A stretch of 64,000 nt of DNA from a bacterium (GTDB lineage: Bacteria > Zhuqueibacterota > Zhuqueibacteria > Residuimicrobiales > Krinioviventaceae). The position numbers and the translations under genes were made by a program. Within the stretch, counting starts at the first letter, position 1; each line of letters opens with the position of its first letter. Below are positions 1 to 64,000 of the stretch, piece by piece. The stretch is from positions 2,848,001 through 2,912,000 of the forward strand of contig CAXXMD010000003.1 in the NCBI GenBank assembly GCA_963675755.2. Direction: 5' to 3'. The notes below the pieces were generated by a model, which was not told the origin of the DNA, did not search any database, and saw nothing but the letters and a program-made list of their open reading frames with translations.

Positions 1-2672
1 ATGACCTGAAGCATGTTATTAAAATCATGGGCCACACCTCCGGCAAGCTGGCCAATGGCTTCCATCTTTTGGGATTGGCGGATTTGGCCCTCTAATTCCA
101 ATTCACGAGTAATATCATGATTTACGCTGACAAAGTTTGTAATATTACCATCTTCATCGCGGATTGGTGATATCTCTACTTCTTCTGTGTACAATGTACC
201 ATCTTTTTTCTTGTTTATGACCTGGGATTTCCAGATTTTACCGGATAAAATGGTGTTCCATAATGCCTCGTAATATTCAGGTTCATGTTCACCACTTTTT
301 AATATTCTTGGGTTTTGTCCAATTGCTTCTTTACGACTGAATCCGCTCGTTTTTTCAAATGCCGGATTCACATACTGCATGGTGCCTTCAATATCCGTAA
401 TAATGACAACTTCAGACGCTTGCTCAATTGCTCTGGCAAGGCGAGTATTTTCTTCAAGGGCTTTTTTCTGGGCGGAAATATCTACCAGTATACCATCAAC
501 ATAGTTTATAGTTGGTCCTTTTACCAATGTTGCCCAGATTTTGCAATACAGGGGAGTCCCATCTTTTTTCTTTAATGGCAGATCAAAGTTGTCTACCTTA
601 CCCTGCTCTATCAATAATTTGTTAAATTCTTTGAATTTTGATGGATCTAAATAGAAATTAGGTAACGGATTTCTTGCAAATTCTTCAAAGGTATCATAAC
701 CAAACATTTTGTAAACAGCAGGATTAGCGAGTATCATTCTCCCGTCTTCCTGGAATTGTCTGCGATAAATTCCAACGGGAAGTTGATTCAATAAGGAACG
801 GTATTTATTTTCACTTTCGAGTAATGCCTTTTCTGAAATTTTTCTTTCCGTTATATCTCTGGCAACAACTACGATACGATCAATTCCTGCAATATGAACT
901 TTTTTCATATTGACTTCAATCCAAAATATCTTGCCGGATTTGTGCTTTGCCTGCCATTCAAAAACAGATACTTCTTCACTTAATGCTTTCTTTAAAAGAA
1001 TTCCAGCTTCTTCAAGTGTATATGGTGGGACCCCTGAACTTATATCCTTGAGAGTGATGTTTTTAATTTCATCTTGTTCGAAACCATACATTTTACACAT
1101 GGTATCATTCACTGTAAGAATTTCGGCTGTATCAATATCGTGTATAAATACTGCATCACTAACACCATTAAAGATTGCTCTAAACTTTTCTTCACTTTCA
1201 CGCATATGTTGTTGTGCAAAATGTCTTGATTCTTCAACATTTAGTCCGGAAGAGATGATGCCCAACATATTTTTATCATAATCGTTTGGTTCGTATGGCT
1301 TGTTGTGAAAAACACATAAAATACCAACTTTTTCACCCCCTTGTTTAATGATGTGTCCAAAATAGGATTTGATGGATAGTTGGTGTATAATTGTATTTTC
1401 TATGTAATTTTGCGGATCAATTTCGGGAATGAATAACCAGTCTTTATTGCTGTTTGCAACCTGGCTGCATATACTACCTTCTAATCGGAATTTTAATGGA
1501 ATTGTTTTCGGGAGGTTCCAACTGCCAATTATTTCAAGTTGATCTTTATTAATGCGACTATAAATACAACAAGCTGCTCCAAGAATGTTTCCACAGAGTT
1601 CGGTTAGATTGTTAATATTTGCTTTAAAATCTGAGCTTGAATTGAGTAAAGTTTTGTTTATTGTTTCAAGACTTGCTGTAATTCTTTTTCTTTCCGAAAC
1701 ATCTCTTACAATGGCTAGGAGGAGTTTTTTGTCTGATATTGTTATCGAGTTCAGGCTTACTTCGGCAAAAAATGCTTTACCACCAAATGTTACATGAAGC
1801 CATTCAAAATATTGGGGTACACCGGCAAGTGCCTTTGTAACATTTTCTATTGATTTCTCTTTTGATTTATCGCCGTTGGGTTGATTATCCGGAGATAAAT
1901 CCCATGGATGCGCATCCAGAATTTGATCACGAGTACAATCAAACAATTCAAGAGTTTTTTGGTTGCAATCGATAAATTGATTTCCCTGCATGATTAAAAT
2001 TGCATCACTGGCATTTTCAATAAGCGATCTGTACAACTTTTCGCTCTCACGCAAGGCGGTTTCCTGTTTCTTTGTTTCCGTTATATCCCTTATTACACTG
2101 TGAATCTGGTCAAGTTCTCCTAAATTGTTCGTGCTGGGTCTGCTTTCCAATTCAATTATTAGAATATTTCCATTATTGCTACGAATTTCCAGTTCTGTTG
2201 TAATATTATCAATATTATTTTTTAGATTTTGGACATGTTGCTCTAGCAGTTTGATGGATTTTGAAGGGAGGAAGTCTGAAAAATGGCGTCCGATAACATC
2301 ATAACGGGTATATTCAAAGCTATCAAGCCAGGTATGATTTACATCAACAATAACTCCATTGGGGTCCATACTTTGATAGGCAATGGGTGCTTTTTCAAAC
2401 AGATCCTGAAATCTTAATTCACTGAATTTTAGTTTTTGAGCATAAATTTGTATACGCTTGAGTAATAATCCCGTGAGTAAACCTGCAGTGCCGCCAACCG
2501 TAATTGGTATAAGATACCATTTGGGCTCAATTGGTATTTTGAATAGAGTACGTTGCAAGGTAGCGATAACAGCCAAGATGATTGAACCAAGTAGGAAAGA
2601 AAAAATACCTCGTTTTATCCAGGGAAGCAGCGGATATAATGATTTTGAATTTTTGAGTGCATTTTGGTTCAT
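1..2672 (-). CDS. Membrane-anchored multi-PAS/GAF sensor histidine kinase (3' end beyond the window)
   Basis: Not in the ORF track because it runs off the edge. ATG at 2672 follows AGGAGA. Manual translation of sampled segments gives two N-terminal hydrophobic stretches, about 5 PAS-like domains, a GAF-like domain and the H-box [19 protein letters not shown] at 1-59 in the same frame as the ATG. Confidence 0.9.
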
Positions 2673-2856
2673 TGACTGTCTCCTGTTACAATAGAAATCT
2701 ATTATGTTCGATTGGAGGCCAATAAATTTTACAAGCAATTCCCATTATTGCATGTAAAGGTATGCCTTGCTATTTTTGTCCCATGGCCTTGTTATATAAT
2801 TATATGATTTTCTTTGATTGTGTGCAAGTTAAATGTTTGTTTTTTATAAAATATGC

Positions 2857-2889
2857 AACCATGTCCGGCAATTGGAGCCGGACATGGTT
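2857..2889 (-). terminator. Hairpin, probable terminator after the 103-aa gene
   Basis: Perfect 13-bp stem AACCATGTCCGGC/GCCGGACATGGTT with a 7-nt loop, just downstream of the stop at 2896. Confidence 0.65.
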
Positions 2890-2895
2890 TGCATT

Positions 2896-3207
2896 TCAGG
2901 ACGAAAACGCCTGATGTGCATCAATACAGCCAAGCTCTACAGCCTCCTGCAAAATATCAATGTGTCCCAATCGTTTGAAATAGAGGGACGCATAATTGCG
3001 CTGTACCAGGCTGCCTTGGAATAGATAGTAGCGAATTCTTGCACGGCCTTCCTGTGAGTCAACCAGTCCCAGCGCGTAATCAAGAATTTTATAGCTGCCA
3101 ATTCCCTTGGCGTCGTTCAGATACTGCATCAATATGTCAATATTTTCGGCAGTGCCTGATTTTGCTATCTGGCTGAGTTTGTCCATGGTTAACAGGTGGG
3201 TCGTCAT
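2896..3207 (-). CDS. Hypothetical protein, 103 aa, probably alpha-helical
   Basis: Strong RBS GGAGGT upstream of the ATG and a hairpin after the stop. No recognised family. Confidence 0.8.
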   Translation of the reverse strand: MTTHLLTMDKLSQIAKSGTAENIDILMQYLNDAKGIGSYKILDYALGLVDSQEGRARIRYYLFQGSLVQRNYASLYFKRLGHIDILQEAVELGCIDAHQAFSS

Positions 3208-3241
3208 TTTACCACCTCCCTTTCTTGAGTTAGGTTATATC

Positions 3242-3275
3242 AAAAAAAAAGCCCCGTTCTTTTCGGGAACGGGGC
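3242..3275 (-). terminator. Intrinsic terminator/attenuator of unit A
   Basis: mRNA reads GCCCCGUUC-CCGAAAA-GAACGGGGC followed by U9. Confidence 0.9.
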
Positions 3276-3299
3276 TTTAATGGATAGATAAAAGTGCCT

Positions 3300-3470
3300 T
3301 TACGGCCCCGTTTTGTTCATAATAGTATCAGTGCAATCAAAATCATCATTCATGGTATCTACAGCATAGAATACATCAAACGCATTGGAACAAACTGGCT
3401 GAGTTCCATTGCAGATGGCTTTATACATGATATCCATAATGTTGATGAAAATAGTTGATTTGTATTGCAT
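3300..3470 (-). CDS. Putative leader peptide A, 56 aa (MQYKSTIFINIMDIMYKAICNGTQPVCSNAFDVFYAVDTMNDDFDCTDTIMNKTGP)
   Basis: Manual translation (below the ORF-track cutoff). RBS AAGGA upstream, stop about 25 nt before the terminator stem, and similarity to peptide B. Confidence 0.7.
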   Translation of the reverse strand: MQYKSTIFINIMDIMYKAICNGTQPVCSNAFDVFYAVDTMNDDFDCTDTIMNKTGP

Positions 3471-3492
3471 GATTATTCCTTGTTTATAAATG

Positions 3493-3524
3493 AAAAAAGC
3501 CCCGCTCCTTATTGGGAACGAGGC
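3493..3524 (-). terminator. Intrinsic terminator/attenuator of unit B
   Basis: mRNA reads GCCUCGUUCC-CAAUAA-GGAGCGGGGC-U6. Its two G.U pairs form only on the minus-strand transcript. Confidence 0.88.
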
Positions 3525-3548
3525 TTTTTAAGTTTATTTATAAATCTT

Positions 3549-3662
3549 TTATTGCCTCAATCCCGACGGTGCATCATCATCAATATCAAAATCAACAACA
3601 TCAAAGCAGACCGGTGCCCAAGCTTTGATTATAATGTTGAGATATGTTGTTGTTGTTTTCAT
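3549..3662 (-). CDS. Putative leader peptide B, 37 aa (MKTTTTYLNIIIKAWAPVCFDVVDFDIDDDAPSGLRQ)
   Basis: Manual translation. AAGGA upstream, a promoter-like element upstream, and the stop about 25 nt before the terminator stem. Confidence 0.7.
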   Translation of the reverse strand: MKTTTTYLNIIIKAWAPVCFDVVDFDIDDDAPSGLRQ

Positions 3663-3699
3663 ATTGATTTTTTATTTCCTTAAAATTTAATGAGCAATA

Positions 3700-3727
3700 A
3701 ATATAGCATTTTTTCAGATTAATGCAA
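3700..3727 (-). promoter_or_regulatory. Putative sigma70 promoter for the leader-peptide units
   Basis: TTGCAT-16 nt-TATATT with an extended -10 TGn on the minus strand. Confidence 0.55.
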
Positions 3728-3739
3728 CAATTTTTTGTT

Positions 3740-6562
3740 TTATTTTAACAAAACCATCCTCTGAATGGATGAATATTTATCTGCTTTTATATTTAACCAA
3801 TAAATTCCGGAACTGACGGGTAAATTTGATTGATTGGTCCCGTTCCAGAAAAGTTGATGACTTCCCAAAGACATATTCCTGTTTATTAATTCTTTAACAA
3901 CTCTGCCATAAACATCATAAATTGTTAGTTTTACTTTTGCAGGTTTTGGCAGGTCAAAGCGGATGCTGGTTCCTGCATTAAATGGATTGGGAAAATTGGG
4001 GTAAAGTTGAAACTCAAGTGGCAGTTTTTCATTGCCATCATCAATTCCTGTACCTTTTTGTATAGAGAAATTAAAGGCTTGTTCGCATTCAGTCAAATGT
4101 CCGTCCAGGTCAATTGCAGTAACGTTCCATTGGTAGCTGTCACCTGCTAAAAGATTTGTATTGATCTGAAAAGAATTACCTACAACATATTGGTCAATAA
4201 TTACTGTTTCAATTCCTGTCATTTGTTTTACAACAAGATGATAAGTAATGTTATCACCGGGATCATTATCGTCGGCTTTTTCCCATTTTAATTCCGGAGT
4301 CAATGTAGAAAGGGTGCTTTTGTCTTCCGGTGACATGAGCCGAAAAGTATCAGGAGCCTGATTGTCGATAAACATTGCTCCCAGATCCCAATTGCCGGAT
4401 GTTTGACGTTCATTGCCATAATAATCGGTTGTAAACCAATCAAGTGCCGGGCCATTTTGGCGGGCAGGAGAAAGCGTTAACAGGTAAACGTCAGATACCA
4501 TGTTGGGCATATTGTTACCATATACTATTAATGGATCACCGTCGAGTGAACCTGATGCGTTAAGGGTATTGTTTTTATTGTCCCAATATTCCTGGAACAT
4601 CTCAATGGTTGTAAAATCTCGTTCATACGTGGGCAGTTCTTCATCGCGATAATGAATGATAGCATTGTTAACCGACAAAGGGCCCGTACCATATAAATTA
4701 TGATGCATAATATGTGAATGCCCGGCAACATCTGCAATGCTGAGCTGGAATTCGGCATTGTTGTAAATTATATTGCCTATAATGGTTTCAGCTTCAATCT
4801 GTCGGGACCCTGAAATTGTAGTTACCAAAGCCAGGCCGGCTTTGTAACCCGCATGCTCACTTGATCCATTTGCAATGATGGTATTATAAAGAACCTGGCA
4901 ATATTTACTTGCAGTAATGGCGATCCCCGCTCCTTCATTACCGAAACAGATATTATTATAAATCCAGGTGCTGTCTGCACCCTGATCAGCAATAATGCCA
5001 TTGCCGTCGCTCCACCAGTCGGCACCCACAGTGCCGGCAGTTCCCTGATTGTTATTACTGCTAACATTCCGCTTGACGATATTTCCTATACTTGATCCAT
5101 GAATGTTTATTCCACTGCATCCGCCATGCATCCAACCATTGTTCCAGACCGAGTTATGTTCAACAATATTGTGTGAGCCATTCACACTGATTCCCCAGGC
5201 ACCATTGTTCAGGCTTTGATTATGAGAAACACTACCTTCATTTGAATTGGATAACGAGATTCCCGAAGCACCGCAATCCTGGACCACATTGTTTTCAATA
5301 ACAATACCGGAAAGGGGAGAATCTTCCGAATATACATAAATACCATGTCCGGCACGACCGCCGTCTTTGGGATATTTGATCCATGAACTGTCGTATTCGG
5401 TTTTATCGATAGTAGCCGGGTAGCTGATTTTACTGATTGTATTTTCATTGATTGTTATGTCGTTTGTGTTTTGGACATGAATTGCAGAATAACTGTTTAC
5501 AATTTCAAAAGTCGATTCATCAGGATCACCTGAAATGTTATTAAGGATGATCTGGTTTCCGGAACCGGCATTTGTAACCGCAATATGTGAAGAATGTTGT
5601 TCAGTTGGGGAACCGTTTTCCCAAAATGTGCATGACTGAACAAGATTGTCTGTTGAATTGCTACCAATTATGGAAAGGGCTGATTCTCCCATATTATTGG
5701 AAAAATTGCAAATGTTAATTCTGGTTTTATTGGCATGACTTATTAAACAGCTAATCCCTGAATTGTTGCTAAAACTATTGTCAAAAACACTGTTTTCAAT
5801 GGGTATGGAATCCGATTCCTTGAGTTCATCCGGTTCGATGCCAATGGATAATGCAATGCCTGAAAGATTGGAAAATTCGTTATAGGAGATATCGGTAAAT
5901 GATGTTCGTGAACACCACACACCGCGTTCGGTTATGGTATCTGTCTGTGTTAAAGTATTCTGCAGGATGCGATTATAGTCTCCTGCCGTATCAAGGTAAA
6001 TATGGGCATCCCATATTCTTTCAGCATTACCCGTATTGGTAAAGGTGCATTCAGAGATTTCATTGTACGATGATGTGTTAAAAACATGGATTGCAGCAGA
6101 ACCTTGATTATCTGAAAATGTACAGTTGGTTATTTTATTATAATGCGAGTTATCAAGTAAAATAGGTTTACGATTTTCAGCACAGTTTGAAAATTCTAAA
6201 TTCTGTATATGAACAAAAGATACGCCTGTTAGATCCAGTGCGTATGTACCATCCCATGAATCCGCTGTCAGGATCGGTGTTTCGTTTTCGTAAGCCATGA
6301 TAACGATGGGATCAAGGGCGGTGCCAGATGCATGAACCTCTATTTTTTCAGAATAGGTGCCGTAACGAATGAAAAGCGTATCGCCGTGAACAAGGTATGG
6401 CACTGCATGAGATATTGTTTTGAACGGCCCATGATTGTCGGTTACAACCGGTGCAAGGCCATCAAAAGCATCGTTGCCACCGCTTTGAGCGACATACCAG
6501 GTTTCGGAATAGAGTGAGGCAGAAGAGATGAGCAGTAAAATGAGCAAGAATTGTTTTATCAT
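3740..6562 (-). CDS. Secreted right-handed parallel beta-helix protein with FN3-like domain and FlgD-Ig/T9SS-type CTD
   Basis: Signal peptide MIKQFLLILLLISSASLYS (start moved to 6562, RBS GGAAAGG). Contains WYVAQSGGND..GPFKTI, many Asn-ladder repeats and the C-terminal LYPNFPNPFN...SSGIY...RMVLLK. Confidence 0.85.
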   Translation of the reverse strand: MIKQFLLILLLISSASLYSETWYVAQSGGNDAFDGLAPVVTDNHGPFKTISHAVPYLVHGDTLFIRYGTYSEKIEVHASGTALDPIVIMAYENETPILTADSWDGTYALDLTGVSFVHIQNLEFSNCAENRKPILLDNSHYNKITNCTFSDNQGSAAIHVFNTSSYNEISECTFTNTGNAERIWDAHIYLDTAGDYNRILQNTLTQTDTITERGVWCSRTSFTDISYNEFSNLSGIALSIGIEPDELKESDSIPIENSVFDNSFSNNSGISCLISHANKTRINICNFSNNMGESALSIIGSNSTDNLVQSCTFWENGSPTEQHSSHIAVTNAGSGNQIILNNISGDPDESTFEIVNSYSAIHVQNTNDITINENTISKISYPATIDKTEYDSSWIKYPKDGGRAGHGIYVYSEDSPLSGIVIENNVVQDCGASGISLSNSNEGSVSHNQSLNNGAWGISVNGSHNIVEHNSVWNNGWMHGGCSGINIHGSSIGNIVKRNVSSNNNQGTAGTVGADWWSDGNGIIADQGADSTWIYNNICFGNEGAGIAITASKYCQVLYNTIIANGSSEHAGYKAGLALVTTISGSRQIEAETIIGNIIYNNAEFQLSIADVAGHSHIMHHNLYGTGPLSVNNAIIHYRDEELPTYERDFTTIEMFQEYWDNKNNTLNASGSLDGDPLIVYGNNMPNMVSDVYLLTLSPARQNGPALDWFTTDYYGNERQTSGNWDLGAMFIDNQAPDTFRLMSPEDKSTLSTLTPELKWEKADDNDPGDNITYHLVVKQMTGIETVIIDQYVVGNSFQINTNLLAGDSYQWNVTAIDLDGHLTECEQAFNFSIQKGTGIDDGNEKLPLEFQLYPNFPNPFNAGTSIRFDLPKPAKVKLTIYDVYGRVVKELINRNMSLGSHQLFWNGTNQSNLPVSSGIYWLNIKADKYSSIQRMVLLK

Positions 6563-6596
6563 GGTTCCTTTCCGGTAATAGTTAATGCTGATAGTA

Positions 6597-6612
6597 TACA
6601 AATTGTGTGCCA
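6597..6612 (-). promoter_or_regulatory. Possible sigma54 -24/-12 promoter
   Basis: TGGCAC-ACAAT-TTGTA, one mismatch to TGGCAC-N5-TTGCW, 35 nt upstream of the beta-helix gene start. Confidence 0.4.
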
Positions 6613-6671
6613 AATTCCAAATGTTAAAGTGTTGTGAAAATGAAACATTTTTATTATACTGTCGTATATTT

Positions 6672-6688
6672 ACTGACTATTAGTCAGT
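6672..6688. promoter_or_regulatory. Putative TetR operator
   Basis: Perfect palindrome ACTGACTA-T-TAGTCAGT just upstream of the tetR-family gene. Confidence 0.7.
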
Positions 6689-6722
6689 TGTTGTGTTGTC
6701 GTTTAATTGATTTGAGGAATTC

Positions 6723-7379
6723 ATGGGAGTACAGGAACGCAGAGAACGTGAAAAAGAACAGCGTCGCAATGATATTTTAGATGCCGCTGAGCAGGTTTTC
6801 TTTGAAAAAGGTTTATCCTTGTCAACAATGGATGATGTTGCAGAGGCAGCAGAATTGAGTAAAGGTACATTGTATTTGTATTTCAATAGCAAGCAGGAGC
6901 TTTACCTGGGAATACACCAGCGTGGATTTGCGAAAATGCATGAAATGTTTACAACTGCTGCGGGAATGCATAAACAGGGTGTAGACAAGATCCGTGCAAT
7001 TGGAAATGCGTATTACGAGTTTTCAAAAAAGTATCCGGATTATTACAAGGCGATTATGTATTTTGAAGGTTCTGTTCTGGATTTTACTTCTGACAGCGAA
7101 ATGATAGAGCTATACCATCGAGATGGTAAGCAGGTTATGCAGTTTGTCCAAAATGTATTGAGTGAAGGTATTGATGATGGCACTATTGTTACAGATTTTC
7201 AGGTAGAACGGCTGGCTTTTATCTTGTGGGGACAAATCTCCGGAGTAATTCAGATCATTTCAAAAATATCGCAACATCCGGATAAACAAATCCAGTTTAA
7301 TCCTTTTGATTTGTTTGATGACTATATGCAATTTATGGGTAAATTGCTCATTAATCCTGGCAAGGAGGATAAATCTTGA
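6723..7379 (+). CDS. TetR/AcrR family transcriptional regulator
   Basis: N-terminal HTH ILDAAEQVFFEKG..TMDDVAEAAELSKGTLYLYFNSK. Confidence 0.95.
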   Translation: MGVQERREREKEQRRNDILDAAEQVFFEKGLSLSTMDDVAEAAELSKGTLYLYFNSKQELYLGIHQRGFAKMHEMFTTAAGMHKQGVDKIRAIGNAYYEFSKKYPDYYKAIMYFEGSVLDFTSDSEMIELYHRDGKQVMQFVQNVLSEGIDDGTIVTDFQVERLAFILWGQISGVIQIISKISQHPDKQIQFNPFDLFDDYMQFMGKLLINPGKEDKS

Positions 7380-8440
7380 GAATACGATTAATTTTTGTAA
7401 ATATAATTCTAGTGGTCCTTTTATCATTTCTTTTGTCCAGTTGTAACCGACAGCAGGAAATTGTAAAAGAGGATTTGACAGTACCAGTAGAGACAGCTTC
7501 AATTCAACAGCAACATGTACAGGAAACACTGCATGCATCGGGGACGTTGCAATCGGGGCAGATCAGCAAACTTTCTTTTAAAATAGGCGGTATTATCAAA
7601 GATATACGTGTGGATGAAGCCGAGTCTGTGAAAAAAGGACAGATCCTGGCCGAGTTGTATCCTGACGAGATAGAAGCGCAATTGAAAAACGCGCGAACCC
7701 AATTTGAAAAAACCAAACGTGATTTTGAACGGGCCAAAAATCTGATAAAAGACAATGCAATATCTGTTCAACAGCGCCAGGATGCGGAATCGGCTTTTGA
7801 TGCTGCTACTGCAACATTACAGATTGCAGAGTTTAATGCCAAACATGCCAGGATAATTGCCCCTTCTTCCGGTAAAATATTGAAAATTATTGCTGAAGAA
7901 AATGAAATGACTGGTGCAGGAACACCTGTGCTGGTGTTTGCCTCTACCAGCAGTGCATGGCTGGTCAAGGTAAACATGTCTGATAAAGATGTGGTCAAAC
8001 TCTCAATGGGTGACCCGGCAGATATTCGGTTTGATGCATTTCCCGGCAAGGTATATAAAGCACATATCAGCGAAATTTCAGAATCGGCAGACAGTATGAC
8101 TGGTTTGTATGCGGTAGAATTGCAGCTGGATGACGAATTGGCTCGAAAGATCAATGGGCTGGTTGCTTCAATAGATATTATTCCGCAGCAAAAAACACAA
8201 TGTTTTCTTTTACCAACCAGTGCAATAGTCAGCGCGGTTGGTCAATCCGGATATGTTTATAAATTAGATGAATCCAATAACGCTGTCAAAGTCTCCATTA
8301 ATATATTGGGATTTTACAAAGATCAGTTGATGGTTGCCGGAGATTTATTAGATGGGGACAAGATCATTACAACCGGTGCCGCATACCTAAAAGAGGATAG
8401 CAAAATAGTGGTTTCTTCCAATGCGGAGGTCGGAAAATGA
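7376..8440 (+). CDS. RND efflux periplasmic adaptor (MFP) lipoprotein
   Basis: Lipobox LLSSC, LSFKIGGII..I.V.E...VKKGQILA, IIAPSSG. Overlaps both neighbouring genes by 4 nt. Confidence 0.92.
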   Translation: MRIRLIFVNIILVVLLSFLLSSCNRQQEIVKEDLTVPVETASIQQQHVQETLHASGTLQSGQISKLSFKIGGIIKDIRVDEAESVKKGQILAELYPDEIEAQLKNARTQFEKTKRDFERAKNLIKDNAISVQQRQDAESAFDAATATLQIAEFNAKHARIIAPSSGKILKIIAEENEMTGAGTPVLVFASTSSAWLVKVNMSDKDVVKLSMGDPADIRFDAFPGKVYKAHISEISESADSMTGLYAVELQLDDELARKINGLVASIDIIPQQKTQCFLLPTSAIVSAVGQSGYVYKLDESNNAVKVSINILGFYKDQLMVAGDLLDGDKIITTGAAYLKEDSKIVVSSNAEVGK

Positions 8441-11400
8441 ACATTTCCCGGTTTTCTATAGAGAACCATCATTTTACGCTCATGGTGGTTTTGCTGTTGA
8501 TGCTGTATGGTATCTTTGCGGTAGTTGATATGCCAAAATCCGAGAATCCTGCTATTGAACCTCCGGGAGCATCGATAATCGCGCTTTATCCCGGTGCTAC
8601 TCCTCAGGATATGGAAGAGCAGGTGACCTCTATAATTGAAGAAGAGGTGAACAGTATATCTGATGTTGCAGAAATTTATTCGATAAGCGGTAATAGTTAT
8701 TGCAATATTACGGTAGAATTTGATTTTGGTGTAGATATTGATGAAAAGTATTCGCTGCTTGTTGAAAAGGTCAATCGGGCTAAAAATGATCTTCCTGATG
8801 ATATAAGCAGTCTGGATGTAGTTAAATGGGATATTAATGCGGTTAATATTTTAGAACTGGCTCTGGTTTCAGAAACAGCAGAATATGTGGACATGGAGAC
8901 CGAGCTTGAAAAGTTAAAAGATGTTATTGAAAAAATCGAGGGTATTCGCGGTGCCGAGATTGTAGCTTATCCTGAACAACAGGTACGTGTTTCATTGAAT
9001 CTGGAAAAAATGGCGCAAATGCATATTCCTGTTGATCGGGTGATTGGGGTGATTCAATCGGCCAATGCCAATATACCTGGCGGCAAGATTGACATAGGCG
9101 GCAAGAATTTTAATATCAATACTAGCGGTTCTTATGAAACATTGGATGATATTCGAAATACAACCATTCCCATGGGTAACGGATCAATTATTTATTTAAA
9201 AGATATTGCAACGGTCCAATATGATTATGAAGACCTGGAGCATTATGCCCGGTTTAATGGAAAACGGGCTGTTTTACTAGCGGCGAATCAGAAAAATGGT
9301 ACCAATCTTTTTCAAATTATTGATGAAATTAAAGCGGCTGTTGCTGATTTTAATAAAGATCTGCCGGATAATATGCACGTTGCTTTTGTTTATAACCAGT
9401 CTGAAAGTGTGGGCGATTTTGTTGTAGAGTTTTTGATCAATCTGCTTGAGGGGATTTTACTGGTAGGTATTGTAGCCTGGCTGGGGATTGGAACACGTCC
9501 TGCTTTGTTGGTAATATTTACTATACCCGCATCTATTGCCATTGCATTGGGATTTTTAAAACTGAGCGATTATGGTATACAGCAAATGACTATTGCCGGC
9601 TTGGTTATTGTGCTGGGTATTCTTGTAGATAATGCTATTGTTGTTACAGAAAATGTTAACCGCTTTTTACGTATGGGCAAAGACCTTAAAGAAGCATCTG
9701 TACGTGGAGCAACGCAGATTTCCGGTTCCATAACCAGTGGTACAATAACAACCTGTCTGGCATTTATGCCCATATTGTTGATGAGTGATGTTGCCGGTCA
9801 ATACGTGCGCAGTATGCCGCTAACGGTTATTTTTACTTTGCTTGCGTCTCTGTTTCTGGCCCTTACTTTTACTCCGTATTTGACCAGTCGATATCTGTCT
9901 GTCAAGTCTGCATCAAATACAAGTTTAATGCAAAAAACATTGCAGAATTTTATAGAAACCCATTACCGCAGGGTTTTGAAATTCGCATTGAAACGTCCTA
10001 AAACTGTGCTCTTGCTCAGTATTCTGATATTTTTAATCAGTGTGGGACTGGTGCCTTTTGTAGGGGTAAGTATGTTTCCCAAATCGAACAAGCCCATGTT
10101 TTATATCAATGTCTCTACACCGGAGGGAACCAATCTGCAGGTTACGGACCATGTTGTAACCCAGGTAGAAGAGTTGCTTGATGAAAAAGGGTTTGTAAGA
10201 CATTTTGTTGCCAATATTGGCGGTGATAATCCTCGTATATATTATAATGTTATACCAAAGCAGAACCATGCCAATATTGGGCAGGTATTTGTTGAAGTGT
10301 ACCCGGATTATTCGCGGCAGGTGGGCGAGATTGTGAGCGGGATGCGGGAAGAGTTGAAAGAAATTCCCGGCGCTAAATTTGAGGTCAAGCAGTTGGAACA
10401 AGGTTACCCCAATGACGCGCCTATTGCAATCAAGGTTGTAGGTAAAGATATGGATATCATTAAAGACTTGTCAGCGCAGGTAGAATCTGTTTTTCGCAAC
10501 ACCACAGGTGTAATAGAGATTGATGATCCTTTGGGTAATGAGAAAACAGATTTAAAAATTGATATCAATCGGGAAAAGTGCGCCATGCTGGGATTGACCC
10601 TGGCAGAGGTGGACAGAGCCATACGTATTGCATTGTCCGGTTATGATGTGTCTACATTCAGGAACCGGGATGGAGACCAGTTTGATATTATTGTACGGTT
10701 ACCTGTGCACGAATCCCCAAGGATTTCTGATTTTGAGCGGATTTATTTGACAACACCGGCGGGCTCGCAGGTCCCCTTGAAACAGGTAGCGAGTATTGGA
10801 TTTGAATCCAGTCCGCTAAATATTTATCGATATCAACTCGAGCGGAGTAATACCGTGACCGGAGATGCTGCTCCCGCTTATTCTGTTGATCAACTGACTG
10901 GTGAGATTATTGAAAAGCTGGATAATATGGACTGGCCTGCCGGATATGGTTACCATGTCAGTGGTGAAAAAGAAAGCCAGGGTAAGGCGTTTGGTGGATT
11001 GGGTAACAATTTTATCATTGCAATTATAGGTATCTTTTCCGTACTTGTGTTCCAATTCCGTTCGTTTCGCCAACCGTTTATTATCTTTTCATCCATACCG
11101 CTGGCAATTATTGGATCTATTTTGGCGCTGCTGATTACAGGCAATACTTTTTCTTTTACGGCCATGATTGGACTGACGAGTCTGGCCGGAATTGTGATCA
11201 ATAACGCAATCATTCTGGTGGATTATGCCAATGAGTTGCGTAATGAAGGAAAGGATTTGGACACGGCTGTGAGCATATCCGGTGAAACAAGGTTTACTCC
11301 AATCATCTTGACCGTTGCGACTACTATTGGTGGATTGTTGCCATTGACCTTGTTTGGTGGATTAATGTGGGCGCCTATGGGATGGGCCATTATCGGCGGA

Positions 11401-11484
11401 TTGATGACATCCACCTTTTTAACACTGGTGGTTGTACCGGTCTTGTACAAGGTGTTTACGCCGTCCATACCAGTAACTGAATAA
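8437..11484 (+). CDS. RND efflux permease, AcrB/AcrD/AcrF family
   Basis: 1015 aa with GILVDNAIVVTEN, GIVINNAIILVD and RFTPIILT motifs. Confidence 0.95.
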   Translation: MNISRFSIENHHFTLMVVLLLMLYGIFAVVDMPKSENPAIEPPGASIIALYPGATPQDMEEQVTSIIEEEVNSISDVAEIYSISGNSYCNITVEFDFGVDIDEKYSLLVEKVNRAKNDLPDDISSLDVVKWDINAVNILELALVSETAEYVDMETELEKLKDVIEKIEGIRGAEIVAYPEQQVRVSLNLEKMAQMHIPVDRVIGVIQSANANIPGGKIDIGGKNFNINTSGSYETLDDIRNTTIPMGNGSIIYLKDIATVQYDYEDLEHYARFNGKRAVLLAANQKNGTNLFQIIDEIKAAVADFNKDLPDNMHVAFVYNQSESVGDFVVEFLINLLEGILLVGIVAWLGIGTRPALLVIFTIPASIAIALGFLKLSDYGIQQMTIAGLVIVLGILVDNAIVVTENVNRFLRMGKDLKEASVRGATQISGSITSGTITTCLAFMPILLMSDVAGQYVRSMPLTVIFTLLASLFLALTFTPYLTSRYLSVKSASNTSLMQKTLQNFIETHYRRVLKFALKRPKTVLLLSILIFLISVGLVPFVGVSMFPKSNKPMFYINVSTPEGTNLQVTDHVVTQVEELLDEKGFVRHFVANIGGDNPRIYYNVIPKQNHANIGQVFVEVYPDYSRQVGEIVSGMREELKEIPGAKFEVKQLEQGYPNDAPIAIKVVGKDMDIIKDLSAQVESVFRNTTGVIEIDDPLGNEKTDLKIDINREKCAMLGLTLAEVDRAIRIALSGYDVSTFRNRDGDQFDIIVRLPVHESPRISDFERIYLTTPAGSQVPLKQVASIGFESSPLNIYRYQLERSNTVTGDAAPAYSVDQLTGEIIEKLDNMDWPAGYGYHVSGEKESQGKAFGGLGNNFIIAIIGIFSVLVFQFRSFRQPFIIFSSIPLAIIGSILALLITGNTFSFTAMIGLTSLAGIVINNAIILVDYANELRNEGKDLDTAVSISGETRFTPIILTVATTIGGLLPLTLFGGLMWAPMGWAIIGGLMTSTFLTLVVVPVLYKVFTPSIPVTE

Positions 11485-11485
11485 T

Positions 11486-11522
11486 AAAAAAAGCATGCAG
11501 TATTTAACTGCATGCTTTTTTT
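11486..11522. terminator. Bidirectional intrinsic terminator
   Basis: A7-GCATGCAGT-ATTTA-ACTGCATGC-T7 between convergent genes. Confidence 0.9.
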
Positions 11523-11551
11523 ATATATTAATTCCAGTTGTAATGAATTGT

Positions 11552-12169
11552 TCAAGCATTGCTTGCTTGCGCGGCAAGACCTTTGATGAGTACAAATCGT
11601 GTTAGATAGTATTGGCAGATAACTAGCCCCACTGTACCAAAAATGATTGTGATAAGTACCGTTGCATTTGTGATTTGAAAATCCAGTTGCAACATGTTTC
11701 TCAACTCTTCTCCAATATTTTCATGCAAGAGTGCAATTACCGCAGTCATCACGCAAAACAAGAGTGTAACCAGGGCTGTAAAGGCTGAAATTTTAATAAT
11801 CATAAACGCATATTTTTGTAAAGAAACCTTGTTAACGCGCATACGTCTGCTGTAATAGTACCCTGCAAGCACACCCATTAACAGGTTAACAATGGGCAAA
11901 CCCATAAAAAATCCATAGATATTGATACTGTAAAACATGTAAAACGCAACAAGCAGCCAGATGGGCAAAGTATATATTTTCCGGATCAACTTTTTTAGTA
12001 ACAACAGATTGAGTATTATACCCAATATAATGCCAGAAACCAGATAATAGATTACAATGGATTCGTTGCGATTGGTATAAAACCAGATCAAAAATGAACT
12101 CATTGCCAATAATAATGGAAATGAACTTCCCATTATAAAACCGAAAATAATCTTGTCGAATCGCTTCAT
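11552..12169 (-). CDS. Hypothetical integral membrane protein
   Basis: 205 aa with about 6 hydrophobic segments. Confidence 0.75.
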   Translation of the reverse strand: MKRFDKIIFGFIMGSSFPLLLAMSSFLIWFYTNRNESIVIYYLVSGIILGIILNLLLLKKLIRKIYTLPIWLLVAFYMFYSINIYGFFMGLPIVNLLMGVLAGYYYSRRMRVNKVSLQKYAFMIIKISAFTALVTLLFCVMTAVIALLHENIGEELRNMLQLDFQITNATVLITIIFGTVGLVICQYYLTRFVLIKGLAAQASNA

Positions 12170-12406
12170 AGTTTTACTGCTAATTTAGATGAGATATTTT
12201 AATACTTTATTCAAAGATCCATTTTGAGAGATTTTTTATAATCCTTGCTAAATAGATCTTTGGTGGCAACAACCCCGATTGTTATACGACAAAAGAAAAC
12301 ATCTAAACATCTGGGATTTTAATATAAAGATTCAACGAGTCTATTGCAATAAAAATTATTTGGGGTGAGGGGAGAGGCGATGCACTCCGGTTGGAGAATA
12401 TTTTTT

Positions 12407-14092
12407 TTATTTCCTCCCCATCAACGGATTTAGAATAACCGCTATGCCTACCAGTACTACACATCCGATAACGTTGAACCACAGATAAGGGATTTCGGTG
12501 AACTGGTAGCTTGCCAGCACAACGCCTTCCGCAATGATTGCTGCGATGAATGTTGCCGAAGACCCGATACGTTTGAAATAAAACGCTACCAGAAAAATAC
12601 CCAGTATGGTGCCGTAAAAGAGCGAACCGAGAATGTTCACCGCCTCGATCAATGAGCCCAACCGATTTGCAACGAGCGCAAAAAAGATAGCAATGAGACC
12701 CCAGAACAGGGTGGCAACTTTGGATGCAATGAGATAATGTTTTTCAGATGCCTGCTTTTTTAACATGCGTTTGTAAATATCCACAACCGAGGTTGAGGCA
12801 AGGGCGTTCAACTCGGCTGAAGTGGAGGACATGGATGCCGACAGGATCGCCGCCAGGATCAGGCCTACCAGACCGACGGGCAGAAAATTGATCACAAAGC
12901 TTAAAAAGATATAGTTGGTATCGTTTATGTCTGCATCAGGGTTAGCCTGTGCGATAACGGATTTGGCGTTTTCGCGGATTCCAAGTTCAGACTGGCGCAT
13001 TTTCATCAGCTCTTGTCTGCTCGATTCCAGTTGCGCGGGATTATCGCCATGCAGGGCATCGAGCATGTTGCGGATTCCCTGTTGTTTTTCAGTGTGGACT
13101 GTTTGGAAATCCTGCTCTAGCTGATTATATTGTTCGGCATAAGGACTGCTCTTGACCTCATCGGTAACAACCGGATTAAATACCAGCGGTGGCATGGTAA
13201 ACTGGTAAAAGACAAAAATCATAGCGCCAATAAACAGAATAGAGAATTGCATGGGGATCTTGACCATACCGTTTGCCAGTAGTCCCATTCGGCTGGAAGC
13301 AACGGATTTTCCGGAAAGGTAGCGCTGTACCTGGGACTGGTCCGTACCAAAGTACGAGAGCGCCAAAAAGGTGCCGCCAATCAATCCGGACCAGATGTTA
13401 TATCGATCCCGCCAGTCAAAGTCGAAAGTTATAGCATTGAGCTTGCCCATTTTACCGGCTACGTGTGCGGCATCCAGAAAAGAAATATCCGGGGGTAGCA
13501 GGCGAAAGATCATGATAAACGCGGAAAGCATGCCCGTGGTAATAATGAGCATTTGAAGCAGATGGGTCTTGTTGACCGCGTCGGTCCCACCTGATGTAGT
13601 ATAGAGTATCACCACTCCGCCTATCATAAATATAGTCATGCGTATGTCCCAGCCCAGCAATACGGAAAGAATCAGTGCCGGTGCAAAAATGGTAAATCCG
13701 GCTGCAAGTCCGCGCTGGATGAGAAAAAGAATGGCACCTAATGCCCGGATTTTGAGATCAAAACGTTGTTCCAGGTATTCATAGGCTGTATAAACATTGA
13801 GTCTGTGAAAAATTGGTACGGCTGTAACGGACAAAATAATCATGGCAATGGGAAGTCCCAGGTAAAACTGCACAAAACGCATTCCGTCAACAAATGCTTG
13901 TCCCGGTGTAGAGAGAAAGGTGATTGCACTGGCCTGGGTTGCCATAATAGAGAGGGTAACCGTATACCAGGGGGTAGAACGGTTTGCCAGCAGATACTCT
14001 TGAATATTTTTTTTGCCGCGTGTTTTCCAGATTCCGTAACCGGCAACAAATACTAAAAAAGAAAAAAGGACGATCCAGTCTATTTGGGTCAT
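12407..14092 (-). CDS. Sodium:solute symporter family protein
   Basis: SIMATQASAITFLSTPG, GTDQSQVQRYL and AASM-like SASMSSTSAELNAL motifs; many TM helices. Confidence 0.93.
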   Translation of the reverse strand: MTQIDWIVLFSFLVFVAGYGIWKTRGKKNIQEYLLANRSTPWYTVTLSIMATQASAITFLSTPGQAFVDGMRFVQFYLGLPIAMIILSVTAVPIFHRLNVYTAYEYLEQRFDLKIRALGAILFLIQRGLAAGFTIFAPALILSVLLGWDIRMTIFMIGGVVILYTTSGGTDAVNKTHLLQMLIITTGMLSAFIMIFRLLPPDISFLDAAHVAGKMGKLNAITFDFDWRDRYNIWSGLIGGTFLALSYFGTDQSQVQRYLSGKSVASSRMGLLANGMVKIPMQFSILFIGAMIFVFYQFTMPPLVFNPVVTDEVKSSPYAEQYNQLEQDFQTVHTEKQQGIRNMLDALHGDNPAQLESSRQELMKMRQSELGIRENAKSVIAQANPDADINDTNYIFLSFVINFLPVGLVGLILAAILSASMSSTSAELNALASTSVVDIYKRMLKKQASEKHYLIASKVATLFWGLIAIFFALVANRLGSLIEAVNILGSLFYGTILGIFLVAFYFKRIGSSATFIAAIIAEGVVLASYQFTEIPYLWFNVIGCVVLVGIAVILNPLMGRK

Positions 14093-14101
14093 AGTTTAAC
14101 C

Positions 14102-14227
14102 TTAATTGAAATAAATTGTAAACAGGTAATATAAAATGATCAATGCCACCAGGTGCAAAAACACAAATGTATAAAGCTGCTTCCATGATTTTAAAACCGG
14201 TGGTTTTTCTTGTACGTTTTTATTCAT
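14102..14227 (-). CDS. Small single-TM protein, 41 aa (MNKNVQEKPPVLKSWKQLYTFVFLHLVALIILYYLFTIYFN), probable symporter accessory subunit
   Basis: Manual translation. Start overlaps the end of the LmbE gene, RBS GGAG, stop 10 nt before the symporter start. Confidence 0.75.
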   Translation of the reverse strand: MNKNVQEKPPVLKSWKQLYTFVFLHLVALIILYYLFTIYFN

Positions 14228-16694
14228 GAGATGCTCCTGCGGATAACAGGTTCACAAACAAACGGTATGCACCGGGTACTCCTGCGGGGAGCTGCCGGAA
14301 CCATGAATATCCTGTGTAAATGAAAACTCCTTTGCCATAGCGGGTATATAGTAATCCGCCATTTCTTTCCGGTTCACCCGGATCGTGACTGGATAGAACG
14401 GCTTGATAGCGATCATCCCATTCCGAGCAGAAATAGAGTCCCCGTTCCTGTACCCAATTCTCAAAATCCTTTTGTGTGATCTTGTTGGGATCGTTCAACA
14501 GAGGATGGTTGGGATCAAGCAGTGTAATAGCAGCGGTTTCATCGCTGACGCGGTCACGGCTGATAGTAAAGGGATAGGGACCAATCACTTCTGTCTGCAA
14601 TCCCCGGTTGACATTATACTGCACCAAAAGGGTGCCTCCATTTTGCACATATTGCATCAGTTTAGGCTGGATATATTTTAAACGTTCTTCAGTGTTCCAG
14701 GCCCGAACCCCGGTTATAATGGCATCATATTCGGCAAGAGAGCCGTTTTCCAGCATCCCGTTGCTTAATACCTCAATGGAATAACCCAGTTGAGTCAGGG
14801 CCTCGGGGATCTCGTCTCCAGATCCCATTATATAGCCAATGCGCTCACCGATTCTTTGGATGTCAAGATTAACGACTTTGACCGAGCTCTCGGGAAACAA
14901 CACCAACTCGTCGATATGGGGATGAGAGATTTCGACCAGGGATTTGGAATAGTTTTGTCCATTGATTTCAGCTATAGCGGTTAGCGTTGCTTCATCAGCA
15001 TCAGCGGGGGGAGTGATTTCGAACATTATCGTTTTTTCATCGTGCTTGTTTGCAAGTGAAAATGGCACCTTTGCGGGAGTGATCTTCCAATTTTGGGGAG
15101 CATTGATGCGGAGTATGCCGGCCTGGTTGTCTGCACTACTTTTGAGTTTTACCGGTATGGTTTTGGACCCATTCGAGAACATGAGTACTCGGGTGTCGAA
15201 ATTAACCGTTACCGGGGGTCTGATCTCCAAAGGACGATACAACTCGCCAATGGCGCGGTCGGTCCAGCGATAGTGAACCGGCAGCGTGTATACCAGTTCC
15301 TGTCCGTTTGCTTTCAGGGTTATAGAGACAGTCAGCGCTGGCGGATTTTCCGCAAGGCCAATCTCTTGCTGGTCTGGAACAACAAATGCCCCGAATTCGG
15401 CTGGCTCTCTCAGCCAGTAGGGTTGAGAGATGGAAAAGTCCTTTGGCAGTTGAACGGAATGGGTTTGATTTTCTGTTTGATTGTTTTTCAATTGAACGGA
15501 AAATAGTTTTTTATAGCTGGCTGCCTGAATGCTGATATCCTCGAGCGTAAAAGGGAAATCGCATCGGTTGACCAATGTTGTTTGCAGGGACAATGGACTG
15601 CCCGGAGCGGCATCATAATCCTGTGCAATGGCTTCCATCCAGAGTCCGGCGCAGCCTTGAATAACGGATTTCAGCTCCTGTAATTTAAGGCTCGTCCAGT
15701 CATTCTGAGGCAGCGAATTCATTTCGGCATAAAGGTTGATCAGCGCCGGCAGAGATTTTTCCGGTTGCCGGGGATCGAAAGCTGCATTGATCTCTTTAAG
15801 CATGGCACCAATCTTTTTACCGCCCGGGATCCGGCCCCAGGAGGTGTCAATGTTTTCCATAATATCTGTTGCTGCGGATTCACCAGCCAGCAGGTCAAAA
15901 TATTCAAAACTCTCGCCACGTCTACCCGCGGCACCAAAACCCTGGCTTTTGTGCATGGATCGGCTTTCTGCGGCAATTTCTGTGTAGGATTTTCCCAACA
16001 AGGGATTAAATACGCCAATATCAATTCCCAACAGGGTTTGTGCCTGCTGCTGATTGGGACGCCAACTGTTCCAGAACATCCGTTTGGGCTGCCAGGTATC
16101 CACATATTTTAACTGTTCCGGAAAACGACTGGCATCACCGGCAGCTTTGAACGCATCCATAGCCAGTAACGCGGAAGCGGTGTGATGACCATGACCGCTG
16201 TAGCCATCCGGGGTAAAACGGGTAATGATAATATCGGGTTTGAATTTACGGATGACCCAAACCACATCCGCTAAAATTTTTTCACGTCCCCAAAACTCGA
16301 ATGTCTCTTCCGCAGTTTTAGAGTACCCAAAATCCACAGCGCGGGTAAAGTACTGTTCAGCACCATCAATTTGCCGGGCTTCCAGCAGCTCGTGAGTACG
16401 GATGAGCCCAATCTCGCTGCCTTTTTCAGGACCGATGAGGTTTTGTCCGCCATCTCCGCGGGTAAGCGAAAGATAAGCTGAGCGGTATTTTCTACCTTTG
16501 GAGAGGTAGGCAAGCAGTCCGGTGTTTTCATCATCCGGGTGGGCGGCAAGATAGAGCACACTGCCCAGTACATTTAGTTTTTGCAGCGCGATTTGTAAAT
16601 CCGCTGAAGTTTGGGTATGTACCGGTTCAACTTTTGAAAACAAACAAGTGGATAATGTCAGAACCAGCAAAATAGTTGATATAGATTTTTTCAT
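14220..16694 (-). CDS. Exported PIG-L/LmbE-family N-deacetylase with C-terminal class I glutamine amidotransferase-like domain
   Basis: AAHPDDE, TRGDGGQN and HGHHTASA motifs; signal peptide MKKSISTILLVL (start moved to 16694). Confidence 0.9.
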   Translation of the reverse strand: MKKSISTILLVLTLSTCLFSKVEPVHTQTSADLQIALQKLNVLGSVLYLAAHPDDENTGLLAYLSKGRKYRSAYLSLTRGDGGQNLIGPEKGSEIGLIRTHELLEARQIDGAEQYFTRAVDFGYSKTAEETFEFWGREKILADVVWVIRKFKPDIIITRFTPDGYSGHGHHTASALLAMDAFKAAGDASRFPEQLKYVDTWQPKRMFWNSWRPNQQQAQTLLGIDIGVFNPLLGKSYTEIAAESRSMHKSQGFGAAGRRGESFEYFDLLAGESAATDIMENIDTSWGRIPGGKKIGAMLKEINAAFDPRQPEKSLPALINLYAEMNSLPQNDWTSLKLQELKSVIQGCAGLWMEAIAQDYDAAPGSPLSLQTTLVNRCDFPFTLEDISIQAASYKKLFSVQLKNNQTENQTHSVQLPKDFSISQPYWLREPAEFGAFVVPDQQEIGLAENPPALTVSITLKANGQELVYTLPVHYRWTDRAIGELYRPLEIRPPVTVNFDTRVLMFSNGSKTIPVKLKSSADNQAGILRINAPQNWKITPAKVPFSLANKHDEKTIMFEITPPADADEATLTAIAEINGQNYSKSLVEISHPHIDELVLFPESSVKVVNLDIQRIGERIGYIMGSGDEIPEALTQLGYSIEVLSNGMLENGSLAEYDAIITGVRAWNTEERLKYIQPKLMQYVQNGGTLLVQYNVNRGLQTEVIGPYPFTISRDRVSDETAAITLLDPNHPLLNDPNKITQKDFENWVQERGLYFCSEWDDRYQAVLSSHDPGEPERNGGLLYTRYGKGVFIYTGYSWFRQLPAGVPGAYRLFVNLLSAGASHE

Positions 16695-16917
16695 ACGTTT
16701 TCTTTTCCGGAAGATAGATTGCAATTCGTTTGATATTCAATGAATATTTATGATATATAATAAAATAATGGGAGTAATTATTTCAATAAAATGATAGTGT
16801 TGTTCAGGAAAAAAGTATATTAAAATCTCATCTTTTTTTAATTCTGATTAAACGATTTTCTTATATTGCAGTATTACTAATAAACAATGAACAATAATAT
16901 ATAAAGAGCCGGGGATT

Positions 16918-17496
16918 GTGGGAAAAAAGCAATACGCCGAGATAGAAACAGATATTCTTGTAAAAGCTCAAGCGGGTGATGTTGACGCGTTCAGGATTAT
17001 TTATGATTTTTATTTTGAACGGGTGAATCATGTTGTCATGCGAATGATAGGAGAACACTGGCGAAAAGACGCGGTACAGGAGGTGTTTATTCGTGTTTTC
17101 AAATCCATGCATCAGTTTAATACGCAAAAAAAGTTTTTTACCTGGTTGTATAAAATAACAATGAATGTCTGTTTTGATTATTTAAAAAAGAACCGGCACA
17201 TCTCTAATAATGACACCCTAGAGTCAGAAAATTTAGATGAGATAGCGTCTTGTTCAATTGGTAATCAGGTTTTTTATCAGGATGATGAATTGTTTGGAAT
17301 TGTGAATGAATTGATGAAAAGGCTGGGACCCAATCAAAGAGCGGTATTTATGATGCGAGATATTGAAGGATTTGAGATTAGTGAAATTTCTCAGATTATG
17401 AAATGCACAAAATCTACTGTGCGAGCGCAGCTTCATTTTGCCCGAAAAGCTGTACGGAATTGGCTGCTTGAAGAATATCCCGAATACAAAAGGTGA
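16918..17496 (+). CDS. ECF-subfamily RNA polymerase sigma factor
   Basis: DAVQEVFIRVF..FFTWLYKITMN (region 2) and QRAVFMMRDIEG..EISQIM..STVR..LH.AR (region 4). Confidence 0.93.
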   Translation: MGKKQYAEIETDILVKAQAGDVDAFRIIYDFYFERVNHVVMRMIGEHWRKDAVQEVFIRVFKSMHQFNTQKKFFTWLYKITMNVCFDYLKKNRHISNNDTLESENLDEIASCSIGNQVFYQDDELFGIVNELMKRLGPNQRAVFMMRDIEGFEISEISQIMKCTKSTVRAQLHFARKAVRNWLLEEYPEYKR

Positions 17497-18029
17497 TGAA
17501 TATGGATTGTAATCATATAAAAGATAAATTGTATCTCTATATCAGCAATGATCTGCCTAAAAGAGAGAACAAGGCAGTTCAGCAACATTTGCGCATATGC
17601 GAGACATGCAGGTTAGAACTGAACGATATCAGAGATACTATAACAGAAATTGCTGCATTAGACAGACCGGTTGTATTGGATGATGAAAAAGAACAGGTCT
17701 GGAACAACATGTTACCGGAACTTAATTTAGTTAAATCCCCGGTAAAGAGACAATACAATCCATTTTTAATGAACCGGAAACGTGTACCGGTTTATGGCTG
17801 GCTTGCGGTAGCAATGCTGTTAGTGATCATTGCAATCGTATCAGAACAGGGCAGAGAAGGGAATGATACAGCTTTACAAATACCAGCCCTAACGGAAAAT
17901 GATGTTGTGCATGCTGAAAATGAGGTTACGGTAGTCAATTTTCAGACCAGTGATCCGAAAATCCGGATTGTCTGGTTTTTTGACAGTGATTTTTCACTGG
18001 ACGCAGAAGCTTTGAAAACATTGAAATAA
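17493..18029 (+). CDS. Zinc-binding anti-sigma factor (zf-HC2) with one TM helix
   Basis: HLRICETC (HxxxCxxC), TM WLAVAMLLVIIAIV; overlaps the sigma gene. Confidence 0.85.
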   Translation: MMNMDCNHIKDKLYLYISNDLPKRENKAVQQHLRICETCRLELNDIRDTITEIAALDRPVVLDDEKEQVWNNMLPELNLVKSPVKRQYNPFLMNRKRVPVYGWLAVAMLLVIIAIVSEQGREGNDTALQIPALTENDVVHAENEVTVVNFQTSDPKIRIVWFFDSDFSLDAEALKTLK

Positions 18030-18050
18030 CGATTATAAAGGAGCTCGATC

Positions 18051-19226
18051 ATGAGATACAGGTTAATTACAACGGTATTGCTGGTGTTGTTGTCAGGTTG
18101 TATGGTATTTGCCGAGGGAACTGGTCGGTTGAGTGGTAAAATTGTCAAGATTGATGATGGTAAACCTGTACCTTTTGTGAATATCAATTTAATCGGGACT
18201 AGTTTTACTGTACAATCTGATGTGGATGGTAATTACATGATTGAAAATATTCCAGAGGGAAAGTACAATTGTGTAGCAAAAAGTGCTCTGCTTGGAGGCG
18301 GAACACATTTTCAGGTTGAAATTAAAAAGAATAAAATCAAAAATAAAAATGTTGTTTTAAATTTTCCAATAGATACAAATCCGGTCAAGGTCAAAGGAAA
18401 GGTGATTGACCACAAAACACAATTGGGAATCAAGGATGCCAAAATTATAATAGAGAATTCGGACCAGGGCGTTGTAACGGATGAGAACGGCTATTTTGAA
18501 TTTCCACCTGTGCTGTCAAAAATATATACATTCAAGATAGCGGCAGACGGTTATGAAACTGAATTTGCACATGATATAGTTCTGGGACCGGAAGCAATAA
18601 AGGAAATGGACTTTTATTTAAAACCGCAGCCGGTCCTGATCAGCAATACTTTTGTATTGAAACATAAAACCATACACAATCTCTATCAAAATTTTGAAGT
18701 GCTAATGGATGAGGGAATGGTCTTTTCACGCCAAAGTGATTACCGTTTTACTGTAAAATGCACAAAAGAGAATATGAAAAAGATCGCAAAATTGGTAGAG
18801 CAATACGATGTACCGCTAAAACAAGTCTGGATTGAAGTTCGGCTGGTACTGGCATCTATGGAAAAAAAGGCGGGTAGCACGCTTCCGCAGGAACTCAAGG
18901 CGGTAGAAGAACAGTTCAAATCCCTGTTTCGTTATCAGAATTACGAGATACTTGATGATGCAAAGGTTATGGTGGTTGAAGATAATGGTTGTTTTCTTAC
19001 AATTGGGGGCGGTAAATTTGCAGTAAATGTTTCCAAAGTTGAAATACATAATGATATTATCAATTTGAACAATTTTACACTTGAACAAACCGGTAATGAA
19101 GCGAAAACCATTTTATCGACTTTTGTAAATCTTCCAATCGGGGATACCGTGGTACTGGGCGCTTCCAATGTAGATAACAGCAAATACGCGCTTATTGTTA
19201 CAGTTAATGCAAATGCGGTTAAATAA
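18051..19226 (+). CDS. Exported protein with two carboxypeptidase-regulatory-like domains and a secretin-like C-terminal region
   Basis: Signal peptide; G.LSGKI..DDGKPVPFVNI and VKGKVID..GIKDAKI repeats; YDVPLKQVWIEVRLVLAS resembles the secretin LD.P..QV.IE..IVE junction. Confidence 0.7.
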   Translation: MRYRLITTVLLVLLSGCMVFAEGTGRLSGKIVKIDDGKPVPFVNINLIGTSFTVQSDVDGNYMIENIPEGKYNCVAKSALLGGGTHFQVEIKKNKIKNKNVVLNFPIDTNPVKVKGKVIDHKTQLGIKDAKIIIENSDQGVVTDENGYFEFPPVLSKIYTFKIAADGYETEFAHDIVLGPEAIKEMDFYLKPQPVLISNTFVLKHKTIHNLYQNFEVLMDEGMVFSRQSDYRFTVKCTKENMKKIAKLVEQYDVPLKQVWIEVRLVLASMEKKAGSTLPQELKAVEEQFKSLFRYQNYEILDDAKVMVVEDNGCFLTIGGGKFAVNVSKVEIHNDIINLNNFTLEQTGNEAKTILSTFVNLPIGDTVVLGASNVDNSKYALIVTVNANAVK

Positions 19227-19241
19227 TATCTATTCTTAATT

Positions 19242-19268
19242 TTACCCTCTGGTTATGCCGGAGGGTAA
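19242..19268 (+). terminator. Probable terminator hairpin
   Basis: TTACCCTCTGG-TTATG-CCGGAGGGTAA after the stop codon. Confidence 0.65.
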
Positions 19269-19358
19269 TTCTCATTTATTAAAATTCCAATCTTTACATT
19301 TTTCATTGATTTTCTTCTGAAATTTGTGTATTAATCAATACACAGAAATAATATCAGT

Positions 19359-21785
19359 ATGAGGATGGATTTAATGGAAAATTTTGAAAAGCTGGGTGCG
19401 TTTTACCTGGGTAAAAATATGGGGCTTGATCAGAAACTAAGCGATGAATTGTGCCTGCTGGATTCCAAAGACCTGACCACGCATGCCGTGTGTGTAGGCA
19501 TGACCGGCAGCGGTAAGACCGGGCTTTGCGTGTCGCTTTTAGAAGAGGCAGCAATGGACAATATCCCTGCGCTGATTATTGATCCCAAAGGCGATATGAC
19601 CAACTTGCTGCTCAATTTCCCGGATTTGTCACCGGAAGAATTCCTGCCCTGGATCAACGAGAGTGAAGCCAGCAAAAAGAATTTATCCCCCGAAGAATAT
19701 GCCGCCAAACAGGCAGAGCTCTGGAAAAACGGTCTGGCGCAGTGGGGCCAGTCCGGTGAGCGGATCCGTGCCATGAAAGACAAAACCGAATTTTCCATCT
19801 ATACACCTGGCAGTACAGCGGGACTGCCGGTATCCATACTCAGTTCTTTTGCCGCACCGGATGCGGCCATTCTCAATGATATGGATGCCTTTGGTGATCG
19901 AATTGAAGCTACTGTCAGCAGTTTGCTGGGATTGCTGGATATCGATGCAGACCCCATCCAAAGCAGGGAGCATATACTGCTTTCTACCATCCTGAAACAT
20001 TTCTGGCAGCAGGGCAAAGACCTTGACCTGCCAACACTGATCCTTTCTGTGCAGAAACCACCTTTTAAACAGGTGGGTGTATTTGATATTGAACAGTTTT
20101 TCCCCGCAAATGACCGGTTCAAGCTGGCCATTACCATGAACAATTTGATGGCCTCACCGGGATTCCAGAGTTGGCTGCAGGGAGAGGCGCTGAATATTGA
20201 CCGGATGCTCTATAATCAGAACGGCAAACCCCGTCACTCTATATTTTACATCGCCCATTTGTCAGATACGGAACGCATGTTTTTTGTATCGCTGCTGTTG
20301 AATCAGGTCTTGTCTTGGGTGCGCAGTCAGAACGGTACCTCCAGCCTGCGGGCGTTGCTCTATTTTGACGAGCTGTTTGGCTATCTGCCGCCCATTGGCA
20401 ATCCCTCTTCGAAAAAGCCATTGATGACATTGTTAAAGCAGGCGCGTGCCTTTGGACTGGGTGTGGTCATGGCAACGCAGAATCCGGTTGATCTGGATTA
20501 TAAAGGCCTGTCGAATACCGGCTGCTGGTTTATTGGCAGACTGCAAACTGAGCGTGATCGCGAGCGTGTAATTGACGGATTGCTCTCCGCCGGCGGAGAA
20601 AAAGCGGGATTTGATAAAAAGACTTTGAATGCAACCATTGCGGGACTGGACAAGCGCGTGTTTCTGCTTCACAATGTGCATGAAGATGCTCCCGTATTGT
20701 TCCATACCCGCTGGGCCATGTCATATTTATGCGGTCCACTCACAAGACCGCAAATTCAGAAACTGAAACAGGGGCCGGCAGCGGCTTCCGCTCCGGCCGA
20801 ACCTGTCAAAACAGCCGCCAAGGCAGAGAAAGCACCGGCACCTCCAATGTTTGATCCGGATGTTACGGTCTTGTATGCGCCGGTTCGTAAAGCAGTTGCA
20901 GAGACTGAAAAAATAGAATATCGCCCCTGTTTATGGGCGGGCGGTAGCGTGTCGTATTCCAGTAAGAAATATGGTATTGAGCACCAGCAAACCCTGCGGA
21001 ATGTATTCATGATACAGGATGCAATCGTTCCGGTCAATTGGGAACAGGAATACGTGCCGGATCTGGATGAAAATTATCTGCTGCGTGAACCGGATGTGAA
21101 TGCAGGCTTTGCGCAGGTACCCGCAAAAGCAAAAGATGGAAAACAATATACCGCATGGAAACGCGAGTATACCGATCATCTCTATAAATTCATCAAGCTG
21201 GACCTGTTCAAGAGCCCTACTTTGGATATGGTATCGAATCCCGGAGAGAGCGAGCGGGATTTTCGCATCCGGTTGTCACAAGTAGCGCGGGAACAGCGGG
21301 ACGAATGGACAGAGCAGCTCCGTGACAGTTATGCGAAAAAAATCGAAACTCTGGAGAAAAAGCTGGACCGGGCCAAAGATAAGGTTGCCCGTGAAGAACA
21401 GCAGGCCAGTCAGCAAAAACTGCAAACCGCAATATCCATTGGTACAACACTGCTGGGTGCGTTTATGGGGCGTAAAAAAATATCGAGTACTACGGTCAGC
21501 CGCGCGGGTACGGTCGCACGGCAGGCCGGGCGATCCATGAAAGAAAGTCAGGACATCAAGATGGCTGAGGAAATCGTCCGTGAGCTTGAACAGGATTTAC
21601 AGGACCTGCAGGAAGAGTTTCAATCCGAGCTCGACGAACGCGAAGCACAGCTCGATATGCTGAACGAAAAGCTTGAAACAGAAAGTATCAAACCCTTTAA
21701 AAAAGATATTCTGGTACAGTTGATGACATTTGTCTGGGTGCCATGCAGAATTACTCCGACCGGAGATGCGGAATTGCTGGTTTGA
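19359..21785 (+). CDS. HerA/FtsK-superfamily (DUF87-like) ATPase with C-terminal coiled coil
   Basis: Walker A GMTGSGKT, IIDPKGD, Walker B LLYFDE, and QARAFGLGVVMATQNPVD. Confidence 0.85.
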   Translation: MRMDLMENFEKLGAFYLGKNMGLDQKLSDELCLLDSKDLTTHAVCVGMTGSGKTGLCVSLLEEAAMDNIPALIIDPKGDMTNLLLNFPDLSPEEFLPWINESEASKKNLSPEEYAAKQAELWKNGLAQWGQSGERIRAMKDKTEFSIYTPGSTAGLPVSILSSFAAPDAAILNDMDAFGDRIEATVSSLLGLLDIDADPIQSREHILLSTILKHFWQQGKDLDLPTLILSVQKPPFKQVGVFDIEQFFPANDRFKLAITMNNLMASPGFQSWLQGEALNIDRMLYNQNGKPRHSIFYIAHLSDTERMFFVSLLLNQVLSWVRSQNGTSSLRALLYFDELFGYLPPIGNPSSKKPLMTLLKQARAFGLGVVMATQNPVDLDYKGLSNTGCWFIGRLQTERDRERVIDGLLSAGGEKAGFDKKTLNATIAGLDKRVFLLHNVHEDAPVLFHTRWAMSYLCGPLTRPQIQKLKQGPAAASAPAEPVKTAAKAEKAPAPPMFDPDVTVLYAPVRKAVAETEKIEYRPCLWAGGSVSYSSKKYGIEHQQTLRNVFMIQDAIVPVNWEQEYVPDLDENYLLREPDVNAGFAQVPAKAKDGKQYTAWKREYTDHLYKFIKLDLFKSPTLDMVSNPGESERDFRIRLSQVAREQRDEWTEQLRDSYAKKIETLEKKLDRAKDKVAREEQQASQQKLQTAISIGTTLLGAFMGRKKISSTTVSRAGTVARQAGRSMKESQDIKMAEEIVRELEQDLQDLQEEFQSELDEREAQLDMLNEKLETESIKPFKKDILVQLMTFVWVPCRITPTGDAELLV

Positions 21786-21900
21786 TTTATTATAACAAAT
21801 ATAGATGAAAAACGATCCCCGCGCTCGACTTACTAATTAATGAATCGAATACTAAGGATCTTAATATTTTGATATTGTACAAAACAATTTTGGAGAATAT

Positions 21901-22779
21901 ATGGAACGTATAGGATTTGTAGGCCTGGGCATTATGGGACTGCCCATGTGCAAGAACCTGCTCAAAGCAGGATTTACCGTAACCGCGTGGAATCGTACTG
22001 CGTCAAAAATAGATGAGGTTGTGGCCGCGGGCGCGGCAGCAGGTGAATCTCCAGCGGATGTTGCGGCAAAATCAGATGTTATCATTACCATCGTTTCAGA
22101 CACCCCGGATGTTGAGGCAGTTATTTTGGGAGAGAACGGTGTTATCAATGGAGCCAAACCCGGCAGTGTGGTGATCGATATGAGTACTATATCTCCGGCA
22201 GCAACCAAAGAAATGGCCAAAGCCCTGAAAGAAAAGAGCATAGATATGCTGGACGCCCCGGTCAGCGGTGGCGATACTGGCGCTATTGCCGGTACACTGG
22301 CGATTATGGTCGGTGGAGATAAATCGGTTGTAGAACGTTGTTTGCCGGTGTTTGAAGCCATGGGTAAAAGTATAACCCATGTGGGTACAAATGGTATGGG
22401 CCAGACCGTCAAACTGTGCAACCAGATCCTGGTATCTGTTACCAATATGGCAGTGTGCGAAGCGGTTACCTTTGCAAGACGGGCCGGACTTGATCCGCAG
22501 ATCATGATAGAAGCCGTGAAAAACGGTGCGGCGGGCTCTTGGCAGCTCTCAAATCTGGGGCCTAAAATGGCGGACCGCGATTTCGCTCCAGGATTCATGA
22601 TTGATTTGCAGCAAAAGGATCTAAGATTAGCGCTGGAAGCGGCAAGAGATTCTCAAACCGCATTACCCGCATTAGGCTTGGTATACCAGTTGTTTACCGG
22701 CTGTCAGGCAAACGGTCAGGGAAGTGAAGGTACCCAGGGTTTGATCAAGGCTATTGAAAGACTGGCTGGTGAAATGTAA
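21901..22779 (+). CDS. NAD(P)-dependent beta-hydroxyacid dehydrogenase (2-hydroxy-3-oxopropionate reductase/HIBADH family)
   Basis: IGFVGLGIMG, DAPVSGG, KLCNQ and QKDL motifs. Confidence 0.92.
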   Translation: MERIGFVGLGIMGLPMCKNLLKAGFTVTAWNRTASKIDEVVAAGAAAGESPADVAAKSDVIITIVSDTPDVEAVILGENGVINGAKPGSVVIDMSTISPAATKEMAKALKEKSIDMLDAPVSGGDTGAIAGTLAIMVGGDKSVVERCLPVFEAMGKSITHVGTNGMGQTVKLCNQILVSVTNMAVCEAVTFARRAGLDPQIMIEAVKNGAAGSWQLSNLGPKMADRDFAPGFMIDLQQKDLRLALEAARDSQTALPALGLVYQLFTGCQANGQGSEGTQGLIKAIERLAGEM

Positions 22780-22809
22780 TTGTACATTCATGAGGGAGAG
22801 GTTTTTATT

Positions 22810-23943
22810 GTGCGTATTCACAAATTCATCATCTTGATTTTGTTGTCGTTTGCTGTTTGGGCTTTAGGAGCGGATCTTGAGCTAGAGTTATCAGGCCGGG
22901 TCATTAACCGTGAAACACAAGAGCCGGTGTTCTTTGTTCAGGTGTTTCTGGCTAACACAACTATTGGCACAACAACAGACAAAGATGGAAATTTTAAGAT
23001 AAAGCGGGACCATTTTTCTCCCGGTACCTATCAGTTGATTGTTCACCATGTAGCATTTGAAATGCAGACTATAGAGCTTGCGGTTTTCCAAAACACAAAA
23101 CAGGAAATAACTGTTGAGCTGGCCCCCAAAGTGTGGGAGGGTGAGCAAGTTGAAGTGACCGCAACTGATCCTCATGAGTGGAAGAACCGTTTAGAGCGGT
23201 TTCTGGACATTTTCATCGGGCAATCGGATAATACGAAATATACAACGCTCAAAAATCCCCAGGTGCTGGATTTTTATATGGATTCCAAAACCAATGAAAT
23301 GGTAGCGAGAACAGATAGTGTATTGAGGATTGAAAATATGGCATTGGGTTATGATCTGGAGATTGTTTTGCATGATTTTCGATGTTCAGATTATTCTCAA
23401 GAGTATTTGTGTTATCCTCGTTTTATTGAAAAAGAGCCGGCTAATGATAAAGTGCACAAGAAATGGATAGAAAATCGTGAGAAAGCCTGGTATGGTTCAT
23501 ACCGACATTTTTTACGTACTGTTGTATTTACGGCGAATCCCAATAGAAAAAATCAATCAAAACGTTTGATTAAAAAATGGGAAATGCCTACCGAATCCAC
23601 TTTTAATATTTTTGATGTGTATAATAAAGATAAAAAGTTTATTGTTTATCCCGGTTTTATAGATGCCAATAAAGATTTTCGACATTCATATACCAACGCA
23701 CCTGCACCATTCGAAATAGACGAGTTGGAGAACCAATATTCGCTGGGATTCAATGGCTGGCTGCAGGTATTTTATAACTATGAACGTTTGCCGGAAGCGA
23801 GCTATATTCGTTTGCTTGATGGGCTCAGCTTTACCCTGCTTGATACGTTGGGGAATGAAACCAGTCGTGCAAGTATCATGAAAGGGGGACGTTGGCTGCG
23901 TGAAGGTATGGGTGATCTTTTACCACGAGATTACCTGCCATGA
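22810..23943 (+). CDS. Exported carboxypeptidase-regulatory-like domain protein
   Basis: GTG start after GAGGGAG, signal peptide, LSGRVINRETQEPV..V.VFLANTTIGTTTDKDGNF. Confidence 0.8.
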   Translation: MRIHKFIILILLSFAVWALGADLELELSGRVINRETQEPVFFVQVFLANTTIGTTTDKDGNFKIKRDHFSPGTYQLIVHHVAFEMQTIELAVFQNTKQEITVELAPKVWEGEQVEVTATDPHEWKNRLERFLDIFIGQSDNTKYTTLKNPQVLDFYMDSKTNEMVARTDSVLRIENMALGYDLEIVLHDFRCSDYSQEYLCYPRFIEKEPANDKVHKKWIENREKAWYGSYRHFLRTVVFTANPNRKNQSKRLIKKWEMPTESTFNIFDVYNKDKKFIVYPGFIDANKDFRHSYTNAPAPFEIDELENQYSLGFNGWLQVFYNYERLPEASYIRLLDGLSFTLLDTLGNETSRASIMKGGRWLREGMGDLLPRDYLP

Positions 23944-24066
23944 TTGTAAGAAAAAAGAAAAAAATGTATGAAAAATTGAACCGGTTCAGAAAAATGCTTG
24001 ACATTGTTGTCTGAAAAGTATAAACTATGATAATTAGTAATTGGGTAATTAAATAAAGGGTTAATT

Positions 24067-25395
24067 GTGGAAAAAACAAATCAAACCAGAAGAGAATTTG
24101 TAAAAACCGCAGCAACCGGTGCTGCCGCTGCTGCCATGTTTTCAACCGTGCCTGCAAAAGTATTGGGCGCCAATGATAAACTGCGTGTAGCAGTTATGGG
24201 AACACGTAGTCGTGGTCGTGCATTGTATACTGAATTTGCAAAATCTCCCCATACCGAAGTTGCATATGTATGTGATGTAGATTCACGCGTTATTGAAAAA
24301 TCTGTCAAAGATTTGGATGAAATGCAGGGCAAAAAACCAAAAGGTGTTGAAGATTTTCGTGAAGCACTGGATGACAAGGATGTAGATATTCTTGCAATTG
24401 CTGCACCTGACCATTGGCATGCTCCTGCTGCTTTGTTGGGTATGAAAGCGGGAAAACATATTTATGTTGAAAAACCATGTGGTCATAATCCTCATGAAGG
24501 CGAATTGCTGGTTGCCGCACAGAAAAAATACAACAAGGTTGTGCAAATGGGTAACCAACAACGTTCATCAATTCAAACCATTCAGGCTTTGAAAGAATTA
24601 AAAGAAGGTATTATCGGTCGTCCCTATTATGCTAAAGCATGGTATACAAGCGATCGTGGTCCTATTGGCAATGGCAAAATTGCACCTGTTCCGGAATGGC
24701 TAAACTGGGAACTGTGGCAGGGACCTGCACCACGTGTTCCGTTTCGCGACAATGTTGTGCATTACAACTGGCATTGGTTCTGGCGTTGGGGTACCGGTGA
24801 AGCATTGAACAATGGTACCCATGAAGTTGATGTTGCACGTTGGGCTTTGGGTGTAGATTTTCCACTTAAAACCACTTCTGCTGGCGGTCGTTTGCATTAT
24901 GAAGATGACTGGGAATTTTATGATACTCAGAACATTATGTACGAGTTTGAAGGCGGAAAAGCGATCAACTGGGAAGGCAGAAGCTGTAACGGTTTTAACT
25001 TTTATGGACGTGGTCGCGGAACCATTATTTCCGCAACCGAAGGTACCCTGATTGTAGATCGTAATGGTCACGAGTTTTATGACAAGAAACATAAACTCAT
25101 CAAAGAATACAAAGATAGTGCTGAAAATAATACCATGGGCACCACCGGTTTGGGCGATCCTTTGAATGAATTGCATGTTGGAAACTTTATTGACGCCATC
25201 AAAAACGGCGCAAAACAGAATTCACATATTGCCGAAGGTTACAAGAGTGTTCTGCTTTGTCAGCTCGGAAATATTTCTCAAAAAATGGGTCGTACCCTGT
25301 ATACTGATCCTCGTAACGGCCGCATTGTTGGCGATCCTGAAGCCATGACCATGTGGGGACGTGATTACGAACCCGGTTGGGAAATGCGCATCTGA
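24067..25395 (+). CDS. Tat-exported Gfo/Idh/MocA family oxidoreductase
   Basis: Twin-arginine TRREFVK, PDHWH and YVEKP motifs. Confidence 0.93.
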   Translation: MEKTNQTRREFVKTAATGAAAAAMFSTVPAKVLGANDKLRVAVMGTRSRGRALYTEFAKSPHTEVAYVCDVDSRVIEKSVKDLDEMQGKKPKGVEDFREALDDKDVDILAIAAPDHWHAPAALLGMKAGKHIYVEKPCGHNPHEGELLVAAQKKYNKVVQMGNQQRSSIQTIQALKELKEGIIGRPYYAKAWYTSDRGPIGNGKIAPVPEWLNWELWQGPAPRVPFRDNVVHYNWHWFWRWGTGEALNNGTHEVDVARWALGVDFPLKTTSAGGRLHYEDDWEFYDTQNIMYEFEGGKAINWEGRSCNGFNFYGRGRGTIISATEGTLIVDRNGHEFYDKKHKLIKEYKDSAENNTMGTTGLGDPLNELHVGNFIDAIKNGAKQNSHIAEGYKSVLLCQLGNISQKMGRTLYTDPRNGRIVGDPEAMTMWGRDYEPGWEMRI

Positions 25396-25425
25396 TAGTA
25401 AATAAAAGATAATAATAGTTATTTT

Positions 25426-25457
25426 GCCCCGGTGTGTTATCATATCGGGGCTTTTTT
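25426..25457 (+). terminator. Intrinsic terminator
   Basis: GCCCCGGTGTG-TTAT-CATATCGGGGC followed by T6. Confidence 0.88.
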
Positions 25458-25631
25458 GTTAGCAAGTTTTCAGTTGTCAGTATTCAGTTATTAGAATATA
25501 TCCTTTATCTATTTTTGTAATAATCAACACCAAGAGAATCCATTACAAAAAAAGTATTTTCTGTTTTTATTTTGAGAAAATTTTTGTTAAACTCTATTTA
25601 TTGAACTGGAATCTGATCAGTAAGGAGTGCC

Positions 25632-25919
25632 ATGGGGCTGTCATTTAAATCGGGAATTCTTTATCAATTAAAACGGATCATCAGGCTGGTATTGGGTTTT
25701 ATTTTTTTGATTTTGGGGATATTGGGATTGTTTTTACCCATTTTACAAGGGATTCTATTTCTCGTTATTTCCGCGTTACTGCTTGCACCGGACGTACCTT
25801 TTATACGTCGTCTTCTCAAAAAGCTGCGAAAAAGATATCCCCGGGCTGTTCGTATAGCCGAATCCATTAGCGGTACATTGGATAAAGAAGAAGAGAATGG
25901 TGAAAATGCTGATAAATAA
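25632..25919 (+). CDS. Small membrane protein (PGPGW/DUF454-like)
   Basis: LGILGLFLPILQGILFL hairpin TM motif and RBS AAGGAG. Confidence 0.7.
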   Translation: MGLSFKSGILYQLKRIIRLVLGFIFLILGILGLFLPILQGILFLVISALLLAPDVPFIRRLLKKLRKRYPRAVRIAESISGTLDKEEENGENADK

Positions 25920-25935
25920 ATTTAAGGGAAGTAAG

Positions 25936-26940
25936 ATGAAAAAGCTGCTTTTGTTGTTCGTGTTGACATTAATTTCCTGTACTGGGACGGAACAGTTTCC
26001 CCAACTCTCTGGTGCGTACCTGGGACAAACGCCACCCGGAAACACTGCTGAATTGTTTGCGCCGGGTATTGTATCTACCGGTATGTATACACGTGACATG
26101 AGCATAATGCCGGATGGAAACGAGATTTATTACAGCGTGATACTGGGACAATACAAATACACTGCAATTATGGTAACCAAACTGGTAGACGGTATCTGGA
26201 CAAAACCGGAAGTGACGTCATTTTCTGAAAATCCGGATTGGATGGATATTGAGCATTGTATCTCCGCTGACGGTAAGCAATTCTTTTTCATGTCTAATCG
26301 ACCTGACAGCGCGGCAGGAGAGACGGTACCGGGCGATCCTGATATCTGGGTAATGGACCGGCAGGGAGATGGCTGGAGCGCACCCCGTAACCTTGGTGTT
26401 CCTGTCAATAGTGAGGATGAAGAATTTTTCCCGTCAGTTACTCAAGACGGTACTCTTTATTTTACCCGGCAGGGTAAAGGGAACCCTCTTGGTATTATCT
26501 ATCGTTCACGCCTTGTGGATGGCAAATACACAGAGCCAGAAGCATTGCCCGAGCAGGTCAATTGCGGCCGAAACCGTTTCAACTCTTTTATTGCTAAAGA
26601 TGAAAGTTATATCATTACTCCTGTAGTTGGAACCGATGATAGTTACGGTGGCATTGACTATTATATTACATTTTGCAACGAAAATGATAACTGGAGCCAA
26701 CCCTTGAATATGGGCCCCCAGGTCAATTCTGCAGACCGGAATGAATACTCGCCTTTTGTATCTCCTGATGGTAAATACTTTTTCTTTATGTCGGGACGGG
26801 CCAATCCAGCAGCAGAACCGAAAAAGCTGGACGCTGAAATTCTACAATCAATTCAAAGCTCATCTGATAATGGGAATCCCAGTATCTTTTGGATCCGTAC
26901 AGATGTGATAGATTCTTTAAAAAACAAAGCAATTTTTTAA
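25936..26940 (+). CDS. PD40 (TolB-like beta-propeller) repeat lipoprotein
   Basis: Lipobox LISC, YLGQTPPG..AELFAPGIVST, and ISADGKQFFFMS / SPFVSPDGKYFFFMS repeats. Confidence 0.85.
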   Translation: MKKLLLLFVLTLISCTGTEQFPQLSGAYLGQTPPGNTAELFAPGIVSTGMYTRDMSIMPDGNEIYYSVILGQYKYTAIMVTKLVDGIWTKPEVTSFSENPDWMDIEHCISADGKQFFFMSNRPDSAAGETVPGDPDIWVMDRQGDGWSAPRNLGVPVNSEDEEFFPSVTQDGTLYFTRQGKGNPLGIIYRSRLVDGKYTEPEALPEQVNCGRNRFNSFIAKDESYIITPVVGTDDSYGGIDYYITFCNENDNWSQPLNMGPQVNSADRNEYSPFVSPDGKYFFFMSGRANPAAEPKKLDAEILQSIQSSSDNGNPSIFWIRTDVIDSLKNKAIF

Positions 26941-27029
26941 TATTAGCGGATTACCACTCATCGGGGGCTTTTCTTTTAAATGTTAAATTGTCGTTAATTA
27001 TTTGACACCTGCGTCAAATTTTAAATTAA

Positions 27030-27045
27030 TGGCATTAACATTGCT
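27030..27045 (+). promoter_or_regulatory. Sigma54 -24/-12 promoter
   Basis: TGGCATTAACATTGCT (GG-N10-GC) upstream of the hydrogenase-MCP gene. Confidence 0.65.
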
Positions 27046-27249
27046 TTATTTCCAATATCTTTAAAATTTTATTTTTTGGGTCAGGGTGCAAGTAATTGAA
27101 ATATAATAGCTTAATTCGATTATTGCGTTGTGCGGTGATTTTTTCTGGTAACTTTTTTTTCTTTTTGGTATATATTTTTTCCCAATAAGCAACATCAGAT
27201 TATTAGTAATATTTTTGAATTATCATAATATACGTTAAAAGGAAGTGAA

Positions 27250-29403
27250 ATGAAAAGTCTTGCTGCAGTAATTGATGTTATAGCTGAAAAATGTAAAAAT
27301 TGCCACGCATGCATAACTGCCTGCCCTGTTAAATATTGTAATAATGCCAATGGAGACCACGTACAGGTAAATCACGATATGTGTATTGGATGTGGTTCCT
27401 GCATCAAGGCTTGTACACATGGGGCCCGTACAATTATTGATGATTTTGATTTATTTTTGAAAAATGTAAAAAACGAAAAAGTAGTAGCTATTGTGGCTCC
27501 GGCGGTTGCTCCCAATTTCCCTGAAAAGCATTTGTATTTTAACGGTTGGTTAAAATCGTTGGGAGTTGATGCCATTTTTGATGTAAGCTTTGGGGCGGAA
27601 TTAACTGTAAAATCTTATCTGGAACATATAAAAACTAATCAGCCTCAGGCTGTAATTGCTCAACCATGCCCCGCAATTGTTTCCTTTATTGAAATTTACA
27701 AGCCCGAGTTGCTCAACGTCCTTGCTCCGGCTGACAGCCCCATGATGCATACATTGAAAATGATTAAGCAATTTTATCCTGAATTTAAATTTCACAAAAC
27801 CGTTATTATTTCTCCGTGTGTTGCTAAAAAACGCGAGTTTGATGACTGTGGTATTGGCAACTATAATGTAACTTTTGCAGCCATTGATGATTATTTCATG
27901 CAAAAAGGTATTCGTGTTGACAGTTATCCGAAAATTGAATTTGATAATCCACCGGCAGAGCGAGCTGTTTTATTCTCCACACCGGGCGGATTAATGCGGA
28001 CCGTTGAACGCGAGTTCCCTGATGTAAATAATATTGCAAGAAAAATTGAAGGCCCTGAGATCATTTATGATTATCTTGAACATTTACCTGAAATGATGCA
28101 GCGCAAAATGAATCCATTGTTAATTGATTGCTTGAATTGTGAAGCGGGTTGTAATGGAGGTACCGGTACACATAATCATGAAAAATCTTTTGATGAACTG
28201 GAATTTTGGGTAGAAAAACGTAACAAAGAAATGCAGGAGAAATATGCTCAAAAAGGATTACTGGATAAAAATAAAGGTAAAAAGCAGCTCGAAAAAGCTA
28301 TAGACAGCCACTGGAAACCTGGCCTTTATGACAGAAAATATAATGACCGTTCACAAAACAATACAGTGAAAAAGCCCAATTCACAAGAGCTGAAAGAGAT
28401 TTACAAACAAATCAGTAAATTCAGCGAGGATGATATTTATAATTGTGGTGCTTGCGGTTATGGCGATTGCGAGTCTATGGCAGTTGCTCTGTATAATGGA
28501 TTAAATATACCCGAAAACTGTTTGCATCACCAATTTGCAATTCACAAAGAATTTCATTCGCGGCTTGCAAGCTCATCTACTCAACTTGAAGGAATGGCGC
28601 ATTCAGTAACAAATCAGTGTTCATCTATCAAAGATCGTACAGATAATGTATCTACTAATATTGATGATCTGCGATTATTGTTACACCGTATTCTGGAAAA
28701 TTCAGAAGAAAACAAGAATGTAATTAACAATATATCAACCTCAACAGAAGAAATGAGTGCGACTATTCAGGATATATCTGATAACGCCGAAAAAACACGC
28801 AGTATTACTCAACATGCGGTAGAGAATGTCCGTAATATTCATGAAAGGGCACGGGACCTGAATGAAGCAACGGCAGATATTCAATCTGTTATAAAATTAA
28901 TTTTTGAAATTGCAGATCAAACCAAACTGCTGGCAATCAATGCAACCATTGAAGCTGCAAGAGCAGGAGAGGCCGGCAAAGGTTTTGGTGTTGTTGCAAA
29001 TGAGGTCAAGCATCTTGCAGACCAAACCAATGAAGCCACCCGAACCATTCGGGAAAAAGTGGCAAGAATCTCCAGTTCCGCAAATGATACATTGGGTGAA
29101 GTAGGTAATATTAATGAGATTATTGAAAATATTAATGATATGATTACCTCCATTGCAACAGGAGTAGATCAGCAGTCGCAAACTACCAAAAACATGTCTA
29201 TGGATATAATGCAATTCTCACAAAGGATAGAAGAGATCAGTAATCATTTAACGAATTCTTCAGAAAAAGCCAATTCTGTCAGTCATGATGTATTTCAGGT
29301 AAATCAGGTTGTAGGAAATGTAGACTTGTCTGCATCTGAGCTCAAGGTAAATTCAGATCAGCTTTCAAGTTTATGTAGTAAATTATCGAATAATGGTCAC
29401 TAG
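27250..29403 (+). CDS. [FeFe]-hydrogenase-like domain fused to a methyl-accepting chemotaxis domain (putative sensory group C hydrogenase)
   Basis: 2x[4Fe-4S] ferredoxin ([23 protein letters not shown]); H-cluster-like motifs [26 protein letters not shown]; FeS motif [10 protein letters not shown]; MCP hairpin [33 protein letters not shown]. Confidence 0.92.
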
Positions 29404-30767
29404 TTCACGCTTCCCGGCAAGAGACGTTCCATTTTCGAGTACAGTTGACGCCGGGTAATGCCCAAAAGTTCGGCCGCTTTTGTTTTGTTTCCTTCAGCTT
29501 TTGCAATTGCCCGTTGGATCATACGTATTTCCATCTCGTCCAGTGTCATAATATCTTCATCATGGCTTTGCAGGTCAATGGGCATTTCCGCTTCTCCGCG
29601 AATATAAGGGGGTAAATCCTGCACAGAAATGGAACTGCCTCCGGCCATAATCAAAGCTCTTTCAATTACATTTTCCAGTTCACGCACATTTCCCGGCCAT
29701 GCAAACGCTATCAAGAGTTTAATGGCTTTGGGATCAATCTTTTGCGGATCAACCTGCTGAAGAGTCATAAAATGTTCAATCAGTTCAGGTACATCTGTTT
29801 TTCTGTCCCGGAGGGGAGGAATAGTGATTGGAAAGACATTGATTCTATAATAAAGATCCTCACGAAATGATTTTTCTTTGACCATTTCTTCCAGATTGCG
29901 GTTTGTTGCTGCAATAGTTCGTGCATGTATTTTTATTGCCTGGGTTCCGCCTACCCGAATAACTTCTTTGGCTTGTAAAGCACGCAAGAGTTTAACTTGT
30001 GTTGCGGGAGTCATGTCACCAATTTCATCCAAAAAGATCGTGCCATTTCCTGCAACTTCAAACAGTCCGGGTTTTTGTTTATCTGCTCCTGTAAATGCCC
30101 CTTTTTCGTATCCAAACAGTTCACTTTCTAACAATGTTTCGGGCAATGCGCTGCAATTAACAGCAATAAATTGATTGTCTTTGCGTGGGCTGCAGTGATG
30201 AATGGCATGCGCTACCAGTTCTTTACCGGTACCGCTTTCTCCACGGACCAGAACCGTTGCATCGCTTTGAGCAACTTTTTCCACCAGTTCGTATACCTGT
30301 TGCATGGCCCCGCTTTTCCCAACCATATTGTCCAGCGAGTATTTGTTTTTCAGCTTCTTTTTTAGTGTTCTGTTTTCCTGTTTTAGATCGTGTTTGTCGA
30401 GTATATGTTTGACCTTGTGGCGTAATTCATCAATCTCAAAAGGTTTAATAACATAATCATATGCGCCGTTTTTCATGGCATCAACTGCGGTTTTTGCATC
30501 GGCATAGGCTGTCATTAACAAAACTTCGGTTTCAGGATAGGAGGATTTTACTTTTTCGAGCAGATCCAGTCCGCTCATGCCCGGCATTTTTATATCAGAC
30601 AGGATGACATCAAAAGTATCTATGTCCATTGCAGCAATTGCAGCTTCGCCACTGTTGGCTGTGGTGACAGAAAGACCAATATTTTCAAAAGCGGCTTTGA
30701 GCACAATACACATTTTACGCTCATCATCCACTATTAAAATTTTTCCATTACTCATAAAATCCCTCAA
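29400..30767 (-). CDS. Sigma54-dependent response regulator, NtrC/AtoC/ZraR family
   Basis: REC domain (LIVDDE, SDIKMPG), [14 protein letters not shown] and a Fis-type HTH. Confidence 0.95.
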
Positions 30768-30769
30768 AT

Positions 30770-32116
30770 TTAATGTGCCGGTAATGTAAATGTTATTGTT
30801 GCACCTTTGTCCTGATTATTCATAGCAGTGATTTTACCGCCATGTTTTTCAATAATTGTTTTGCTTACAGCGAGTCCTAAACCGGTTCCACGGGTTTTTG
30901 TTGTAAAAAATGGATCAAATATTTCCTCCGGTTCACCCTGAATACCTTGTCCATTGTCAATAACACTAATACGTGCATATGTCTTACCGCGACTATTTTC
31001 ACGATTGACATTGATTTGAATATCGGCTGTTTCTTCTTTAACTGCCTGACGTGCATTGATCAATAGATTCAATAATACCCTATGGATTGTGTCTCTGTCA
31101 CAGTCGGATAAAAGTTCATCTTGTTCTATATTGACTGTAAGATGAGCTTGCTCAAATTGTTCCGCGTTAAAAGAAGTAACAGCATCCTGAACTATGCTTG
31201 AAATATTCTGTTGGGCAATGGTTAGTTTGGGTTCTCGCGCAAATGATAAAAAATCGTTAACCAACCGGTTTAAACGTGCAATTTCTTCGGTGATAAAGTC
31301 AAACATCTCATTCGGCTTTTCAGGGTCCTGATAGGTTTCTTTGATAACATCGCTGGTGCTTTTTATGATGCCAAGAGGATTGCGGATCTCGTGTGCTACC
31401 GTTGCAGCCATTTGTCCCATGGCGGCCAGTCGCTGCGATTGCTGCAGATCGGCCTCGGTTTTTACAAGCAGGCGTGTGGCCCAGGTAACAAAAAAGACAA
31501 TTAGGCCTAGTACCAGAATACTGATCAGGCTGCCAAGGTACATTCCCCGTCTAAAAAATTGTATGGTATTAAATGAGCGGGCGTTGGCTTCCATTACCAG
31601 TATTACGGGATTCGCATAAGTATCATAAAGCATTGCATAGGCGTTTTTAAAATAATTACCTTCCAGCAGATGCATTTGCGAAGTTGCAATTTCATCGATC
31701 TCTATTTTCTTTAAAGCCAGGCTGTCTTCTGCCAGATACCCACGGCTTATCATTTCCAGTTCAGGCCTTGCATCTACAAGCACATCCAGCCTGACATTTA
31801 TCATATAAACCGCTTCAAGCGAGTTTTGTCTGCGGAGCATATCTAAATTTCTGCGTAAATGTGGATATTCAGATGTGTTGTAAATATCGACCAAATCGGG
31901 TTCAATTACACGGATAGCCATTTGGGCTGTAGAGCGAAGCCGGGCATCCAGTTCCTGTTCCAGGAAATTACCAATCTGATGGATAAACCAGTATGCACCC
32001 ATGTTAAATGCGGCCAGAGAGAAAAAAGTTACACCAATAACAGAGATGATTGTTAATCTTCTGCGTATGATCAACTGTTTGGGATTCTGAGGTTTTTTAA
32101 TTTTTGTCCTGCTCAT
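30770..32116 (-). CDS. Membrane sensor histidine kinase
   Basis: Two TM helices, AHEIRNPL, NLLINA, DNGQGI and GTGLGL. Confidence 0.95.
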   Translation of the reverse strand: MSRTKIKKPQNPKQLIIRRRLTIISVIGVTFFSLAAFNMGAYWFIHQIGNFLEQELDARLRSTAQMAIRVIEPDLVDIYNTSEYPHLRRNLDMLRRQNSLEAVYMINVRLDVLVDARPELEMISRGYLAEDSLALKKIEIDEIATSQMHLLEGNYFKNAYAMLYDTYANPVILVMEANARSFNTIQFFRRGMYLGSLISILVLGLIVFFVTWATRLLVKTEADLQQSQRLAAMGQMAATVAHEIRNPLGIIKSTSDVIKETYQDPEKPNEMFDFITEEIARLNRLVNDFLSFAREPKLTIAQQNISSIVQDAVTSFNAEQFEQAHLTVNIEQDELLSDCDRDTIHRVLLNLLINARQAVKEETADIQINVNRENSRGKTYARISVIDNGQGIQGEPEEIFDPFFTTKTRGTGLGLAVSKTIIEKHGGKITAMNNQDKGATITFTLPAH

Positions 32117-32127
32117 TGTCTCTCTGA

Positions 32128-32625
32128 TCAGGTTTCCTCTTTATCATTGAAAAGTCGTTCCCATTCTTCAAGTTCTTTGGGACCAATATTTACATTATAC
32201 TTTTTTTCATATTCCCGGTTTGTTGCTTCTTTATTCATTCTTTGAAAAAGAAATTCTACGCTCCAAACCGAGCATCCCATGGATTGTACAATTCGTGCCA
32301 GAGAATTGTCTGATGTTACAACCGTAAGATCTCGTTTGTTTTCAGTCTTTTCAACAAGTTTAATAATCATAGGATCCGCTTTTTGCGGTGCTTTAGAGAA
32401 TGCAACATGTATGCCACGCGGGCGATGGAGTTTGGTAATGCCTTTGATATCCTGACCGTCAAAGACGATACTAATCCTTATACTCTTGTTGCTCCTGTAG
32501 GCAATGACTTGCTGTACAAGCTCTTCACGGGCTTTCCAAAGGTGTTTTTCGTTATGTAAATAGGCTGGATTGTGGCGGAAAATATAGTTATACCCATCAA
32601 TAATGATGTGCTGCTGGAGTTTCAT
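32128..32625 (-). CDS. NYN-domain (YacP-like) putative RNase
   Basis: IIDGYN, IVFDG, ADPMI and VVTSD motifs. Confidence 0.85.
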   Translation of the reverse strand: MKLQQHIIIDGYNYIFRHNPAYLHNEKHLWKAREELVQQVIAYRSNKSIRISIVFDGQDIKGITKLHRPRGIHVAFSKAPQKADPMIIKLVEKTENKRDLTVVTSDNSLARIVQSMGCSVWSVEFLFQRMNKEATNREYEKKYNVNIGPKELEEWERLFNDKEET

Positions 32626-33647
32626 CGTAAATTTGTTTTTGAATTTATAGTATCCATTACTGCTTTAAATACCATGTCTGAAGTGATGGATTGCATACAC
32701 TCCATTTTGGGACAAAGATCGCGATGGCAGCGGCTGCAATCAATTTGGTGAAAGACCAGGCGATGTCCATTGTTCGGGCTGTATGGGAACCATATTTCGG
32801 GTTCTCCCGGACCGAAAATACCTACTGTAGGTGTGCCAACAGCGGGGGCAAGGTGCATTGGACCACAGTCGTTTGACACAAAAACATTTATGTGATATAG
32901 AATTGCGGCTAGTTTTCTTAGAGAGAGAACCTCTGGTGCTATGGCATCGTAACGGTAGTTTTTGATAACAGATTGAACCAGATGGTGTTCACCGGGTCCC
33001 ATTGTGAATAATATTTGGGCATCGGCTTCGGCAGTGAGTCGGGTAGCCAACTCGCTGAATCGTTCAGGTGACCATCGTTTTGCAGGCCATGTCGCGCCAG
33101 CGTGTATACCGATTATTTTTTTGTCCAGATCAAATCCTTTTTGGTCCAGATATTTTGCTGCCCACTCTTTTTCATCAGGATGGACGATAATATAAGGATC
33201 AACTGGTTCATGGGGTTTGATGTCTAGCGGGGAAAGATAACGCAGATGAAAATCAACCGCAGAGCGGGTTTTACCATCATCTTTTATCTTGTGACTGTAA
33301 AAGTGCTTTCTGCCTCTAAAGTTGCCACCTATACGTATTTTAGCGCCTGATAACCAGGTTAGATAGGCTGAACGAGGATTACCAAATAGATCAATCGCTA
33401 TATCATATTTATTTGTTAACAGTTTAAACATAGCTCGATTTTGCGAACCCTTGTCACTGCGTTTAAAGGACAGCAGCCTGTATATATGCGGATGGTGTCT
33501 TAAAAGTGAGATATAGGGTTCTTCGGCAAGATACGTTATTGATGCCTGGGGGTAGGTGCGTTTTAATTCATGCAATAATGGGGTGGTTAAAATAATATCA
33601 CCCATAAACCGTAATCGTGAGATAAGAATATTATTAACAGTTTCCAA
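32622..33647 (-). CDS. Glycosyltransferase family 9 (LPS heptosyltransferase-like)
   Basis: MGDIILTTP, HAGATWPAKRW and SNDCGPMHLA..VGTPTVGIFGP motifs. Confidence 0.9.
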   Translation of the reverse strand: METVNNILISRLRFMGDIILTTPLLHELKRTYPQASITYLAEEPYISLLRHHPHIYRLLSFKRSDKGSQNRAMFKLLTNKYDIAIDLFGNPRSAYLTWLSGAKIRIGGNFRGRKHFYSHKIKDDGKTRSAVDFHLRYLSPLDIKPHEPVDPYIIVHPDEKEWAAKYLDQKGFDLDKKIIGIHAGATWPAKRWSPERFSELATRLTAEADAQILFTMGPGEHHLVQSVIKNYRYDAIAPEVLSLRKLAAILYHINVFVSNDCGPMHLAPAVGTPTVGIFGPGEPEIWFPYSPNNGHRLVFHQIDCSRCHRDLCPKMECMQSITSDMVFKAVMDTINSKTNLR

Positions 33648-33714
33648 TCGGCCCTCGTTTTGTATTGATTAGAATAGTAATAAAACTTGATATATAAATC
33701 AAGAAAATTTTCGA

Positions 33715-34572
33715 TTATGTTAAAGAAAAGAGAGAGTAATTTGGTGATTTGACGCCTTTAATTGTAACAGGGTAGCGAATAACTTGCTGATCTGTTAATT
33801 TTTGCAATGTTTGCTCAATTACGAGCTTGTTCCATCCAAATAAGCGTATAATGGAGTTTGCATCTGAAACGAGTACGGTTTCAAAGTATTTTTTTAGAAT
33901 TTGAAAATAGGCGTCTTGAATTGAGAGGGTAGAGATGGATTCAAATATTTCCTCAAATCTATTGGTGAACAAGTCCCATAAAAAAGTAAAGGGATCATAA
34001 AACTCGCCTATTTTTAATACAAACATTTTCATTTGCAACTCTGCCATGGCTTTGTCAAAATCTGACCGTCGGTCCGGGTTAGACAATCTGCTGGCAATTT
34101 TCAGATCAGAGGTAATCATGGGATGGGTTTCCATAAGGGCGTCCATAATAGCTTTAGCATTTGCAGACAACCTGCCGGCCATATATTCTGCAATATAGGC
34201 ATTGGGATCGTCAGAATAGCCTTTGGTTTTGTAGAAAAAGGGTAGATATTCTAGCGAGATCATGGTGGGACGGTTTTTAAGAGCTTTGCCGTAATAAATT
34301 TGTTTTCTTGCCGGCAATACATCTTTGGCTGTCCATACCAGACCAATGTTGGGATCGTGCTGCACATGGTGTGGATATTCCGGGTCCCTTTCTCCACATG
34401 CCGCATGCCACAAGCACGGCAGTTCTGATTTGTTGGATTTGAACGCAAAACAAAATCCAACCTTGTTGACAAAGTCTAGCGCATTGTCAATATCAGTTAT
34501 GCGGAGCTCGGGAGTACGATGGTAAATCGCATCCCGTTTTTCTTCAATATATTCAATGTAAAATTCTGTCAT
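33715..34572 (-). CDS. AlkZ/YcaQ-related winged-helix protein
   Basis: A..FVNKVGFCF, LPCLW, W.AKD.L...KQIYYGK..K.RPTMIS and FDKAMAELQ pattern recalled from AlkZ-related families; overlaps the mutY stop. Confidence 0.55.
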   Translation of the reverse strand: MTEFYIEYIEEKRDAIYHRTPELRITDIDNALDFVNKVGFCFAFKSNKSELPCLWHAACGERDPEYPHHVQHDPNIGLVWTAKDVLPARKQIYYGKALKNRPTMISLEYLPFFYKTKGYSDDPNAYIAEYMAGRLSANAKAIMDALMETHPMITSDLKIASRLSNPDRRSDFDKAMAELQMKMFVLKIGEFYDPFTFLWDLFTNRFEEIFESISTLSIQDAYFQILKKYFETVLVSDANSIIRLFGWNKLVIEQTLQKLTDQQVIRYPVTIKGVKSPNYSLFSLT

Positions 34573-35645
34573 GATTGTCTTTTCAGCATTTTATCAAGAA
34601 TTTTTCGGTTTGCACGAGGAAAAGCAAAATCGTCAATTGTTTCCAGTGTTACCCATTTCCAATCCGCACAGCCAATGGTTTTGGGGTTACCCGAGAGATA
34701 CTTGCAATTGAATACCTGCATTGTTATGGAAAAATGGGTATAAGCATGTTTAACCGTATCGAATAATTCACCAACCTGTACATCAATATCCAGTTCTTCT
34801 TTGATTTCGCGTGCAGCTGCCTGTTCCGGGGATTCATTTTCTTCTACCTTGCCACCGGGAAATTCCCAGAGACCACCCAACAATCCTTTGTCAGGTCGTT
34901 TTGCGATCAGGATTTTATCGTCATGGTAAATAATTCCAGCGGAAATAAGATGATGCGGCAGAGCCTTTGACGGCTGTTTGACAGGGTATTGCTCCATATC
35001 ACCATGTTTGTTGGCCGCGCAATAATTATTTATGGGGCATAACATGCATTTAGGAGATCGGGGACGGCATACCATTGCACCTAGTTCCATGATGGCCTGA
35101 TTATAATCCCCCGGTCGATTCCAGGGTAAAATCTGCTGTGCCAGGTTTTCCATTTCTTTTTTACCTGCGTTTGATTTGGGATCTATGGATATGCGATATA
35201 CCCTGCACAATACACGATTTACATTTCCATCTACAACTGCTAATTGTTGATTAAAAGCAATACTGAGAATTGCCGCAGCGGTGTACGGACCAATTCCGCT
35301 CAGATTGCGTACAGAATCCGGCTCGTTTGGGAAAATGCCATTGTGATCATTTACTATCTGTTTCGCGGCTTTGTGCAGATTCCGTGCGCGGGCATAGTAA
35401 CCCAATCCTTCCCAGAGTTTGAGGACCTGGTCCTGATTTGCATTCGCCAGATCAAAAACAGTGGGAAAAGCTTCCATGAATCGTAAATAATAAGGTACAA
35501 CGGTTTTGACCTGTGTCTGCTGCAGCATGATTTCGGATACCCATATGGAATACGGATCGCTGGTCTGCCGCCAGGGCAGGTCACGGAATTCATTGTCGTA
35601 CCACTCGAGTAAAGCGGTTTGGATGTGGTGGATATGAGCAGTCAT
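34569..35645 (-). CDS. mutY: A/G-specific adenine glycosylase with C-terminal Nudix (MutT-like) domain
   Basis: WVSEIMLQQTQV, WEGLGYYARARNL, HhH GIGPYTA, FeS CRPRSPKCMLCPINNYC, and GLWEFPGGK. Confidence 0.95.
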   Translation of the reverse strand: MTAHIHHIQTALLEWYDNEFRDLPWRQTSDPYSIWVSEIMLQQTQVKTVVPYYLRFMEAFPTVFDLANANQDQVLKLWEGLGYYARARNLHKAAKQIVNDHNGIFPNEPDSVRNLSGIGPYTAAAILSIAFNQQLAVVDGNVNRVLCRVYRISIDPKSNAGKKEMENLAQQILPWNRPGDYNQAIMELGAMVCRPRSPKCMLCPINNYCAANKHGDMEQYPVKQPSKALPHHLISAGIIYHDDKILIAKRPDKGLLGGLWEFPGGKVEENESPEQAAAREIKEELDIDVQVGELFDTVKHAYTHFSITMQVFNCKYLSGNPKTIGCADWKWVTLETIDDFAFPRANRKILDKMLKRQS

Positions 35646-35850
35646 ATATTTTTATAATTTTGCTTAATATATTGATTTACGAAATTTAAAGTATTAAAAA
35701 ATAGGATTAATTGAAAAGAAAACTAGTATTAATTCAAAGGAACATAGCAATTTTAAATATTTATACTTAAAGTAAGGCTATCAATTTTTTGAAAGATTTT
35801 AAATGATTGTTTTATCTAGTCTTGAAAAAATAAATAGTATATGAAAAAAA

Positions 35851-36174
35851 TTACTCAATTGTCCATTTGCGTTGTTTGTTAATCTCTTCTTTTTCGCGGA
35901 ATGCTGCCTCCAGATCAATGTCGTAACGGTTGGCTATGGCAAAGAGATAGATCAGAATGTCAGCCAGCTCGTGCGAGATATCACTAAACCTGGAATTGGT
36001 ATCTATTTTTAGTCCTTCAGATTTTCGAACTGCTTTGAACAGCTCCCCAATCTCTTCTCCCAATAGCAGACATTTATCCCTTGCGGACTGGTCAATGAAT
36101 CCCCGTTCAATCTCAAGCTGGTTAACATATTCCTGTAAATCCTCTAGTGTAGGGTTTTCTAATAAATTTGGCAT
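35851..36174 (-). CDS. MazG-like nucleotide pyrophosphohydrolase (RS21-C6/dCTPase-like)
   Basis: LGEEIGELFKA..ELADILIYL motif. Start moved to MPNLL because the upstream extension crosses a terminator. Confidence 0.85.
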   Translation of the reverse strand: MPNLLENPTLEDLQEYVNQLEIERGFIDQSARDKCLLLGEEIGELFKAVRKSEGLKIDTNSRFSDISHELADILIYLFAIANRYDIDLEAAFREKEEINKQRKWTIE

Positions 36175-36286
36175 GAATATTTTCCTGAAAAATAATGTGG
36201 ATTTTATAGGATAGAATAAATAAAATTTTAAAGGTAAATACAACAGGAATGTAGGGAGAATTTGATTTAAATGATTTTTTATTGGG

Positions 36287-36328
36287 AAAAATAAAACACC
36301 CCTCAAAGCCTTGGGTCTTTGAGGGGCG
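36287..36328 (-). terminator. Intrinsic terminator of the double-cubane operon
   Basis: CCCCTCAAAG/CTTTGAGGGG stem followed by a U-rich tract on the minus strand. Confidence 0.8.
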
Positions 36329-36364
36329 CTGATAATACCCGGCACCTGCCATGCGCCGGGTAAT

Positions 36365-37123
36365 TTAAACTTCGCTTCCGGCCTCCTGCGCCAGTAGTGA
36401 AGCTCCTAATGCACCGGCAAATTGAGGAAGGGCTGGTACAATTATTTCACGATGTAATAATTTTTCAAGTAGTACCCGTATACACGGATTTTTGGCAACT
36501 CCACCCTCAAATACAACCGGGCCATCGCTGCCAATCCGGTTCAACATGCTCACTGCCCGTTTGGCTACGGATTTGTGCAATGCCCATGCAATATCATTTC
36601 GGTTATGTCCTTTTGATATGAGAGAGATAACCTCAGATTCCGCAAACACTGTACACATGCTGTTGATATGAATTTCGGTTTGAGATTCGAGCGCGTGTTC
36701 ACCAAATTCCTGAATATTGAATCCCAGGGTAGATGCCATAATCTCTAAAAATTTGCCGGTACCAGCTGCGCAACGGTCATTCATTTCAAATTTTTTGACC
36801 TTGCCGTTTTCGAACAAAGAGATGACTTTGCAGTCCTGACCACCAATATCCAGAATTATAGATGCATTGGGATAAAGGGCCTTGGCCCCCCGTGCATGGG
36901 CTTTGATTTCGGTAACCGTGGGGCTGTCATACTCGATCTCCATGAGATTACGGCCATAACCGGTAGCCATAATACTATCGTATTTCAATCCATCCAGCAA
37001 TTGCTTTGCCTGGTTAAGCGGATCATATCCCGTATCTGCATGATGGTATTCAAGCAGGTTGCTGTTTTCAGTCAATACAACTTTGATTGTTCTTGAGCCG
37101 ATATCAATCCCGGCACACTTCAT
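36365..37123 (-). CDS. ATP-dependent activator (archerase; HgdC/BadF-BadG family), DCCP-R-like
   Basis: GIDIGS, ATGYGR, DIGGQD.K, MNDRCAAGTG and SMCTVFAESE motifs. Confidence 0.92.
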   Translation of the reverse strand: MKCAGIDIGSRTIKVVLTENSNLLEYHHADTGYDPLNQAKQLLDGLKYDSIMATGYGRNLMEIEYDSPTVTEIKAHARGAKALYPNASIILDIGGQDCKVISLFENGKVKKFEMNDRCAAGTGKFLEIMASTLGFNIQEFGEHALESQTEIHINSMCTVFAESEVISLISKGHNRNDIAWALHKSVAKRAVSMLNRIGSDGPVVFEGGVAKNPCIRVLLEKLLHREIIVPALPQFAGALGASLLAQEAGSEV

Positions 37124-37138
37124 ACTGCCAACTCCTAC

Positions 37139-38416
37139 TTATTTTAACTGCTCTACAAATGCTTCTACGCGGGTTTTTAGCTGACCCACATCTTCCATAC
37201 TATAGTCGGTTTCCACACGTAGCACGGGAACACCGGCATCTTCAAGTTTTTTCTCTACCGGAATGGATTCCATGATATAGGGCTGGCAGAACTGCAAACC
37301 ATAATGGATAACTCCATCGGCATTATAGGCTTTGACCATCTCTTGAATGTGCTGTGTTCGTTCCGAATTGGGGGTAAATATTGCACAATCAACCTTGAAA
37401 TAGCGGTCAATGATGGCATCCATCAACTCATCCATTGATTCGCCCGTGGCATCGGTGAGGTTGCGTGTACCGCGTTCACCCACGCACGATTCTTCACCCA
37501 CAATGACTGCACCAGAAGATTCAACAATCCATGGGAACTTCCAGTTGGGTACTGCCATAGGACAACCGGAGATGAGAATTCGTGGTGTATTTTCCGGGAA
37601 AACGCCCTCTTTGTTGGATATACGTTCGGCCAGTTCGTCACAGATTTTGTTGACAGAGGCGGTAAAGCGTTCAGGATTATCATAAAAGAACACCTGGTTG
37701 GCCAGCAGGGCATCGAGACCTGAAATAGGGGCGGGATTTGCTTTTCTCAATGCAGAAAGACGGTGTATTGCACCGCGTTTTTGGTTTACAATTTGAATAC
37801 CTTTTTTCAGGGATTCCAGAGTTACCTCGTGACCGGTCAGTTCCTGGAGTACCTGCAAGAAACGATAATATTCGGCTTTTAACAGCATGCGCCCCTGCTC
37901 GGATTTAACCTGGGGGATGTCCATTACATACAGATTGTCTACAAGGGTATCAAGCGTTTCATAGGCTTTTTTCTTGCCGTCGCAGGTGTTTTCGCCTACA
38001 ATCATATCCGCGCTTTCCAGGTATGGGCACACTTTGCCCAGTTTGAACCCAAAGGAGGATTTGATCAATGAACAGGTATTACGGGGCAGATACTGTTCAA
38101 CACTTTCTGTGGCAAAATCAGCCCCGGAGCATAAACCTACAAGAGAAGCGTTTGCAGCCAGTACCAGTTCTTCCGGAACAAAAACACAATATGAGCCAAT
38201 AATTTTGCGACCCTGGTCTTTTTCATCCAGTAATTCTTTAATACGCAGTCCATGCACTTCGCTCATAACAAAATCGAAATATTGCATGCCTTGTGGACGG
38301 TTTTTCTGAGAAAGGTAAATATCCCCATAACCCTGGCCCAGTACTTCAAGCAGTGCATCGTGGGCACCCAGGTCCAGTCCGAGATCGGACCACATTTGCT
38401 GATAATTTTCAGACAT
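37139..38416 (-). CDS. Double-cubane [8Fe-9S] cluster protein (DCCP)-like anaerobic reductase, 2-hydroxyacyl-CoA dehydratase superfamily
   Basis: N-terminus MW.DLGLDL..HD..L..IYLSQKNRP.GM.YFDFVMSEVHGLRIKEL, plus YCVFVPEE, GLCSG, PRNTC, TCDGKKK, ESCVG, DCAIFTPN and LQFCQPY. Start set at the second ATG, 6 nt after GGAGG. Confidence 0.85.
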   Translation of the reverse strand: MSENYQQMWSDLGLDLGAHDALLEVLGQGYGDIYLSQKNRPQGMQYFDFVMSEVHGLRIKELLDEKDQGRKIIGSYCVFVPEELVLAANASLVGLCSGADFATESVEQYLPRNTCSLIKSSFGFKLGKVCPYLESADMIVGENTCDGKKKAYETLDTLVDNLYVMDIPQVKSEQGRMLLKAEYYRFLQVLQELTGHEVTLESLKKGIQIVNQKRGAIHRLSALRKANPAPISGLDALLANQVFFYDNPERFTASVNKICDELAERISNKEGVFPENTPRILISGCPMAVPNWKFPWIVESSGAVIVGEESCVGERGTRNLTDATGESMDELMDAIIDRYFKVDCAIFTPNSERTQHIQEMVKAYNADGVIHYGLQFCQPYIMESIPVEKKLEDAGVPVLRVETDYSMEDVGQLKTRVEAFVEQLK

Positions 38417-38833
38417 GTTCATCCTCCAAATGGTGTTGATCGCTTACATCCCCACGCGAACACCTTTATTATTGGAAGGACAAACGCACAGGAACGTTAC
38501 GAAAATAAACTGAGAAAAGAGCTGACCAGCCCTTTGATCGGTTGTCAATTACATTGATAAAAAAGTAATTTCATAACGCTTTCCGTTTTTCAGAACGTTG
38601 TTGAATAAATTACAGTAAAATTTTTGCATGGAATCTATATTTTTTACAATTAATGCATTTTTTGCACAATATGCAAGTGGAATGTGCTGATTTGCTATGC
38701 AATTTATATTAAATGTATGTTAACAATTGTAAAATGCTCTATGCTGGACGTTATAACCGGGGATATGTCTGTCGCTTTTCATGCCAGCGTAACTAATCGT
38801 TTGTAGCGGACAAAGGGATATGTTTTGTTCTAC

Positions 38834-38870
38834 AAAAAAACCTCCCAAAGCAAATTGCTATGGGAGGTTT
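38834..38870 (-). terminator. Intrinsic terminator after the GHMP kinase gene
   Basis: AAACCTCCCA..TGGGAGGTTT stem with an A7 run (U7 on the minus strand). Confidence 0.85.
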
Positions 38871-38913
38871 AAAATCTTATCTTAATAATACTATGTATCC
38901 TAATTCAGACAGT

Positions 38914-39906
38914 CTAGATCTGCGGTTTAATGACCACCGCGCCGATTGTTGCCAATTCTTTTTTCAGTTTTTCAAACATCTGTGGTCCGTCATAGGTACC
39001 CACAATGGCGCCACCACTGCCAGAGAATTTGGCACTGGCCCCAACGGATCGGGCATGTTCTACCATTTCCAGATTCATACGCGAGATGGGGAAAATCTCT
39101 TTACGTTTGTCAAAATTCTGGTTCATAATCTTACCCAGTTTGTCCGGTTCATGGTTGAGCAGGCAATCGCGTGCCTGTTCTGCCATTTCCGCAAAATACT
39201 TCATGGCATCAATTACTTTTTGATCACCAGCCATAAAACGTCCGCGCAGGTTGCCATGTGCAATGCCCGAGATTTCAGCCAGATCGCTGATATATGCCAG
39301 ATAGATAGGCGGAAGCATATTCGGATCGATGTTTTCGTAATTACCGTAACCCTGACTGTCTATCAGTTTTTTATCAAAATCCATGTAAACCAGGTTTTCG
39401 TAAACCTGAACTACGCGATCCTGCAGACCTGCCGAGATTTGCAGTTCGTCTGTTTCTACACTAAGAATAAGGTTGGGAATCAGCGGTTTGGGTATTTCAA
39501 TGCCGTAAAATGTCATTAACGCGCGTATGGTTGCGGTTACAATTGCACTTGATCCGGCAAGTCCCACCTGCACAGGTATGTTTGAGTCGTAGCGGACGGT
39601 AAAATTCTTGTCTGCCAGAACAATACCTTTGCTCTTGCAGTACTCGAAAAACTTTTTAGCCGCTGCTTTGATGAGGCGAATACCGCCGTAATACCCATGA
39701 CGTTGTACGTCTTTGACCAGGTGTTCCAGGTTTTCAAAATATGAATGGTCCCGCTGATTCGGAATGATCTCTATGTCCGGTGTTTCATACAGGGTTACTT
39801 CGGCGAAAAAATCTTTAAATGTTACAGACAGTGTCTTGCCAAAGTATCCGTCTGAAGGATTCCCCGCAAGTCCTGCACGTGTGTATGCTTTTGTTCTTAC
39901 TATCAT
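38914..39906 (-). CDS. GHMP-family sugar kinase, glucuronokinase-like
   Basis: RAGLAGNPSDGYFG, IPVQVGLAGSSA, AGLQDRV and KFSGSGGA. Start moved to MIVRT (RBS AGAGGA). Confidence 0.85.
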   Translation of the reverse strand: MIVRTKAYTRAGLAGNPSDGYFGKTLSVTFKDFFAEVTLYETPDIEIIPNQRDHSYFENLEHLVKDVQRHGYYGGIRLIKAAAKKFFEYCKSKGIVLADKNFTVRYDSNIPVQVGLAGSSAIVTATIRALMTFYGIEIPKPLIPNLILSVETDELQISAGLQDRVVQVYENLVYMDFDKKLIDSQGYGNYENIDPNMLPPIYLAYISDLAEISGIAHGNLRGRFMAGDQKVIDAMKYFAEMAEQARDCLLNHEPDKLGKIMNQNFDKRKEIFPISRMNLEMVEHARSVGASAKFSGSGGAIVGTYDGPQMFEKLKKELATIGAVVIKPQI

Positions 39907-39926
39907 ATGTTCCTCTCTAATTTTTA

Positions 39927-40772
39927 TTAGAGTTTGGATTGTATCCAATCCCACAATATATCGAGATTTTGCTTCTTTTCAACTTCGTTAAACAATTCAT
40001 GATTTGAAATCGGACAAATATACTGCTTTTTATCCTCAGTTCCAAATAAAGAAAACATTTTTGTGGCGTCATCAATGTTGATGATATTATCATTTTCGCC
40101 CAACATTAATAATATAGGGATATTTACCTGATTTGCGTTTTTATGCACATCCTCAATTACTTCCAGCATGGATAAAAAGAACGAAACGCTTGCCATATCA
40201 TGAACCAGTTCATCTTTTTTGTATTTTTCTACTTCATTGCGATCATGTGAGAGATCGTCAGGATTAATTCCGTTGGGCATGGTAAAAGAGGGAGCGATGT
40301 GGTTCAGCATTTTTGCAAGTGTGTGTTTCCATGCCGGAACCGGTACTTTGATACCAAAAGCAGGAGATGAAAACACCACTCCATTTAATAGATTGTCAGG
40401 GTATTGTAATAAAAAATCCATGGCAATTAGCCCACCCAGACTGTGTCCCAACAATATAGAAGGTTTGTCGTCCCATTTATCCCTTATATATCCGCACATG
40501 GTTTTCATGTCTCTGGCGTATTCATGGAAATGTTTTACATGACCCCGTTTACCACCGGATTTCCCATGGCCCTGGTGATCAAGCGCATACACCGCCATAC
40601 CTTTTGGCAATACAAAATCCAGTATATTGCGGTATCGCCCGGAATGCTCACCAATTCCATGAGCAATAATCAGGTTGCCAATGTGCTCTGTTTCAGGCAG
40701 CCAATATTGATAAAATATCTCAATACCGTCCTGGTTGAGAAATTCCCCGGTAGTATGATTTCTTGTTTTCAT
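39927..40772 (-). CDS. Alpha/beta hydrolase (lysophospholipase/monoacylglycerol lipase family)
   Basis: HGIGEHSGRY, DHQGHG and GHSLG motifs. Confidence 0.9.
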   Translation of the reverse strand: MKTRNHTTGEFLNQDGIEIFYQYWLPETEHIGNLIIAHGIGEHSGRYRNILDFVLPKGMAVYALDHQGHGKSGGKRGHVKHFHEYARDMKTMCGYIRDKWDDKPSILLGHSLGGLIAMDFLLQYPDNLLNGVVFSSPAFGIKVPVPAWKHTLAKMLNHIAPSFTMPNGINPDDLSHDRNEVEKYKKDELVHDMASVSFFLSMLEVIEDVHKNANQVNIPILLMLGENDNIINIDDATKMFSLFGTEDKKQYICPISNHELFNEVEKKQNLDILWDWIQSKL

Positions 40773-41473
40773 GCTTTTTCGCTTATATTGTAGGGTAATG
40801 ATTTGATAATTGTGATCTGCCTGGGAGTCACCTCTGCCTGGTATACCAGTATCTCAACTCCATGATTTATGGCTTTTGCAAGGGTTTCAGCATAGAGGGG
40901 ATCAATATCTACCGCTGGTTCAAACCTGTCCGTGTCATTGCGCTGCACAAGGTAAAACATTACCGCGCGGTGCCCCTGATCAACCATGTCCATTAGCTCT
41001 TTGAGGTGTTTGGTTCCGCGAGAGGTAACCGCATCGGGGAACAGAGCAAGGTTGTCTCTTGCCAGAGTTACGTTTTTAACCTCTACATAGCATTTTTCTT
41101 CATCTCGGGTCAGCAGAATATCTATCCGGCTGTTTTTACCGTATGCTACCTCTCGTTTAAATTCGGTATAGCCGGTTAATTCAGGGATTTGTCCTTCTAC
41201 AATGGCATCATAGACAATCTTGTTGGGGTAATGTGTATTTATACCCACCCAGGTATCGTTTATTTGTATCATTTCCCAGGTGTATTTGTGTTTGCGTTTG
41301 GGATTATCGCTTATTGAAAGCATTACCTTGCTGCCGGGGGTTTTGCAAGAAAGCATACTGCCTGAATTTGCACAAAATGCAGTTATGTTTTCACCGCTTT
41401 CCAGCTTGATATCCGCTAAAAAGCGTTTGTAGCGTTGAATCAGTGTACCTGCGTATAGCTCGGGTAATTCCAT
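40769..41473 (-). CDS. sfsA: DNA/RNA nuclease SfsA
   Basis: RYKRFLAD, NSGSM, SRIDILL, YVEVKNV and FPDAVTSRG.KHL motifs. Confidence 0.93.
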   Translation of the reverse strand: MELPELYAGTLIQRYKRFLADIKLESGENITAFCANSGSMLSCKTPGSKVMLSISDNPKRKHKYTWEMIQINDTWVGINTHYPNKIVYDAIVEGQIPELTGYTEFKREVAYGKNSRIDILLTRDEEKCYVEVKNVTLARDNLALFPDAVTSRGTKHLKELMDMVDQGHRAVMFYLVQRNDTDRFEPAVDIDPLYAETLAKAINHGVEILVYQAEVTPRQITIIKSLPYNISEKA

Positions 41474-41476
41474 ATA

Positions 41477-42034
41477 TTATTGTACCTCGTTGAACCAGGC
41501 GATCTCTTCAAGATCGTGTCTTTTCTTTGTTCTGATATTGTCAGAGTCCGGATATCCTACCGCAAACATGGCAACCGGTCTGTATTTGGCGGGTAGCTTT
41601 AAAGCTTTTTTTACACCTTTGGCACTGAACCAGCCAATCCAGCAGGTGCCAAGATCCAGTGCATGGGCTTGAAGTACAAAGTGTTCGCCGGCAATTCCGG
41701 AATCGATCAGGTAATAATTTAATCCGGTAATTTGTTTACCAATGCGGTTTGCCAGAACATCCAGTTTGGCGAGCTGTACAACCAGAACCGGGGCTTTTTC
41801 GGCCCAACGCGTTGCGGCAAAAACGCCAGTAAATGCATGTTTGGCAAGATTCGTTTTTGTTTCGGGATCATCAACAATAATGAACCGTGAAGGCTGCGAG
41901 TTTTCAGCAGAGGGTGCCAAGCGTGCTGCCTCTGCACATTGCAGCAAAATCTCACGTTCAATGGGTTTGTCAGCAAAGCGGCGCACGCTTTGTCTTTTTT
42001 TGAACAGTTCCATCATGGATTGAGAAAAATGCAT
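41477..42034 (-). CDS. Nitroreductase family protein
   Basis: RQSVRRF, AARLAPSA.NSQP, LGTCWIG and VGYP motifs. Confidence 0.92.
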   Translation of the reverse strand: MHFSQSMMELFKKRQSVRRFADKPIEREILLQCAEAARLAPSAENSQPSRFIIVDDPETKTNLAKHAFTGVFAATRWAEKAPVLVVQLAKLDVLANRIGKQITGLNYYLIDSGIAGEHFVLQAHALDLGTCWIGWFSAKGVKKALKLPAKYRPVAMFAVGYPDSDNIRTKKRHDLEEIAWFNEVQ

Positions 42035-42046
42035 TTATATTTCCGT

Positions 42047-43396
42047 TTAATGTATATTCAAGAGTTCTGAAACTGTAACCAGCTCGTAGCCGCGGGTTTG
42101 CAGGCTGTCTATCAGGGCGGGCAGCATATGGTGTACCTGATTGTCTTTGCGCTGGGTGTCCAGATGCATTAAAATAATACCACCATTTAGGCGGGATTCT
42201 TTGTCGTGATTGAAATTGAGAATTTTATCAAGTACCTGTTCCGGGGTTTTATAGATTGAAGAAGTAGAGTCTGTGACCCAATCATGTGTGTCCAGGTTTT
42301 CACCGCGACCAACAGTCCAGCCAATCTGCCGATAGCCCAATTCAGATGCCCATCTGCGGATTTCCAGATTATGCTCTCCGTAAGGAGCGCGCCAAAACCC
42401 GGCCATTTTTTCGCCGGTGATTTTGTGATAAAGGTCTGTGGTTTTAACAAGTTCTTCCTGAACAGCTTTGCGATCAACACCTTTGGATGTGGTTTGCTGG
42501 CGATTGTCTGTAAAGGTGGTTAAATGTGGATGGCTCCAGGTATGGTTGGCTATTTCGTGCCCATCCTTTACCATGCGCTTGACCAATTCGGGATAATGTT
42601 TCAAATAAGCACCGGTAAGAAATATAGTGCATTTCAGGTTCTTTTCCTGCAGGTAGTTCAGGATTTCTTCAGATGCCCCGTTACCTGCTCCGCCATCAAA
42701 GGTTAATGCTATTTTGGGAATGTTTCTGCTTCCGCGGGTAAAGTCCCGAGCCAGATAGTCGAGACGGGGAGGGCCATAAAAGGTCACCATTTTCTGCAAA
42801 ATCATGGCATTTCCATGAGAGTCAAGGCCTTGCACAATAATTTCGTTCGAGCCATAATCCAGTTTAATATCTTGAAACAAAAATTTATTGTTTTCCGGCA
42901 AAGTAACCGAATTGATCTTGCCATTGATTTTAAGACTGATGATAATACTGTCAGCCGCTTCACCTGCAATATCAACGGTGCTGGTGAGCACCATGGCATC
43001 GGGAGCTTTTAAAACTCCGGATTCTACAGCGGGAAGCATTCCTGTGGAAATTAAACTTTTTTGCTGTTCAGTACGGAGCAGCTTGATCTCTTGCGATAAA
43101 TTATGTATAGACAGGTACAGAACAATGAAAATGGATAAAATAACAAGATTGAAAATCAGTTTAACCGGACGAAAATGGATGTGAGGAAAGAGTGATGTTC
43201 TGCGTTCGGATGCTGTTTGGGGTTTTATTTTAACCAGCGCAAGAAAAGCGTGAAATAGTGAGGTTGAAAAGCATTTCAGGCTGCAAAAGGTGCGGCCCAG
43301 GAATTCAAACTGGCATTCACTGCATACATAATTATCGCAATGATGGCATTTCTTGCGTGTCTTTCTGTCCGGATGGTTTTTGCAATAATGTTCCAT
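42047..43396 (-). CDS. Membrane-anchored polysaccharide deacetylase (CE4/NodB) with N-terminal B-box-like zinc finger
   Basis: Start moved to MEHYCKNHP. Cys/His cluster, TM helix, then IALTFDGG, HEIANHTWSHPH, RAPYG, DW and IILMH. Confidence 0.85.
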   Translation of the reverse strand: MEHYCKNHPDRKTRKKCHHCDNYVCSECQFEFLGRTFCSLKCFSTSLFHAFLALVKIKPQTASERRTSLFPHIHFRPVKLIFNLVILSIFIVLYLSIHNLSQEIKLLRTEQQKSLISTGMLPAVESGVLKAPDAMVLTSTVDIAGEAADSIIISLKINGKINSVTLPENNKFLFQDIKLDYGSNEIIVQGLDSHGNAMILQKMVTFYGPPRLDYLARDFTRGSRNIPKIALTFDGGAGNGASEEILNYLQEKNLKCTIFLTGAYLKHYPELVKRMVKDGHEIANHTWSHPHLTTFTDNRQQTTSKGVDRKAVQEELVKTTDLYHKITGEKMAGFWRAPYGEHNLEIRRWASELGYRQIGWTVGRGENLDTHDWVTDSTSSIYKTPEQVLDKILNFNHDKESRLNGGIILMHLDTQRKDNQVHHMLPALIDSLQTRGYELVTVSELLNIH

Positions 43397-43567
43397 GACT
43401 CTAGGTATCCTGTTATCGTTGTTGAAAAAAATAGCGAAATTTTTTGCAAGAAAAAAGTTCTTTTTTTGGTTTAGAATATATACAGGAAAAGAGCTGTCTA
43501 TGCAAAAGAAATGATTTGAAATGTGCCAGAATATCCATATAATAAAAGAATTATTTTGAGGCAAATC

Positions 43568-44416
43568 ATGAAACAAAAGGTTCGTAAAGCCGCCTGGAGC
43601 GGTCAGTTTTATCCTGCTCCTTCTGCTGTATTGGAATCTATGATTCAGGGCTTTCTGGACAAGGTTACCGTTCAAGATAATAATAACAAGCCTATTGGTA
43701 TAATAGCCCCACACGCGGGTTACGCTTATTCCGGGCAAACGGCTGCAGCAGCCTTTGCCTATATTCAAGAGCAAGAGTATGAAACTGTAGTTGTTATTGC
43801 TCCCAGTCATGCTGAATTAATTGACGGTGTATCTGTTTTTGATGGAGACAGTTATTCAACTCCTTTGGGCAGTATTCCGGTAAATGTTGAACTTGCTAAA
43901 GAAATCTGTCAGCATGGCAATCGCTTGAATTATACCTCAATTGGGCATAGTAAATACACAAAACGTCCCGAGCATGCTTTGGAAGTGCAATTACCGTTTT
44001 TGCAGTATCTTTTAAAAGACACGTTTTCCATTGTGCCCATTGTTTTTCATGATTATGAATGGCAACTGTGCAGTGACCTTGGAATGGCAATAGCAGAATC
44101 GATTGCAGATGTACATAAAACACTATTGGTTGCGAGTACAGATCTGTATCATGGCTATTCTTATGACGAGTGTAAAAGAGTGGATGATATGACGGTACAT
44201 GCAATTCAGGACTTTGATCCGCAGGTGTTTATGCAAGGAATACATGACGATATTTATCAGGCTTGTGGAGCGGGTCCTGTAGCTGCTGTTCAGGTGGCAG
44301 CAAAAGCTATGGGTGCCAATAAAGTCAGAATAATAGATCAGACTACTTCAGCGGACCAGACCGGTATACGAGGTGATTGGACTGTTGGATACGTTTCAGC
44401 ATTGGTTACTGAATAG
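43568..44416 (+). CDS. amrB: AmmeMemoRadiSam system protein B (MEMO1 family)
   Basis: GQFYP, PHAGYAYSG, EHALEVQLPFLQ, STDLYH, ACG.GP and VGY motifs. Confidence 0.9.
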   Translation: MKQKVRKAAWSGQFYPAPSAVLESMIQGFLDKVTVQDNNNKPIGIIAPHAGYAYSGQTAAAAFAYIQEQEYETVVVIAPSHAELIDGVSVFDGDSYSTPLGSIPVNVELAKEICQHGNRLNYTSIGHSKYTKRPEHALEVQLPFLQYLLKDTFSIVPIVFHDYEWQLCSDLGMAIAESIADVHKTLLVASTDLYHGYSYDECKRVDDMTVHAIQDFDPQVFMQGIHDDIYQACGAGPVAAVQVAAKAMGANKVRIIDQTTSADQTGIRGDWTVGYVSALVTE

Positions 44417-44423
44417 GAGAAAC

Positions 44424-45311
44424 ATGGCAGAAGAAAAAATTGCAATAATTGGAACAGGAAGAGTCGGTACAGCGTTAACCAAAGCCCTGTATGAAACAGG
44501 CTTTAATATATCAGTTGTATATGATCATGATGTTGAAAAGGCTAATGAATGTGCAAGTTTGTGTGAGAACAGACCCCAGGTTGTGCCTTTTGAGCAGTTT
44601 CCGGATGATTTGAGTTTGATATTTTTTACCGTTATGGATGATAAACTTGCCGGACTCATCAAAGAAGTTTCTACTAAAATCAAAGTTTCAGATCAAACAA
44701 TTGTAACCCATTGTTCGGGAGCTTATAGTTCTCAATTGCTTGAACCCTTTGCTGACCAAACCTCTCATTTGGCATCTATACATCCGGTGCAGAGTTTTCC
44801 CGGTACTCAGGATGATTGGAAACGCCTGTTTGGTATCTATTTTGGTCTGGAAGGTGATGAAGCGGCTTTGACACGTCTGAAGAAAATTGCCAATATTATG
44901 CAAAGTCGTTTTGTTGTGATACCCACCGAGAAAAAAGTGCTTTACCATCTGGGCTGTGTAATGGCTTCTAATTATCTGGTATCTTTGATCTCAGGAGCAT
45001 TGGATGTAATGGATAATGTAGGTTTTACGCCTGAAGATGCTTTCAAGATTATTCAACCACTGGTATCTAACACATTTGAAAATATAAAGCGAGACGGCCC
45101 TTCAAAGGCGGCTACCGGTCCCATTCCTCGTGGAGATATTGGAACTGTTAAACAGCATATTCAAAATTTAGAGCAATTTCAACCCGAAATGTTGGAAATC
45201 TATACAGCTCTGGGTAAACAGCTGGTAAAAACAGTTTATAACTTGCCAAACAGCGACAAAACAACGCTGGATTCTATTAATGCATATCTGGATGACAGTA
45301 AAAAGAAATGA
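44424..45311 (+). CDS. Rossmann-like/DUF2520 oxidoreductase
   Basis: IIGTGRVG, HCSGA, HPVQSF, YHLGCVMASN and TGPIPRGD; RBS AGGAG. Confidence 0.85.
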   Translation: MAEEKIAIIGTGRVGTALTKALYETGFNISVVYDHDVEKANECASLCENRPQVVPFEQFPDDLSLIFFTVMDDKLAGLIKEVSTKIKVSDQTIVTHCSGAYSSQLLEPFADQTSHLASIHPVQSFPGTQDDWKRLFGIYFGLEGDEAALTRLKKIANIMQSRFVVIPTEKKVLYHLGCVMASNYLVSLISGALDVMDNVGFTPEDAFKIIQPLVSNTFENIKRDGPSKAATGPIPRGDIGTVKQHIQNLEQFQPEMLEIYTALGKQLVKTVYNLPNSDKTTLDSINAYLDDSKKK

Positions 45312-46168
45312 GTTTTTGTTTAGAATTTAAGAATGTTTTTTTTCAGTACACCGGTATAGGTGGATCCGATCGAAACATATTACATGATATATCTTTGACT
45401 ATTGAAAAGCCTGAATGTATTGCATTGGTTGGCCCAAGCGGGTCAGGTAAAACTACACTGGTACAGCATTTTACCGGACTTTTAAAACCGGTAAAGGGTA
45501 GTATTTATTTTAATGACCGCAATATTTGGGAAAAGCCACATCAGTTCACCGCATTACGCCAAAAAATCGGACTAGTCTTTCAATTCCCTGAATCACAGTT
45601 GTTTGAAGAAACAGTTTTCAGAGATATTGCTTTTGGTCCCGAAAAGCTGGGAGTGCCCAAAGATGAAATTACGGAACGGGTCCATTCAGCAATGAAAGCT
45701 GTGGGATTATCTTTTGATGATTTTGCAGAACGATCACCATTCAAGTTGAGTGAGGGAGAAAAGCGTCGAGTTGCTATTGCCGGTATTCTGGCTATGCAGC
45801 CCGAGATGGTTGTTATGGACGAGCCAACTGCGGGGTTAGATCCGCGAGGCGTGCGTCAGATTATTTCTATTATTGATTCGCTTGTTGAATCGGGAATTGC
45901 TGTTGTATTGATCACCCACAATATGGAACTTGTTGCAAGACTTGCCCGGCGTGTTATTGTGTTGAGAGACGGAGTAATCGTTTGGGATGATAATCCCAAA
46001 ATGTTGTTCAATGATGCCGAAATGCTTGCACAAACTCATCTGGAAGTGCCAGATACTGTTAAATTTTTAAAAGATCACCAGAGCCTGCTAAATATCGATA
46101 TTAATTCCCCACCTCTCAAAGTCCTGCTGTCGGATTATGTCAAAACTTTTAAAAATATTTACTCCTGA
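45308..46168 (+). CDS. ecfA2: Energy-coupling-factor transporter ATPase
   Basis: GPSGSGKTT, GLVFQFPESQLFEETV..DIAFGP, SPFKLSEGEKRRVAIAG and DEPTAGLDP. Confidence 0.85.
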   Translation: MSFCLEFKNVFFQYTGIGGSDRNILHDISLTIEKPECIALVGPSGSGKTTLVQHFTGLLKPVKGSIYFNDRNIWEKPHQFTALRQKIGLVFQFPESQLFEETVFRDIAFGPEKLGVPKDEITERVHSAMKAVGLSFDDFAERSPFKLSEGEKRRVAIAGILAMQPEMVVMDEPTAGLDPRGVRQIISIIDSLVESGIAVVLITHNMELVARLARRVIVLRDGVIVWDDNPKMLFNDAEMLAQTHLEVPDTVKFLKDHQSLLNIDINSPPLKVLLSDYVKTFKNIYS

Positions 46169-46174
46169 CAAGAG

Positions 46175-46211
46175 TGTTCAGGCATAATACAGACTGTTCA
46201 GTTGTTAAACA
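46175..46211. promoter_or_regulatory. Tandem TGT-N11-ACA sites, putative enhancer (UAS) for a sigma54 activator
   Basis: TGTTCAGGCATAATACA (46175-46191) and TGTTCAGTTGTTAAACA (46195-46211), 20-bp period, 130-166 bp upstream of the -24 box. Confidence 0.55.
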
Positions 46212-46340
46212 TATGTTGATAATTGTGAGTTAGAAATCTTAATTACGAAAAAGTAATTGAGGCATCGTTAATGACTATAAATACATAACTTATGTTTGAA
46301 TGGTTTGTTGTTTTTTATAGGGTTATGAAGTGAGGGTTTG

Positions 46341-46356
46341 TGGCAGACTATTTGCA
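46341..46356 (+). promoter_or_regulatory. Sigma54 -24/-12 promoter
   Basis: TGGCAGACTATTTGCA (GG-N10-GC). Confidence 0.7.
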
Positions 46357-46368
46357 CATGGACCATAG

Positions 46369-47490
46369 ATGACTATGGAAAATGGAGGTGATTTACAGAA
46401 CATGAATAACATCGGAGAGATTGAAGTATACAACCTGACAGATGTGGATTTTGATCATCTGGATACAATGACAGTATCCACGCATGGATTGACAGGATTT
46501 GAGATGTACTATCCCAAAGTCAGCAAAAATCCTGAAATTAAAAAAGTCTACGAGTTGATCAAAAAAGTTGCCAAGAGCAATGCATCTGTATTAATTCAAG
46601 GCGAAACCGGTACCGGTAAGGAATTAATAGCCGGTTCCATACAGGCGCAAAGCCTGCGTGCCAACAAACCCTTTGTTACGGTCAACTGCGCTGCACTGCA
46701 TGAAAATTTGTTAGAAAGTGAATTGTTTGGCCATGAAAAAGGTGCTTTCACCGGTGCTATTTCATCGCATTCCGGCAAGTTTGAGCAAGCAGATGGCGGG
46801 ACTTTATTTCTTGATGAAATTGGAGATATGCATCCGTCAACCCAGGCTAAAATCCTAAGGGTATTGCAAGAGCAGACTTTTAATCGCATTGGCAGCAGCA
46901 AAATGATCAAGGTGGATGTTCGTATTATTGCAGCTACCAACAAGGACTTGTGGCAGGATATAGAAGACGGTAAATTCAGAGCAGATCTTTATTATCGTTT
47001 AAATGTTGTACCCATGTATATACCCGCATTGCGCGAAAGACGTGAAGATATACCCATGCTTGCGGAATATTTTAGACATAAATTTTCAAATGAAATAAAG
47101 AAAAATGTAGGACCTTTTACTGCGGAAGCTATTGATATTCTACGAGAGCATAGCTGGACCGGTAATATTAGAGAGCTGCGCAATATTTTAGAACGTGCTG
47201 CCCTTGTTGTGCCTGAAGGAAGAGCAATTACTGCAGAGATCTTGGGCATGTCTGGTAAAGATTATTTTGGTTCAGGTGGTATTGAACGAAGACAGGCAGA
47301 GCGTACCGGTACCAATTTTAAATCGCTGAATCTGGAAGAAATAGAAAAAGAAGCTATTATTGTTGCGCTGCAACGTACCCGATGGGTACAAAAAGAGGCT
47401 GCGGCAATGTTGGGTATTTCACCCAGGGCTTTAAATTATAAAATTTCTCAACACAATATAACACATCACGGATGGAGAAAACACAGCTAA
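46369..47490 (+). CDS. Sigma54-dependent transcriptional activator without REC/GAF/PAS domain
   Basis: GETGTGKE, GAFTGA, FLDEIG, WTGNIREL and a Fis-type HTH; short acidic N-terminus. The real start may be the ATG at 46402 after GGAGG. Confidence 0.92.
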   Translation: MTMENGGDLQNMNNIGEIEVYNLTDVDFDHLDTMTVSTHGLTGFEMYYPKVSKNPEIKKVYELIKKVAKSNASVLIQGETGTGKELIAGSIQAQSLRANKPFVTVNCAALHENLLESELFGHEKGAFTGAISSHSGKFEQADGGTLFLDEIGDMHPSTQAKILRVLQEQTFNRIGSSKMIKVDVRIIAATNKDLWQDIEDGKFRADLYYRLNVVPMYIPALRERREDIPMLAEYFRHKFSNEIKKNVGPFTAEAIDILREHSWTGNIRELRNILERAALVVPEGRAITAEILGMSGKDYFGSGGIERRQAERTGTNFKSLNLEEIEKEAIIVALQRTRWVQKEAAAMLGISPRALNYKISQHNITHHGWRKHS

Positions 47491-47523
47491 CGGAAGAAAC
47501 GGATACGAGAAAATTGAAATTTT

Positions 47524-48138
47524 ATGATCACGAGAAAAAATTTTTTTGTTATATATAAACTCATCATTACAATTACATGCTCTTTGGCCTTAATCTCCCC
47601 GGTAAAGAGTCAGAATGTTTCTCTGACTGTATCCTGGAATCAAAATTCGGAAGACGATATTTTCGGTTACAAGGTTTACTGGGGGACGCGTCATCAAAAG
47701 TATGACCATCACAAGTGGGTGTCGGAGAATAATACGACACTCGATGATTTGAGAAGCGGTTTGCGTTACTATGTCGTGGTAACGGCAGTGGATTACTGGG
47801 GTAATGAAAGTGCCTTTTCAGATGAAGTTTCTCAAATCGCCGGAAGTGCAGAGGTGCCAGCGTATCTTGTCCTGGAAACCAATTATCCCAATCCATTCAA
47901 CCATGATACTGCAATCGAGTTTTCTATTCCCGAGCGGACGAATGTAAATATTCATATTTATAACCGAATTGGGCAATTGGTCAGAGATATGCGAATTGGG
48001 CCTTTGGATAGCGGCAGACATGTACGATTTTGGGACGGGTTGGATGACCAGGGAAACAGGGTATCGTCAGGAATTTATTATTATCAATTACGATCAGGAT
48101 CGGAATCGATAACAAAAAAAATGTCCCTGGTACGATAA
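47524..48138 (+). CDS. Small exported FN3 + FlgD-Ig/T9SS-type CTD protein
   Basis: Signal peptide; W..N.EDDI.GYKVYWG..YYVVVTAVD.WGNES..S; NYPNPFN..SSGIYYY..KKMSLVR. Confidence 0.85.
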   Translation: MITRKNFFVIYKLIITITCSLALISPVKSQNVSLTVSWNQNSEDDIFGYKVYWGTRHQKYDHHKWVSENNTTLDDLRSGLRYYVVVTAVDYWGNESAFSDEVSQIAGSAEVPAYLVLETNYPNPFNHDTAIEFSIPERTNVNIHIYNRIGQLVRDMRIGPLDSGRHVRFWDGLDDQGNRVSSGIYYYQLRSGSESITKKMSLVR

Positions 48139-48140
48139 TG

Positions 48141-48261
48141 GGAAACTGCAATGAATTACGTATTTGTAATTTATTTACAATTACGTAACTGGGTTTTGCA
48201 GTGTTTCCGCAAATCCTGAAAAATTTTCTATTTTTTACATGTTATTTCAGGTTTCAGGATT
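48141..48261. repeat. Intergenic inverted repeats containing tandem TTAC-N6-GTAA sites
   Basis: Long imperfect palindrome 48141-48208 (GGAAACTGCAA..TTACGTA.TTGTAA/TTACAA.TACGTAA..TTGCAGTGTTTCC) and a second AAATCCTGAAA/TTTCAGGATTT pair. Confidence 0.7.
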
Positions 48262-48295
48262 TTTTTCCAATACTTGGTAATGAGATGAGGTTTTT

Positions 48296-51200
48296 ATGTA
48301 TATATATATGGGGTATTTCAAGGCTCTAATTTTTGCGGTGCTGCTTTTCATTTGTCCTCTCTATGCGATTGACCTTCAATTAAACTGGTTTGAAAATACA
48401 GAGCCTGATTTGGCGGGGTATACCATTTATTTTGGCAATCACAGCCGATTGTACGACCAAAAGGTTTCTACCGGTTTGGTAAACAGTTACGTGTTAAAAG
48501 ATCTTGAAGAAAAGGTCGTGTATTATTTTGCAATTACCGCTTTTGATACAGCCGGTAACGAGAGCGCATATTCTGCAGAATCCATGTGCATTTTAAATGA
48601 TACAACTCCTCTAAAAATTGATTCAGTAATCGTGCTGAGTCTGAATGATTTAGAGATCGTATATAATAAAAAAGTTACTACGGAAACCGCTGAAAAAATA
48701 GAGAATTATTACATCACACCGGATATTGATATACAAAAAGCCGTACTGCAGACCGATGCGAAGAGTGTTCGTCTGGTTACCGGAGAACATGCATTTGAAA
48801 CATCCTATCAGTTGTCAGTTGATAACATTTCAGACATTGCGCTGCCTGCCAATACATTACCAGAAACACAGTTGAATTATACGGTAGACGCACAACAGAT
48901 TGATCATATACCACCGGTTGTTGCTTCTGTTGAGCCCTTGACTGATGTGTCAATACTTGTTTATTTTGACGAACCGATCAATGCAAATCTGGATAGTGCC
49001 CAGTTTTCTATTAGTCCCAATATTTCTGTGCTGTCATTTGAACAGATATCGGCAAATGTTATTAAAATACAGACGGCTCCACATCAACAGAACGATGTTT
49101 ATACATTAAATGTGAAAAATGTTTCTGATAATTCAGTGAACGTCAACACCATCGCCGATGACAGTCGATGCAGTTATTCCATTATAGCTGAATCAACAAA
49201 TGCCCCCATAGTTGAATTGTGGAATGTGCCTGAAAAAAATCATGTGCAGTTGATGTTTAATTCTGCTCCCGGAATATTGGATGAAAATGATTTTGTGATT
49301 TCCGGTATTACAATCCATAATGTTTCTATGGATTCAAGCGGCAGGATGCTGAATTTGTTTACATCTAATCACAAGGTGGGTGAGATTTATAAACTTGAAT
49401 ATATGGGCAATTCTCAATCTATTGTAGAGCCTTTTACAGTACATTATGAATATACTACTCCTGATACTCTGGCGCCAGTTTTGCAAAAGATAAGGTTTTT
49501 AAATGATTCGGAAATTTGTTTGCATTTTTCCGGTTCACTTGAAGAGAACAGCGCACTGGATGTTCAGAATTATGTTATTGATAATAGTATTAGTGTTCTA
49601 AACGCCGAGTTGTCTTTTTACAAGAATATTGTAACGCTTGAAACCACACCCCATACGGTTAATTCAGATTATTCAATACAGCTGCATGGAATTGTTGATA
49701 ATACATATCGTCATAACCGGATTGATTCAACCCGGACTTTTAATTATACTTTTTCAGATACAAAATATCCCCGCATCACTAAAATTGTTCAGCTCGATTC
49801 GGTAATGGTTGATGTTTACTTTAATGACCGACTGGACCCGGTAACAGCTCAAAATATATCAAATTACAGTTACGGTGATACGGATATGCAATTGTTTGAC
49901 GTACAGCTCAGCAATGATGGAATTATTGTTCGTCTTACTACATCGCCTCATCAGGAAGGCAAAATATATTCTCTGCAAACACAAAACATTTTATTCTTTG
50001 ATAATGGAATTCTTCCGGCCGGATATAAAAATGTATATCACTATGAATACCTGGGCAAAGATTTAACCGGCCCTGTAATCCGTACCATTCGCGCCAAAGA
50101 TGAAGAAAATCTTTATGTGCTGTTTAGTGAGGCATTGGATGAAACCTCTGCGCAGGATGTGCGGAATTATACTATATCCGATGGAATTCAAGTATTGAGT
50201 GCTGTATTGAATGCAGAGAGGGATATAGTTCATCTTGAAACCAGTACACATGATAAAAAACAAAACTATACGCTTCAAATTGAGAATATTTGTGATTCAA
50301 GCATGACCATGAATGTTTGTCCGGATGAGCATTCTTTTATTTATACCGTCGATTTGCCTGATGATCAACCACCCTATATTGAACAGGTCAAAGTGCTGGC
50401 ATCGGATAAAATTGTTGTCTTGTTTAATGAACCGGTTTCCGGGGCTAATGTGACCCAGTCAAGAAATTATTATATTGATCATGATATTGATGTGACGGCT
50501 GTAAACACTACTTATTTGTCCAATCGTGTTGAACTTACCACAACATTGATGGAACCCAAAGTTTATCAATTGTATGTAAACAATATTGCAGACAGGTCTG
50601 GAAATATTCCGGATGGGAATCCTTACTTTTATTTCAGTTATAGTGGAATGTCTACCACTTTGCAGGTCACGAATGTTGAGCCATTGTCATCAAACGAATT
50701 ACTTTTAACATTTTCTCATGATTTGGAAACTGCAAGCGCTGTCAATGAGAATAATTATGCTATTGACAAGGGCGTTCAAGTTCTATCCGCCCGCATGGAT
50801 GATAAAGATAATCAGGTTATTATAACAACGAGTGATCATGTTGCAGAGACCGAATATTTGTTAACGGTTGAGAATGTTACTGACAAGCAGAAAAAGCGTA
50901 CTGCTGAAAAAGAATATACCCGCTTTCAGTATTATTTTCATTCCGGTTATTCTAACAAGCTTGCAATTGAATCCGTATCTTTGACCACACCAGAGCAGAT
51001 CGAATTGAAATTTGATCAAAAAGTCAACTGGCAATCCGCGGAAAATATTGAGAATTATACCATAGAGCCATTTGTAGAGTTGGAATCTGTCACCCTTGCG
51101 GATGACGATCAAACGGTTATCCTGCAAAGCTATCAGCATTTTCAGGCAATTCCATATACCCTCAGAGTTTCAGATGTAGTACCTGTTGATGATTCCATTG

Positions 51201-52024
51201 AAACGAGTGACAGTTATTATGGTGTTTACCATTATCTTTCTCTGCTGGATGTACTGTTGCCTGACAACTCGGCAATTGATGTTGAATATGTTCAGGTGGG
51301 CAAGCCTTATTATACTGATCGTGATTATGTTTTAACAGCAGTGCCGGAGGTGCTTGAAGGTTCCAGAATGATCAAAACCCCGAATGATGACAAGAGTAAT
51401 GAGGCCCCCGATTATTTACCCATGTCACTCACTCAAAATGCTGTTATATATATTGCTTATGACTCTCGTGTTGAATCTGTACCGCAGTGGTTGAATGAAA
51501 AGTTTAAAAAGACATCATTACCATTGGGTGTTACAGATCAGGTAGAAAAGCTGGATATCTGGCGAGGATATTTTAAATCCGGTGAGTTGACATTGGGCGG
51601 AAATTCCGCTGAAGGCGCTGTTAATGCAAAAAGTATGTATGTTGTATTTGTAGCCGAACCTACCCAGGAAGTTGTTGAAGATATTTTAAATGGGGATAAA
51701 ACTGATGAAAATGGAGAAATACCCGAAACGTTTGTTTTGTATCAAAATTATCCCAATCCGTTCAATCCGTCTACAACAATCCGTTTTGATTTGAATGCTG
51801 ATCAGTACGTAACCTTGCAGGTATTTAATGTTTTGGGTCGTAAAGTGAAAACTTTGTACGATGCATATGCACCTGCCGGATATTATGAAGTGGATTGGCA
51901 GGGTGTTAATGAAACCGGTAACAAGGTGGCTGCGGGTTTGTATTTTTACAGATTTGAGATGCGTTCCCAAGAAGGACAGGGAGGAACTCGAACGTTTGTT
52001 AAGAAAATGTTGCTGATCCGTTAG
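48296..52024 (+). CDS. Large exported protein: FN3, about 9 Ig-like repeats, an uncharacterised module and FlgD-Ig/T9SS-type CTD
   Basis: Signal peptide; repeats of D..P.I..V....L.V.F.E.....A....NY.I...I.V..A......V.L.T..H.....Y.L.V.NI.D; LYQNYPNPFNPST. The start may be at 48308. Confidence 0.88.
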   Translation: MYIYMGYFKALIFAVLLFICPLYAIDLQLNWFENTEPDLAGYTIYFGNHSRLYDQKVSTGLVNSYVLKDLEEKVVYYFAITAFDTAGNESAYSAESMCILNDTTPLKIDSVIVLSLNDLEIVYNKKVTTETAEKIENYYITPDIDIQKAVLQTDAKSVRLVTGEHAFETSYQLSVDNISDIALPANTLPETQLNYTVDAQQIDHIPPVVASVEPLTDVSILVYFDEPINANLDSAQFSISPNISVLSFEQISANVIKIQTAPHQQNDVYTLNVKNVSDNSVNVNTIADDSRCSYSIIAESTNAPIVELWNVPEKNHVQLMFNSAPGILDENDFVISGITIHNVSMDSSGRMLNLFTSNHKVGEIYKLEYMGNSQSIVEPFTVHYEYTTPDTLAPVLQKIRFLNDSEICLHFSGSLEENSALDVQNYVIDNSISVLNAELSFYKNIVTLETTPHTVNSDYSIQLHGIVDNTYRHNRIDSTRTFNYTFSDTKYPRITKIVQLDSVMVDVYFNDRLDPVTAQNISNYSYGDTDMQLFDVQLSNDGIIVRLTTSPHQEGKIYSLQTQNILFFDNGILPAGYKNVYHYEYLGKDLTGPVIRTIRAKDEENLYVLFSEALDETSAQDVRNYTISDGIQVLSAVLNAERDIVHLETSTHDKKQNYTLQIENICDSSMTMNVCPDEHSFIYTVDLPDDQPPYIEQVKVLASDKIVVLFNEPVSGANVTQSRNYYIDHDIDVTAVNTTYLSNRVELTTTLMEPKVYQLYVNNIADRSGNIPDGNPYFYFSYSGMSTTLQVTNVEPLSSNELLLTFSHDLETASAVNENNYAIDKGVQVLSARMDDKDNQVIITTSDHVAETEYLLTVENVTDKQKKRTAEKEYTRFQYYFHSGYSNKLAIESVSLTTPEQIELKFDQKVNWQSAENIENYTIEPFVELESVTLADDDQTVILQSYQHFQAIPYTLRVSDVVPVDDSIETSDSYYGVYHYLSLLDVLLPDNSAIDVEYVQVGKPYYTDRDYVLTAVPEVLEGSRMIKTPNDDKSNEAPDYLPMSLTQNAVIYIAYDSRVESVPQWLNEKFKKTSLPLGVTDQVEKLDIWRGYFKSGELTLGGNSAEGAVNAKSMYVVFVAEPTQEVVEDILNGDKTDENGEIPETFVLYQNYPNPFNPSTTIRFDLNADQYVTLQVFNVLGRKVKTLYDAYAPAGYYEVDWQGVNETGNKVAAGLYFYRFEMRSQEGQGGTRTFVKKMLLIR

Positions 52025-52145
52025 CGGTTTCGGGGGGAACTGACTTGCTCAGTTATTGCAATTCATGTAATCCAGTCAATGTGAATGAATTTGGTTGATT
52101 AAATTGCTTTGATTACCTATATTTATAGTCTAAACTCTGGAGAAT

Positions 52146-54107
52146 ATGGTTATTTTTAAAGCAATACTCAAATATTCAAGTTTGATACTTTTTATTCCTC
52201 TGTGGCTTGGGGCTTTTGAATCTGTTCGTGAAATACAAAATCAAATGTCAGATTTTGTACGTCCCGATGAATTTGGTTCTTATCAGAAAACTTTACAAAC
52301 AGAATCTGATTCTGTTCAGGATAAAGAAGAGATGGGTCTGTTTGGGGAACAGTTTTTTGATCGTATTCTAACCCAAAATACGTTTGCCACAGGTGGCGTG
52401 ATTACCCCCGAGTATCCACTGGGACCGGGAGATATTTTAAATATCTACCTGGGTGATAAAGCACAAAAGGAATTCAAGGTGCAGGTCAGTGTTGATGGCA
52501 AAGTATATATCCCCACTGTTGGTGTGTTTGATGTCTATGGTCAAACGGTTAAAGATTTTCACATCAACCTGGATGAGCGTTTGAAGCGGCTTTACAATAA
52601 TTACATTGTTGATGTAATGCTATTGGCGCCCAAGCAGGTTCGGATCAGTGTGGTTGGTGAAGTCAGGTCTCCGGGGAATTATACACTGAATGCATTAAAT
52701 ACTGCACTGGACGCGATTTTGAATGCCGGTGGCCCCACAGAATTGGGTTCATTACGAAATATTCAACTGTTCCGAAATGATAGTCTGCTGGCATATATTG
52801 ATTTATATGAATACTTGTTGGAACAAAAGAGTCCACCCAATATATATCTGCAAAACGGAGATCGGTTGTTTGTGCCTGTGCGTAAAGCAGTCGTTGAAAT
52901 ATCCGGGGAAGTATATCGGGAAAAAATTTATGAGATTAATGCTCAGGAGCCAGAATCCATACTGCAATTGATAGCGTTGGCCGGTGGTTTGACTGATATG
53001 GCACTGGTTGATCGTATTGAACTGAGCCGGATGGGTGTAAATGGGGAACGAGAAATATATTATTTCGATTACAATAATCCCGACCAAAATGAAAATATCA
53101 ATTGGAACCTTGAAAATCATGACAGGATCCATGTCTACTCTATTAAAGACAAGTTTGAACCGCACATTCTCACAATAATGGGCGAGGTTAAACACCCCGG
53201 AATTTTTGAATACGAAGAAAATATGCGAGTTAGTGATCTGGTGATGAAAGCCGGAGGCGTCTTGCGCAGCAGTTATCTGTTAAAAGCAAGCCTTGCTAAA
53301 GTTGATCCCCAAACACCTTATAGTGTGCGTGAGGTCAGTCTTGAAACTGTTTTAAATAATCCGGGTTCTGATGAAAATTATTTGCTTGAACCGGATGATC
53401 AGGTATTCATTCGTAAAATTCCGGACTGGCAGGTTGGGCCTTTGGTAGAAATTAAGGGAGAGGTGCTATTTCCTGGTTTTTATCCAATCGTCAAAGATTC
53501 AACCCAATTGAGTGAGGTGATTAAGCAGGCCGGTGGTTTAAAACATGACGCCAACGTAAATGAAGCAACACTAACACGATCCAATACGGTATCTGTTAAA
53601 GATAAAGAATTTCTGCGTTTGCAAAGTATGAGCAAGAGTGAAATGAGCAAGAACGAATACCAGTATTATGTTATGAAGCAAAACGCTGCGGACGTGAATT
53701 CTATTGTAGTAGATTTTTACAAGCTGCTAGTGAAAAATGATACCAAAGAAGATGTTGTTTTAAAAGATGGTGATATTATCAATATCCCTCAAGCACCCAT
53801 GGTGGTTACAGTTATTGGAAGAGTAGCAAAAAATGGTGGTATTGTCTATAAAGAGACCGCGGGTATAGATTACTATATTGAACAGGCGGGCGGGTACACC
53901 TGGGATGCCGATGCTGGTGATACCAAGGTTATCAAAGTCTCTGGTGAAATTCTTGACAGTAACGATGTAAATCATTTCTCACCGGGAGACAGAATCTGGG
54001 TACCGCGTAAACCTGACAGGAATTACTGGGAAATATTCAGAGATATTATGCTGGTAGCAGGGCAGGTTGCAACAGTTTATCTTGTAGTGAGACAGGCTAC
54101 TGATTAA
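52146..54107 (+). CDS. Polysaccharide export protein with multiple SLBB domains (Wza/KpsD-like)
   Basis: YPLGPGD.L.I, VDGKVYIP.VG and repeated V.GEV..PG.Y...AGG motifs. Confidence 0.9.
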   Translation: MVIFKAILKYSSLILFIPLWLGAFESVREIQNQMSDFVRPDEFGSYQKTLQTESDSVQDKEEMGLFGEQFFDRILTQNTFATGGVITPEYPLGPGDILNIYLGDKAQKEFKVQVSVDGKVYIPTVGVFDVYGQTVKDFHINLDERLKRLYNNYIVDVMLLAPKQVRISVVGEVRSPGNYTLNALNTALDAILNAGGPTELGSLRNIQLFRNDSLLAYIDLYEYLLEQKSPPNIYLQNGDRLFVPVRKAVVEISGEVYREKIYEINAQEPESILQLIALAGGLTDMALVDRIELSRMGVNGEREIYYFDYNNPDQNENINWNLENHDRIHVYSIKDKFEPHILTIMGEVKHPGIFEYEENMRVSDLVMKAGGVLRSSYLLKASLAKVDPQTPYSVREVSLETVLNNPGSDENYLLEPDDQVFIRKIPDWQVGPLVEIKGEVLFPGFYPIVKDSTQLSEVIKQAGGLKHDANVNEATLTRSNTVSVKDKEFLRLQSMSKSEMSKNEYQYYVMKQNAADVNSIVVDFYKLLVKNDTKEDVVLKDGDIINIPQAPMVVTVIGRVAKNGGIVYKETAGIDYYIEQAGGYTWDADAGDTKVIKVSGEILDSNDVNHFSPGDRIWVPRKPDRNYWEIFRDIMLVAGQVATVYLVVRQATD

Positions 54108-54122
54108 TTATTACGGAGAATA

Positions 54123-55373
54123 ATGAATAATCATTCAAATACTCAGGAAATACACATCCTGGACTATCTCAATGTTCTGGTAAATGCCCGATGGATTATT
54201 GTCAGGAATTTTGTAATAGCAGCTGTTTTGGGTGTTGTACTGACGCTTGTTCTCCCCAAACAATATGTGGGAGAGACCACATTAATGCCGCCTCCTGAAG
54301 CAGAAAAATATGGCATGGGTAGTATTCTTTCAGAAGTAACAATACCCAGCCTGAGTATGAATTTTGGTCAATCTTCTTCATCAGAGATCCTGGTCGAAGT
54401 ACTGAAAAGTCGTTCTGTAAAGACCAGAGTGCTTGAACGAAAATTTAAGGTAAAAGATGAGGATGTAGTACTGTATAAATATCTGGGATATTCTTCATCT
54501 CAAAACGCGCTAAAAAAGATTACAAAAAAGAGTTTTTTTTCAGTATCCAAACAGGGCATTATTACTATTGCTGTGAAAATGAACACGGCGCAGCTTGCTG
54601 CCGATGTGGCAAATGCCTTTGTGCAAGAGCTTGACCAGGTAAATCAGGCAAAGAGTGTTTCACGGGCAAAGAATTCAAGAATATATATAGAATCTCAGCT
54701 TAAAGAGACAAATGAAAAGCTGGAACAGGCAACGCGAAAGCTGGCAGAATTTCAACAGGAAAACCGGGCTGTATCTCTGCAAGAGCAAACACAAGCATCA
54801 ATTCAACAAGCGGGTGAACTCAAGGGACGGATTATTGCCAAAGAAGTAGAAATAGGGGTTATGCTGCAAACCATGAAACCTGAAAATCCCCTGGTAACCC
54901 GCGCGCAAAAGGAACTTGACGAATTGAACCGCAGGTATCATGAATTGCAGTATGGAGATGCTACTGTACAGACTGACGAAGGCGAGTTTTATGTGCCCTT
55001 TACCGATGTTCCGCAGGTAGGGCTAAAGCTTGCTGAACTTACCCGTGATGTTAAAGTGCAGGAGACTGTTTGGCAGTTACTTAATCAACAGTATTACCAG
55101 GCCAAGATTGAAGAGGCGCGCAATACTCCCACCGTTCAGGTGTTGGATGTGGCAATTGCTCCTGTAAAACATTTTTGGCCACGAAAGAAAACCTTTTTAT
55201 TGGTATTTGGAGCCGCCTCCTTTCTGTTCACTATTTGCTGGGTATTTATTGTTCATTTTCATATGATATTGATTCAAAATCCGGAAAAAAATGAACGGTT
55301 TATGAATATCCGGGACCAACTGAATAGCGATTGGCATCTTTTTAAATCCCGCTTGATTCGCAAGAAATTTTGA
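54123..55373 (+). CDS. Polysaccharide co-polymerase/chain-length determinant (Wzz/GumC-like, no kinase domain)
   Basis: Two TM helices flanking a coiled coil, VQVLDVA..P...WP.KK; no Walker motifs. Confidence 0.88.
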   Translation: MNNHSNTQEIHILDYLNVLVNARWIIVRNFVIAAVLGVVLTLVLPKQYVGETTLMPPPEAEKYGMGSILSEVTIPSLSMNFGQSSSSEILVEVLKSRSVKTRVLERKFKVKDEDVVLYKYLGYSSSQNALKKITKKSFFSVSKQGIITIAVKMNTAQLAADVANAFVQELDQVNQAKSVSRAKNSRIYIESQLKETNEKLEQATRKLAEFQQENRAVSLQEQTQASIQQAGELKGRIIAKEVEIGVMLQTMKPENPLVTRAQKELDELNRRYHELQYGDATVQTDEGEFYVPFTDVPQVGLKLAELTRDVKVQETVWQLLNQQYYQAKIEEARNTPTVQVLDVAIAPVKHFWPRKKTFLLVFGAASFLFTICWVFIVHFHMILIQNPEKNERFMNIRDQLNSDWHLFKSRLIRKKF

Positions 55374-55395
55374 TCTGATTATTTCAGGAGTATTT

Positions 55396-56148
55396 ATGGA
55401 AAACTATATATCCGAATCTGCCACTATTGGTGAGAATTCAGAAATCGGACATTTTACAGTTATTGCAGAAAATGTAAAAATCGGCAGCAATTGTCGTATT
55501 GGTCATAATGTTGTTATTCATGAGGGTGCGATCATTGGCGATAATGTTCGCATTGATGACTGTACTGTGATTGGTAAGCTGCCTATGCGTGCTAAACGCA
55601 GTATTTTCAAAGACGAATCAACATTGCCTCCTGTGAAAATTGGTAATGATTGTATGTTTGGTGCGCAGGTTGTGATCTATGCTGGATGTGAAATTGATAA
55701 CAATGTTCTGGTTGCTGATGGGGCCGCGGTACGAGAAGAAGTGAGTGTGGGTGAATTTACTATAATTGGCCGAAGTGCTACCATTGAAAACAAAACCACA
55801 ATTGGTAAAAAATGTAAACTGGAAACCAATTGTTATATTACCGCATATTCTACTATAGAGGATTTTTGTTTTATCGCACCGGGCGTGCATACAACCAATG
55901 ATAACTTTATGGGGCGCACCGAAGAGCGATTTAAACATTTTAAAGGTGTGACAATAAAACGTGGTGGTCGTATTGGTGGTCATGCTGTTATTTTACCGGG
56001 TAAAGTAATTGGTCAGGATGCAGTCGTTGCAGCGGGTTCAGTAGTTACACGTGATGTGCCACCGCGTCAAATTGTAATTGGGGCACCTGCCAAGTATTTA
56101 CGAGATGTACCGGAAGATCAGTTGTTGGAAAACCAGGGGTGGGAATAG
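55396..56148 (+). CDS. Hexapeptide-repeat acyltransferase (WbpD/WlbB-like sugar N-acetyltransferase)
   Basis: Left-handed beta-helix IG.N..IG repeats, TTNDN and AGSVVTRDVP..IVIGAPAK. Confidence 0.85.
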   Translation: MENYISESATIGENSEIGHFTVIAENVKIGSNCRIGHNVVIHEGAIIGDNVRIDDCTVIGKLPMRAKRSIFKDESTLPPVKIGNDCMFGAQVVIYAGCEIDNNVLVADGAAVREEVSVGEFTIIGRSATIENKTTIGKKCKLETNCYITAYSTIEDFCFIAPGVHTTNDNFMGRTEERFKHFKGVTIKRGGRIGGHAVILPGKVIGQDAVVAAGSVVTRDVPPRQIVIGAPAKYLRDVPEDQLLENQGWE

Positions 56149-56160
56149 GAGAAGGTTCTG

Positions 56161-57231
56161 TTGAAAGTATTAACCGTTGTGGGTGCAAGACCCCAGTTTA
56201 TTAAAGCGGCACCGGTATCCCGGAATTTAAGAGTGCAGCATGAAGAAATTCTGGTCCATACCGGACAACATTATGATGAAAATATGTCTCAGCTTTTCTT
56301 TGATGAGCTTAATATACCCAAACCCGATGTAAATTTAGAGATTGGCTCAGGATTACACGCAGAACAAACCGGTAAAATGATGGTAGAGCTTGAAAAGCTT
56401 ATAATCAGTCATAAACCCAATTGTGTGATGGTGTATGGCGATACCAACTCTACAATCGCCGGTTCACTTGCAGCAAGTAAACTCAATATTCCGGTAGTGC
56501 ATATTGAAGCGGGCTTGCGCAGTTTCAACAGACATATGCCCGAAGAGGTTAATCGGGTATTAACAGATAAAATATCGGATTTGTTGTTTTGTCCTACAAA
56601 GGTCTCTGTTGAGCATTTGGCAAAAGAAGGTGTTACCCGGGGTGTGTATCAAACCGGTGATGTTATGTTTGATGCTGCTTTATACTATGCGGAAATGGCT
56701 GAACGCAAAGACTCTGTGCTGGATGTTATTGGTGTGAAACCCGGACAATATTTATTGGCAACCTGTCATCGCCCGCAGAATACTGATGATAAACAGATTT
56801 TAACAGGTATTGTGCAGGCTTTTATAGAATCCGGCAAAAATATTGTTTTGCCTATACATCCCCGTACACGTGGATTTTTACAAAAATATGAACTAATGGA
56901 TGTGATTAAAAAGAGTGGCACGGTCAAGCTTGTAGATCCTGTGGGTTATCTTGAAATGATTCAGCTTGAAAAAAATGCAGAGAAAATTCTAACGGATTCC
57001 GGCGGGGTTCAAAAAGAGGCTTATTTCTATAAAGTACCCTGTATTACTATGCGTCCTGAAACCGAATGGGTTGAAACCGTACAGGACGGTTGGAATGTTC
57101 TGGTAGGTGCAGATAAGGAAAAAATAAAAAATGCTATTTCTTCCTTTAATCCTGACTCTGAACAAAACAGCCACTATGGGGAAGGTAAGGCAAGTGAAAT
57201 AATGGTTAATATATTAAATGAACATTTTTAA
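56161..57231 (+). CDS. wecB: UDP-N-acetylglucosamine 2-epimerase (non-hydrolysing; WecB/WbpI-like)
   Basis: GARPQFIK, HTGQHYD, YGDTNS, HIEAGLRS and TDSGGVQKEA motifs. Confidence 0.9.
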   Translation: MKVLTVVGARPQFIKAAPVSRNLRVQHEEILVHTGQHYDENMSQLFFDELNIPKPDVNLEIGSGLHAEQTGKMMVELEKLIISHKPNCVMVYGDTNSTIAGSLAASKLNIPVVHIEAGLRSFNRHMPEEVNRVLTDKISDLLFCPTKVSVEHLAKEGVTRGVYQTGDVMFDAALYYAEMAERKDSVLDVIGVKPGQYLLATCHRPQNTDDKQILTGIVQAFIESGKNIVLPIHPRTRGFLQKYELMDVIKKSGTVKLVDPVGYLEMIQLEKNAEKILTDSGGVQKEAYFYKVPCITMRPETEWVETVQDGWNVLVGADKEKIKNAISSFNPDSEQNSHYGEGKASEIMVNILNEHF

Positions 57232-58885
57232 AAAAATAATTTTCCTTCTTTTATGGGGGGGATTTTTATATTCTCAAACTGTTTTTGTTCCTTCTCACTA
57301 CCGGGTATATGACTTTCTTGAAAGAATGGAGACAAAAGGTCTCTTGCGAGGATTTCACAACGATACCCGGCCTTTATCCCGATTGGAAATTGCAAAGGGA
57401 TTGCGAAAAGTTTATGAACACTCGTATCAATTGGGGCAAACCGAAGCCAAAGAGTTGGGGTATTATATCTCTCTATTCAGAGAGGAATTGGGTGATCTCT
57501 ATAAACCTCATGCAGAACGCCTGGACATGATTACAAAGCATAAATGGATTGATGGCTGGCTTCCGGACAAGGTTTATGCCAATGGAAGGAATTTATTTTC
57601 TTATTCAGATGATATAACGCGCATTAACATTGATCCCATATTGTCAGAAAAACGATTGTTTGCAAGTGTTGATACGCTGCAATCAACAGAAAAGGTTTTT
57701 GAGCAATCGAGTGGTTTTCTGATTTGGGGAACGCTTGGAGACCATGTAGGATATTATACAGATGTACGAGATACACGCGAGTGGGGCACACGTAATTATC
57801 CCCTTTTTATTAATACCTCTGCTTATGGACTCGGATTTGTTTCCGGCGGCAATGGTGATATTTATCATGATGAGACCCGTGCATACCTCGTCTATAATAA
57901 AAACTGGTTTCTATTGCAATTTGGTAAAGATGAAAATCAATGGGGCCCGGGATATCGGGGTCAATTGGCATTGTCTGACAACGCAACCAGTTATGATTTT
58001 TTAAAAATCCAAGTCAATACGAGGCCATTCAAGCTCACGTCCATGTATGCGGTTTTAAAGCATTTTACACCCGAATACTATTACGGCAATCATTTGGAAA
58101 AATATATGGCTGCGCACAGGATAGAATTTTCTCCATTCTCCTGGTTGAATGTGGGTATGCATGAGATTATGATCTTTTCCGAAAGAAAGTTTGAAGCTGC
58201 TTATGTGAATCCCGTTATGTTTTTCAGGTCTGCTGAACATTACCTGGGGGACCGAGACAATGCTGCTATGGGAATGGATGTAGAGCTGTTTGTGCTTCCT
58301 CGCACCAAAATCTATGCGGAACTGTTTCTTGATGATGTCACCACAAGTAAGTTGGGTTCATCTTTTTATGGCAACAAGTATGCATATCTTGCCGGTATTT
58401 ACCACGTTAATCCATTAGGACTTGCCAATACTGATATTCGATTAGAATATTCCAGACTGCGTCCGTTTGTTTACAGCCATAAATCGGATATCAATACCTA
58501 TAATCATTTTGTAACAGGTATGGGGCACTGGAGTGGTCCCAATTCCGATGACATTTATATAGAGATGAATTACAGACCTACTTTTCGAACACGCTTTACC
58601 GGGTTTGTAGAAAAGAAAAGACACGGCAGTAATACTGAACAGATAAATGCGGGAGGGGATATTTTTACTCCTCATGATCCCAGTGACTCTGTTACTGCCC
58701 CATTTTTGGATGGCATACTTGAAGAAAATTTACAATTTGGTATTCTATATAGATATGAATTGTTTTACAATTGTTATTTGACAACACAATACAGTTATGG
58801 CAAAGGGGACTCGGAGCTTTATCCAGATACAGATTTGCCAGGTAAGCGTTCTGAATTCTGGTTCCATTTCAGTTTGAATTATTGA
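57218..58885 (+). CDS. Capsule assembly Wzi-family outer-membrane protein
   Basis: VYDFLERM...G....DTRPLSR.EIA, GKD..QWGPG..GQL.LSDN, AAHRIE, and a beta-barrel-type C-terminus. Confidence 0.78.
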   Translation: MNIFKKIIFLLLWGGFLYSQTVFVPSHYRVYDFLERMETKGLLRGFHNDTRPLSRLEIAKGLRKVYEHSYQLGQTEAKELGYYISLFREELGDLYKPHAERLDMITKHKWIDGWLPDKVYANGRNLFSYSDDITRINIDPILSEKRLFASVDTLQSTEKVFEQSSGFLIWGTLGDHVGYYTDVRDTREWGTRNYPLFINTSAYGLGFVSGGNGDIYHDETRAYLVYNKNWFLLQFGKDENQWGPGYRGQLALSDNATSYDFLKIQVNTRPFKLTSMYAVLKHFTPEYYYGNHLEKYMAAHRIEFSPFSWLNVGMHEIMIFSERKFEAAYVNPVMFFRSAEHYLGDRDNAAMGMDVELFVLPRTKIYAELFLDDVTTSKLGSSFYGNKYAYLAGIYHVNPLGLANTDIRLEYSRLRPFVYSHKSDINTYNHFVTGMGHWSGPNSDDIYIEMNYRPTFRTRFTGFVEKKRHGSNTEQINAGGDIFTPHDPSDSVTAPFLDGILEENLQFGILYRYELFYNCYLTTQYSYGKGDSELYPDTDLPGKRSEFWFHFSLNY

Positions 58886-58892
58886 GCAGTAT

Positions 58893-60323
58893 ATGGGTGA
58901 GAGAGACCGTATATTTAAAAATTTCATGTTCCTGTTAGTTGGTGGTATTATTGCCAGTCTGGTTGAATTTGCAGTAGAGATTGTTCTGGCCCGGCGTTTA
59001 TCAGATACGGGATATGGTCACTGGTCTTATGCTCAGTCAGTTTTTATTTATCTGATCCTGATTGTAGATATGGGGCTTGCAGTGTATGGCGCACGCGAGA
59101 TAGCGCGTTACAGAGACCAAATCAATCGGTTTATGACAAATATTGTAATGGTGCGAACGCTTGTGGCTGTGATTCTTTCTGCTGTGTTGTTTTTATACAT
59201 TTTGAGATCGGGGATCCCTGCGCATTTAAAAACGCTCTATTTGGGTGGTTTTACCATACTAATTGCGCTGGCCTGGAATCCTGAATTCGTTTTTCAGGGT
59301 ATTGAAAAAATGGCGGGTATAGCGCTGTGGCGCGTTCTGAATTATATGTTCTTTTTTATTATTGTTCTGCTGATTGTTCATGGTCCCGATGATCTGCAGA
59401 GGGTTTCCTGGCTCCGTGGAGTTTCGTATATAGGTGCAGCTCTGATATTGTGGTTGATCATTGCAAAAATATCAGGTATACCGCGTTTCAGCGATATTTC
59501 AGTTCTTTCGTGGATTCCCATGTTAAAAGTGTCTGTATTTATTGCCGCTTCAACACTCATAGTAAATGTTTATTTTACATTTGATACACTGGTAATTGGC
59601 AAGTTTTTAGGTGCTCAGCAGGTTGGCTGGTATTCGGCAGCGTACAAGGTTGTTGGTCAGTTTTTAGGTTTAGCTATTATGGTACAGGTTGTTTTTGGTC
59701 CTGTTATTTCACGCTGGCGTGACAATACTCCTAAATTGGATTGGCTTACCTCTGCGCTACAGGTGGTAATGCTTTATCTAGGTGGATTGATTGCAGGGGG
59801 TTTGTATTTTATCTCGGATGTTTTAATAATCCGTTTGTATGGACAGGAATTTGTACAATCGGTTTTTATTTTTCAAGTACTGCTGGTTGTGATTTTTTTG
59901 TTCTTTTATCAGACAATCTATACAACGCTATTGCTTTATAGCGGAAAAGAGCGGTTGTACCTGTGGAGCATGTCTGCAGGAGGTGTGGTGAACTTGGTGC
60001 TGAATTTAATAGTTGTCCCCATATGGGGAATGATAGGGGCACTGATTGCAACAGTTTTCAGCCATTTGGTGATTGCTGGAATTGCCTTTATATTTTATCG
60101 ATACAGGATTCAAAAACAACTGCATCATATAAATTGGGTTGTAATTTTTGTAAAAATGATTTTATTTTTTGTGATGCTGGTAATAGCTTCTTTGATCAAT
60201 AATGCTTATTTTGCATGTATATTGTTTTGTTCAGGTTTTACAGTTTTATATGTTGTAATGAATTTTCAAAAAATCTCAAATGTTTTTAATGGACTGGTGA
60301 CTAACGGAGAACGTTTAAATTAA
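58893..60323 (+). CDS. wzx: Polysaccharide flippase (Wzx/MATE-like)
   Basis: LARRLS..GYG, DMGL..YGAREIA and D.LVIG..LG..QVGWYSAAYK; about 12-14 TM helices. Confidence 0.88.
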   Translation: MGERDRIFKNFMFLLVGGIIASLVEFAVEIVLARRLSDTGYGHWSYAQSVFIYLILIVDMGLAVYGAREIARYRDQINRFMTNIVMVRTLVAVILSAVLFLYILRSGIPAHLKTLYLGGFTILIALAWNPEFVFQGIEKMAGIALWRVLNYMFFFIIVLLIVHGPDDLQRVSWLRGVSYIGAALILWLIIAKISGIPRFSDISVLSWIPMLKVSVFIAASTLIVNVYFTFDTLVIGKFLGAQQVGWYSAAYKVVGQFLGLAIMVQVVFGPVISRWRDNTPKLDWLTSALQVVMLYLGGLIAGGLYFISDVLIIRLYGQEFVQSVFIFQVLLVVIFLFFYQTIYTTLLLYSGKERLYLWSMSAGGVVNLVLNLIVVPIWGMIGALIATVFSHLVIAGIAFIFYRYRIQKQLHHINWVVIFVKMILFFVMLVIASLINNAYFACILFCSGFTVLYVVMNFQKISNVFNGLVTNGERLN

Positions 60324-61828
60324 TGGCAAATCATGTAGAAAATAATAGTATGCTCAATCTTACCCGGGGTGGTTTGCTTGCTAAAAATACTATGCTGAAT
60401 ATTCTTTTTCAGGGTGTGCCCCTTTTGGTGGCATTAATTACAATTCCTGTTTTGATTAAGGGATTGGGTACCGATCGTTTTGGTGTGCTGAGTATTGCAT
60501 GGATTGTAATGGGGTATTTCAGTCTGTTTGATTTTGGTATTGCCCGGGTATTGATCAAAATGATTGGAGAAAAGCTTGCTGTCGACAAGTATGATGAAAT
60601 ACCAGCCTTGTTTTGGACCGGATTTACATTTTTGTCCATTTTGGGTTTAGTAATGGCTGTTGTTTTGATTTTTCTATCTCATACACTTGTTTATCAGGTT
60701 TTTAAAATACCTCCCGATCTGTTGGGAGAATCGGTCATTGCATTCTGGGCTATATCCGGTTGTATACCGGTTGTTATTACTACTGCCGCCTTGTGGGGAG
60801 TAATGGAGGCAAATCAATCTTTTCTTAAAGTAAATATTGTTCGTACACTAAATACCCTGTTTACTCTATTAATACCGGTTTTGGGATTACTATTTACAAA
60901 CCACATTGGCTATATCATTATCATGCTTACCATTGGCCGGATTGTTTTATGGTTTGTTTCCTTGTATGTTGCGTTGGATGTGCTGGATGTTCTGAAACGC
61001 GGATATATATTTTCCCGTGAACTTGTAAAACCCATTTTAAAACTGGGTGGCTGGATGTCTGTCAGCAATATTATCAGCCCGTTAATGGTGTATTCAGACC
61101 GGTTTTTAATTGGGGCACTATTATCAGTTACTGCAGTGACGTATTATGTTACTCCTTATGAAGTGGTAACAAAAATATTAATGGTGGCCATTGCTTTGAA
61201 CCGGGTTTTGTTTCCCGCATTTTCTGCAAGTTATGATCTGGACAGAACCCGCGCAGCTCGAATTTATGAGTGGGGAAGAAAGTTGTTATGGGTTTTCATG
61301 TTCCCCATTATATTGTTAATTGTACTTTTTGCAAAAGAAGGATTGCAAATTTGGGTAGGGAACGACCTGGCCACTCAAAGTACATTGGTGATGCAATTGC
61401 TTGCACTGGGAGTTTTTCTGAATGCACCCGCACAGGTTTCGCTTAGCCTTATTCAGGCCGCAGGAAGACCGGATATAACTGCCAAGCTTCATTTGATAGA
61501 AACCCCATTATATTTTTTAATGTTTGTATTTATGGTTGACAAGATGGGCATTAATGGCGCGGCTTTGACATGGTCCGCACGTGTATTGCTTGATTCTGTT
61601 TTAATGCATTATTTTGCCGGTAAATTACTGGATATGAAACAATTGAAATTCTTTATCGGTTTGGCCTTTGCCATGATTGTTTTTATAGCTGCCATGGTTA
61701 TTCAATCTACGTTGATTGCTAAATTGTTTTTTGTTGCGGTTATGATTCCTGTTTTATTGCTATTTGTCTTTAAATGGTGGTTTGAAAAAGCTGAATTGAA
61801 ACAGGTTTTGCAGTTCAGGAGAAATTGA
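60323..61828 (+). CDS. wzx: Second polysaccharide flippase (Wzx/MATE-like)
   Basis: LG.DRFG..SIAW..GYFSLFDFG and SDRFLIG..LS..AVTYY..PYE motifs. Confidence 0.88.
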   Translation: MANHVENNSMLNLTRGGLLAKNTMLNILFQGVPLLVALITIPVLIKGLGTDRFGVLSIAWIVMGYFSLFDFGIARVLIKMIGEKLAVDKYDEIPALFWTGFTFLSILGLVMAVVLIFLSHTLVYQVFKIPPDLLGESVIAFWAISGCIPVVITTAALWGVMEANQSFLKVNIVRTLNTLFTLLIPVLGLLFTNHIGYIIIMLTIGRIVLWFVSLYVALDVLDVLKRGYIFSRELVKPILKLGGWMSVSNIISPLMVYSDRFLIGALLSVTAVTYYVTPYEVVTKILMVAIALNRVLFPAFSASYDLDRTRAARIYEWGRKLLWVFMFPIILLIVLFAKEGLQIWVGNDLATQSTLVMQLLALGVFLNAPAQVSLSLIQAAGRPDITAKLHLIETPLYFLMFVFMVDKMGINGAALTWSARVLLDSVLMHYFAGKLLDMKQLKFFIGLAFAMIVFIAAMVIQSTLIAKLFFVAVMIPVLLLFVFKWWFEKAELKQVLQFRRN

Positions 61829-61829
61829 G

Positions 61830-62546
61830 ATGCAAATTGTAACAGTATATAACAATGAGCGTGTTTTGCATGGAGGATTAAAAGCAAGTCATCCCAATAT
61901 TCTCGAAAATACATCCATAACCCTGATCGATAATACCCAGGGTAAATATGCTTCATTTAGCAATGCTGTTCAGGATAATTTGCATCTATTAACAGATGAA
62001 ATACTTGTCATCACGCATCAGGATGTGATCTTTTATGATGATAAAAGCTTTTTGCAAATCCCTGAATGGTGTCATTCAATTGATAATGACGGTTGTTTTT
62101 TTGCAGGAGTCGCAGGTAGAGTAGAAAAAGTTGGATATAAAGAAGGTGTGGGGATAGGAAATATTATTTCCGGTGGCAGTGAAACCGGATTTTTAACAAT
62201 AGACAAACCTCATATAGTCAATACATTTGATGAATGTGTCATGATTACAAATCTAAAAACCATGAAGCAATTTGGATTATTTGAAAACACTGTAATAAAG
62301 TGGCATTTATATGCTGTTGAAGCTTGTACGATTTTGGCAAAAAATGATTTTAAAAGATACGTTCTCCCGGTTCAGGTAAACCATCTTTCAGCTGGAAACT
62401 GTAATACTGATTATTTTTTAGCAGGACAGCATTTGCTGAAAAAACATCAGGTCAATGAATTGTATACCACCAACGGCAAGTTGACCCGCACATCTGTGGT
62501 AACACGGAATTTAAAATATAAAGCAAGAACGATTTTGGGATTTTAA
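61830..62546 (+). CDS. Glycosyltransferase-like protein (GT-A fold)
   Basis: IVTVYNN, THQDV, GVAG, TFDECV, WHLYAVE and HLSAG motifs. Confidence 0.72.
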   Translation: MQIVTVYNNERVLHGGLKASHPNILENTSITLIDNTQGKYASFSNAVQDNLHLLTDEILVITHQDVIFYDDKSFLQIPEWCHSIDNDGCFFAGVAGRVEKVGYKEGVGIGNIISGGSETGFLTIDKPHIVNTFDECVMITNLKTMKQFGLFENTVIKWHLYAVEACTILAKNDFKRYVLPVQVNHLSAGNCNTDYFLAGQHLLKKHQVNELYTTNGKLTRTSVVTRNLKYKARTILGF

Positions 62547-62552
62547 TAAAAA

Positions 62553-63836
62553 ATGTACAAATCGAACAGCTTACAATTTTCATTAAAAGACTCTGGTTTT
62601 ATTGTGCCTATGCTGGCACTGGTCTTGTTTGCGTTCATTCCCATTGATATTCAGATCTATATTATCCTGACATTGTTTTGCTATTTTGTTTTATGGGGAT
62701 TGTCTTTTGAACAGTCTGATAAATTCAAATTAATTGTTTTTGCAGGTTTTACATTAAGGGTTGTATTGATTTTTGTGGATGAATATCTGGGATCCGTCTT
62801 GCAGGAGCAATCTGATCAGATTTTGTACAACTTGGAAGCCAATATTATTCTGGATAATATCAAGAACAATTCTCCCATGTTTTACAATGTCTTTCCGGGT
62901 TTTGGGGTTAAAAGTTACAGCTTTATTATGGGTATGATTTACAAAGTGTTTGGACCTGTTCCTATTTTGCCAAGGCTATTGAATATATTTTTAAATGTAT
63001 GGTCTGGAATTTTATTATACAAAATTTCACGGGAATTGTTTGAAAAATCAAAAATTGCATTGCTGGCAATGGCTCTCTTTATGTTCTGGCCTTCAAACTG
63101 GGCTTTTACATCTTATGCATTACGTGACAGTATGATAATTTTTCTTTCATTTCTGTTAATTACATACTTTATAGATATTGTAAAAAATAAACCAAGATTT
63201 GGCAATATCTTGATGATTGTTTTGATTTATACGCTGAGCACTTTGCTTAGGAATCAAAATTCTTATCTTTATATTGTCATGTTTTTGTTTTATGGGATCT
63301 ATTTGTTCTTTAAATCCAAGGTGAGAAAATCTTACAAGCTATTATTACTTTTTGGGATCTTACTGCTATTACTGTTTGTATATCTGAAATTCAAATTGTA
63401 TATTGACCTGGTTTTGGCGTATCCCTTTGTTGCGCAGCCCTTGAGGGTTGAGGGCGGATCCGCTTACCTGGTTAATATTGAAATGAACAATTACTGGGAT
63501 GTATTCAAGTACTCTCCGATAAGATTTTTTTATTTCACTTTTGGTCCATTTTTGTGGAATGTCCGTACAATATTTCAATTGTTTTCCGCGCTTGAGAGTG
63601 TTGCGCTTTTTATAGTATTTTGGGGCTTTATTCAATATTTTAGAAAATATAAAATACCCAAAAATGAAAATTTACAGATGTTTATTGTTATTTTTTGCCT
63701 TGTTGGATTAATGGCAAATGCAATTGTGGATTCAAATTTTGGTACAGCAATACGGCATCGTTTAAATTACACCAGTTTCTTTTTTGTTTTTTTTAGTGTG
63801 TATATGCAAAATTTTAAAATTCGTTGGATATCTTGA
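62553..63836 (+). CDS. Multi-TM GT-C-like protein, possible Wzy polymerase
   Basis: About 11 TM helices, DQILY, LRDSMI and NFGTAIRHR motifs; position in an EPS locus. Confidence 0.6.
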   Translation: MYKSNSLQFSLKDSGFIVPMLALVLFAFIPIDIQIYIILTLFCYFVLWGLSFEQSDKFKLIVFAGFTLRVVLIFVDEYLGSVLQEQSDQILYNLEANIILDNIKNNSPMFYNVFPGFGVKSYSFIMGMIYKVFGPVPILPRLLNIFLNVWSGILLYKISRELFEKSKIALLAMALFMFWPSNWAFTSYALRDSMIIFLSFLLITYFIDIVKNKPRFGNILMIVLIYTLSTLLRNQNSYLYIVMFLFYGIYLFFKSKVRKSYKLLLLFGILLLLLFVYLKFKLYIDLVLAYPFVAQPLRVEGGSAYLVNIEMNNYWDVFKYSPIRFFYFTFGPFLWNVRTIFQLFSALESVALFIVFWGFIQYFRKYKIPKNENLQMFIVIFCLVGLMANAIVDSNFGTAIRHRLNYTSFFFVFFSVYMQNFKIRWIS

Positions 63837-64000
63837 TGCTCACATCTTTTATCATTGTTACATGGAATACACGAGATTTAACGCTACGCTGTATTCAGTC
63901 CATTTATGAGCAGGAAGCAAATGCTTTTGAAATTCTGGTTGTAGATAATAATTCTATGGATGATACTTGTGAGCAGATAGAACAAAACTATCCTGATGTG
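63836..64000 (+). CDS. Glycosyltransferase family 2 (N-terminal part; continues beyond the window)
   Basis: Manual translation MLTSFIIVTWNTRDLTLRCIQSI..EILVVDNNSMDDT; TGATG coupling with the previous gene. Confidence 0.85.
   Translation, partial: MLTSFIIVTWNTRDLTLRCIQSIYEQEANAFEILVVDNNSMDDTCEQIEQNYPDV

Follow-up and report, generated by a model that had tools for sequence, protein, structure and literature searches.

Analysis of the window, i.e., the whole 64,000-nt stretch of DNA studied here, led to a 103-aa gene on the minus strand that is preceded by two consecutive pairs of a small ORF and an intrinsic terminator. The positions originally predicted for the small ORFs, terminators, antiterminators and gene were all confirmed on that strand. 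In the direction of transcription, the first element is a predicted promoter-like site at 3700-3727, read by eye as TTGCAT, 16 nt and TATATT, with a TG two bases before the -10 hexamer (extended -10 type). The claim of a sigma70-like promoter stands in part: the motif is visible and is identical in the sister genome G001, but it is missing from the list of the consensus scan because only three of the six -35 positions match the consensus. The putative leader ORF B (37 aa) is located at 3549-3662, with its ribosome-binding site 14 nt from the ATG, and the same ORF in G001 differs from it at 3 of 37 residues, without any indel. It bears an Asp-rich stretch at 3573-3602 (six GAT within codons 21-30), a candidate slow or stall site, followed by an 11-nt antiterminator (AT B) at 3554-3564, which ends 2 nt before the stop codon. 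AT B and the 5' arm of terminator B form 10 pairs, one of them G.U, and are mismatched at a single U.U. Terminator B is a scan-called intrinsic terminator at 3493-3529, with a 15-pair stem (3494-3529), a 6-nt loop and a T6 tail. The second unit begins 28 nt past the T run of this terminator, where the putative leader ORF A (56 aa, 3300-3470) starts after an AAGGAA ribosome-binding site. Its codons 38-48 (3327-3359) constitute an Asp/Cys-rich stretch with five GAT and the Asp45-Cys46 pair, again a candidate slow or stall site. AT A, at 3305-3312, also ends 2 nt before the stop codon and is perfectly paired at all eight positions to the 5' arm of terminator A, located at 3242-3278 (stem 3248-3278) and called by the scan with a 12-pair stem, a 7-nt loop and a T9 tail. 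The 103-aa gene itself lies at 2896-3207 behind a strong GGGAGGTGG ribosome-binding site.

The unit is closed by a scan-detected terminator on the same strand (2857-2889), and the PAS histidine-kinase gene downstream of it has its own promoter-like site at 2799-2826, also from the scan. Terminator-like sites are dense in this area, with seven between 2500 and 4500 compared to 1.8 expected from shuffles. The consensus scan returned no promoter-like site between units A and B or before the 103-aa gene. The serial arrangement proposed from the bare sequence is upheld. Neither leader peptide was matched by Pfam or NCBIfam, no paralogues of them were found elsewhere in the genome, and tblastn against plasmid and phage collections gave no match. 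The two leaders have also diverged from each other (BLASTP E = 0.035). Concerning known RNA families, no Rfam family, with Thr_leader (RF00506) and Phe_leader (RF01859) among the leader families tested, scored at or above its gathering threshold, either in the window region or at 10 related loci. The best match at the locus was Thr_leader, with 27.8 bits against a threshold of 55, and the weak sub-threshold matches there are driven by the terminators.

The product of the regulated gene is predicted to be an all-helical HEAT/ARM-like repeat protein. Its AlphaFold model (pLDDT 88.2) places seven helices in hairpins, and its language-model neighbours include HEAT_2 clusters. VIA wide gave helical-repeat proteins with a best Z of 6.9, all of them generic alpha-solenoid matches. 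Foldseek found no match to the model at E <= 0.001 and listed, at non-significant scores, only designed repeat proteins in complex with peptides. Pfam returned nothing at E <= 1 except a chance-level match to SoFic-like_C, and PADLOC had no match for the protein. An exhaustive search yielded 124 representative homologues at E <= 1e-3; elsewhere, the domain is located C-terminal to GNAT, TIR, alpha/beta hydrolase, Ser/Thr kinase, caspase or KAP NTPase modules. Neither Pfam nor these domain fusions link the protein to Asp metabolism, in agreement with the original remark that the target is not a recognisable biosynthetic gene.

The last codons of both small ORFs had been described as complementary to the 5' arm of the next terminator, which proved correct, and this pairing exceeds chance. 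The duplex between AT B and its arm has an energy of -14.5 kcal/mol, reached by shuffled upstream sequence in 5 of 500 cases, and that of AT A -15.9 kcal/mol (1 of 500). When upstream segments were paired with 5' arms across the 511 strictly defined terminators of the 6.48-Mb genome, unit A ranked 2nd and unit B 3rd, and -14.5 kcal/mol was reached by only three of the 511. For nine units of this phylum, the observed duplex energy was reached by 0-10 of 500 shuffles each.

Within the phylum, the 103-aa gene is present in six of 167 genomes, and all six have sORF-terminator units upstream of it, a single one in G022 and two each in G000, G001, G005, G014 and G079. All six retain sORFs of 27-56 codons, and all 10 homologous units place the stop codon either within the AT or 1-4 nt beyond its end. 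Across these 10 units, 81.4% of the cells of the AT helix are paired, compared to 31-52% in slid controls. In an alignment built from fixed start points of the units, four of 12 pairs of the helix have changed on both sides, a covariation score reached by none of 500 shuffles, but these compensatory changes fall in two sequence classes and hence represent few independent events. Conservation of the complementarity in homologues, whose absence would have refuted the original prediction, is found with compensatory changes in all six gene-bearing genomes of the 167. Comparison of G000 with G001 showed invariant ATs and terminator stems, with changes in loops and spacers. Leader ORF A of G001 carries many substitutions and indels of 3 and 9 nt that leave the frame intact, and the indels outside the ORFs are of 1-2 nt. 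The 103-aa protein is 98% identical between the two genomes, while leader A evolves fast. The spacer between AT and arm measures 29-37 nt and is not conserved, so no aptamer fits there, and a riboswitch in this position was rejected.

Model folds were computed for both units with and without a ribosome. Before the 3' arm exists and with no ribosome, the mean predicted probability of the AT:arm helix is 0.89 (B) and 0.97 (A). It is predicted to be the same when a ribosome is stalled in the Asp stretch, and falls to 0.00 in both units when the ribosome stands at the stop codon, in line with what the mechanism demands. With the P site of a modelled ribosome on codon 28 of leader B, AT B would still remain free. 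Among homologous units, six of seven give modelled AT:arm probabilities of 0.90-1.00, and six of seven give a probability of 0.00 for pairing of the AT with upstream sequence. The AT of G022 is predicted to pair upstream in part (0.59), and the two-state description is consequently not uniform. In folds of full transcripts at equilibrium, the terminator has a predicted probability of ~1.0 in every modelled ribosome state; antitermination must therefore be kinetic, and such kinetics are assumed here.

By these folds, an anti-antiterminator (segment 1) that would sequester the AT is absent from A and B. Since no upstream segment sequesters the AT, only a ribosome at the stop codon would let the terminator form. 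The locus had been likened to the geometry of trpL, hisL and thrL. This is half right: the ORF, the terminator and an AT masked by a ribosome at the stop are in place, but one defining segment, the anti-antiterminator, is missing. The same genome harbors a His-codon leader upstream of hisG-hisD-hisC (locus L192) with an AT-spacer-terminator layout, indicating that the organism uses leader-peptide attenuation. This his leader has the full four-segment design. It resembles units A and B in its short ORF, an AT adjoining the stop codon, a spacer of ~35 nt and an intrinsic terminator, as well as in having its regulatory codons just upstream of an AT that a ribosome at the stop masks. In contrast to A and B, its His-codon segment is predicted to pair with the AT in the absence of a ribosome (AT:arm 0.00) and to release it once a ribosome stalls on the His codons (1.00); neither A nor B has such a segment. 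Units A and B differ further in being duplicated in tandem and in controlling a target that is not a biosynthetic operon.

The Asp codons of the leaders are all GAT, as first noticed (6 of 6 in B, 7 of 7 in A), and GAT makes up 75% of the Asp codons in this genome. Six Asp fall within 10 codons of leader B and five within 11 of leader A, compared to 6.4% Asp genome-wide. The cluster does lie near the AT, but the gap between its last Asp codon and the AT is 8 nt in B and 14 nt in A, and not 9-13 nt as stated earlier. All 10 units have an Asp codon whose end lies 8-24 nt ahead of the AT, so the search for Asp clusters in relatives recovered the Asp codon near the AT throughout, but runs of Asp only in this genus (g1). 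Units of genus g5 have two Asp in the first unit and a single one near the AT in the second, and Chloroflexota leaders have one Asp plus one Asp/Glu. The gene for tRNA-Asp is single-copy and ordinary, like those of all other elongator tRNAs in the genome. The widely conserved leader core is Asp-Cys, kept as GAT-TGT against the codon bias of GC-rich relatives. Among 45 distinct upstream sORFs, which come from several phyla, 24 contain this dipeptide, together with different terminator sequences and at 37-70% GC; leader B lacks it. The conserved Asp codon of the GC-rich relatives is GAT in 30 of 33 motif contexts, against 202 GAC and 54 GAT in the neighbouring gene. Retention of GAT-TGT at the codon level suggests a constraint on decoding or RNA and not on the peptide alone. 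The distance from core to AT varies from 2 to 78 nt among the units of this phylum.

Leaders of the same kind precede homologues of the gene in Chloroflexota genomes and in metagenome contigs, and a small ORF followed by a terminator is present at 62 of the 147 loci whose upstream DNA was long enough. For the Chloroflexota leaders, the duplex energy was reached by 2 to 261 of 500 shuffles with inconsistent AT positions, in what is a crude test, and RNAalifold recovered only the terminator and one small hairpin. Loci without a leader have the gene behind PadR or cNMP-binding regulators. Gene neighbours vary, with MFS, ABC and methyltransferase genes being frequent, and at two Chloroflexota loci an aspartate-semialdehyde dehydrogenase lies downstream.

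We consider it likely that the locus comprises two serial ribosome-dependent (leader-peptide) transcription attenuators controlling the monocistronic gene of the HEAT-like 103-aa protein. Next to the anatomy, conservation, covariation and folds described above, we infer translation of the small ORFs, a kinetic competition and a stall site. Transcription would start at ~3693. In each leader RNA, either the AT would pair with the terminator 5' arm ~30 nt downstream or the terminator hairpin would form. A ribosome that reaches the stop codon in step with RNA polymerase would cover the AT, the terminator would form and the transcript would end. A ribosome that falls behind, stalls, dissociates or never initiates would leave the AT free when the 5' arm emerges; the AT could then capture this arm, allowing the polymerase to read through. 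The gene would be expressed only if both gates open. The Asp-rich or Asp-Cys codons 8-24 nt before the AT are probably a programmed slow point, which would bias the sensor toward whatever slows decoding or peptide-bond formation there. Because nothing sequesters the AT in an untranslated leader, the device would report the pace of translation and not the charging of one tRNA alone. The Asp codons are not coupled to the switch by an anti-antiterminator, so the gate should open whenever translation of the leader fails, whatever the cause.

As for the signal, the original prediction took the locus for an aspartate or Asp-tRNA sensor, in which the ribosome would halt at the GAT cluster when charged tRNA-Asp runs short, opening both gates and making the 103-aa protein responsive to the supply of aspartate. 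The Asp enrichment over the genome (6 of 10 codons in leader B, 5 of 11 in leader A) speaks for it, as do the Asp codon near the AT in 10 of 10 units, equivalent to the His codons in the genome's his leader, the GAT of GC-rich relatives and the aspartate-semialdehyde dehydrogenase of the two Chloroflexota loci. We nevertheless regard it as unlikely. What survives of it is the Asp codon near the AT and the retained GAT, but the Asp runs are confined to genus g1, the conserved neighbour of Asp is Cys, and the regulated gene, with its varying neighbours, is neither biosynthetic nor connected with Asp metabolism. In addition, GAT is the common Asp codon here and tRNA-Asp an ordinary single-copy gene, and the switch has no built-in specificity because the Asp codons lie in no segment that pairs with the AT. 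The leaders could instead encode an arrest peptide, whose conserved core (a hydrophobic stretch, then Ser-Asp-Cys or Cys-Phe-Asp, then acidic residues) would stall the ribosome only in the presence of some agent, with readthrough inducing a stress- or defence-related factor. The agent could be a compound that targets the ribosome, but also a metabolite or an ion; the erm, cat and bmrB leaders, TnaC and MgtL provide examples. This is possible, if rather doubtful. Asp-Cys recurs in 24 of 45 sORFs irrespective of terminator and GC content, and fusions to TIR, caspase, KAP NTPase, kinase, GNAT and alpha/beta-hydrolase modules, PadR or cNMP-binding regulators at leaderless loci and frequent MFS, ABC and methyltransferase neighbours would suit such an output. 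Published leaders also stall at Asp, ermBL doing so at codon 10 (PMC8274638), and acidic nascent chains are described as destabilising ribosomes (bioRxiv 10.1101/2021.02.02.429294). On the other hand, the distance of 2-78 nt between core and AT, the absence of Asp-Cys from leader B and the retention of GAT-TGT at the codon level argue against arrest by a peptide, and neither a ligand nor a resistance gene or consistent partner came to light.

Two further explanations were weighed. If the sORF peptides had a function of their own, such as binding to the helical-repeat protein or serving as a modified peptide, the terminators would set only the ratio of peptide mRNA to downstream mRNA. The core is indeed conserved across phyla. 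ARM/HEAT-like proteins commonly bind extended peptides, in keeping with the non-significant complexes of the fold search, and terminators that follow precursor-peptide genes have a precedent in lantibiotic operons. We hold this to be very unlikely, given that the AT sequence determines how each peptide ends, so that the C-terminal residues vary along with the AT, that leader A evolves fast next to a 103-aa protein that is 98% identical between G000 and G001, and that a signal peptide, maturation enzyme or transporter is not consistently nearby; the conserved AT pairing at the stop codon would also be left unexplained. Untranslated ORFs, with the leader acting as a protein- or ligand-responsive RNA or as two terminators with chance complementarity, are hardly credible. 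Translation of the small ORFs is indeed a matter of inference, and the weak, terminator-driven Rfam matches below threshold could be read in this direction, but ORFs of 27-56 codons occur in all six phylum genomes with a stop fixed relative to the AT, indels preserve the frame, the unconserved spacer of 29-37 nt leaves no place for an aptamer, and the chance level of the pairing was tested genome-wide.

Beyond the serial attenuators as such, the leader might represent an ancient, undescribed, phylum-crossing family of translation-surveillance switches, with GAU-UGU as a slow or arrest site in a two-state attenuator, which we put forward as a speculation and judge decidedly unlikely. Under this speculation, the attenuator would fire whenever the leader ribosome fails to reach the stop codon, possible causes being a ribosome-targeting compound, damaged or under-modified wobble-decoding tRNAs such as tRNA-Asp, or phage shut-off. 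The output would be a free-standing helical-repeat adaptor that elsewhere forms the C-terminal part of conflict-system proteins with TIR, caspase, KAP NTPase or kinase modules, and the tandem duplication together with the expansion of Asp codons in this genus would tune threshold and leakiness. If the two-state reading holds, the terminators would work only during healthy translation, making the leader a simple and portable sensor of translation failure. The two-state reading also predicts that loss of the start codon leads to more readthrough, whereas in classical attenuators it leads to less. The retention of GAT-TGT against a strong GC bias offers a concrete handle on the sensed signal, and the locus provides a first regulatory context for a small helical-repeat domain that is shared with defence-type multidomain proteins.

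Leader-peptide attenuation is a textbook mechanism, but to our knowledge nearly all described cases come from amino-acid operons of Proteobacteria, together with a few drug-resistance genes in Firmicutes and Actinobacteria. The leaders presented here occur in an uncultured KSB1-type lineage and, in related form, in Chloroflexota, and stand out by a conserved core in place of a codon run, the lack of an anti-antiterminator and a target unlinked to amino-acid supply. A limited literature search found no published description of this leader. The leaders resemble bmrB-bmrCD, mef/mel and the whiB7 uORF, where, as described, a leader ORF also precedes an intrinsic terminator, a slowed or stalled ribosome leads to readthrough, the output gene is not biosynthetic and the leader peptide has a conserved motif (PMC4191407, PMC4335068, PMC10274678). 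Unlike in those systems, the product here is a 103-aa helical-repeat protein with no known drug or resistance function, and the family spans the KSB1 lineage and Chloroflexota with an Asp-Cys core. In the case of mgtL, an acidic stretch of the leader peptide aborts or slows translation. By analogy, the acidic stretches of leaders A and B could putatively abort or slow translation and thereby free the AT. A nascent chain in the tunnel is described as stabilising the ribosome (bioRxiv 10.1101/2021.02.02.429294). In contrast to mgtL, the acidic stretch here is placed 21-48 residues into the peptide and no Mg2+ transporter is regulated. Finally, tandem riboswitches and tandem T-boxes also place two complete terminator-based gates in series before one gene. 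The serial gates of our locus share this arrangement and would be expected to give a sharper response and lower leakage, but they require leader peptides and ribosomes instead of ligand or tRNA binding.

The leader and its gene were read on the minus strand, upon which the two small ORFs, the two terminators and the 103-aa gene of the original prediction are all present. Upstream lies a large gene for a T9SS-sorted beta-helix protein (3740-6613), which ends at 3740. A terminator-like hairpin at 3754-3772 (minus strand) overlaps its last codons and separates it from the leader promoter. The latter is a promoter-like site at 3700-3727 (TTGCAT, 16 nt, TATATT, with a TG before the -10). It was absent from the promoter scan list and its -35 matches at only three of six positions, so the assignment rests on reading by eye and on conservation in the sister genome (G001). 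Unit B follows, with an ORF of 37 aa (3549-3662) and a terminator at 3494-3529. The 56-aa ORF of unit A (3300-3470) starts 28 nt past the T run of terminator B and is followed by terminator A (3248-3278). The 103-aa gene (2896-3207) starts 35 nt after that terminator, has a strong ribosome-binding site and ends with a terminator of its own (2857-2889), beyond which a PAS histidine-kinase gene has a separate promoter-like site in the scan. Seven terminator-like sites were called in 2 kb against 1.8 expected, both leader terminators among them, while the scan found no promoter-like site between the units or before the 103-aa gene. As far as can be read from the DNA, this gene could be transcribed only via readthrough of both terminators.

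The last codons of each small ORF had been proposed to act as an antiterminator by pairing with the 5' arm of the terminator that follows, and this complementarity was confirmed. The antiterminator of unit B pairs over 11 nt, including a G.U pair and a single mismatch (-14.5 kcal/mol), that of unit A over 8 nt perfectly (-15.9 kcal/mol), and both segments end 2 nt ahead of the stop codon. Shuffled upstream sequences reached the observed duplex energy in 5/500 cases for B and 1/500 for A. As a genome-wide control, the 5' arms of 511 strict terminators of the 6.48-Mb genome were each scored against the 15-70 nt upstream. Units A and B ranked second and third, -14.5 kcal/mol being reached by only three of the 511, and the seventh-ranked terminator is that of a leader with His codons which precedes hisG-hisD-hisC.

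Few genomes of the phylum carry the 103-aa gene: six of the 167 searched and, with the window's own genome included, five of the 41 nearest. In all six carriers the leader design stands upstream of it. Two units are found in the window's own genome (G000), G001, G005, G014 and G079, and a single one in G022. The second unit of G079 (L113, 1830-2000, minus strand) has a terminator-like hairpin and an ORF which runs through the hairpin into the ribosome-binding site of the gene; it looks like a decayed attenuator. In all 10 units the stop codon either follows the end of the antiterminator by 1-4 nt or overlaps with it, and the spacer to the arm (29-37 nt in the nine units measured) is not conserved. 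In an alignment of the units anchored at the antiterminator, 81.4% of cells pair and two-sided changes occur in 4 of 12 pairs, for instance A-U in six units vs G-C in four. The covariation score was reached by 0/500 shuffles, and with the partner displaced by 1-3 columns pairing falls to 31-52%. The complementarity is kept among homologs, although independent compensatory events are few because the units form two sequence classes. Between G000 and G001 (88% BLAST identity) no base of the two antiterminators or the four stem arms has changed, whereas loops and spacers differ. Two indels of 3 and 9 nt fall within the ORF of unit A and four of 1-2 nt outside the ORFs; peptide B is changed at 3/37 residues and peptide A at many, while the 103-aa protein is 98% identical. 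This pattern is as would be expected for translated leaders in which pairing and frame matter more than the peptide.

Each unit was folded with the ribosome modeled as a 28-nt stretch held unpaired. With the 3' arm not yet made, the probability of the antiterminator pairing with the arm in the model folds was 0.89 for B and 0.97 for A, both without a ribosome and with one in the Asp stretch, and fell to 0.00 in both units with the stop codon in the A site. Among seven homologous units it was 0.90-1.00 in six, the exception being G022 (0.40, with 0.59 for pairing of the antiterminator upstream). In the full transcript at equilibrium the terminator forms at about 1.0 in every modeled state; since it wins there, antitermination would have to be a kinetic race between the two structures, which is assumed here as for classical attenuators. 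Units A and B would be two-state devices whose terminator works only if the ribosome arrives at the stop codon soon enough, and any failure of leader translation, initiation included, should open the gate. Concerning the classical geometry of trpL, hisL and thrL that had been proposed, the leader ORF and the terminator are present and the antiterminator is masked by the ribosome in the model folds, while the anti-antiterminator is missing. Closest in layout is a his leader in this genome (contig C2, 757571-758696, minus strand; L192, 2572-3697), upstream of hisG, hisD and hisC. Its peptide of 15 aa has six His within seven consecutive codons, and the antiterminator lies 3 nt past the stop codon and is followed by the terminator. 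In the model folds the segment with the His codons sequesters this antiterminator when no ribosome is present (0.00 for pairing with the arm), whereas a ribosome on the His codons frees it (1.00). A true four-segment attenuator is therefore present in the organism, and units A and B lack its first segment. Closest in logic are the ribosome-stalling leaders of stress and resistance genes (bmrB, mef/mel and the whiB7 uORF). The locus appears to work like leader-peptide transcription attenuation. Rfam gave no family membership for the window region or related loci, and searches of the available literature library gave no description of this type of leader.

The Asp clusters had suggested that the leaders sense aspartate. 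Asp density is indeed high (6 in 10 codons in B and 5 in 11 in A, vs 6.4% genome-wide), and 10/10 units have an Asp codon whose end lies 8-24 nt ahead of the antiterminator, the right position for a stall there to leave the antiterminator exposed. However, GAT is the ordinary Asp codon of this genome (75%), tRNA-Asp is an ordinary single-copy gene, and no base pairing in either unit ties the switch to Asp specifically. Asp runs are also restricted to the window's genus, the units of another genus of the phylum (g5) having two Asp or a single one near the antiterminator. ARAGORN found 44 tRNA genes in the genome, with every elongator species single-copy and tRNA-SeC present.

A different conserved element emerged from 147 loci for which 250 nt or more of upstream sequence was available. 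At 62 of them a small ORF precedes a terminator (74 units, 45 distinct ORFs, chosen by a rule blind to peptide content, with some upstream-gene ends and wrong frames still included). Asp occurs in 44 and Cys in 42 of the 45, and 24 contain an Asp-Cys dipeptide, usually after a hydrophobic stretch and Ser and before an acidic residue. Leader A carries Asp45-Cys46, while leader B resembles the variant core Cys-Phe-Ser-Asp-Ser-Asp. The terminators that accompany the core are quite unlike one another, and one of the contigs that carry it has 37% GC (L151). At loci with gene GC of at least 0.55, the motif codons in 33 contexts, which come from related sequences so that their independence is overstated, are GAT 30 and GAC 3 for Asp and TGT 29 and TGC 4 for Cys, vs GAC 202, GAT 54, TGC 5 and TGT 1 in adjacent genes. 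The conserved element is therefore GAU-UGU, a pair of wobble-decoded codons retained in the face of codon bias, which fits an RNA-level motif or a programmed site of slow decoding or stalling better than a purely peptide signal. In Chloroflexota leaders (e.g., L084, 246-403) the ORF starts only a few bases past the -10 of a TTGACA/TATAAT-type promoter and is thus nearly leaderless; many of these peptides end in Cys right before the stop codon, and the ORF itself contains an AGGAGG sequence.

The family of the 103-aa gene comprises 124 representatives (E ≤ 1e-3), seen in Chloroflexota, Nostoc-type cyanobacteria, Pyrinomonadaceae and Bacteroidota. The protein has no family in Pfam, NCBIfam or PADLOC. 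Its confident model (pLDDT 88.2) shows seven helices in hairpins; Foldseek gave no match at E ≤ 0.001, the VIA fold search matched generic helical repeats only (best Z 6.9), and the language-model neighbors are "hypothetical" and HEAT_2 clusters. In longer proteins of other organisms (P0017, P0026, P0030, P0032, P0037, P0058, P0060, P0063, P0064, and P0073) the domain lies C-terminal to GNAT, TIR, alpha/beta hydrolase, Ser/Thr kinase, caspase or KAP NTPase modules, and several of these partners match PADLOC defense models (ThsB-like TIR, caspase, QatA/PifA-like, PD-T4-6-like). As a set, these partner modules are reminiscent of the conflict systems that PMC7159879 describes for multicellular prokaryotes.

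Downstream neighbors vary (PAS kinase, two MFS, creatininase, ABC ATPase, alpha/beta hydrolase, four methyltransferases and two aspartate-semialdehyde dehydrogenases). At leaderless loci the gene stands directly behind a cNMP-binding Crp-type regulator (four loci; L044, L085, L090 and L092, about 1390-1500) or a PadR regulator (three loci; L045, L062 and L089). Three unrelated kinds of control would thus act on the gene, depending on lineage. No match to it was found in plasmid or phage collections. The varied neighbors and alternative regulators thus suggest an accessory, tightly regulated unit. At the Crp-type loci a TGA-N6-TCA-like palindrome lies in the gap between regulator and gene. Finally, the aspartate-semialdehyde dehydrogenases (L074, 2147-3256; L078, 1974-3191; Promineifilum-type) are encoded on the same strand as the gene behind the leader and 190-360 nt downstream of it, a proximity that could be coincidence.
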